Source of the DNA: Pedosphaera sp.
GTDB lineage: Bacteria > Verrucomicrobiota > Verrucomicrobiia > Limisphaerales > SIBH01
Direction of reading: 5' to 3'
Assembly (NCBI GenBank): GCA_031414955.1
Contig: JANOQV010000294.1
Coordinates: forward strand, 1-37,439
DNA: 37,439 bases
Position 1 is the stretch's first letter. Every line of letters begins with the position of its first letter. Under the pieces are notes generated by a model. The model was not told the DNA's origin. It saw only the letters and a list, made by a program, of their open reading frames with translations, and did not search any database. Below, piece by piece: positions 1 to 37,439 of the stretch. The position numbers and the translations under genes were made by a program.

Positions 1-17
1 TGTTTGCCAACCAGTGC

Positions 18-117
18 GGAGCGCGGCGTTTACGCCGCTTCACCGTTCGTAAGCCCGCTGGTCAATCGATCCGTCATCGCCCGCTTGGACGCTGAAGCGG
101 CCTGAAGGCCGCGATCC
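18..117. repeat. REP-like inverted doublet
   Basis: GGAGCGCGGCGTTTACGCCGCTTCA (18-42) and an inverted copy at 93-117 (rc GGATCGCGGCCTTCAGGCCGCTTCA). Each has an internal GCGGC..GCCGC palindrome. Confidence 0.75.
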
Positions 118-167
118 AAGAACAGTGTCAAGATGCGCCCAATCGCACCCCCGTCCAAAAGGCCCGC

Positions 168-196
168 TTTACCCGCCTCCGCTGCTCAGATAGTTT
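168..196 (+). promoter_or_regulatory. putative sigma70 promoter of prfC
   Basis: TTTACC (168-173), 17 bp spacer, TAGTTT (191-196), about 35 nt upstream of ATG 230. Confidence 0.4.
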
Positions 197-229
197 TCGC
201 GCCCCGCCCATTGGCGGGGTTTGCTTTTA

Positions 230-1837
230 ATGGCCACCATCGAACAGGAAATTGCGCGCCGGCGGACGTTTGCGATCATCTCGCATCCGGACGCGGGCAA
301 GACCACGCTCACGGAGAAGTTCCTGCTCTACGGAGGCGCGGTGCAGCTCGCCGGGTCCGTGACCGCGCGCAAGAACCAGCGCGCCACCACTTCCGATTGG
401 ATGGAACTGGAGCGGCAGCGCGGCATCTCGGTCAGCTCCACGGTGCTGCAATTCGAGTATCGCGACTGCGTGGTGAACCTGCTCGACACGCCCGGCCACA
501 AGGACTTCTCCGAGGACACCTATCGCGTGCTCACGGCGGTGGACGCGGCGGTGATGGTCATCGACGCGGGCAAAGGCATCGAGACGCAGACGCGCAAGCT
601 TTTCGAGGTCTGCCGGCTGCGCGGCATTCCCATCTTCACCTTCATGAACAAGCTGGACCGGCCGGCGAAAGATCCGCTGGATCTGCTCGATGAACTGGAG
701 CGCGTGCTGGGCATCTCGGCCTATCCGGTGAACTGGCCACTGGGCAACGGACAGGACTTTCGTGGCGTGTTCAATCGCCAGACCAAGCAGGTGAATTTCT
801 TCGAGCGTGTGGTGGGCGGCACCTATCGCGCGCCGGTCTCGGTGCATGACCTCTCGGACCACATCGTGCGCGAGCAGATGGTGCCGGACGTTTACGCCAA
901 GGTGGTGGAAGAGTTGGCCATGCTCGAAGGGGCGGGCGCGGCTTTCAACCATGCGGACATTCTCTCCGGCAAATTGACGCCCGTGTTCTTTGGCAGCGCC
1001 GTGAACAACTTCGGCGTGCAGCTCCTGCTCGACGCCTATCTCGATCTGGCCCCGGCCCCCAAGGCGCGGACCATCGGGGAACGCACCATTGATCCGGCGG
1101 GCGACCGCTTCTCGGGATTCATCTTCAAGATTCAGGCGAACATGGACCCCAGGCATCGCGACCGGCTGGCCTTTGTTCGCATCTGCTCGGGGAAATTCCA
1201 GCGCGACATGTCGGTGGTCCACACGCGCACCGGCCGGAAGCTGCGCCTCTCCAGCTCGCACAAGCTGTTCGGGCGCGAGCGCGAAACGGTGGACGAGGCC
1301 TATCCAGGCGACGTGGTGGGACTGGTCGGCCATTCGGATTTTCACATCGGGGACACGCTGGCCGAGGATGCCTCGATTGTTTACGACGCGATCCCGCGCT
1401 TCACGCCGGAGTGCTTCGCGTGGTTGCAAAGTCCGAGCACGGCGCAGTTCAAACGCTTCCGCGAGGGTCTCGAACAACTTCTCCAAGAAGGCGTCGTGCA
1501 ATCGTTTCTCATCAAGGACTCATCCCAGCGCGTGCCGTTGCTCGGCGCGGTCGGGCCGTTGCAATTCGAGGTGGTGCAATTCCGCATGCAGACCGAGTAC
1601 GGCGCGGAGTCAAAGCTGGAACACGGTCCGTGGAAAATCCTGCGCTGGGCGCAGCCTGAGAGCGGCATCTTGCTGGCCGACGTGTTGCTCCCCACCGGCG
1701 CGAAGCTCGCCTACGATGTGGCCAACCAGCCGGTGATTCTTTTCACCGAGCAGTGGGCCTGCGACTTCTTCGCCGACCGCCATCCGAAGATTAAGCTGAG
1801 CGCGCTGCCGTTTGAGGAGCAGTTGGCTGACGTGTGA
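230..1837 (+). CDS. prfC: peptide chain release factor 3
   Basis: RRRTFAIISHPDAGKTTLTEK, DWMELERQRGIS, DTPGHKDFSEDTYR, NKLD, FKIQANMDPRHRDR, GAVGPLQFEV. ATG at 230 preferred to TTG 221. Confidence 0.97.
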   Translation: MATIEQEIARRRTFAIISHPDAGKTTLTEKFLLYGGAVQLAGSVTARKNQRATTSDWMELERQRGISVSSTVLQFEYRDCVVNLLDTPGHKDFSEDTYRVLTAVDAAVMVIDAGKGIETQTRKLFEVCRLRGIPIFTFMNKLDRPAKDPLDLLDELERVLGISAYPVNWPLGNGQDFRGVFNRQTKQVNFFERVVGGTYRAPVSVHDLSDHIVREQMVPDVYAKVVEELAMLEGAGAAFNHADILSGKLTPVFFGSAVNNFGVQLLLDAYLDLAPAPKARTIGERTIDPAGDRFSGFIFKIQANMDPRHRDRLAFVRICSGKFQRDMSVVHTRTGRKLRLSSSHKLFGRERETVDEAYPGDVVGLVGHSDFHIGDTLAEDASIVYDAIPRFTPECFAWLQSPSTAQFKRFREGLEQLLQEGVVQSFLIKDSSQRVPLLGAVGPLQFEVVQFRMQTEYGAESKLEHGPWKILRWAQPESGILLADVLLPTGAKLAYDVANQPVILFTEQWACDFFADRHPKIKLSALPFEEQLADV

Positions 1838-1839
1838 AA

Positions 1840-1992
1840 GAAAACCCCAAGCCCCAAACCCCATGGAAACACTAAATTCCAAGCTCCAAGCAGCGCTGGT
1901 CTGCCACCGCCACGGCGACAGTCGGAGGACTGCTTCATTGAAGTTTGGTGCTTGGAGCTTCCCTGGTGCTTGGTGCTTGGTGCTTGGTGCTT
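1840..1992. repeat. heptamer-periodic inverted-repeat element (CCAAGCW / TGCTTGG)
   Basis: Left arm CCCCAAGCCCCAAACCCCA..TTCCAAGCTCCAAGC; right arm TTTGGTGCTTGGAGCTT..(TGGTGCT)x4. Fills the prfC-flavoprotein gap. Confidence 0.75.
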
Positions 1993-2006
1993 CTCCCTCC
2001 TGATCC

Positions 2007-3227
2007 ATGCCGCGCATCATCATCGTGGGTGGCGGGGCGGCGGGTTTCTTCGCGGCCATCGCCTGCGCCGAGGCGTCGCCTGATGCGCAGATCATCCTGC
2101 TCGAAAAGACCGCGCACTTTCTGGCCAAGGTCCGCATCTCGGGCGGCGGACGCTGCAATGTCACGCACGCCTGCTTCGAGGCGCGCGAACTGACCAAGCG
2201 TTACCCGCGCGGTGAACGTGCGCTCATCGCGCCGTTCCAACGCTTTCAGGCCAGCGACACCGTGGCGTGGTTCGAGGCGCGCGGCGTGAAGCTCAAGACT
2301 GAAGGCGACGGGCGGATGTTTCCGATCACCGATTCGTCGGAGACGATCATCAATTGTCTGATGCACGAGGCACGCAAGGCGGGCATTGAACTGCGGGCCA
2401 ATTGCGGTGTGGAAAGCATCACGAAGGCTGCGGAGGGCTTTGCCCTCAAGCTCTCCAACGGCGAGGTGCTAAACGGTGATCGGCTGCTCTTGGCCACGGG
2501 CGGATGCCGCACGGTGGCGCTTGGACAAATCGCCGTCGCGCTCGGACACACGCTGGAGCCGCCGGTGCCCTCGCTGTTCACGATTCACATCGCCAGCGAT
2601 TGGTTGCGGGCGCTGGCCGGCGTCGCAGTCGAGGCGGAGGTCGCGGTGCCGGGCGCAGGGTTGCGCGAGCGCGCCTCGTTGCTGGTCACGCACTGGGGAT
2701 TGAGCGGGCCGGCCGTGCTGCGGCTGTCGGCGTGGGGCGCGCGGGCGCTGCATGATTTGGATTATCGATTCACGCTGCAGGTGAACTGGCTGCCGAAGCT
2801 CAACGCGGAGACGGTCGCCTACCAGCTTCAGTCACGCCGCAACACGCAGGGCGCGAAGCTGGTCGTCAATTCTCCCGTCGCGCCGCTCTCGGCGCGCTTG
2901 TGGGAGGCGCTCGTCCTGGCCAGCGGTGTGGCGCGCGACACGCGTTGGTCCGCGCTTTCCCGCTCGGGGCAACACGCTCTCGCTCAACAGCTCCTGCGCT
3001 CGGAGTTTCAAGTGACAGGCAAGAGCTTGAACAAGGAGGAGTTTGTGACCTGCGGCGGCGTGCGGTTGAAAGAGGTGGATTTCAAAACGATGCAGAGCCG
3101 CGTCTGTCCCGGCCTGTTCTTCGCGGGGGAAGTGCTGGACATCGATGGGATCACGGGCGGGTTTAACTTTCAGGCGGCCTGGACGACAGGGTGGATCGCG
3201 GGGCGGGCGATGGCGGCGGCGAGTTAA
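2007..3227 (+). CDS. NAD(P)/FAD-dependent oxidoreductase, HI0933/YhiN (BaiN-like) family
   Basis: IIVGGGAAG, KVRISGGGRCNVT, LLATGG, THWGLSGPAVL, VTCGGV, GEVLDIDGITGGFNFQAAWTTG. Confidence 0.95.
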   Translation: MPRIIIVGGGAAGFFAAIACAEASPDAQIILLEKTAHFLAKVRISGGGRCNVTHACFEARELTKRYPRGERALIAPFQRFQASDTVAWFEARGVKLKTEGDGRMFPITDSSETIINCLMHEARKAGIELRANCGVESITKAAEGFALKLSNGEVLNGDRLLLATGGCRTVALGQIAVALGHTLEPPVPSLFTIHIASDWLRALAGVAVEAEVAVPGAGLRERASLLVTHWGLSGPAVLRLSAWGARALHDLDYRFTLQVNWLPKLNAETVAYQLQSRRNTQGAKLVVNSPVAPLSARLWEALVLASGVARDTRWSALSRSGQHALAQQLLRSEFQVTGKSLNKEEFVTCGGVRLKEVDFKTMQSRVCPGLFFAGEVLDIDGITGGFNFQAAWTTGWIAGRAMAAAS

Positions 3228-3369
3228 CAGAGGCGGGAGGACGCTGTCGCCTTGGGGGCAAAGCCCGCAGGAAGTTGAAGGTTCGACGTTCCCGGCAAGA
3301 GGCCGATGGATCCGATCCCTCTCCCATCTCCCGCCTCACCACCCCGCCGACCAAATGGCCGCGCGCCGG

Positions 3370-4539
3370 TTACTTGCCGTAGAAGGACTCGACCACCGCT
3401 TTGAAGTGGTTGTCGCCGATTTGAATGATGCCGAACTCGCGCTGGGCATTGTCCTCGGAATCGCTGGCGTGGGCGGCGTTGACCATCACGGTCTGACCGA
3501 ACTCGCGGCGGATCGATCCAGGCGGAGCCTTCGAGGGATCGGTCGGGCCAAGCACGTCCCGGATCTTTTGCACGGCATTGGGGCCTTCGTAAATGAGGGC
3601 GATGCACTTCTCGGTGCCGGGCTGTTCACGCTGATCCGCCGGACAGTCACTGGGTGCGCGGCCGGCCATGAACTTCACAATGTTCTCGAACTGGTTGTCG
3701 CCAAAGGCCGGGCCGAGGATGTCCCCGAGCTTTTGCTGTTCGTCCGGCGGCAGCTTGAAGCCGAAATCCTTTTCGAGCACGGCCGTGGCGCGCGAGGCGA
3801 CCATGTCCTTGAGGCGGGTGCGCAAAATTTCGCGGACCGGGCCGTAGAATTCCATGGCCTGGGCCACGCTCATGCGCAAGAGCTTGATGCCCACGATGTA
3901 GAGGCCGGTGCGGGAGAAGAAGTCGATGACATTGCCCGGGCGGCCGGTGGGAAAGCGGAAGTTGTCCGGCTTGATCAGCACCAGAGTGCGCTGCGGTGTT
4001 TCACCCGGCGCATAAGCGACGGTGTTTTCCACCACGCCGCCGTCGGTGTCGGAGTATTGCGCCCAGAGCTTGGCCTTGAGCTGGGCTTCCTGGACGTTCG
4101 GCGGAGCCAGGACGGCCGGCTCGAAGTAACGGACGCTCCCGTTTTCGTCGCGGATCAAGTCACCGTACGTGTCACGGATGGTTTCCCCCCCGGATCGTTC
4201 AGCGGTGATGTTGCCCACCACAGAGCGAACCTTGCGCACGGCGTCTTCGCCCTGGAAGAGCAGCATCATGGCGCGACGACGACGACCGGTCTTGGAGTCC
4301 GGCCCGAGGTTCTTGAGAATGTAGGAGCGGATCAGATCCTGAATGGACCGATCCTGCGGATCATCGGCGGACACGATGACATCGGAGTATTTGTTCACCA
4401 GTTCAGCGCTGGGCGCGAACATGCGTGCTCCGGCCAATTCCAGTCCGGTCCGGGTGATCAGCCGCGCCAGGATGCCGCCCGTGCGCGACTTGTGGAGCGA
4501 ATAGGGCGTAATGATGACGTAAGCGAGTTCCTGGGCCAT
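3370..4539 (-). CDS. ndk: nucleoside-diphosphate kinase family protein with two tandem NDK domains
   Basis: C-terminal domain: RTLVLIKPD, GPTDPSKAPPGSIR, NAAHASDS (catalytic His). The N-terminal domain has the NDK layout (AYVIITP..GEDAVRKVRSVVG..TIRDTYG) but lacks the His motif. Confidence 0.85.
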   Translation of the reverse strand: MAQELAYVIITPYSLHKSRTGGILARLITRTGLELAGARMFAPSAELVNKYSDVIVSADDPQDRSIQDLIRSYILKNLGPDSKTGRRRRAMMLLFQGEDAVRKVRSVVGNITAERSGGETIRDTYGDLIRDENGSVRYFEPAVLAPPNVQEAQLKAKLWAQYSDTDGGVVENTVAYAPGETPQRTLVLIKPDNFRFPTGRPGNVIDFFSRTGLYIVGIKLLRMSVAQAMEFYGPVREILRTRLKDMVASRATAVLEKDFGFKLPPDEQQKLGDILGPAFGDNQFENIVKFMAGRAPSDCPADQREQPGTEKCIALIYEGPNAVQKIRDVLGPTDPSKAPPGSIRREFGQTVMVNAAHASDSEDNAQREFGIIQIGDNHFKAVVESFYGK

Positions 4540-4562
4540 AGAGGCAATGCAACTGAAGGGTT

Positions 4563-4751
4563 TTAAGGCGCAGTCGGGGCGGAAGGCTCAGACGGAGGCG
4601 GCGTCGCCTTGCCGCCGAGGATTTTGAACATGACCGTGCTGCACGTCGGGCACTTGCCCTTGATGGCTTTGCGGCCGTTCTTCATGGTTTCCTCGACCGC
4701 GTTGGAAATCTCCTTCTTGGCCTTGCACTTAACGCAATATCCTTCGGGCAT
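4563..4751 (-). CDS. small basic zinc-ribbon protein (DUF5679-like)
   Basis: MPEGYCVKCK..MKNGRKAIKGKCPTCSTVMFKI with two CxxC pairs. ATG 4751 preferred; lies 23 bp upstream of ndk. Confidence 0.85.
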   Translation of the reverse strand: MPEGYCVKCKAKKEISNAVEETMKNGRKAIKGKCPTCSTVMFKILGGKATPPPSEPSAPTAP

Positions 4752-4798
4752 AAGAGTTTCACCGCCCGACCGCTTCATGCGGCCCGGCGATGGGCGGA

Positions 4799-4828
4799 AC
4801 CTTACGGGCGGCTGAAAGGAGGCGTCAA
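4799..4828 (-). promoter_or_regulatory. putative sigma70 promoter for the DUF5679-ndk unit
   Basis: Minus strand TTGACG (4828-4823), 18 bp spacer, TAAGGT (4804-4799). Confidence 0.45.
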
Positions 4829-4955
4829 CAGGGTTCTAGGCACGGGCCGGCGGATCGATTGAAGCTGGAGTTCAACTGGCGGCTGGCCTCAGGTCGTGAA
4901 ATGGCGGGGCAGGCTGAAGCTTGAACTTTACTCCGCCCCGAAGCACGGATTCCAC

Positions 4956-6008
4956 CTACCCCTTCGCCTTGGCGGCGGCCTTCCGCGTACGCACGGTGCG
5001 GCCTTCAACCCACGTTCCCTCGACCAGCAGCGAGTGCGGCAGTTCGGGCACGCCGCGCTCGTTACGCTGAATCATACCGATGAGAAAATCCACCGCCACC
5101 GCGCCGAGCGTGGGGCCGTTCTGGTAAATGCCCGCGAACCGGCCGCTTTGATCGGGACAATTGAGATGCACGAAGCCCACATCATCGGGAATGTGCGCGC
5201 CCAGCCGCTTGAGCCAGTCGCCAACCACTTCCTCGTGGGCGATGACGGCGTCGGGCTTGTTGGCGTCGAACCAGCGGCGGAAATTCTCAAAGGTCCATTT
5301 GGCGTCATCGATGACGAAGAGGGGCACGGCGTGGTCGAGGCCGAGCTGCTCGACGAGGAAACTGGCCACCCATTGGCGATCCACGCGTTCGTTCAGGCTC
5401 GCGGGCAAGGCCAGCCCGAGGCGCCGATAACCCATCTGGCGGAGTTCGCGCATGGCCAGGCGCATGGAGCGGAACTGGTGGTTCACGGCGCGGTGGAGCA
5501 AGGGCTTGGTCAGCGAGTAGCCAAACGCCACGGCGGAGAAGCTTTTCCACTGCAACACCAGCTCGCCATGCGCGGCGGGCAGCGGTGCAATGACCAGGCC
5601 ATGAATGCTGCGGGTCAGGAGAATCTGCGTGAGCCGCTCCGGCGTCATGCCCGGCTCGCGCATCCAGAATGTCTCCACGCCGTAGCCGTGCCGATCCGCC
5701 GACTCGGCCACGCCCTCGTAGAATTCCTGGTAGAGCCGAGATACTTTCCAGCCGTCGCGGGTGGGAAAATCCGTGATGAAGCCGATGCTGACGTGCGACT
5801 GCACGGGCTTGGCCGCGCGGCGATAAGTCATGAGCGCCGAGACCAGCGGATTGGGTCGGTAGCCCAGTTCATCGGCAATGGTCTGGATTTTTTTCTGCGT
5901 CTCGGGCGAGATGTTCGACTGGTTTCGGAGCGCGCGGGAGACGGTCATCACGCTTACGCCGGCCCGCCGGGCGATCTCCGCGAGTGTCACTGGCTTCTGG
6001 GGAATCAC
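4956..6008 (-). CDS. LacI family transcriptional regulator
   Basis: VTLAEIARRAGVSVMTVSRAL..LGYRPNPLVSAL HTH plus a sugar-binding-type C-domain. Start is GTG 6008 (possibly leaderless, after TTTACA-16-TAGCCT) or TTG 6017. Confidence 0.93.
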   Translation of the reverse strand: MIPQKPVTLAEIARRAGVSVMTVSRALRNQSNISPETQKKIQTIADELGYRPNPLVSALMTYRRAAKPVQSHVSIGFITDFPTRDGWKVSRLYQEFYEGVAESADRHGYGVETFWMREPGMTPERLTQILLTRSIHGLVIAPLPAAHGELVLQWKSFSAVAFGYSLTKPLLHRAVNHQFRSMRLAMRELRQMGYRRLGLALPASLNERVDRQWVASFLVEQLGLDHAVPLFVIDDAKWTFENFRRWFDANKPDAVIAHEEVVGDWLKRLGAHIPDDVGFVHLNCPDQSGRFAGIYQNGPTLGAVAVDFLIGMIQRNERGVPELPHSLLVEGTWVEGRTVRTRKAAAKAKG

Positions 6009-6157
6009 GCGGCCCAAGGCTAGAACGGTGCGCCCGCTTGTAAAGCCCAGAGTTACAATTAAACACTGAGTAAAATCACTCGGTTCGCGGTGGCACCGGT
6101 GGGAGGATGTGAGCGTTCACCACGGGGGATCGACCGGTCCCGTATCGTGGCCGAGCC

Positions 6158-7450
6158 TCACCTCACTTCCATCCAACTCTTCAATCCCACCACCGGCAGC
6201 GCGAACTCAAAAGCCCGCTCCCACTCCGGCGTGTCGGCAGTGCGAAAGACCTCCCAGCTTCGTTTCTTCGGTCGCGCCTCGGCCGCGTTCGGCGTCAAGC
6301 CACGCAGGCCCAACAGCAGTCCGCCCTCGGCCTTGTGGTCCACATGCCGGTGCAAGATGAAGGCGTCGATGCCCTCGATGCCCTCGATCTTTTTGTAAGC
6401 CAGCGCGTACGCGGCGGCCTGGATGATTTCGCCGTTCGTGCCCTGGGGCGTGTGAAAGCCCTGCTCGCTGAGAATGATCCGGCGCGGCTGGCCTTGGTAG
6501 AGCAGTTCAGGACGGAGCAGGTAAGCGGGCAGCAAATCGATGTTCTTGAACGTAATGCGCGGCGTGGTGAGCACGTTGTTGCTGGCCGACTTGTCCCTCC
6601 AGAACCGCGGCTCGAACAGATTCTCCGGGTACGGGTGAAACGCGACGTGCCAGTTGAAGTCGCCCTCGGCCCGGGCGCGGCGCGCAAAGTAATCCAAGAA
6701 TTCGCGGCCCGGAAACGAAGTATGCTCGCTCTTGCGGTCGTAGCGCAGGTTCCAATGATGTTCGAGCGACAGGTAAACCCGGGCCCAGCTTGACTGCCGG
6801 CGCACCGCGTCGTGGGCCAGCCGCATCATGCGCAGATACTCATCGGCGAACTCCGTCATGGTCACCCGCCCCATGTTGGCCCACCACCAGTGCGAGTTGA
6901 CTTCGTTACCCATGATGTAGCCGGAGACACGCCCGTATTTTTGGTCCGGCCGCGACCAGCGTTCGGCGCAGAACTCCAGGGCCGCGACGAAGGCACCGCG
7001 CCCTTCCTCAGTGACAGTGTTGAAGTTGCCCAGCCGATTGGGCGCGTTGGTAATGCACTGCGGATGAATCATCACCCGGTCGCGCGCCGGGTCGCCGGAC
7101 TGATAGGTGAGCACGATCAGATTCACCACCACGCCCTGATCGGAGAGCTGCTTGATGCGCCGGTCCAGGCCCTCGATCTGACTGCGCCGGAAGCGATAGG
7201 TGCGCCCGCCGGAGATCCAGGCCGGATTGTTGGTGTCGGCCTTGAGATCGAGGAGTGGGGTGAGGTTGAAGTTCAACGCCGCGTGCTTGACGCCGAGCGC
7301 CAGCGCATCCTCCACCAGCTCAACCTGCAAGCCCTTCTTCGAGGCGGCCAACGGGTACGGTTCGGAGTAACGCGACGCCCCGGATTGCGCCTGAAGAGTG
7401 GCCGTCGCGAACAGCACCGCAAAAAAGCACAAGGTTCGGAAGTGAATCAC
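6158..7450 (-). CDS. secreted DUF5722-like putative glycoside hydrolase (TIM barrel)
   Basis: Signal peptide (..FATATLQAQ), SKKGLQV, YIMGNEVN, VAFHPYP, ILSEQGF, AFILHRHVD. GTG 7450 is the likely start. Confidence 0.75.
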   Translation of the reverse strand: MIHFRTLCFFAVLFATATLQAQSGASRYSEPYPLAASKKGLQVELVEDALALGVKHAALNFNLTPLLDLKADTNNPAWISGGRTYRFRRSQIEGLDRRIKQLSDQGVVVNLIVLTYQSGDPARDRVMIHPQCITNAPNRLGNFNTVTEEGRGAFVAALEFCAERWSRPDQKYGRVSGYIMGNEVNSHWWWANMGRVTMTEFADEYLRMMRLAHDAVRRQSSWARVYLSLEHHWNLRYDRKSEHTSFPGREFLDYFARRARAEGDFNWHVAFHPYPENLFEPRFWRDKSASNNVLTTPRITFKNIDLLPAYLLRPELLYQGQPRRIILSEQGFHTPQGTNGEIIQAAAYALAYKKIEGIEGIDAFILHRHVDHKAEGGLLLGLRGLTPNAAEARPKKRSWEVFRTADTPEWERAFEFALPVVGLKSWMEVR

Positions 7451-7537
7451 AGCACCGCCATCCTGCGAAGCGGGGCGCGAAATGCAAAGCCCAGACTCGG
7501 AGGCGCGACGGGTTCGGGCGCGCAACCGCCGCCCTGC

Positions 7538-9145
7538 TCACGGGTTGATTCGGTAGTCGAAGTAGAGGGTATCGCCAGTGACGCGGGCTTTGAACTTGTC
7601 CCAGTTGGCCTGCGATTCACCGACCGGCTTTCGCATCTGGCTGAAATCCGTGTCGGTCTGGAAAACGCGCCCGGAACATTTCTTGAGCAGCGCATCCTTG
7701 ATGGCCTTGAGCGGGTGGTCCCAACCCTTCTGGGTTTCGGCCCACGCGCGCACGGCGGTGATCATGGCCGTGAACTCGCGGGCCTGTTCGCCCTCGCCCA
7801 TCCAACTCAGGTTGGGGTAGGCGTCACTGGCCTTGCCGTTCAACGTGGCGTTGTGGCTGCCGTGATGGCCAACCTTGTAGAGCACGGTGCGGGCGAGGAG
7901 ATCCTTGGCCGTGATCTTCTTGTCCCCGTCCTTCCAACTCCCCTTGGCCCAGGAAAGCCAGTTGCCGCGCTGGGCATCGGCAGCGAAGAGGAGCACCTTG
8001 CCGCCCTTCCCCAGTTCAAAGGCCAGCACCAGGCTGGTGTTGTTCGTGGCGTTGTTCACCTCAATGGCCAGGGCCAGCGCGGAGAAGAGCCATTCTTCGT
8101 CGATGCGCCGCCACGGGGCGTCGCCTGGCACTTCCTTCTCCGGCGGTCTGGCTTCAGGCTTCGCGCTCTCTGCTGCGTCCTTGGAGCCGTAGTATTTCCT
8201 GAAGAATGCGCCGTAATCCGGATCGGTGAAAGCGGCCTCCAACGGCACGCCATAGGACTCGTGAAAAAGTTGCGGCTTCCTTTCGCCCGCCTTCGGTGCG
8301 GTGAAGGCGCTGGCAAAAAACGTGGCGGCGGAAGCGGTGCCAAGCGCATGAAACTCTTCCTTGCCCACCGGATTGACATCAAGGATTTGCTCCTCATCGC
8401 GCGGCGGACCCAGGGCAAAGACGCGCGCGTTTTTTGCGCCTGGGAGCGCGTAAATCCGCCCGTGTGGTCGGAGGAATTTCACTCCTTCACTGGCGCGTTT
8501 CTTGAAGACCAGCATCGACTGCTTGTTGCTCGAGACCTTCGGCTTGCCATCGGCTCCGAGCATGGCCGCCGCCGCGTTGAACTGGGCCTCTGCGCCGCCC
8601 AACTCGAAAGCCAGGAATTCGTCGATGTCCTCCACGGCTTTGTCGTCAGCTTCGGCCTCGACGCCTTGCAACTTTTTCGCCTGGCTGCCGGCCGCCAGCC
8701 GGTTGCGCGCGGCCATCAGGCCCAGCAGCTTGTCCTCGAACCGTTCCCGGAGCGCGTTGGCCACGTCGTCGTCCGGATTCTCCGTCCAGGCCAGCCAGGT
8801 TTCCTTGATGGTGATGCCGGCAAAGTTTTCCTCCGTGATGCCGTTCACATGATCCTGGTGCTCGTGCGTGATGATGGCCACGTCGATCTCGCCGCCCGTG
8901 GCTGCGCGGATGCTGGCCGTGATGTCCCGCACGTTCTTTTTGGCGGGCCGCACGATCTTGTCTGGGGAACCCGGCTTGTACCCGCAATCAATGAGCACAT
9001 ACACCGGCCGGCCGGCCGTTTTGCCGTCGAAAGCCAGCAGGAAACAGTCGCCGTGGCCAATGCGGTACATGCGGACCACGGCACCGTCCTTGGGTGGAAT
9101 GAGCCGGCCTGGAGCGGCGGCGGCTTTTGGTTTTGGCGTCGGCAT
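7538..9145 (-). CDS. MBL-fold metallo-hydrolase (ComEC/Rec2-like), cytoplasmic, with long insertions
   Basis: MYRIGHGDCFLL, LIDCG, THEHQDHVNG (HxHxDH), NNTSLVL, LFAADAQ, KVGHHGSHNAT. No signal peptide. Confidence 0.88.
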   Translation of the reverse strand: MPTPKPKAAAAPGRLIPPKDGAVVRMYRIGHGDCFLLAFDGKTAGRPVYVLIDCGYKPGSPDKIVRPAKKNVRDITASIRAATGGEIDVAIITHEHQDHVNGITEENFAGITIKETWLAWTENPDDDVANALRERFEDKLLGLMAARNRLAAGSQAKKLQGVEAEADDKAVEDIDEFLAFELGGAEAQFNAAAAMLGADGKPKVSSNKQSMLVFKKRASEGVKFLRPHGRIYALPGAKNARVFALGPPRDEEQILDVNPVGKEEFHALGTASAATFFASAFTAPKAGERKPQLFHESYGVPLEAAFTDPDYGAFFRKYYGSKDAAESAKPEARPPEKEVPGDAPWRRIDEEWLFSALALAIEVNNATNNTSLVLAFELGKGGKVLLFAADAQRGNWLSWAKGSWKDGDKKITAKDLLARTVLYKVGHHGSHNATLNGKASDAYPNLSWMGEGEQAREFTAMITAVRAWAETQKGWDHPLKAIKDALLKKCSGRVFQTDTDFSQMRKPVGESQANWDKFKARVTGDTLYFDYRINP

Positions 9146-9160
9146 AAGCGCAGGGTGTGG

Positions 9161-11116
9161 TTAGTCCGAATCTTCGTGGCGGTGCAGCAAGGCAAACGGT
9201 TCGCGGGCGTGAAAAGCCTCGCGAGCCAGGGCGAAGGCATTCCCCGGCTCCAACCCTTCGGTCAGGAACTTCCGCAGCCGTTCTAATGATCCGTCGTCGG
9301 CAATCGTTCCCGGAGTGCGGATGACGCGGCGCACTTCCATGGTCACGGCGTCGATCAAGAGCGTGCAGCCGGCGCGGTAGCGGAAATCGCCTCTGTCCTC
9401 GGGGCCAAACTGCGTGCCGGGCGCGTCGTAACGCAGCTGATCCTCGGCTTTGAAATAGCCCCGACGCCGTTGGGTGATTTCCACCACAAGATCCGTCACG
9501 ATCCCGCCCCGGGCGCTGCGCCGACGAGCGGTCCGGACGGAATGAACTTCCACGGAAGGCGCGCCCGCCTTGGAGCGAAAAACGGTGGGCGGCGCGCTGA
9601 CTGGGTCAAGGATGAGGCCAATCTCCGACGCCAGAATGCGCCCGTCGTCCTTGATCAACCACTCCCACAGTTTTTTCGCGTTGCTCCTGACGCCATCCCA
9701 AGCCTTTTTGCGGTCGCTTTCGAGATCCCAGGGCTGGAGCGCAATTTTCCGAAACTCGTCGGCCAGCCAGTCCATCGAACCTTGCTGGCCGGGACCGCCG
9801 GCCCTCCGGGCCTGATCCCAGGTGGGCCAGAGCAAGGATTCGAGGGACACGTTGTTCATCCCGCGGGGCGCAAGGCCCCAGTGCCGGAAACTTTCGCAGA
9901 AAGCGAGCCGGTAACGATCCGGGTCTTCCGGATTCAAATCATGGTCGGCCGTGACGATGCCGCGCAGGTAGTCGCCAAAGGTGATTCCGACCGGCGGACA
10001 GTAATCGACGGCCCGAATGCACATTTGCAGGATGGAGCGCGCACACCGCGCCGCCTCATCGGCCAGCCGGTTGGAGAGATCGGGATGAATGTCACCCGCG
10101 CGCAGCAGGCCGGTGCCTTCGCTGGCCAGGCGAAAAAGATCCGCCGTGCGCGCCCGGTAAACTTTCAGGAACGCCCCGAAAACCGCCGCCACCAGAATCG
10201 CGCCCCGGTCATGCGGCTCCTGTATTTTGTCCAGCCCCCGCGCGTCCGGCACCCGCGCCTCCCATTGGCCGGTCGCGGGATTGAGGCCGCCCAACGCATC
10301 ACGCAAGGCACCGCCGCGGCCCGAGGCCCGGCCAAATTGTTGGGCGATCTGCCCGAGAAGGTTCTCGCCCGCGAGATTGCCGCGCGTGCGCGCGATTTGA
10401 TCCCGCAAGACCCCCGGGTAGGAGAATCTCTGGAAGAGAGCCACGATATCGGCGAAGGCCTCATGAAAAGCCAGCACGTCCAGGTTCACCGGCCGGTTGA
10501 ACCGGGGATGAACCCCGTCCAGCAACGCGTGCGCCGTCTCGTGCGCGATGATGTCATGCGAGAGACAGGTGAACACCAGCGTGCCCGGCGTGTTGTGCGC
10601 GTCCTTGAGGCTGACCGGAAAATATCCGAAGAGCAGCGCCTTCTTGTCCGGACTGTAGAACGCGTTCCGGTCGCGCAGGGCATGGGGATAAATCCGGAGT
10701 CTGCGCACGAACTGCTCCTCGTATTCGCCCTTGGCCGCATCAAACGTCCGGCGCGTGGACCAGAGCGCCACCCGGCCAAGGGCGCGCTCAAAATGTCCGA
10801 TCGTGGACATGGCCACGGCATAAACCATCTGCTGATGAAATTGCGGATTCGATTCCGACGGTGCCAGGCCGTCCTGCGCCAGAATGCGGTGGTCATTCAA
10901 ATCGACCGGCTTGTAAGCCGACTGGCTGGCCGGATCCACGTCCACCACTTCGAGGTATTCACCGATGGGGCCGGGCTGAAGACCCTTCTCCCACGGAATT
11001 TCAATCGTGATTTCACCAATGCCCGCCTGGTCGAACTGCGCCGAGAGGCTCGGGTCAAAGGCAAAAATGCACAAGGCCCGCGACACCGGTTCGGAAACAA
11101 GATCAATTTTTGCCAT
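9161..11116 (-). CDS. thermolysin-like (M4/gluzincin) zinc metallopeptidase, cytoplasmic
   Basis: NAFY, SHDIIAHETAH (HExxH), FHEAFAD (third ligand), EPHDRG. ATG 11116 follows a G/A-rich RBS; the longer upstream ORF part looks non-coding. Confidence 0.85.
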   Translation of the reverse strand: MAKIDLVSEPVSRALCIFAFDPSLSAQFDQAGIGEITIEIPWEKGLQPGPIGEYLEVVDVDPASQSAYKPVDLNDHRILAQDGLAPSESNPQFHQQMVYAVAMSTIGHFERALGRVALWSTRRTFDAAKGEYEEQFVRRLRIYPHALRDRNAFYSPDKKALLFGYFPVSLKDAHNTPGTLVFTCLSHDIIAHETAHALLDGVHPRFNRPVNLDVLAFHEAFADIVALFQRFSYPGVLRDQIARTRGNLAGENLLGQIAQQFGRASGRGGALRDALGGLNPATGQWEARVPDARGLDKIQEPHDRGAILVAAVFGAFLKVYRARTADLFRLASEGTGLLRAGDIHPDLSNRLADEAARCARSILQMCIRAVDYCPPVGITFGDYLRGIVTADHDLNPEDPDRYRLAFCESFRHWGLAPRGMNNVSLESLLWPTWDQARRAGGPGQQGSMDWLADEFRKIALQPWDLESDRKKAWDGVRSNAKKLWEWLIKDDGRILASEIGLILDPVSAPPTVFRSKAGAPSVEVHSVRTARRRSARGGIVTDLVVEITQRRRGYFKAEDQLRYDAPGTQFGPEDRGDFRYRAGCTLLIDAVTMEVRRVIRTPGTIADDGSLERLRKFLTEGLEPGNAFALAREAFHAREPFALLHRHEDSD

Positions 11117-11491
11117 GCGCCAGTCTTTCCGGCCTCCCCTCTCCCGCACGGGAACGGTGCAGCCTTGATTGCCCACGCCAGGAACAGTGCGTGCTCCTTT
11201 GTGAACTGTGCCCCGATGAGGCTCCGCTCGATCCCATCGTGTCAAGGGACTTTTCCACTTGGTGGAGAACCGGAACACGTAAATCTCGGCCTCGCCAGGG
11301 AAGCTTTCGTCGATGACGCGAAACGGACAGGGCATGTTTTCGCGGACCGCAGGCTCGCCATTCTCCGGCACCACACTTCCGCGTTCGGGGAAAGTGCCGA
11401 GGGCGAGCGCCAGGGTGCCTGCAAACGTCGGTCCCTGCATCGCCTTGGTACGATAAAAGACTTTCCGCTCGCATCGTGCCGACTAAATTTT

Positions 11492-11511
11492 TGTTGACTA
11501 CTTGGTCAACA
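11492..11511. promoter_or_regulatory. palindromic TetR-type operator overlapping a TTGACT -35 element
   Basis: TGTTGAC-TACTTG-GTCAACA, 19 bp upstream of the TetR ATG. Confidence 0.7.
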
Positions 11512-11530
11512 TTATCCAACTGTGCTGCTC

Positions 11531-12145
11531 ATGGGACGAAGCAGTGACGCCAAGCAGCGATTGATGGAGGCAGTGACAGAACTCATCTGGCACGGCTCCT
11601 ATGGCAGCACGACCATCGATCAGATCTGCGAGAAGGCGGGCGTCAAGAAGGGGAGCTTCTACTATTTCTTCGAGTCCAAGTCCGATGTGGCCGCAGCGGC
11701 CTTGGAAGCGACCTGGGAACAGAAGCGACCCGAGTTGGACGCGATTTTTTCCCCGACCGTGCCGCCGCTGGAGCGGTTGCGTCGCTTTTGCGAACAGGGT
11801 TATGAGCAGCAAAAAGAGATGAAGCGCTCGTGCGGCTCAGTGCGTGGGTGCCCTTTGTTTGCACTGGGTTCCGAGGTTTGCAATTCGGACGCGCGATTGC
11901 ACAAGAAGGTGAAGGAGATTCTGGGCCACTACCACACCTACATCGAGTCGGCCATTCGGGACGCCCACACGCAGGGGCTAATCCATGCTCCGGACCCCGC
12001 CGCGAAGGCGCGGATGCTGTTCGCCTACTCGGAAGGATTGCTGACGCAGGCGCGCATCGTGAACGACGTGGAAGTGTTGCGCGAGATGGCTGAAGGCGTC
12101 CTCGGCATCCTGGGTGCGAAGACCGTCGCGCCCAAAGCAGCCTGA
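11531..12145 (+). CDS. TetR/AcrR family transcriptional regulator (NemR-like)
   Basis: GSYGSTTIDQICEKAGVKKGSFYYFFESK HTH, GCPLFALGSE motif. ATG 11531. Confidence 0.95.
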   Translation: MGRSSDAKQRLMEAVTELIWHGSYGSTTIDQICEKAGVKKGSFYYFFESKSDVAAAALEATWEQKRPELDAIFSPTVPPLERLRRFCEQGYEQQKEMKRSCGSVRGCPLFALGSEVCNSDARLHKKVKEILGHYHTYIESAIRDAHTQGLIHAPDPAAKARMLFAYSEGLLTQARIVNDVEVLREMAEGVLGILGAKTVAPKAA

Positions 12146-12172
12146 TCATCAGACATTTTTTTGGAGATCAAT

Positions 12173-12189
12173 TTGACTAAACAGTTCAC
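12173..12189. promoter_or_regulatory. second, degenerate TetR operator upstream of the efflux genes
   Basis: TTGACTAAACAGTTCAC resembles TTGACTACTTGGTCAAC at 11494-11510. Confidence 0.5.
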
Positions 12190-12207
12190 TATCAACGGGG
12201 ATTAAGA

Positions 12208-12531
12208 ATGAAATTTACGCCTGCACCCTTCGGTCAGTCCGTTCTGAAATCCAGTTCGCCGGGGCCAAGTTGGAATTGCCACGCCCACTTCCGCGACGAA
12301 ATCGCTCGCGCCAAACGAACCACGATGCGGGATTATAGCGCCGAGGTCGGCGAACACTTGCGTCTGCTTCGCCTGGCCTTGAACGAAGCCGAGGCTCTGG
12401 CCTGGCAGACCGATTATCCGCACCTCGTCTTTCCAGTTCTGGCTGCGGAGAAGGCCCGCGCCACGGCCCGCTGGCACCGGCGCCAACGCGCGCTTCAGAG
12501 CGTAGCACCTCAGTTCTCATGCGCGGAATAA
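12208..12531 (+). CDS. small hypothetical protein in the efflux operon
   Basis: 107 aa with ATG after an A/G-rich stretch and a helical-looking core (LLRLALNEAEALAWQTDYPHLVFP). It fits exactly between the operator and the adaptor gene (11 bp gap). Confidence 0.7.
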   Translation: MKFTPAPFGQSVLKSSSPGPSWNCHAHFRDEIARAKRTTMRDYSAEVGEHLRLLRLALNEAEALAWQTDYPHLVFPVLAAEKARATARWHRRQRALQSVAPQFSCAE

Positions 12532-12542
12532 ACCAAGGATCT

Positions 12543-13733
12543 ATGAAGAAAACCCAGACCAAGAAGTTATTTGTGCTCGCGGCGGCCAGCCTGTTGGTGG
12601 GCTGCCATCGTTCCGCCCCGCCGGGACCGGGCGGAATGGAGATGCCCCCGCCGCTGGTGGCGTGCTCCACCGTGCAGCCACAGGAAATCATCGAGTGGGA
12701 TGAGTTCACGGGGCGCACGGCGGCGATTGAAAACGTGGAGGTGCGGCCCCGCGTGTCGGGCCACATCGAGGCGGTGAAGTTTCAATCAGGCCAACTGGTG
12801 AAGAAGGGCGAAGTGCTTTTTCAGATAGATTCTCGCTCGCAGCAGGCAGAACTCGACCGCCGCTCGGCGGATTGCGAGCAGGCCCGCGTGAAACTGGCCA
12901 ACGCCGAGCGCGAGGCCAGGCGCATCGCTTCCCTACTGGCGAACAAGGCCATCTCGGCGGAGGAAGGTGATCAGCGCCAGATGCGTTTCGACGAGGCGAA
13001 GGCGGCGCTGCTCTCCGCCGAGGCCGCGCGCAACACAGCGAAGTTGGATCTGGAGTACACGACCATTCGCTCCCCCATCAACGGCCGGATCAGTCGGGCG
13101 CTGGTCACAGAAGGCAATTACGTGAGCGGGGTCGCCGGCATGTCCACGGCGCTGACGACGATTGTCTCGGTGGATCCCGTTCACGTCTATGCGGACCTGG
13201 ATGAGAACGCGCTGCTCAAGTTCAACGCCCTGAATCGCGCGCACAAGATCAGCAGCAACGGCGACGGTCAGGTGCCGGTGGAAATGGAACTGGCCGACGA
13301 AACCGGCTTCCCACATCGCGGCACCATTGAGTCATTCGACAACAAACTCGACGCGGCGTCCGGCAGCATCCTGTTGCGGGCGGTGTTTCCGAATCCTGAG
13401 GGCAGGCTGGTACCGGGACTGTTTGCACGCATCCGCATCCCTGGCAGCGCAAAACACAGCGCGCTGCTTGTGGACGAGGGCGCGATTGGCACGGACCAGG
13501 CGCGCAAGTTCGTGCTCACGATCACGTCGAGCAACCGGACCCATTTCGCCGAGTATCGTCCGGTGAAACTGGGCCCGGCCATCAACGGCAAGCGCGTGGT
13601 GCGCGAGGGCCTCCAGTCTGGAGATCAAGTGGTGAAAGACATCGTGATGGCCCGGGTGCGCCCGGGCATGGCGGTGCAACTTCAGACGGCGGGCGCGACC
13701 AATGGCGTCCCGGCGCAGACGGCCCAGCGTTGA
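12543..13733 (+). CDS. RND efflux periplasmic adaptor subunit (MexE/AcrA-like lipoprotein)
   Basis: Lipobox LLVGC, WDEFTGR, VEVRPRVSG, GQLVKKGEVLFQID, SPINGRISR, LVPGLFARIR. ATG 12543. Confidence 0.95.
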   Translation: MKKTQTKKLFVLAAASLLVGCHRSAPPGPGGMEMPPPLVACSTVQPQEIIEWDEFTGRTAAIENVEVRPRVSGHIEAVKFQSGQLVKKGEVLFQIDSRSQQAELDRRSADCEQARVKLANAEREARRIASLLANKAISAEEGDQRQMRFDEAKAALLSAEAARNTAKLDLEYTTIRSPINGRISRALVTEGNYVSGVAGMSTALTTIVSVDPVHVYADLDENALLKFNALNRAHKISSNGDGQVPVEMELADETGFPHRGTIESFDNKLDAASGSILLRAVFPNPEGRLVPGLFARIRIPGSAKHSALLVDEGAIGTDQARKFVLTITSSNRTHFAEYRPVKLGPAINGKRVVREGLQSGDQVVKDIVMARVRPGMAVQLQTAGATNGVPAQTAQR

Positions 13734-13752
13734 AGGGGGAGCGAGAACCGAA

Positions 13753-16700
13753 ATGAAATTTTCCCACTTTTTCATCCGCCGGCCGATCTTTGCGGGCGTG
13801 CTTTCAGCCATCGTGTTCCTGCTCGGGCTGCTGGCGATGTATCGCCTGCCCATCAGCGAATACCCCGAAGTCGTGCCACCGACCATCGTGGTCATGGCGA
13901 CCTATCCGGGCGCAAACCCGAAGACCATTTCCGAGACGGTGGCCGCGCCCCTGGAGCAGGCCATCAACGGGGTGGAGAACTCCCAATACCTGTTCTCGCA
14001 GGCCACGAGTGACGGGGTGATGACGCTGACCGTGACCTTCAAGCTCGGCACGGACGTGGACCAGGCGCAGGTGCTGGTGCAGAACCGCGTCTCGCAGGCG
14101 TTGCCGAAACTGCCCGAGGAAGTGCGCCGCCTCGGTGTCACCACGCGCAAGCAGTCGCCAGACCTCACGATGGTCGTGCATCTCTTCTCACCGAACGATC
14201 GTTACGACGAAATCTATCTGCGCAACTACGCGACGCTCCAGGTGAAGGATGTGCTGGCACGCATTCCTGGCGCGGGCAATGTCGAGATCTTCGGTTCCGG
14301 CGATTACGCGATGCGCGTGTGGCTCGACCCGAACAAGGTCGCAGCCAAGATGCTGACGGCGAGCGACGTGGTGAACGCGATCCGCGAACAGAACGTGCAG
14401 GTCGCGGCGGGCGGCGTGGGCCAGCAGCCCGTGAGCAAGACGGTGCCGTTGCAATTGCAGATCAACACCAAGGGCCGGCTGATCGACGTGGCAGAGTTCG
14501 AGCAGGTCGTGGTCAAGTCAGGGCCGAACGGTGAAAAAACTTTGCTCAAGGACGTGGCCCGCGTGGAACTTGGTGCGGCCGGCTACGCGCTGCGCTCGCT
14601 GCTGAACAACAAGACCGCCGTGGCGCTGCCCATCTTCCAGTCGCCGGGTGCGAACGCGCTGCAACTCTCCGATGACGTGCGCAAGACGATGGATGAGTTG
14701 AAGCAAAATTTTCCGCAGGGCGTGGACTACTCGGTGGTTTACGACCCGACGGTCTTCGTGCGCAATTCGATCAAGGCCGTGGTCACGACGCTGTTCGAGG
14801 CCATCCTGCTCGTCGTCATCGTCGTCATCCTGTTCCTGCAAACGTGGCGCGCGTCGATCATCCCGCTCGCCGCCGTGCCGGTGTCGCTCGTCGGCACCTT
14901 CGCCGTCATGCTCTGGCTCGGCTTCAGCATCAATGCGCTCACGCTCTTCGGACTCGTGCTGGCCATCGGCATCGTGGTCGATGACGCCATCGTCGTAGTG
15001 GAAAACGTGGAGCGAAACATCGCGCTTGGCTTCGAGCCGCACGAGGCGACGCGGCGCGCGATGAATGAAGTCACGAGTCCAATCATCGCCACGGCGCTGG
15101 TGCTGTGCGCGGTGTTCATCCCCACGGCGTTCATCAGCGGGCTGACGGGGCAGTTCTACAAACAGTTCGCGATCACGATTGCGATTTCGACCGTCATCAG
15201 CGCGTTCAATTCGCTCACGCTTTCGCCCGCGCTCTGCGCCGTGTTGCTCCGGCCGCACCACGGGAAGAAGGATTGGCTCTCGCGCATCATGGACAAGCTG
15301 TTGGGCTGGTTCTTCCGTCCGTTCAACCGCGCCTTTGCCTGGAGCGGCAACAAATACGCGGCGGGCGTGGGCGGCGTGCTGCGCAAGAGCGCCATCGCGC
15401 TGGTGCTCTACGCCGGGCTGGTCGCACTGACGGCGTGGAGTTTCAACAAAGTGCCGACGGGCTTCGTGCCCACGCAGGACAAGCAGTATCTCGTCGCGTT
15501 CGCGCAGTTGCCGGAAGGCGCATCGCTCGACCGCACCGAGGAAGTGATGCGCCGCATGGCCGACCTCGGTTTGAAGACGCCTGGCGTGCAGGACGCGGTG
15601 CAGTTTCCCGGCCTGAGCATCAGCGGGTTCAGCGTGGCGGCCAACCAGGGCATCGTGTTCTTCGGGCTGAAGCCATTCGAGGAGCGCAAGACTCCGGCCA
15701 CGAGCGGGCCGGGCATCGCGGGCGCGTTGAACGCGCAGTTTGGCGGCATCACCGAGGCCTTCGTGCTCGCCGTCATGCCACCGCCGGTCATCGGGCTGGG
15801 CACGATTGGCGGGTTCAAGATGTATGTCGAGGATCGCGCGGACCTCGGCTACGACGTGCTGTTCCAAAATCTACAGGCGGTCTCCGGGGCCAGCTATCAG
15901 ACGAAGGAACTGGCCGGAGTTTTCTCCACCTTCACCGTGAATGTGCCGCAACTCGACGCGGACATCGACCGGATCAAGGCGAAGTCCCAGGGCGTGCCGC
16001 TGCAAAATCTTTTCGAGACGATGCAGATTTATCTCGGATCACTTTACGTAAACGACTTCAACCGCTTCGGCCGCACTTACCAGGTGGTGGCGCAGGCCGA
16101 CGCGCCGTTCCGCGAGCGCGCCGACGCCATCACCAAGCTCAAGACGCGCAACGCGCAGGGCCAGATGGTGCCGCTCGGCTCGCTGGTGAAGGTGACGGAA
16201 AGCTACGGGCCGGACCGGGCGATGCGTTACAACGGCTACCCGGCGGCGGAGATTAACGGCGGTCCCGCGCCTGGCTTCAGCTCCGGCCAGGCCGAGGCGG
16301 CGATGGCCAAGCTGGTCAAAGCGACGCTGCCCAAGGGGCTGGAGTTCGAGTGGACGGAGCTGACGTATCAACGAATCATCGCGGGCAACTCGGCCATCTA
16401 CGTTTATCCGCTCTGTCTGCTGCTGGTGTTCCTCGTGCTCGCGGCGCAATACGAAAGTTTGCGGCTGCCGCTGGCGATCATTCTCATCGTGCCGATGTGC
16501 CTGCTCTTCGCCATCGCGGGCGTGTGGCTCACCGGCGGCGACAACAACATCTTCACGCAGATCGGCCTGATCGTGCTGGTCGGGTTGGCCTGCAAGAACG
16601 CGATCCTGATCGTCGAGTTTGCCAAGCACAAGCAGGACGAGGAAGGCCTGTCACCCTTCGACGCGGCCATCGAGGCGTGCCGCCTGCGGCTGCGTCCGAT

Positions 16701-18384
16701 TTTGATGACCAGCATCGCCTTCATCGCCGGCGTGTTCCCGCTCGTGATTTCGACGGGCGCGGGCGCAGAGATGCGCCAGGCCATGGGCATCGCGGTGTTC
16801 GCCGGCATGATCGGGGTGACGCTCTTCGGACTTTTCCTGACCCCCGTGTTCTACGTGGTGCTGATGAATTTGGGGTGGAGAAAGAAGCCGGCGGCTTCCG
16901 GGGAGAAGCACGGCCCGGTGGACGGTTCCGCAGGTGCGGTGACCGGCACTGCGGCCGTGCTGATCCTCGGAGCTTTGTTGTTCACGGGTTGCGCCGTGGG
17001 GCCGGATTTCCAGAGACCCACGAATGCGCTGCCGGCCGCGTACAAGTCGGTGGATACGACGAACGAGCTTGGGGCATGGAAGGAATCCAAGCCCCTCGAC
17101 ACGCTGCCGAAGGGCCCGTGGTGGGAGGTGTTCGGCGACAAAACGCTCAATGAACTGGAACAGCGCGCCAGCCGAACGAACCAGGAATTGCGGGCGGCGG
17201 TCGCGCGGGTGGAACAGTCGCGATCCACGGCCCGGGTGGCGCGCAGCGAACTGTTGCCGGCTTTCGACGCCAATCCAAGTTGGCGGCGCGAGCGATATTC
17301 GCCCACTCAGAATCCAAGCTTCGGCGACATCACGGCGAACACTTTCCGAGCCCCGCTCGACCTGAGCTACGAGATTGATTTGTGGGGCCGGGTCCGTCGT
17401 GGCTTCGAGGGGGCACGGGCCGACGCCCAGAGTTCACTGGCGGCGATGCACAACGTGCTGCTCACCTTGCAAGGCGATCTCGCCCAAAACTATTTCGCCC
17501 TCCGCTCGCTGGATGCGGAGATCGCCACCCTCAGGGGCACTCTAGTTTTGCGCAACGAACTGTGGCAACTCACCCGCAGCCGGTTTGATGGCGGTATCGG
17601 CAATGAGCTTGATGTAGCGCGCGCGGAAACCGAACTGGCCACCACCGAGGCCGAACTGGCCTCATTGCGCCGCCGGCGGGGGGAATTGGAAAACGCGATC
17701 GCCGTGCTCGTGGGCGAGCATCCCTCGGGCTTCAAGCTTTCCGCGCTTTCGGATGCAGAATGGAATCCAATTCCGCCGACGGTTCCAGCCGGATTGCCTG
17801 CGGACTTGCTCGAGCGCCGTCCCGACGTCGCTCAAGCCGAACGCGACCTCGCCTCGGCCAATGCCGGGATCGGGGTCGCCAAAGCAGGATTCTTCCCGGT
17901 GGTGCGACTTACTGGCTCGGGTGGATTTGTCTCAGGCGACATCGAGACACTCTTCAATTGGGAGAGCCGGGTGTGGAATTTTGGGCCAAGCGTGTCCTTG
18001 CCCATCTTCGCCGGGGGTCGGAACAAGGCGAATCTGGCGCGCTCCCGGGCCGCGTACGAGGAGACCGTGGCGAAGTATCGGCAGCGCGTGCTGGTAGCCT
18101 TTGCGGACGTGGAAAATAGCCTGTCCAGCCTTCATTATCTAGGCCAACAAGCCGCTGCACAGAAGCGGGCCGTGGCCAGCGCCCGGCGGGCGGCGGAACT
18201 GGCCAGGCAACGATTTACCGGAGGTGTGGTTAGTTACCTGGAAGTGGTGGATGCCAGCCGTGGCGCGCTTCTGGCTGAACGAAACCAGGCGCAGATTGTC
18301 GGACAGAGGTTGATTGCCAGTGTTCAGTTGATCCGGGCGCTGGGAGGTGGCTGGGATGAATCCTCACTCACCTCGCGCCAGTAA
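13753..18384 (+). CDS. HAE1 RND permease (MexF/AcrB-like) fused to an outer-membrane factor lipoprotein (OprN/NodT-like)
   Basis: FFIRRPIFA, PISEYPEVVPP, GIVVDDAIVVVENVER, KNAILIVEFA, RLRPILMTS, then in frame LLFTGC-AVGPDF, WWEVFGD, SYEIDLWGRVRR, LLERRPDV, YLEVVDA, RALGGGW. No stop between the two parts. Confidence 0.92.
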   Translation: MKFSHFFIRRPIFAGVLSAIVFLLGLLAMYRLPISEYPEVVPPTIVVMATYPGANPKTISETVAAPLEQAINGVENSQYLFSQATSDGVMTLTVTFKLGTDVDQAQVLVQNRVSQALPKLPEEVRRLGVTTRKQSPDLTMVVHLFSPNDRYDEIYLRNYATLQVKDVLARIPGAGNVEIFGSGDYAMRVWLDPNKVAAKMLTASDVVNAIREQNVQVAAGGVGQQPVSKTVPLQLQINTKGRLIDVAEFEQVVVKSGPNGEKTLLKDVARVELGAAGYALRSLLNNKTAVALPIFQSPGANALQLSDDVRKTMDELKQNFPQGVDYSVVYDPTVFVRNSIKAVVTTLFEAILLVVIVVILFLQTWRASIIPLAAVPVSLVGTFAVMLWLGFSINALTLFGLVLAIGIVVDDAIVVVENVERNIALGFEPHEATRRAMNEVTSPIIATALVLCAVFIPTAFISGLTGQFYKQFAITIAISTVISAFNSLTLSPALCAVLLRPHHGKKDWLSRIMDKLLGWFFRPFNRAFAWSGNKYAAGVGGVLRKSAIALVLYAGLVALTAWSFNKVPTGFVPTQDKQYLVAFAQLPEGASLDRTEEVMRRMADLGLKTPGVQDAVQFPGLSISGFSVAANQGIVFFGLKPFEERKTPATSGPGIAGALNAQFGGITEAFVLAVMPPPVIGLGTIGGFKMYVEDRADLGYDVLFQNLQAVSGASYQTKELAGVFSTFTVNVPQLDADIDRIKAKSQGVPLQNLFETMQIYLGSLYVNDFNRFGRTYQVVAQADAPFRERADAITKLKTRNAQGQMVPLGSLVKVTESYGPDRAMRYNGYPAAEINGGPAPGFSSGQAEAAMAKLVKATLPKGLEFEWTELTYQRIIAGNSAIYVYPLCLLLVFLVLAAQYESLRLPLAIILIVPMCLLFAIAGVWLTGGDNNIFTQIGLIVLVGLACKNAILIVEFAKHKQDEEGLSPFDAAIEACRLRLRPILMTSIAFIAGVFPLVISTGAGAEMRQAMGIAVFAGMIGVTLFGLFLTPVFYVVLMNLGWRKKPAASGEKHGPVDGSAGAVTGTAAVLILGALLFTGCAVGPDFQRPTNALPAAYKSVDTTNELGAWKESKPLDTLPKGPWWEVFGDKTLNELEQRASRTNQELRAAVARVEQSRSTARVARSELLPAFDANPSWRRERYSPTQNPSFGDITANTFRAPLDLSYEIDLWGRVRRGFEGARADAQSSLAAMHNVLLTLQGDLAQNYFALRSLDAEIATLRGTLVLRNELWQLTRSRFDGGIGNELDVARAETELATTEAELASLRRRRGELENAIAVLVGEHPSGFKLSALSDAEWNPIPPTVPAGLPADLLERRPDVAQAERDLASANAGIGVAKAGFFPVVRLTGSGGFVSGDIETLFNWESRVWNFGPSVSLPIFAGGRNKANLARSRAAYEETVAKYRQRVLVAFADVENSLSSLHYLGQQAAAQKRAVASARRAAELARQRFTGGVVSYLEVVDASRGALLAERNQAQIVGQRLIASVQLIRALGGGWDESSLTSRQ

Positions 18385-18397
18385 TTTGGAAAGGAAG

Positions 18398-19438
18398 ATG
18401 ATGAGAACAAAGAAGCGACAAACCAAGCCGTTGAAGACGAAGAAATTCGCCACGCCGAAGCTGCGCAGCCGAGCGCCCAAGCTCGGCCAGAAGATTCGAG
18501 GGACGCGCCAGAAACCTGCCGTGGCCCTGCCCAGCGTCTGGCCTGCCACGGCCACCACGACCTCCAACACCGCCACCGCGCCCGGATTTACGGAGAGCCT
18601 GAGCCGCGATCCCATTCGTATTTACATGCGCGAGATCGGCCAAGTGCCGTTGCTCACTCGTCAGGAGGAGAACGCGCTGGCCCGCCGCATCAAACGTGGA
18701 GACGCGGCGGCGCGCGATCACATGATTCGCGCCAACCTCCGCCTCGTGGTCAAGATCGCCCGCGACTACGAGAATTACGGCCTGCCTCTCCTGGATTTGA
18801 TCAGCGAAGGCAACATCGGATTGATGAAGGCGGTGGAGCGCTTCGATCCGCGCAAGGGCGCGAAGCTCTCCACTTATGCCGCCTGGTGGATCAAGCAGTC
18901 CGTGAAGCGAGCCCTGGCCGACCAGAGCAAGACCATCCGGCTGCCGGTGCATGTCGTCGATAAACTGTTCCACATCCGCAGGACCGAGACGATGCTGGTC
19001 GAGTTGCTCGGTCGCGAACCGTCGGACGCCGAGATCGCCGAGGAGATGGGCATGAAGACGGCCCAGGTCCGGGACTATCGCAAGGCCTCCATTTCCCCGA
19101 CTTCACTCGACGCGCAACTCGGCGATGACGACACAAACAAATTCGCCGACATCGTGGCCGACCAGAACGCAGTGGCACCGTTCCAGCAGGCCGTGGAGGA
19201 CAGCGACAATGAAATCATGCGTGAAGTCATCGCCACGCTTTCGCCACGCGAGCAGACGATTCTGCAACTGCGCTTCGGCCTGAGTGGCGGCGATGAGAAG
19301 ACGCTCGAAGAGGTCGGGCAGCAATTCGGCGTCACTCGTGAACGCATTCGCCAGATCCAGGACGAAGCGTTGCGCAAACTGCGCAAGCGCATCGAGCGCC
19401 GCGACAAGCGGAAGGACGAGATCGCGCAGGCCGCGTAA
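18398..19438 (+). CDS. RNA polymerase sigma factor, RpoD/SigA family (compact, no region 1.1)
   Basis: DPIRIYMREIG (1.2), NLRLVVKIA and DLISEGNIGLMKAVERFD and STYAAWWIKQ (2), TIRLPVH (3), TLEEVGQQFGVTRERIRQI (4.2). RBS GGAAAGGA; starts 13 bp after the RND stop. Confidence 0.93.
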   Translation: MMRTKKRQTKPLKTKKFATPKLRSRAPKLGQKIRGTRQKPAVALPSVWPATATTTSNTATAPGFTESLSRDPIRIYMREIGQVPLLTRQEENALARRIKRGDAAARDHMIRANLRLVVKIARDYENYGLPLLDLISEGNIGLMKAVERFDPRKGAKLSTYAAWWIKQSVKRALADQSKTIRLPVHVVDKLFHIRRTETMLVELLGREPSDAEIAEEMGMKTAQVRDYRKASISPTSLDAQLGDDDTNKFADIVADQNAVAPFQQAVEDSDNEIMREVIATLSPREQTILQLRFGLSGGDEKTLEEVGQQFGVTRERIRQIQDEALRKLRKRIERRDKRKDEIAQAA

Positions 19439-19465
19439 GCACGCGGGGAAAACCCAGTCGATTCG

Positions 19466-19493
19466 TGAAGCGCCGGTTGGCCCCGGCGCTTCA
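19466..19493. terminator. 11-bp hairpin downstream of the sigma gene
   Basis: TGAAGCGCCGG-TTGGCC-CCGGCGCTTCA. No clear U-tract on the + strand. Confidence 0.4.
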
Positions 19494-19517
19494 AACTGTA
19501 CCGGACAGGCGACCAAC

Positions 19518-19544
19518 AAAAAAGGCACCGCGCGGCGGTGCCTT
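19518..19544 (-). terminator. intrinsic terminator of the cytochrome c gene
   Basis: AAGGCACCGC-GCG-GCGGTGCCTT preceded by an A-run, which reads as a U-tract on the minus strand. Lies between convergent genes. Confidence 0.7.
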
Positions 19545-19574
19545 AATGAAACGAGTTGGATCCGGCTGGAGCGA

Positions 19575-20000
19575 TTACTTCGCACCCTGTTCGATCCAGG
19601 CGCGAACCAATCCGATTTCCTCCTTGGTCAGCGGGGCGATCTTCGCCTTGTTGCCCTTGGGCGGCATATACATCTCCTCGTCCTCGACGATCTGGGCCAC
19701 CATGGCGATGAGCGGGCTTTTGGCCAGGTCACCCGCCGTCACCGACGCGCCTTCGCCACCGCCCTTGAGCACGTTGGCCTTGGTGTCGGAGCGAAACTTG
19801 CCCTTGGGCTTCTCCACATCCGCGCCGTGGCACTTGGCGCAGGACTTCTCGAACATCGGCTTGATGTCGGTGTCGAATGTCACGCCGGCCTTGGCTGCCG
19901 CTGGCGGCAGCTTGGCCACGTCAATTTTCATATCCGCCGCACCCAGGACGAGCGCGCCGGCCACCACGGAAAATCCAATCCAGATTGTTTTCTTGTTCAT
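19575..20000 (-). CDS. secreted planctomycete-type cytochrome c domain protein
   Basis: Signal peptide, VTFDTDIKPMFEKSCAKCHG (CxxCH), MPPKG (axial Met), LTKEEIGLVRAWIEQGAK. ATG 20000. Confidence 0.9.
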   Translation of the reverse strand: MNKKTIWIGFSVVAGALVLGAADMKIDVAKLPPAAAKAGVTFDTDIKPMFEKSCAKCHGADVEKPKGKFRSDTKANVLKGGGEGASVTAGDLAKSPLIAMVAQIVEDEEMYMPPKGNKAKIAPLTKEEIGLVRAWIEQGAK

Positions 20001-20050
20001 AAATATGTCGTTCGGACGTTGCTTAACGAATCGCCATTCAGAGCGCAAGT

Positions 20051-21193
20051 TCACTTCGCTTTCTTGACCTTCTCCCACCGTTTTGTCTTCGCCGACTTGA
20101 GCACCGCATCGGTGACATAATCGGTGGCAAGTCCATCCTTGAAGGTCGGGCCGGCCAGTTTTCCCTCGGATAATCCTCGGATGAAGTCCGCGACCTGATG
20201 CACGAACGTCTCGGCGTAACCGATCTGCAAGCCGGGCACCCACCAGTTCTTCATGTAGGGATGATCACCGTCCGTGATGTGGACCGACTTCCAGCCGCGC
20301 ACCTTGCTCTCGTCCTTGTAGTCAAACACCTGGAGGCGGTGCAAGTCGTGCAAGTCCCAGAACAGCGAGCCGTTCTCGCCGTTGATTTCCAAGGTGTAGA
20401 GCGCCTTGTGCCCGCGCGCATAACGCGTGGACTCGAAGGTCGCCAGCGAGCCGTTGCTGAAGCGCGCCAGAAACAGGCTCGCGTCGTCGATGCTCACCTT
20501 CTCCACCTTGCCGGTCAGGGTGTGCTTGCGTTCCTTGATGAAGGTCTCGGTCGTGGCCGTGACCGTGTCGATGGTACCGTTCAACCACATGGCCGTGTCG
20601 ATGCAATGCGCGAGCAGATCGCCCGTGACGCCGCTGCCGGCGACCTTGGCATCCAGCCGCCACAGCCCCGCCCCGCCCTGCGGCAGATCGGCGCTGATGG
20701 TCCAGTCCTGTAAAAACTTGGCGCGATAGTGGAACACGCGCCCGAGCCGGCCTTCTTCGATCAGTTGTTTCGCGAGCATGACGGCCGGCACGCGACGGTA
20801 ATTGTACCAAACCATGTTCGGCACGCGCGCTTTGTGCACGGCCGCGACCATTTTCTCCGCCTCCGGGCCAGTCATGGCCAGCGGCTTCTCGCACAGGATG
20901 GCCTTGCCCGCCTTGGCGGCGGCGATGGCGATCTCGGCATGGACGTTATTCGGCGCGGCAATGTCGATGACGTCGATGTCATCGCGCGCGATGAGTTGCC
21001 GCCAGTCCGTCTCCACGGACTCGTAGCCCCACTGGGCGGCGAAGGCCTTGGCCTTGCCGGCGTCGCGGGCGCAGACGGCCTTGAGCACGGGTTTGTATTC
21101 GAGGTCAAAAAACTGGCTGACCTGCTTGTAAGCGTTGGAGTGCGTCCGGCCCATGAAGCCGTACCCGATGATGCCGATGCGTAATGGTTTCAT
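20051..21193 (-). CDS. Gfo/Idh/MocA family oxidoreductase
   Basis: [37 protein letters not shown] 21193. Confidence 0.95.
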
Positions 21194-21305
21194 TGCTGCG
21201 TAATTCGAGCAAAAGAGAATCGTCCGCCTGCGGCCAACGCAAGTCGAAACACAGACGGAGTGAAATCCTGAACGGCACCCTGCCCCGGCTGCCGTCGCGG
21301 GCGGT

Positions 21306-21334
21306 TTGACACTCTGGGCACAGGTTGCTACTTT
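21306..21334 (+). promoter_or_regulatory. sigma70 promoter of the erpA-like gene
   Basis: TTGACA (21306-21311), 17 bp spacer, TACTTT (21329-21334), with an extended TGn. Confidence 0.7.
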
Positions 21335-21347
21335 CGGCCCAAGATTT

Positions 21348-21698
21348 ATGAGTGAAGCGACCCAAACCGAAGCTGGCGCGGTAACCCTGACGGAAAGCGC
21401 GGCGAAGCAGATCCAGCAGATGCTGACCAGTCCCGAAAATGCGGGCAAGAACCTGCGCGTTTACGTCGAAGGCGGCGGCTGCTCCGGGCTGCAATACGGC
21501 ATGGTCTTTGACGAAAAGCGCGCCGACGACATGACAGCGGATTACTTCGGCGTGAGCGTGCTGGTCGATCCGTTCAGCGCCAACTACCTGCGTGGCGCGA
21601 ACATCGACTTCTCCGAGGAACTGACCGGCGGCGGGTTCAAGATTTCCAATCCCAACGCACACTCGAGTTGCGGTTGCGGCAAATCCTTCGAAGCGTAA
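21348..21698 (+). CDS. erpA: A-type iron-sulfur cluster carrier (ErpA/IscA, HesB family)
   Basis: [32 protein letters not shown] 21348. ErpA versus IscA is not resolved. Confidence 0.9.
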
Positions 21699-21768
21699 CC
21701 GCTCCGGACGGTACGGGTTGAATGGCCGTCCCGTGCCTCGCAAAACCGCTTTCCCATTTGGAGCCCGC

Positions 21769-23184
21769 TCAGACCCGCTTCAGCCGCGGCCCTTTGGGCG
21801 TGTCTTCGATTACCCAGCCCTGCGCCTTCAACTCGTCGCGGATGGCATCGGACTTTTTGAAATCCTTGGCCTTCCGCGCGGCCTGACGTTCTTCCAGCAG
21901 TGATGACAACTCCGCCGGCGGACCTTCTTCGCGCGGAACGCCCAGGCCCAGAACTGAATCAATTTTGAACCACGCCGCCAGCGCGTCGGCCGCGGCCTGC
22001 GGCGAAACAGACTTCTCGGCGAGCGCTTTGTTCGTGACCCGCACCCAGCCAAATACCGCCCCCCAGGCAGAGGAGACATTTAGGTCGTCATCCAGTGCGC
22101 TGGCGAAAGTCGCGACCAAAACATCGTCCGCCCTCGGGAAACCAGCGACCGACGGCAGCTCAAGCAACTCATGCAGCTTCGCCAGGCACTCATCCAGGCG
22201 AGCCAGCGCCACGCGTGCTCCTTCGAGTCCTTCCAGGGTGAAGTTAAATGTCTCCCGGTAATGCGAACTCACCAGGAGGTAACGCACTTCGCGCCCGGTG
22301 AAACCCTTCGCCAGCAAATCACGCAGCGTGAAAAAATTTCCGAGCGACTTGCTCATCTTCCGGCCCTCGACCAGCAGATGCGCGCCGTGCAGCCAATATT
22401 TCACGAAGGGCTTTCCCGTCGCGCCTTCGCTCTGCGCGATCTCGTCCTCATGATGCGGGAAGGCCAGATCCTCGCCGCCGAGGTGCAAGTCGAAGCTCGG
22501 TCCAAGGAGCTTCATGCTCATGGCGGAACACTCGATGTGCCATCCGGGCCGGCCTTGCCCCCACGGGCTGTCCCAGAAGACCGTGCCATCGTCCGGCACG
22601 CGCGCCTTCCAGAGCGCGAAGTCAGCCAGCGATTCCTTCTCGTACTCGTCGCTGCTCACGCGGGCACCCGCGCGCATCTCGTCAAAGTTCAGCTTCACGA
22701 GCTGGCCGTATTGGCAGCCACAGCCGCGATACTTCTCGATGCTGAAATAGACGGAGTGGTCCGCCGCCCGGTAGGCGATGCCGCGCGCCAGCAGCTTCTC
22801 GATCAGCGAAATGATTTCCGGGATGAAGTCCGTGGCGTGCGGCAGATCATGCGGACGCAGGCAACGCAACTCGTCGAGATCCTTCAGGAACTCCTGCTCG
22901 TAGAAGCCGGTGTAATCGCGCAGTGACTGGCCGGTCTCGCGCACGCGCTTGATGATCTTGTCCTCCACGTCGGTGATGTTCATGACGTGGCGCACGGCGT
23001 AGCCCTTGAAATCCAGATAGCGCCGCACCAGGTCGGAGAAGACGAAGGTGCGAAAATTTCCGATGTGGCCGTAGTCGTACACGGTCGGCCCGCAGCAGTA
23101 CATGGCGACGGTTTTACCCGCCGGGTCCAGCGGCGAAAACTCCTGCACCGAGCGCGACAACGTGTTGAACAGCTTCAATCCCAT
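21769..23184 (-). CDS. cysS: cysteine--tRNA ligase
   Basis: CGPTVYDYGHIGN, DFALWK, GRPGWHIECSAM, GGEDLAFPHHEDEIAQSE, KMSKSLGN. Confidence 0.98.
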   Translation of the reverse strand: MGLKLFNTLSRSVQEFSPLDPAGKTVAMYCCGPTVYDYGHIGNFRTFVFSDLVRRYLDFKGYAVRHVMNITDVEDKIIKRVRETGQSLRDYTGFYEQEFLKDLDELRCLRPHDLPHATDFIPEIISLIEKLLARGIAYRAADHSVYFSIEKYRGCGCQYGQLVKLNFDEMRAGARVSSDEYEKESLADFALWKARVPDDGTVFWDSPWGQGRPGWHIECSAMSMKLLGPSFDLHLGGEDLAFPHHEDEIAQSEGATGKPFVKYWLHGAHLLVEGRKMSKSLGNFFTLRDLLAKGFTGREVRYLLVSSHYRETFNFTLEGLEGARVALARLDECLAKLHELLELPSVAGFPRADDVLVATFASALDDDLNVSSAWGAVFGWVRVTNKALAEKSVSPQAAADALAAWFKIDSVLGLGVPREEGPPAELSSLLEERQAARKAKDFKKSDAIRDELKAQGWVIEDTPKGPRLKRV

Positions 23185-23264
23185 AGCAAGGCCGGACAGC
23201 GTAATGACGACAGGCGGCGAGGGAAGCGCAAACTCGTGTGGCGAAACTTGGAAACGTCATCAAC

Positions 23265-23312
23265 ACGAGACTGGAAAGTCTCGTCACCTGCCGGCTGGAA
23301 AGCCGGCGTTAC
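23265..23312. repeat. REP-like tandem hairpins
   Basis: ACGAGACT-GGAA-AGTCTCGT (23265-84) and GCCGGCT-GGAA-AGCCGGC-GTTAC (23290-312). Confidence 0.7.
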
Positions 23313-23361
23313 AAGCTCTTCCTCGGCGTGGCAGCAGCCGCAAGCTGCACCGATCTTTGCG

Positions 23362-24711
23362 CTATATTTTCCAGCCTGGACGGTAGTGGTGCTGGATCAA
23401 CTCCTCGGCCTCGGGGCAGTTGGTGGCACGCAGGTTCTTCGCATCCCAATCAAGACGACGTCCGAGCCGGAAAGCGACGTTGCCCAGCAACGCGGTTTCG
23501 GAGAGCGGTCCAGAGTGGCCGAAGGGACAAGTCGTAGGGCCGCCAGTCTTGATCGCCTGCGTCCACTCCTTGTGGTGGCCGATGGAGTTGGGGATGGATT
23601 CCGCAGGGCGCTGGAAATCCTTGAACTTCTCCTCGGGCAAAAGCGTGTGGCGTCCGTAGTCGGAGACGAGCATCCCCTTCTCGCCGACAAAGAGCACGCC
23701 GCTCTTGTACTTCGCGAACAACGCGTCATCGACAATCTCGGGACGCTTGCCGCCGTGATACCAGGTGAGGGCGAGCGGTCCTACGGTCACGGGTTTAGGC
23801 AGATGAAATTCCCTGAATTGAAATCGCACAATGAGCCACGGCGGGGTGGACTCAGGATGCACCGCCGGACCGGCGATCGGCTCGACGCTGGTGGGATACC
23901 CCAGCCCCAGCGCCCAGAACGGCAGGTCCATGAAGTGGCAGCCGAAGTCCGCCAGCGAGCCGCCGCCGAAATGCCACCAGTTCCGCCATTTGAAATGTCC
24001 GAAGTCGGGATGATACGGGTGCGGCTTCACCGGCCCGAGCCACAGATCCCAGTCCAGATTGGCCGGCACGGGCGGGCGCTCCTTGGGCGCGTCGTTGCCG
24101 CCGTAGACCGCGCCGGCCCAGACATGAACTTCCTTCACTGCGCCGACCGCGCCGCTTTGCACCAACTCAACCACGCGCCGGTAATTGTTCCCCGCGTGAA
24201 TCTGCGTGCCGATCTGCGTGACCAGCTTGGTCTTCGCCGCCAGCTCAGTGATGATCCGCGCCTCGGAGACGGTGTGGGTGAGCGGCTTCTCGCAATAGAC
24301 GTGACGACCGCTGCGCAAGGCCGCGGCGGTGGCCACGGCATGAGTGTGGTCCGGCGTGGCCACGAGGATGGCGTCAATGTCGCCCTGGTCGATGAGGCGG
24401 CGGAAGTCCGAATAGGTTTTCGCCGACGGAAACTTCTGCGCGGCGGCCGCGAGACGCTGTGAATCCACATCGCACAAGGCCACGATGTTTTCCAATTTGG
24501 CGACCTCGGACAGGTTCTCGCCGCCACGGCCGGCCACGCCGATGACGGCGAGGTTGAGCTTGTCGTTGGCGGAAAGTTTCCGGGCCGCCCGGGCCAGACC
24601 CTGGCTGCCGGTAAACGTGGCCCCTGCCGCAGCCAGGCCGACGGCGCGGAGAAATTCACGACGGGGGAGGGACGCGATGGAACGTGCGCTGGCGCTGGTG
24701 TGATGTGGCAT
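23362..24711 (-). CDS. Tat-exported Gfo/Idh/MocA family oxidoreductase
   Basis: PRREFL twin-arginine signal, AVIGVAGRG, ATPDHTHA, YCEKPLT, WDLWLGP, DFGCHFMD. Confidence 0.93.
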   Translation of the reverse strand: MPHHTSASARSIASLPRREFLRAVGLAAAGATFTGSQGLARAARKLSANDKLNLAVIGVAGRGGENLSEVAKLENIVALCDVDSQRLAAAAQKFPSAKTYSDFRRLIDQGDIDAILVATPDHTHAVATAAALRSGRHVYCEKPLTHTVSEARIITELAAKTKLVTQIGTQIHAGNNYRRVVELVQSGAVGAVKEVHVWAGAVYGGNDAPKERPPVPANLDWDLWLGPVKPHPYHPDFGHFKWRNWWHFGGGSLADFGCHFMDLPFWALGLGYPTSVEPIAGPAVHPESTPPWLIVRFQFREFHLPKPVTVGPLALTWYHGGKRPEIVDDALFAKYKSGVLFVGEKGMLVSDYGRHTLLPEEKFKDFQRPAESIPNSIGHHKEWTQAIKTGGPTTCPFGHSGPLSETALLGNVAFRLGRRLDWDAKNLRATNCPEAEELIQHHYRPGWKI

Positions 24712-24758
24712 GAGGAGGAGTTACCAGAATCGCCGCGCGGCCCGCAATCAAAGTCTGC

Positions 24759-27266
24759 TCAAGGCTGCACCGGCACGCGGGCCGACACCGGGCTGCTCCA
24801 GCGGTTCGCGCTGCGCGTGCGGGCAATGACCTTGGCGGCATTCGTCACCGCCACCGGAGCCTGCACCGCCTGCGCGACGGTCGAGGTCGAGCCGTCCGCC
24901 GCGCGCGGGTCGCTGCCATCCGTGGTAATGAACACCTGGCCGGTCGGCGCGGTGAACTGGAGCAGGTTCGACGACGCGGCATCCGGCACGCGCGTCACGA
25001 CCGGCGGCGGCACGAACTGCGCGTCCATCCAGGCCACACGATTGGTCAGCCAAGTCTTGAGCATCTGGATTTCTTCCGCGTAGGTCTTGCCGGCTTCGTA
25101 GTTCGGCTCGATCACCACGCCGAGGATGGGCCAGCGCTCGAAATTACGCGCCGCCGGTTCCTGGAGCGCCGCCGCCATCTGGTCCACGCGCCCGAGCAGG
25201 TTCGAGGTGGCGAAAACATTGGTGCGCCACTGCGCCCAACGATCCACGTAGCGCTGGCCGAACTCCGGGTCTTCAAACAACCGGCGATACCACGAGTACT
25301 GCTGGTCATCGAGTTGCGGCCAGTACCAGTGCTCGGACTGGTAGCCCTGCTTGCCCTTGGCGTTACCGAAGCTCAGGTTCCAATCCCAGACCGGCTCCAT
25401 CTTCAGTTTACCGCCGCGCTCCTTGGTGAAATAGGTGCTGAAACGAAAGCCGTCCACGTTCTTGGTCGCCTCGACAAACAGATGATGGTCAATGAAGGAA
25501 TCGACTTCGAGGTACGCGGCGTAGCCGTTGCTCGGACTGCGGAAGTCCTGGCCGTAGAGCGCCAACTCCAAGCGGTTCAGATAGCCGCCCAGCCAGGCGC
25601 GCTGCCCTGCGGTTATCTTCGTCGGCTTGGGATCGACATAGAAAAAAGCGTTCGCGTAAGCAGTGTTAAACCCCTGCCCCGTCGCCTCCAGTTTCAACGC
25701 GAGAGCGGAAGGCGTGGGCGGCCCGATGCGGAAGACGTTGGTCACGAGCACGGCGTTGGTGGTGATGACCGGCACGGCGGCGACGACCAGGTTCGTGACG
25801 GCGACGGCGTTGGTGGCGACGAGGAGGTTCGTGACCACGGTGGCGTTCGTCACCACCACCAGATTGGTCACGGCCACGAAGTTCGTGCGGTAAGTGGTCG
25901 AAGCGGTGATGGAGACGGTGGTCGTGATGACGGCGGTGATCGAGTCCACCAGATTGGTGGTGGCGACCTGATTCGTCCCGCTCACGGACTGACTGGCCAC
26001 GACGGCGTTGGTGGCGGGGACCGCGTTGGTCACGACGGCGAAGTTGGTAGCGACCAGACTATTGGTGACCACGACGAGGTTGGTGGCCGGAACGGCGTTG
26101 GTCAAACTGACCAGATTGGTGACGGCGGGATAATTGGTTTTGATCGCGATGACCGAAAGCACCGGCACCAGCACGTTCGTGCCCGCGACCAAATTTGTTT
26201 CCATCACCGAGTTCGTGACGGCCGAGAGGAGGTTGCTGAAGGCTGGATGGGGAGCGGGCGGCAAAAAGCCCGCCACCGCCGCCGGAAATCCGCCCGGACC
26301 GGAAGGCAGCGGCCCGCTCAAGCTCGGCGGCTTGCTCCGCGCCGGACCGTCCGCCGGCACTTCGCCCAGCACTTTTTCCAGATGATCCTTCTTGAAGAGA
26401 TAACCGCCGGAGATTTCCGGCTCGGCCTCGTGTTTCGGCGAGAGCTTGCTCAACGACACGCGATTCGTGGCGACTTTGATCTTCTCCTCCAGCACATACA
26501 CGCCGGCGTAGTGTGCGCGCGCGAGCTGGTTCGTGCTGTCATTGATGAACACCTCCACAAACCTGGTGCGGCTGGCGTAGTGACCGAGGCGGTTGCTCAA
26601 TTCATAGGCCAGCACGTCGCGCAGCATCGTCTTGTCCGCGTAGGGCGCGTAGAGAATCCAGTCGTGGTCCGCCGGCATCCCCAGCAAGGACACCGGCGCG
26701 TTCTCGCCCGCCGCATCCAGCGTCTCGACCGCGTAGGATTTCTTGGGCTGCCGCAGCGAAGTGAAACCGCGCGCCTTGATGCTGATCGGGCCGGAGAATT
26801 CCGCCGTCGCCCCCAGCAGGGTGGCGCGCTGATTGGTCGCGAGGCTGAACACATGCATCCAGATCACGGCGTTCGAGACCGGTGGCATGGGCTGGCCAAA
26901 CGAGTTCAGCACGATGAGCGGCAGCGTGGAGGAAAACCCGGCCACGTTCGTGTCGAGCACCGAGTAGGCTTCCGCCACGATTTGGCCGGCGTTGGTGCCG
27001 GACTCAAACACCCGCGCTTTCAACTGCGCAGAGTTGGTGATGAGCAACGGCGCGGAGTAGAGCGGCGCGTTGGTGCCCGGCTCAGTGCCGTCCAGCGTAT
27101 AGCGAACCTGGTTGGTTGGCCCGGCGATGGTCACCAGCACGTTGCTGGTGAAGAAGCCGCCCCGAGGAACCAAAGTCGGCGGCGGAACGGCGGCGAATGA
27201 CGTAAAGGTCATCACCACCAATCCAATCAAGCTGAGTGCGTTTGTGATTTGAAATCTCCCAAGCAT
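24759..27266 (-). CDS. secreted CotH-family kinase with chitobiase/FN3-like flanking domains and an internal TN-repeat insertion
   Basis: YTLDGTEP and TTDGSDP domains, ARGFTS..PKKSY, DWILYAPYADKTMLRD, YAGVYVLEEKIK, NVDGFRFSTY, PVWDWNLSFGN. Start uncertain (27266 versus 27353 or 27212). Confidence 0.85.
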   Translation of the reverse strand: MLGRFQITNALSLIGLVVMTFTSFAAVPPPTLVPRGGFFTSNVLVTIAGPTNQVRYTLDGTEPGTNAPLYSAPLLITNSAQLKARVFESGTNAGQIVAEAYSVLDTNVAGFSSTLPLIVLNSFGQPMPPVSNAVIWMHVFSLATNQRATLLGATAEFSGPISIKARGFTSLRQPKKSYAVETLDAAGENAPVSLLGMPADHDWILYAPYADKTMLRDVLAYELSNRLGHYASRTRFVEVFINDSTNQLARAHYAGVYVLEEKIKVATNRVSLSKLSPKHEAEPEISGGYLFKKDHLEKVLGEVPADGPARSKPPSLSGPLPSGPGGFPAAVAGFLPPAPHPAFSNLLSAVTNSVMETNLVAGTNVLVPVLSVIAIKTNYPAVTNLVSLTNAVPATNLVVVTNSLVATNFAVVTNAVPATNAVVASQSVSGTNQVATTNLVDSITAVITTTVSITASTTYRTNFVAVTNLVVVTNATVVTNLLVATNAVAVTNLVVAAVPVITTNAVLVTNVFRIGPPTPSALALKLEATGQGFNTAYANAFFYVDPKPTKITAGQRAWLGGYLNRLELALYGQDFRSPSNGYAAYLEVDSFIDHHLFVEATKNVDGFRFSTYFTKERGGKLKMEPVWDWNLSFGNAKGKQGYQSEHWYWPQLDDQQYSWYRRLFEDPEFGQRYVDRWAQWRTNVFATSNLLGRVDQMAAALQEPAARNFERWPILGVVIEPNYEAGKTYAEEIQMLKTWLTNRVAWMDAQFVPPPVVTRVPDAASSNLLQFTAPTGQVFITTDGSDPRAADGSTSTVAQAVQAPVAVTNAAKVIARTRSANRWSSPVSARVPVQP
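25731..26222 (-). repeat. intragenic degenerate 18-bp (hexapeptide xxTNxx) repeat
   Basis: 21 Thr-Asn dipeptides, mostly 6 residues apart (AVTNLV SLTNAV PATNLV VVTNSL VATNFA..). Confidence 0.9.
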
Positions 27267-27394
27267 AATGCTTCCGGGGTTTTCTGACGCCCGCCAGCCG
27301 GGCTTCTTCGAGGAAGTTTTCTCGGGGTCGAAAACGGAATCACCCTCGACCATCGGATTTCATTCCGGGATCGAGGGTGAAATTCGCGCCGCGA

Positions 27395-28735
27395 TTACAG
27401 CTTCTTGATCCGCACGTTGCGGAAGGCCACGGGATCGTTGTGCCCGGCGAAACCAAAAAAGCCGGTCGCGCGCTCCTTGCCCGGATGCGGACTCTTGGCC
27501 ATGTACTCGGTCACCTTGGAGAGGTCCGTGTCGAGGATCACGGTTCCGTTCAGTTCCACTTTGATCGTGGAACCCTTCACCGTCACCTCCTGGAAATTCC
27601 AGTCACCCACGGGGTGCTGATAGCCGCGCTGCGCGGCGGCCATGCCGTAGGCCGAGCCATGGGTCTGGCGTGGATCGATTTTGCCCTTCACTTTGTCATA
27701 GTTGTCGTCCAGCACCTGCAACTCGCACATGCCGGCGTAAGCGGTGTCGCCCTGGCCGGGGTAGCGAAGGGCGAGGCCGTTGTTGCCGCCGGACGGCACT
27801 TTGAATTCCAAACGGGCCACGAAGTCACCGAGTTCCTCCTGGGCGTAAATCGTTCCGCCCTTGCCCGCCTTGCAGATGACAGCCCCGTCCTTCACTTCGT
27901 AATTATCCACCGGCCCGGCCCAGCCCGTGAAGTCCCGGCCGTTGAAGATGGACTTGAAGCCCTGCTCGCCGTGGCTGGCCAGAATGCGGCGGGCCTCCTC
28001 GCCGCCGATCTCGCGCAACTTGACGTTGCGCCAGCGAATCTCGCCGCCGTGGGTCTGGAGTTGAATCGGCCCCTTGGCCGGGACGCCAGCCTTGCGGTCG
28101 TAATAGTTCTCCATGATCGCATGGTCCACCGTGAGCTGGCCGTTCAGCCAGATGCTCACACGCGAGCCGACCATGAGGATGCGGAACTTGTTCCACTCGC
28201 CAAAGGGTTTGTCGGCCAGCACGAGCGGGTCTTTGCCGGGTGCGCCGGGGCTGTTGTTCCAGAGACCGCCGCTGCCTTTGTTTCCGCCGATGTTGAACTT
28301 GGCCTTCTCAGTGGAATCCCAGATCTGCACCTGCGGCACGCCGCGCAGGTAAATGCCCGAGTCCGCCAGCGGCACCGTCTTGTATTCCAGCAGCAACTCG
28401 AAATCGCCGTAGTCCTTCTCCGTGGTGGCGTAAGCGCCGAAGCCGTCGTTCACCAGCTCCTCATTCTCCACGTACCAGTGCGACTTCCCGGTCTTGTCGC
28501 TCTTGGCCATCATGGATTTGTTCCACTTGTCGATCTGCTCGGCGCGCTTTTCCTCGGTCAGGGCGAGGAGCTTGCGGTGATCAAACGTATCGCCGCCGCG
28601 CCAGCCGGTCAGATCCTTGCCGTTGAACAACGGAACGAAGTCGGAGTTGGCCGCCCGGCTCATGGCACAACCCGCCAGCACGCCCGCCACCAGGCACACG
28701 GACAAGGCTCGCGATAATTTTTGGAGTGAATTCAT
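27395..28735 (-). CDS. tandem DUF1080 (3-keto-disaccharide hydrolase family) lipoprotein
   Basis: Lipobox VLAGC. Two domains begin LFNGKDLTGW and IFNGRDFTGW and end IQLQTHG..WRNVKLRE and GFAGHNDPVAFRNVRIK. Confidence 0.92.
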   Translation of the reverse strand: MNSLQKLSRALSVCLVAGVLAGCAMSRAANSDFVPLFNGKDLTGWRGGDTFDHRKLLALTEEKRAEQIDKWNKSMMAKSDKTGKSHWYVENEELVNDGFGAYATTEKDYGDFELLLEYKTVPLADSGIYLRGVPQVQIWDSTEKAKFNIGGNKGSGGLWNNSPGAPGKDPLVLADKPFGEWNKFRILMVGSRVSIWLNGQLTVDHAIMENYYDRKAGVPAKGPIQLQTHGGEIRWRNVKLREIGGEEARRILASHGEQGFKSIFNGRDFTGWAGPVDNYEVKDGAVICKAGKGGTIYAQEELGDFVARLEFKVPSGGNNGLALRYPGQGDTAYAGMCELQVLDDNYDKVKGKIDPRQTHGSAYGMAAAQRGYQHPVGDWNFQEVTVKGSTIKVELNGTVILDTDLSKVTEYMAKSPHPGKERATGFFGFAGHNDPVAFRNVRIKKL

Positions 28736-28831
28736 GGCGCTGGTTTAATGAAAGCCTCTGCGCATGGGAAGCCCATTTCTGCGCGCGGCCTGAAGTCTCT
28801 CCCCTGGCGCACCACTGCTGAGGTGCGCGTT

Positions 28832-28868
28832 CCCCCTCACCCCGGCCCTCTCCCTCCGGGAGAGGGAG
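28832..28868. repeat. CCCCTCACCCCGGCCCTCTCCC..GGGAGAGGG-type palindromic repeat
   Basis: CCCTCTCCC-TCC-GGGAGAGGG hairpin with a CCCCTCACCCCGG leader. Confidence 0.75.
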
Positions 28869-28879
28869 AACCGCAGCCA

Positions 28880-29246
28880 GCCTCAGGCACCAGGGGCAGC
28901 GCGACCGACTCGTTGGCATCCAGCACCGCGTCATCCACCGGCGTGACGACCAGATCGGCGGAGGCCATTCCGGCGAAAAGGATCACGCTCCCGGACAAGG
29001 CCGCATAGTCATCATCGGGCGTCGTACGGCCGTGCCGCCATACTTCACCCAAACGGTGAGCGAACTGGCCGTGCTGCCGGTGCGGGTGACACGAATGTTG
29101 CCGGGATTCGGCGTCTGGCCCGGCCACGTCTCCGCCATGACGGAATCCGTGAGGGAGAGGCTGACGGTGGTTTGGGCTTGGGCCGAAGGAGCAGCCAGCC
29201 CAAGGAAGGTGGCGACAACGCAGGCCCACAAGGGTGATGTTTTCAT
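28880..29246 (-). pseudogene. frameshifted, truncated secreted Calx-beta domain protein
   Basis: Signal peptide (..SAQAQ) and VTRTGSTASSLTV..YGGTA in one frame. After a shift near 29015-29027 it continues DYAALSGSVILFAGMASADLVVTPVDDAVLDANESV, then runs into the repeat at 28868. Confidence 0.7.
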
Positions 29247-29268
29247 GAGGGTGTGTTTGGTTGACGGT

Positions 29269-29430
29269 TCAATGCACGAGGTAATCCGTCTTCACGCGGT
29301 AGAAAGTGTTGGTCACGTTGCTGGCGACTTCGCCCGGCACACCGAGGTCGGTGAGGGGATAAGTCTGAGCGAGGCCGCAGCCCGACAAAACAATGCTACC
29401 CGGCATGACGAATCGAATGAAGTGTTTCAT
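29269..29430 (-). pseudogene. 53-aa ORF, probable internally deleted remnant of a secreted protein
   Basis: Hand translation: MKHFIRFVMPGSIVLSGCGLAQTYPLTDLGVPGEVASNVTNTFYRVKTDYLVH*. Too short for the ORF track; ends 22 bp before the Calx-beta remnant start. Confidence 0.5.
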
Positions 29431-29911
29431 GCCAATGCCCCCCGCTGGACCGAGAACGGAATGGTCCGTTCCGGCTGTTCCATTCTCGGATCGCCCTGCG
29501 GGACCAACCGGCCGACGAGGGCGCCGCTCAAGTGCATAAAGCCGTGAATCAACGCCGGGGCGGTGTCACAAAAGGCAGCAAATGTTTGAGCACGATTCAT
29601 TTGGTTCCGAGCAAATGCTTACTACCACTTACCGTGCCAGTCCGCCATCCGGCGCTCCCCGTCCTGACACGTTCGCAGCGCCTGGCTCTCCGACAGGGCA
29701 AAATAGTTCCGCCAAGCAAAACACGGAACTTCCCGCCTGCCATCGGACCGGGCACAAACTGCGCTCCCCGCGCGAAAACTTGTTCACCGCCCGGTTATCA
29801 CGCGCACTTTCCAAGGTGAACAACTTGCCCGGCGCTCATTTTCACCCTGAAAACATTCATCCAAATACGCATCAAATTCTCCGCCCCGGTGAATAACTCG
29901 GTGCATATCAT

Positions 29912-29943
29912 TTGATTCACGCGCCACGCTTTTCTGCTAGGCT
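29912..29943 (+). promoter_or_regulatory. putative promoter of the large ncRNA
   Basis: Extended -10 TGcTAGGCT (29935-29943), with TTCACG (29916-21, 16 bp spacer) or TTGATT upstream. Predicts a start near 29950. Confidence 0.55.
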
Positions 29944-29949
29944 CTACCC

Positions 29950-30780
29950 AGTTCATTGAAAGAACGGCGGGGTGGTCGAAACGAAAGTTGGAATCAACCC
30001 GTCACGAGATAAACCCGGGCGACCGGGGAAAGATGAGGCCAGGCTGGTTGGCCCCGTCCCTCTGGAAACACAATCGAAAGATCGGATTCGGAGGCAGGAT
30101 TCACCGGTTCCACTGGCGGCGTTCGCGCGCTGTCCAGACACGCGAAGATGGAACCCATGCGACGAGAAGCGATGAGAAGCCGCTTCCAGTCGAGTCAAGT
30201 AACGCGGGGCGGTTTCGGCCTGCGCGCGAATCGCAGTGGCCCAAAGGGCCGACGGTTATTACTGCGCACCAGCACGGAACGAATGACTCTGGCGGTCTCC
30301 GGCAACGGGGGTCAGCTCAACGAAAGACGCCGAAAGGCGGGACAAAGGGAGCGTTCGAGACGGGGAGGACACAGCGTCTGGGCAGGACGCGTGAAAACCT
30401 TCCGCAACGTCGGCGATGTCGAAAAAGGCACCGCTGGCCTGTGAGCGAAACATAACCTGAGAGTGAAGAGGCGAGACCCGTGGCGCGGGGCGAACGGACG
30501 GCCAAAAGCCGTCGCTGACCCTGGGCTAAGCGGCCAAGACGCGGAATTAAATCGCAGACGTGTCTTGGCCTGGTTCGCAGGCCGGTGGCGCAACCATCAG
30601 TCGAAGCGAGCTGAAAAGCCTCACTCGATAATTCAGTGGCGCGAGCTACTGGACGGCCCTGCTACGAGGCCGAAAACTCCGCTTGCCGTGGAGAATGGCG
30701 TCGGGAAGCCGGCAGCCCTCGCGAGAGGAGCGCCCAATGTCGGCACGGGAAAGAGAGCATGGCGAACTCCCAGCCCCCAC
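29950..30780 (+). ncRNA. candidate giant structured non-coding RNA (GOLLD/ROOL-like size class, family unassigned)
   Basis: No credible ORF. Dense helices with GNRA loops and many G-U pairs that work only on the + strand, A-rich linkers, and flanking promoter and terminator. Confidence 0.8.
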
Positions 30781-30783
30781 TTT

Positions 30784-30825
30784 CGCGCTCGTTGGTCGCA
30801 AGACTGGCGGGCGCGTTTGTGTTTT
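30784..30825 (+). terminator. intrinsic terminator ending the ncRNA unit
   Basis: CGCGCTCGTTGGTC-GCAA-GACTGGCGGGCGCG (14 bp, 4 G-U pairs) followed by TTTGTGTTTT. Confidence 0.8.
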
Positions 30826-30835
30826 CCGAGCATTG

Positions 30836-30973
30836 AACCACCGCTTTTGCGGATGACAGGGATAAGAACAGTTCTCGCGCAGGGTGGACAAATGCGATGC
30901 GCTCATCGGCCTGACACGGTTACTCTCCAACGCCGTTGCTTCCCCATCCGTGCTATCCGCAAAATCGGTGCTT
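30836..30973. repeat. 138-bp MITE-like element with 28-bp imperfect terminal inverted repeats
   Basis: AACCACCGCTTTTGCGGATGACAGGGAT versus the rc of ATCCGTGCTATCCGCAAAATCGGTGCTT (23/28 match). Confidence 0.7.
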
Positions 30974-30996
30974 AAACCGCTTGTTCCACGCGCCGG

Positions 30997-32316
30997 TTAT
31001 TTCTTCCCGATGCAGTGCAGCGTCTTGCCCGTGCGGATGAAAAGCTGGCCTTGCGAGATGGCGATGGAGGAACGCAGCGAGTTGTCCCCCTCGTCACCCA
31101 TCGGAGTGGAGTGGAGCAGCTTGAAGCCATCCGTCGCGGTCGAGGCCACGAAGACATTGCCCCGATGATCCATCACATAGATTTTTCCGTCCGCCACGGT
31201 GGGAGAAGATTCAAACACCGCGCGCCCGCCGCCGCTGGCCGCGAGATCGCCGGACCAGATTACTTTGCCACTGGCCGGTTCGAGGCACATCAAGCTGCGC
31301 TTGCCGCCGTTGAGCACATAGAACTTGCCCTGATAAAAGATCGGTGTGGGCACATCGCTGGTCACGTCACGTTCGGTGCTTTGCCAGGCGATGGAGGCAT
31401 CGGGCAGGATTCCATTTCCCCCGAGTTTCACCGCCGTGATCGGGGCATTCTTCGGACCGCAAGCCAGCGCCACGCCCGCGCCTACCACGGGCGACGGCAC
31501 GAGACGCCAGTGCCCGATCTTCTGCGGGTTCCATGTTCCCCAACGCCAGAGTTCCGCGCCCGAGTCAGGGTTGTGGCCGGTGATGCAGTCGCCGCCCAGC
31601 ACGAGGATTTCCTTGCGTCCATTGTGCGTGAAGGGAATCGGCGTGCTGAAGGCTTCGAGCGATTCCGCCACGGCGTCGGACGGGCGGATGTGCTTCCACA
31701 ACTCCTTACCTGTCTTGGGATCGAGCGCGAGGAGGTAGGAGTCGTTCTTGGCCCCGCCGCGTCCGTTCACCGCCACATTGCGCTGGAGCACCTGGATGTA
31801 GAGCTTGCCGTCGGCCAGCGTGGGGCTGGCGGAGTAAGTCCATTGATAAGCGAACGCGCCGTAGTCCTTCTGAATGTTGCGCGACCAGACTTGCTTGCCG
31901 CCCACCTCGAAGCACACCAGTTCGCCATTGCCGTAATAGAAATACACGAGCTGCCCGTCAGTCACGGGCGAGGGCGAGGAGAAGTTGCTCTTGTCGTCCT
32001 GCGCAATGCCCGGCCCCAAATCCTTCTGCCATTTCACCGCGCCAGTCTTGCGGTCGAGGCACAGCGCGACGCGCGACTTCTTTGGCGCGTCGATGGAGTT
32101 CACGAACACATTGTCGCCGAAGACGGCGGGTGTGGCCCCGCTTGGTCCAGGCAAGGGCACGGCCCAGGCCACGTTTTCGGTCTTGCTGAATTTCTCGGGC
32201 AGGTTGGTCTCGGGCGAGGAACCGTCGTAGTTAGGCCCGCGCCATTGCGGCCAGTTGGCGGCGGGAACGAGCGAGGCGCAGAGCATCCCAGCGAAACAAA
32301 GTGACAGTGATTTCAT
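30997..32316 (-). CDS. secreted PQQ-binding-like beta-propeller repeat protein
   Basis: Signal peptide, ANWPQWRGP, repeated LD.KTG...W blades, SSPTVADGKIY, QGQLFIRT. ATG 32316. Confidence 0.92.
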   Translation of the reverse strand: MKSLSLCFAGMLCASLVPAANWPQWRGPNYDGSSPETNLPEKFSKTENVAWAVPLPGPSGATPAVFGDNVFVNSIDAPKKSRVALCLDRKTGAVKWQKDLGPGIAQDDKSNFSSPSPVTDGQLVYFYYGNGELVCFEVGGKQVWSRNIQKDYGAFAYQWTYSASPTLADGKLYIQVLQRNVAVNGRGGAKNDSYLLALDPKTGKELWKHIRPSDAVAESLEAFSTPIPFTHNGRKEILVLGGDCITGHNPDSGAELWRWGTWNPQKIGHWRLVPSPVVGAGVALACGPKNAPITAVKLGGNGILPDASIAWQSTERDVTSDVPTPIFYQGKFYVLNGGKRSLMCLEPASGKVIWSGDLAASGGGRAVFESSPTVADGKIYVMDHRGNVFVASTATDGFKLLHSTPMGDEGDNSLRSSIAISQGQLFIRTGKTLHCIGKK

Positions 32317-32388
32317 AGTTTGAGTTCCGAGCTGTGGGCAACGGATAGCAACCAGACGGCAGCCGCACAAGGCACATTCAGCCCGGAC

Positions 32389-32497
32389 GGCGCGCGGGCT
32401 TTCCAGCCCGCAGCAACCTGGAACGACGGATGGCATCGGCCTGAAAGAACGCGTTCCGACCATCGGGCATGGCTGCGGACAGGAAAGTCCGCGCGCC
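32389..32497. repeat. REP-like inverted doublet
   Basis: GGCGCGCGGGCTTTCCAGCCCGCAGC (32389-414) and inverted GCTGCGGACAGGAAAGTCCGCGCGCC (32472-497). Confidence 0.75.
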
Positions 32498-32563
32498 GGA
32501 ACAAGCCACGAAGAACACAACCGCGCGCTTGCTCCCGCTGCGGATTCGCCGTCAGCTTGGGCC

Positions 32564-33295
32564 ATGAAACTTTACCCAGGCCTGGCTGCTCTCGTGGCGC
32601 TTTGTTTCATGGTCTCAACCCGCGCCGCCAGCCCGCCCACCATCGTGCTGGTCAGTGGCGAGGATGAATATCAGTCCACCGAAACGCTGCCGGCCTTCGC
32701 CAAGTCCATCGAGGCCGACCACCCGTTCAAGACCATTTATCTCCAACGCCAGTCCAAGCCCGACACCATCGCCGGCCTTGATGCGCTCAAACGCGCCGAC
32801 CTGCTCATCCTCTACGCGCGCCGCATGGTGCTCCCCGACGATCAGTTGAAGCAGTTTCAGAAATACTTCGAGAGCGGCAAGCCCGTCATCGGCCTGCGCA
32901 CCGCAAGCCACGCCTTCCAGACCTGGCTCGCCTTCGATCAGCAGGTGCTGGGTGGGAATTATCAGAACCACTACGGCAAGGATTTGCGGCCCAAGGTCAC
33001 GGTCGTCCCGGCCGCGAAATCACATCCCATTCTCCAGGGTCTGCCGGAGAACTTCACCTCGGCCGGCTCGCTCTATCGGAACACGCCGCTGCCAGCCAAC
33101 ACCACGCTCCTGCTCACCGGCACCATTCCCGACCACACCGAGCCGGTGGCCTGGACGCATGATTACAAGGGCGCGCGCGTGTTCTACACCTCCCTGGGCC
33201 ACGCGGATGATTTCAAGGACGCTGCCTTCCGGAGATTGTTGCTCAACGCGATCTATTGGGCCTTGAACAAGCCGACGGTGGAAGTGGTGAAGTAG
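32564..33295 (+). CDS. secreted ThuA-domain (class I GATase-like) protein
   Basis: Signal peptide, GEDEY, GKPVIGLRTASHAF, HPILQG, EPVAWT, RVFYTSLGH..DF..LLLNAIYWAL. Confidence 0.88.
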   Translation: MKLYPGLAALVALCFMVSTRAASPPTIVLVSGEDEYQSTETLPAFAKSIEADHPFKTIYLQRQSKPDTIAGLDALKRADLLILYARRMVLPDDQLKQFQKYFESGKPVIGLRTASHAFQTWLAFDQQVLGGNYQNHYGKDLRPKVTVVPAAKSHPILQGLPENFTSAGSLYRNTPLPANTTLLLTGTIPDHTEPVAWTHDYKGARVFYTSLGHADDFKDAAFRRLLLNAIYWALNKPTVEVVK

Positions 33296-33611
33296 CGGAC
33301 TATTGGTTTTAGGTCGGTGCCCAGACTGCCAGGTGGGAACCCGGCGTCAGAGGCCCGGCTCCGCTCCGCTTCGGGTGTGTCTATTTGGTGTCGCGAGCAT
33401 GGCCGATAACTTCCTCTTTCATTCACCCATTCGTCAGCGGGGAGTCGCGAAGTTGCCACGCGGGCGGGTTTGAATCCGCCCATGTTTCGATCACAGCAAT
33501 TCAATTCGCTCCTGCGGAGCGGGCTGGGATCGATTTCCCAAACCATCCGAGAGCAACAGTAGAAAGCGGAAACAAACCTCGCGTTTGCCCAAACACATCC
33601 ACAGCAACCTT

Positions 33612-36600
33612 ATGAAAATAAAATCATTTCTCATGGCCACCCTGCTTGCGGCAGGGATTGGTGGCGCGGCCCAGGCCCAGCCTCTGGTCAATCTCGGTCT
33701 GGTCGGCGTCGGCCGGCTCCCGGGCGATTCCTTCGACCAACTCGGCGCGGGCGTCGATACGCTGGGCGGCATCTTCTCGGGCCTGTGGCTCGACCCGGCC
33801 TCGATCGTGCAGAGCAACGGCACCTTTCACGCCACCGCCTTCGGCCTGCCGGATCGCGGCTTCGGCGACGGCTTGCAGGATTACCATCCCCGCATTCAAC
33901 GGCTGGCCCTGGCCATCACGCCTTACTCGGGCGCGGGTCCGGTGGCGCAGAACCAGATCGTCATGGCCAACACCGCCACTTACATGCTCACCGTCGGGAG
34001 CAACACCTTCACCGGCTTCATGCCCGATGACACGAACGTGCTCACGAATCCGCAGTCGCTGCCCGGCGGTTTGGGCGGCGGCAAGTGGAGCCTCGATCCC
34101 GAAGGCATCGCCTACACGCCGGCGGCGGGCGGGTCGTGGTACATCAGTGATGAGTATGGTCCGTTTATCTACCGCTTCGACAATTCGGGCGTGCTGCTCG
34201 GCACCCTGCCCCTGCCGGAAGCCTTTATTCCCAGGGTCGGCACCAATTATCCGCGCACCATCAATTACCTGGCGGGCGGACTGAGTTCAGCGCTCGATTC
34301 CGGCCGGCACAACAACCGCGGCATGGAGGGCCTGAGCATCACGCCGGACGGCAAGAAGCTCGTCGCCTGCCTCCAGTCGCCGCTGACCCAGGATGGCGAG
34401 AACCGCAACCCGAGCCGCAACATCCGCATCCTGGTTTATGATTTGGAGGCCGCCTCTCCCACTTATCATCAGCTCCTGGCCGAGTATGTTCATGTGCTTC
34501 CGCTCAACGCCGCCGAAGCCAACAACCGCCACACGCCGGTGAGCGAGATCGTCGCCTTGAGCGACAAGAAGTTCCTCATCCTCCAGCGCGACAGCCGTGG
34601 ACTCGGCGGTGATGCGGGCACGTTCCTCTACAAGCGCATCGTGGAAGTGGATGCGACCAGCGCGACGAGCATTCTCGGCACGGGCTACGATTTGGAAAAA
34701 GGTGCCCCGGGCGCCCTCGCGCTGCCGCGCGCCAGTCTGCCCAGCAACGTGGTGGCCGTGACCAGCCGCGACCTGGTGGACATACTGAATGCCAGCCAAC
34801 TCGCCAAGTTCGGCCTGAACCTCGCGCCCTCGAACCAGAACGCGAACACCATCTCCGAGAAATGGGAAGGCGTGGGCATCATCCCGCTGAACGATCCGCT
34901 GGCTCCGAACGATTACCTGTTGCTCGTGGGCAACGACAACGACTTCCGCGCCCCTGTGGTTTATCACAACGGCGTGGCCGTGGGCACCAACACGGTCGGT
35001 TCCGACAACATGCTGCTCGCCTTCCGCATCGGCGCGGACAGCATCCCGCCCGCCATCGTCTGCCCGGCCCCCGTCACCCTCAACGCCGGGACTAATTGCA
35101 CCGCCACGGTGGATCTGCGCTCGCGCGTCGTGATCACGGAGAACAGCGCCACGCCGGTCGCGGTCACGCAGTCGCCCAGTGCGACCACGCCCCTGGGCTT
35201 GGGCACGCACACGCTCACCTTCGTGGCCAAGGATGCCGCCGGGAACCAGAGCGCGCCTTGCACCACCACCGTCACAGTGGTGGATGTCACGCCGCCCATC
35301 GTCACCAGCGTGACGCCGAGCCAGAAGCAGCTCTGGCCGCCGAACAACAAGCTCATGCCCATCACCATCAGCGCCACCGCCACGGACAACTGCTCGGGCG
35401 CACTCGGCTGCGAGATTGTTTCCGTGACCAGCAACGAGAGCACGAACCGCCATGAGAATGGGGGCAGCCATGACCAGAACGCCGGCGACGGCCAGAGCAA
35501 GCCCTGGAATGGTGGCGACCAATCGACGGACTGGGAAATCACCGGCCCGCTCACCGTGAAGCTGCGCGCCGAGCGTTCCGGCCAAGGCTCAGGCCGCTTC
35601 TACTTCATCACCGTGCGTTGCACCGATGCGGCCGGGAATTCCTCGCTCGGCATCACCACCGTCTTCGTGCCGAAGAGCGCCAACGAGCTGGAAACGGGTT
35701 TCCGCACCAGCGTTCATCCCTACGCCGCGCCGGTCGGACCGGACTACAGCATCCTGCCCATCCTCAGCGTCGGCGACCGCGTGCCCCGCACCAGCAACGC
35801 CGATCAGCTTTTCCAGATGATTGGCATTCCCGACGGACTTGGCGCGCACCCCAATGTCGATGGCACGACCACGGTCTTCATGAACCAGGAACTGCCCAAC
35901 ACCGTCCCCTCCGAACCCGTCGTGGGCCAACCCCTCAGCCGCGGCGCTTTCGTCTCCAAGCTGCTCTTGGCGGCCGACGCCTCGGTCATCTCCGGCGACC
36001 TGGCTTACGAGAACGTCTATGTGGAGAACCTGTTCGTCGGCCCCGCCGCCACGATCAGCAACACCACCCCGGCCTTCTCGCGGTTCTGCTCGGGCGCACT
36101 GGCCGGCAAGGACGCGGGCTTTGATCGCCCGATCTACTTCTCGGGCGAGGAATCCGGTGGCGTGAACACCTTTGACGGACGCGGCGGTTCCGCCGTGGCC
36201 ATCTTCGACGACGGTGCCTGGACCCTGCCGCGCCTCGGCCACATGGCCTGGGAAAACGCCGTGCCGCGTCCCGCGCGCAACAGCAAGCAGACGGTCATCA
36301 TGTGCCTGGAAGATGGCGAAGTGGGCCAGTGCCAGCTCTACATGTATGTCGGCCGCAAGGATTCCTCCCGCTCGGCCGGCCCGCTGCGCCGCAACGGATT
36401 GGACAACGGATCGCTCTACGTCTTTGTCCCGTATTCCACGACCCAGACCAACGAGGCCACCCTCCCGAGCGGCGACCTGCGGGGCAAATGGGTGATCCTG
36501 CCCGGGGCCGAAAACATGACCGACGTGGAACTGGAAGCCGCTTCCGACGCGGTGGGAGCGTTCGCCTTCGACCGCATCGAGGACGGCTCGTTCCGCCCCG

Positions 36601-37109
36601 GCAAGCCCAACGAGTTCTACTTCGTCACCACCGGCGGTTCGGCGAGCAACGCGCTCGGCCGCCTCTACCAACTGGACCTCAATCCGCGCAACGTCCTCGG
36701 CTCGGCCAAGCTGACCTTGATGTATAACGCCGACCAGATCTTTGCCGCCGGCGGAGACGTGGCGTTCAGCCCGGACAACATCAGCGTGAGCGAGGACTAC
36801 ATCATGATCTGTGAAGACGGCACCGCGCAGAGCCGCGTCGCCATGGCCGCCCGGGGCCGCAAGGGCAACATCTGGCGCGTGAACCTCCGCACCGGCGCGA
36901 TCGAGAACGTGGCCACCCTGACCTCGGTGGGCCGCGACGGGATCGTCACCAACCCCGGTGTGTGGGAGTCCTCCGGCATCATCGACACCACGTCGATCTT
37001 CGGCGGCGACTCGTGGCTCTTCGACGTGCAGGCCCATTCGCCCACCCGGGCGCCGCGGCTGAACACCGTGGAGGACGGCCAACTGCTCTTGATGCTGCGT
37101 AATCGGTAA
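33612..37109 (+). CDS. secreted multidomain protein: phytase-like esterase domain + HYR/Ig-like domains + PhoX/DUF839-like domain
   Basis: Sec signal (AQA-Q). Phytase-like part: LPDRG, DPEGI, ISDEYGP, NRGMEGL, LQSPL, KWEG, NDNDF. HYR-like part: D..PP.I.CP..DAAGN. PhoX-like part: GIPDGLG, FSRFCSG, ENAV, IEDG, PDNI, CEDG, WESSGIID, VQAH. ATG 33612. Confidence 0.85.
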   Translation: MKIKSFLMATLLAAGIGGAAQAQPLVNLGLVGVGRLPGDSFDQLGAGVDTLGGIFSGLWLDPASIVQSNGTFHATAFGLPDRGFGDGLQDYHPRIQRLALAITPYSGAGPVAQNQIVMANTATYMLTVGSNTFTGFMPDDTNVLTNPQSLPGGLGGGKWSLDPEGIAYTPAAGGSWYISDEYGPFIYRFDNSGVLLGTLPLPEAFIPRVGTNYPRTINYLAGGLSSALDSGRHNNRGMEGLSITPDGKKLVACLQSPLTQDGENRNPSRNIRILVYDLEAASPTYHQLLAEYVHVLPLNAAEANNRHTPVSEIVALSDKKFLILQRDSRGLGGDAGTFLYKRIVEVDATSATSILGTGYDLEKGAPGALALPRASLPSNVVAVTSRDLVDILNASQLAKFGLNLAPSNQNANTISEKWEGVGIIPLNDPLAPNDYLLLVGNDNDFRAPVVYHNGVAVGTNTVGSDNMLLAFRIGADSIPPAIVCPAPVTLNAGTNCTATVDLRSRVVITENSATPVAVTQSPSATTPLGLGTHTLTFVAKDAAGNQSAPCTTTVTVVDVTPPIVTSVTPSQKQLWPPNNKLMPITISATATDNCSGALGCEIVSVTSNESTNRHENGGSHDQNAGDGQSKPWNGGDQSTDWEITGPLTVKLRAERSGQGSGRFYFITVRCTDAAGNSSLGITTVFVPKSANELETGFRTSVHPYAAPVGPDYSILPILSVGDRVPRTSNADQLFQMIGIPDGLGAHPNVDGTTTVFMNQELPNTVPSEPVVGQPLSRGAFVSKLLLAADASVISGDLAYENVYVENLFVGPAATISNTTPAFSRFCSGALAGKDAGFDRPIYFSGEESGGVNTFDGRGGSAVAIFDDGAWTLPRLGHMAWENAVPRPARNSKQTVIMCLEDGEVGQCQLYMYVGRKDSSRSAGPLRRNGLDNGSLYVFVPYSTTQTNEATLPSGDLRGKWVILPGAENMTDVELEAASDAVGAFAFDRIEDGSFRPGKPNEFYFVTTGGSASNALGRLYQLDLNPRNVLGSAKLTLMYNADQIFAAGGDVAFSPDNISVSEDYIMICEDGTAQSRVAMAARGRKGNIWRVNLRTGAIENVATLTSVGRDGIVTNPGVWESSGIIDTTSIFGGDSWLFDVQAHSPTRAPRLNTVEDGQLLLMLRNR

Positions 37110-37127
37110 GCCCACCAGTTCGTTCAC

Positions 37128-37168
37128 GGAAAGGCAGGCCTGGCAGTCGGGCCTGCCTTTCCTATTTT
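37128..37168 (+). terminator. intrinsic terminator
   Basis: GGAAAGGCAGGCC..GGCCTGCCTTTCC (13-bp perfect stem) followed by TATTTT, 18 bp after the stop. Confidence 0.85.
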
Positions 37169-37439
37169 ACGCCCCAGTCGCGCGGGAGAAAACCGGTTTA
37201 CCCCAGGCCGTGGTCGTGGCGCGCGCGAACGCGGTGTGGTCCAGGCCGAGGACCGCGACGAAAAAGCCGCGCGCTCAAGATTTGGGCGTCAGGAAAAGTC
37301 CCAACGAGAGAGGCAATTGCAAAAGTCGGAGCGCCGCCAAACATGCGGCGCGACAACAGCCCGATAAAAAAAGATCCCCCAGGATTGCGGGGCTCCGCCA
37401 AAAAGGGTTTTTTAAACGCCGCGTGGATAGCAACGTAAT

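Follow-up and report, generated by a model that had tools for sequence, protein, structure and literature searches.

Large RNAs described in other bacteria provide the frame in which we view the locus reported here. According to PMC12286853 and PMC12990946, ROOL and GOLLD are ornate RNAs of 600 to 850 nt with several covarying loop pairings and no known protein partner, all traits that they have in common with MISL, the family to which our locus belongs; they lie near tRNAs and in prophages and have been shown to form cages, whereas MISL is chromosomal and single copy and has no tRNA or phage context. PMC12286853 presents OLE, much like MISL, as a large, chromosomal, lineage-restricted, and highly conserved RNA, but OLE occurs in Bacillota together with known Oap proteins, whereas MISL occurs in Verrucomicrobiota and has neither a conserved neighbor nor a match to the OLE model. 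MISL ranks among the largest bacterial RNAs without an assigned function. It is reportedly one of 224 motifs described by Weinberg et al. in 2017. Within openly licensed PMC and bioRxiv text, with subscription papers outside the scope, the literature on MISL comes down to two figure legends of the Ribonanza preprint, and the portions available to us of the main text of the Weinberg paper (PMC5737381) and of PMC12990946 contain no mention of it.

The window, by which we mean the whole stretch of 37,439 nucleotides of a Pedosphaera sp. contig that was analyzed, contains one Rfam match above the gathering threshold, and this match is MISL (RF03079). Positions 30007 to 30770 of the + strand score 558.5 bits in cmscan against a gathering score of 274.6 (E value, 8e-170); the match is full length, covering positions 1 to 751 of the 751 in the model at about twice the gathering score, and the consensus helices of the family are retained in this copy, as seen in the cmscan alignment and from covariation. 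The Pedosphaera sp. genome holds a single copy. The locus is almost certainly a single-copy chromosomal MISL RNA gene and a full-length member of its family, with which it shares the match in sequence and structure, the range in Verrucomicrobiota, the organization as a stand-alone gene, and the lack of an assigned function. Its identity to 99 MISL homologs ranges from 53 to 85%, and no feature sets it apart, so that as a discovery it is an ordinary one, a typical representative of an RNA family already catalogued from bacteria of soil and water. What we add are the predicted ends of the gene, four pseudoknots, and the anatomy of the promoter, the pseudoknots being new relative to the printed Rfam structure line.

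An earlier note on this DNA had read the locus as a divergent GOLLD-like RNA or a new RNA class, and the size, the GNRA loops, and the knots of the molecule do recall GOLLD and ROOL. This reading was rejected and retains virtually no probability: against it stand the full-length MISL match and the GOLLD model, which like the models of ROOL, OLE, group I and II introns, RNase P, and tmRNA gives no match in the flagged stretch at E values up to 10 (cmscan). The note had itself allowed that a strong match to a known Rfam family would remove the novelty, and RF03079 does so. The genome has its own genes for RNase P RNA (contig C181) and tmRNA (contig C12) elsewhere, and 6S RNA gives a sub-threshold match only, away from the MISL locus.

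The gene unit exceeds the Rfam model, which omits 57 nt at the 5' end (a boxA hairpin and a variable hairpin) as well as the terminator. The predicted transcript runs from a putative start at about 29950 to 30825, about 875 nt, behind a predicted sigma70-type promoter at 29916 to 29943 on the + strand, with a -35-like TTCACG (29916 to 29921), an extended -10 TG (29935 to 29936), and TAGGCT (29938 to 29943), as derived from the positional consensus of 65 loci and the alignment. In these 65 loci, all of non-Opitutaceae type, a TTG-like -35 is conserved, as is the element TGnTAnnnT (29935 to 29943 in the window), which sits 8 to 13 bases upstream of the boxA word. The 33 Opitutaceae-type loci do not show this -10 element, and a consensus promoter scan of the window found nothing, the predicted promoter falling below the threshold of the scan. 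Downstream, the boxA GTTCATTGAAA (29951 to 29961) lies in a small GTTC/GAAC hairpin (29951 to 29965, + strand), which is followed by a sequence-variable 5' hairpin (29966 to 30003, + strand); neither is part of the Rfam model. Our homolog set began with 158 loci, of which 104 span the 5' word to 60 nt beyond the core (54 were too short) and 100 remained after removal of duplicates. The boxA is present in each of these 104 loci, the 5' word resembles GTTC(A/C/T)TTGA(A/T)AGAAC in all loci kept, and the variable hairpin forms an end-to-end stem in 99 of 99 loci folded (median z, -2.96), one of the 100 having been left unparsed. The core (30007 to 30770) is followed on the + strand by an intrinsic terminator at 30784 to 30825, again outside the model, which has a hairpin at 30784 to 30815 with a stem of 14 pairs, a GCAA loop, and covarying pairs, and then a U-rich tail; a terminator-like hairpin stands at the 3' end of 99 of the 100 homologs. 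With its own promoter consensus, its terminator, and variable neighbors, the locus has the makeup of a stand-alone unit, and its ends, pseudoknot map, and promoter anatomy together give the outline of a construct for cryo-EM and of mutants for genetic work.

The central claim of the earlier note, a large, stand-alone, structured RNA of the + strand with its own promoter and terminator, is upheld by the folding energy as well as by the promoter consensus and the terminator. The + strand folds better than shuffled controls (z -3.51, 0 of 20 shuffles as good; at a pair span of 150, z -4.46, 0 of 150 shuffles), and the - strand folds no better than its shuffles (z -0.06). Stems of 3 bp with a GNRA cap number 9 on the + strand and 2 on the - strand, compared with a shuffled mean of 2.4, and 0 of 1,000 shuffles reach 9. 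All 15 stems and stretches that the note had listed are present where it had placed them, with two reservations as to which of them form. The hairpin GCT-GAAA-AGC (30610 to 30619) probably does not, because its bases belong to two better-supported helices, 30572-30578:30606-30612, which shows 12 compensatory events, and 30468-30472:30618-30622, and its inner pair is kept in only 62% of homologs. The stems AAC/GTT, ATC/GAT, CGCC/GGCG, and CCTC/GAGG do exist in the window copy, but they cap variable arms and are paired in 25 to 80% of sequences, as read in the register of the alignment.

Covariation among homologs, which the note had proposed as a check, is observed. In an RNAalifold analysis of 31 loci, 109 of the 167 predicted pairs show two-sided change, and a G-test with a tree-simulated null on 100 sequences yields 14 pairs at E values up to 0.1. 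Twelve of these are canonical, and the other two reflect the exchange of C-G for G.A at the pair 30473:30617, linked to changes at 30615; this pair caps the junction-closing helix 30468-30472:30618-30622 of the + strand (G-test E below 0.1, about 4 joint changes) and is C-G in 57 sequences and G.A in 40. We also collected all 169 long-range helices that have at least 4 pairs and are retained by no fewer than 93% of sequences, and scored as a compensatory event each branch of the tree on which both sides had changed with pairing kept. Ten of these helices, namely, six Rfam helices and four pseudoknots, reach at least 5 events, compared with a maximum of 3 in 40 tree simulations, a null that undercounts weak background (53 helices with one event observed versus 4.8 expected). 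The 100-sequence alignment was made by sequence alone, and about two thirds of its members were found with a pattern that fixes 30455 to 30481.

All four pseudoknots lie on the + strand. PK1 pairs a hairpin loop at 30044-30048 with 30268-30272 (95 to 100% paired, 5 compensatory events on 4 pairs), and PK2 pairs 30254-30259 with 30452-30457 (99 to 100% paired, 7 events on 4 pairs), reading GGUUAU/AUAACC in the window copy and GGUUGC/GCAACC in the consensus. PK3 joins 30439-30444 to a hairpin loop at 30552-30557 (94 to 99% paired, 8 events on 5 pairs, 12 single pair-breaking changes), and PK4 joins a hairpin loop at 30660-30664 to 30696-30700 (98 to 99% paired, 5 events on 2 pairs, 0 breaking changes). 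Apart from one closing G-U, the strands of PK1 to PK4 are left unpaired in the printed Rfam structure line, and the 100-sequence alignment supports all four; cmscan does not print pseudoknots, and the Rfam seed or the supplement of PMC5737381 may already annotate them. With these several covarying long-range loop pairings, MISL possesses a trait of ROOL/GOLLD-like nanocage RNAs. Covariation looks alike for intra- and intermolecular pairs, and we noticed, in an unsystematic look, no covarying palindromic loop of the kind that might mark symmetric bridges.

Further pairings of the + strand are best regarded as candidates. A kissing loop, 30176-30180:30212-30216, is 98 to 100% paired and has moderate support, with 3 events, a count equaled by one spurious-looking helix. 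The candidate PK0 would pair boxA bases 29957-29960 with 30100-30103 (97 to 100% paired; 2 events, not significant), one of its pairs varying between AU (61 sequences), UA (26), UG (8), and CG (1), and the candidate PK5, 30731-30734:30761-30764, is 99% paired with little variation, which amounts to conservation; it shows fewer events than PK0, again not significant, and is not among the covarying helices. Two pairings were discarded, CCCGU:ACGGG, which had no covariation and was also tested in the wrong register, and 30456-30460:30701-30705, which had no covariation. The 3' third is the most conserved part of the RNA, with GACCCGU invariant in the 31 model-found loci, and conservation reaches 97% or more at 223 of 882 positions, many of which lie outside helices, although the search pattern accounts for part of this.

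The resemblance of the 5' end to a boxA, which had been remarked on before, goes deeper than likeness: the word is genuinely the boxA of the lineage's rRNA leaders. The 16S gene of the window genome is absent from its assembly, and leaders were taken instead from 24 related genomes; all 24 hold the word G(C/T)TC(A/T/C)TTGA(A/G)A, 114 to 197 bases ahead of the 27F site, and 3 of them hold the identical GTTCATTGAAA. Genes of the NusB family and for Rho are present in the genome. PMC13753749 describes how boxA loads NusB:S10 and blocks Rho on rRNA operons and places boxA also ahead of suhB and CRISPR operons. Given the word in the rRNA leaders, the NusB and Rho genes, and this function of boxA, it is reasonable to infer that MISL would be protected by Nus antitermination. 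The setting is that of the boxA of rRNA operons and CRISPR leaders, in that a word common to MISL and to the 16S leaders of the lineage precedes a long untranslated RNA in a genome with NusB and Rho. In MISL, boxA occupies about +1 to +12, within a 4-bp hairpin that is 97 to 100% paired across homologs, whereas the boxA of the 16S leaders stands well ahead of the 27F site and has no such hairpin. The orientation differs as well, in that many MISL genes are on the lagging strand and the single 16S gene examined for this is not. Elsewhere in the genome, a boxA-type word, GTTCTTTGAAA, follows a promoter-like stretch just ahead of a cobalamin riboswitch (G000:C39:20711, - strand, locus L063), where Nus protection of the riboswitch leader is possible. 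A search for distant homologs with the boxA 15-mer matched 64 of 401 genomes, and 0 of the 29 other loci examined held MISL (nhmmer).

The earlier note overlooked, along with the pseudoknots, a group of DnaA-type boxes upstream of the promoter. Box 1, TTGTTCACC, with 2 mismatches to TTATNCACA (29780 to 29788, + strand), recurs as a forward box at about -171 to -185 from boxA in many homologs, and box 2 (29815 to 29823, - strand), which faces it at 35 bp, recurs at -136 or -150. Box 3, TTATTCACC (29888 to 29896, - strand), has a counterpart at -61 to -65 in 77 of 98 loci, and box 4 (29900 to 29908, - strand), in tandem with box 3 and just upstream of the -35, has one at -50 to -53 in 80 of 98. 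The boxes of the window have 1 or 2 mismatches each. In 28 loci, the 400 bp upstream contain a mean of 5.6 such boxes (at most 2 mismatches), versus 1.6 and 2.0 in control windows, and 94 of 98 loci have at least three boxes within 220 bp; the same words are found upstream of dnaA in all 5 genomes examined and only rarely ahead of 16S genes. By loose counting, 25 of 129,812 genome windows have as many boxes as the MISL locus, and a narrower motif, derived from these loci and hence circular, singles out the MISL locus alone. In a closed genome, the region upstream of MISL is the top box cluster in 400 kb, above the region upstream of dnaA itself. Conserved putative DnaA boxes thus adjoin the MISL promoter, from which we infer that DnaA may control it; our search for DnaA-controlled noncoding RNAs in the literature brought up nothing bearing on the MISL family. 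An obligatory head-on orientation of MISL to the replication fork, suggested by five genomes, was not upheld in 31, of which 23 lean to the lagging strand, 5 are clearly leading, and 3, including the window genome, are ambiguous; the lagging-leaning set takes in all 15 Opitutaceae-type genomes, which are kin, 7 located by the boxA 15-mer alone.

MISL occurs in 30 of 41 genomes of the order, the window genome included (26 above the cut-off), and in 15 of the 21 that are of high quality; since the other 6 of these 21 have no match, it is not universally required. One genome with 8% contamination holds three partial MISL pieces. Under strict filters the RNA is present in 9 of 151 genomes across the phylum, it also occurs in Opitutaceae and in one genome of another class, and 0 of 14 control genomes carry it. 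A core-pattern search returned at least 120 genome contigs, and among the 80 titles listed 74 are Verrucomicrobiota. Six records titled Dongiaceae, Saccharimonadales, or Bifidobacteriaceae (L133, L140, L163, L164, L169, and L171) carry a typical MISL. In four of the six, the flanking proteins are 60 to 89% identical to those of the window genome, and these four titles look wrong because the flanking genes are Verrucomicrobiota-like; L169 gave no flanking-protein match. Three divergent copies, L028, L037, and L038, are 53 to 55% identical to the window copy, and an enlarged copy, L113, has about 230 extra bases in its 5' half.

No tRNA was found in the window, and the absence of a tRNA, phage gene, or partner ORF near the RNA, as the earlier note had described it, agrees with what we find: housekeeping neighbors and no conserved partner. 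Downstream lies a convergent gene for a PQQ/BamB-like beta-propeller protein (30997 to 32565, - strand; Pfam PF13360), which is neither a conserved neighbor nor part of the unit; upstream are short ORFs without a family, and the ORFs that overlap the RNA have no Pfam match. A synteny search, with heuristic ORF picking that included some wrong-strand frames, found no partner gene common to all lineages. Neighbors differ by lineage and include what are presumably, as named from the printed sequences, a divergent lipoprotein-like gene (25 loci), cysK (19 loci), and a typA-like GTPase (14 loci), and neither of the last two is beside MISL in the window.

Metatranscriptomes hint that the family is expressed. 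Four runs from four studies each hold between 6,972 and 16,990 MISL-like contig pieces, almost all between 29936 and 30806. These contigs represent diverse relatives, come from 4 of 24 listed runs picked for holding the sequence, and carry no information on strand, ends, or level, so that they are not proof of expression for the window locus; missing RNA cover on the flanks is likewise no evidence, because those runs may lack the window organism. MISL pieces also occur on five IMG/VR contigs (L230 to L234), where they are joined to RNA-virus sequence. Two of these contigs have levivirus maturation or replicase genes, and in another two an identical virus end runs into MISL pieces that differ from each other and point in opposite directions. 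We read all five as probable chimeras of metatranscriptome assembly that contaminate the viral collection, and rejected phage carriage of MISL.

How might such a gene work? With a confidence that falls somewhat short of even, we propose that MISL is a stable RNA of about 875 nt, DnaA-regulated and Nus-protected, with a compact fold and a trans-acting scaffold role, which it probably fills by self-assembly in the manner of ROOL and GOLLD. The sigma70-type promoter would start the transcript at about 29950, and DnaA on the four upstream boxes would set promoter output and tie synthesis to growth or the replication cycle. NusB-S10 would load at the 5' boxA and, as it does on rRNA operons, protect the untranslated transcript against Rho up to the terminator at 30784 to 30825. 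The RNA would then adopt a fold of about 25 helices, held together by four or more pseudoknots, accumulate as a stable species, and serve in trans as a structural scaffold, most likely by forming homo-oligomers like those of ROOL, GOLLD, and OLE, with some loop pairings made between copies. Trans action is suggested by MISL neighbors that differ between lineages, and self-assembly is favored because some covarying loop pairings of ROOL and GOLLD proved to be intermolecular bridges, as reported in PMC12286853. Against this scaffold model, a boxA held in a hairpin, and perhaps in a pseudoknot, would hinder NusB, and the intrinsic terminator must still work under antitermination. A bolder and rather improbable version makes MISL, rather than a series of separate hairpins, a compact and multiply knotted RNA machine, cage or ribozyme, produced like rRNA under DnaA control and wired to the replication cycle, whose boxA would initially serve for Nus loading and later be trapped in the fold, acting as a cotranscriptional switch. 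If MISL forms a cage or is cell cycle controlled, RNA-only assemblies would extend from phage-linked RNAs to a core chromosomal gene.

The same observations can be assembled differently. MISL could work within an OLE-like or Y-RNA-like ribonucleoprotein whose dedicated protein is encoded at an unlinked site and would bind the conserved single strands. The many positions at least 97% conserved outside helices would fit, allowing for the share set by the search pattern, as would a vertical, single-copy, chromosomal inheritance closer to that of OLE than to that of GOLLD; no neighbor is common across lineages, however, and we consider this reading unlikely, if a serious contender. The strong conservation of the 3' third, with its invariant GACCCGU, the several pseudoknots, and the C-G to G.A switch at the junction might instead point to a ribozyme, or to an RNA that binds a ligand, with its catalytic core toward the 3' end (30450 to 30770). 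Such a role is improbable in our view, as models of ribozymes, introns, and RNase P all fail to match at E values up to 10, RNase P RNA and tmRNA are encoded elsewhere in the genome, and no substrate is evident.

Two further readings place the emphasis on the DNA or on the surrounding genes rather than on a trans-acting scaffold. We give little credence to the locus itself being the main actor, a datA- or DARS-like site that would titrate or recycle DnaA and be modulated by MISL transcription or by the RNA: facing and tandem boxes at fixed spacing, a cluster that ranks first in 400 kb above that of dnaA, and a distance from the origin would suit it, but box positions fixed relative to the promoter (-51 and -63) are what regulation leads one to expect, and 750 nt of conserved fold would be left unexplained. 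The DnaA-type boxes also raise the question of a replication origin, ORFs of 155 and 170 codons that overlap MISL that of a protein gene, and the five viral contigs that of a phage-borne element, to which a cis-regulatory leader may be added. This whole group is very improbable and largely refuted already. A role as oriC was rejected because the GC skew does not flip at MISL in 5 of 5 genomes (G100, G002, G229, G220, and G277, the skew being weak in G002); in G100, which is closed, the switch in skew and KOPS polarity falls near 2.0 to 2.1 Mb and near the ends of the record, away from MISL at 2.45 Mb and dnaA at 2.29 Mb. A leader is at odds with a downstream gene that is convergent and a unit that is closed by a terminator, a protein gene with many frame-breaking indels in the alignment and overlapping ORFs without a Pfam match, and a phage-borne element with the junctions to RNA-virus sequence that mark the viral matches as assembly chimeras.

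Some minor observations concern the surroundings of MISL rather than the RNA itself. In G100 (contig C1, closed), dnaA at 2,292,810 lies about 0.25 Mb from the skew-defined terminus, away from the origin. In the window, 28837 to 29430 (- strand) holds two short divergent ORFs with signal-peptide-like starts, one of 53 amino acids at 29269 to 29430 and one of 87 amino acids at 28983 to 29246; the latter has a faint Ig-like match (E value, 0.04), seems to be continued in another frame, and is perhaps part of a broken surface-protein gene. A cluster of seven tRNA genes elsewhere in the genome (G000:C221:370-2479), several of which duplicate isoacceptors found at other sites, may be a mobile tRNA array or contamination. 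A secreted-looking protein of 1174 amino acids, in which phytase-like and HYR domains precede a long unassigned C-terminal region, is encoded farther downstream in the window, at 33585 to 37109 (+ strand).
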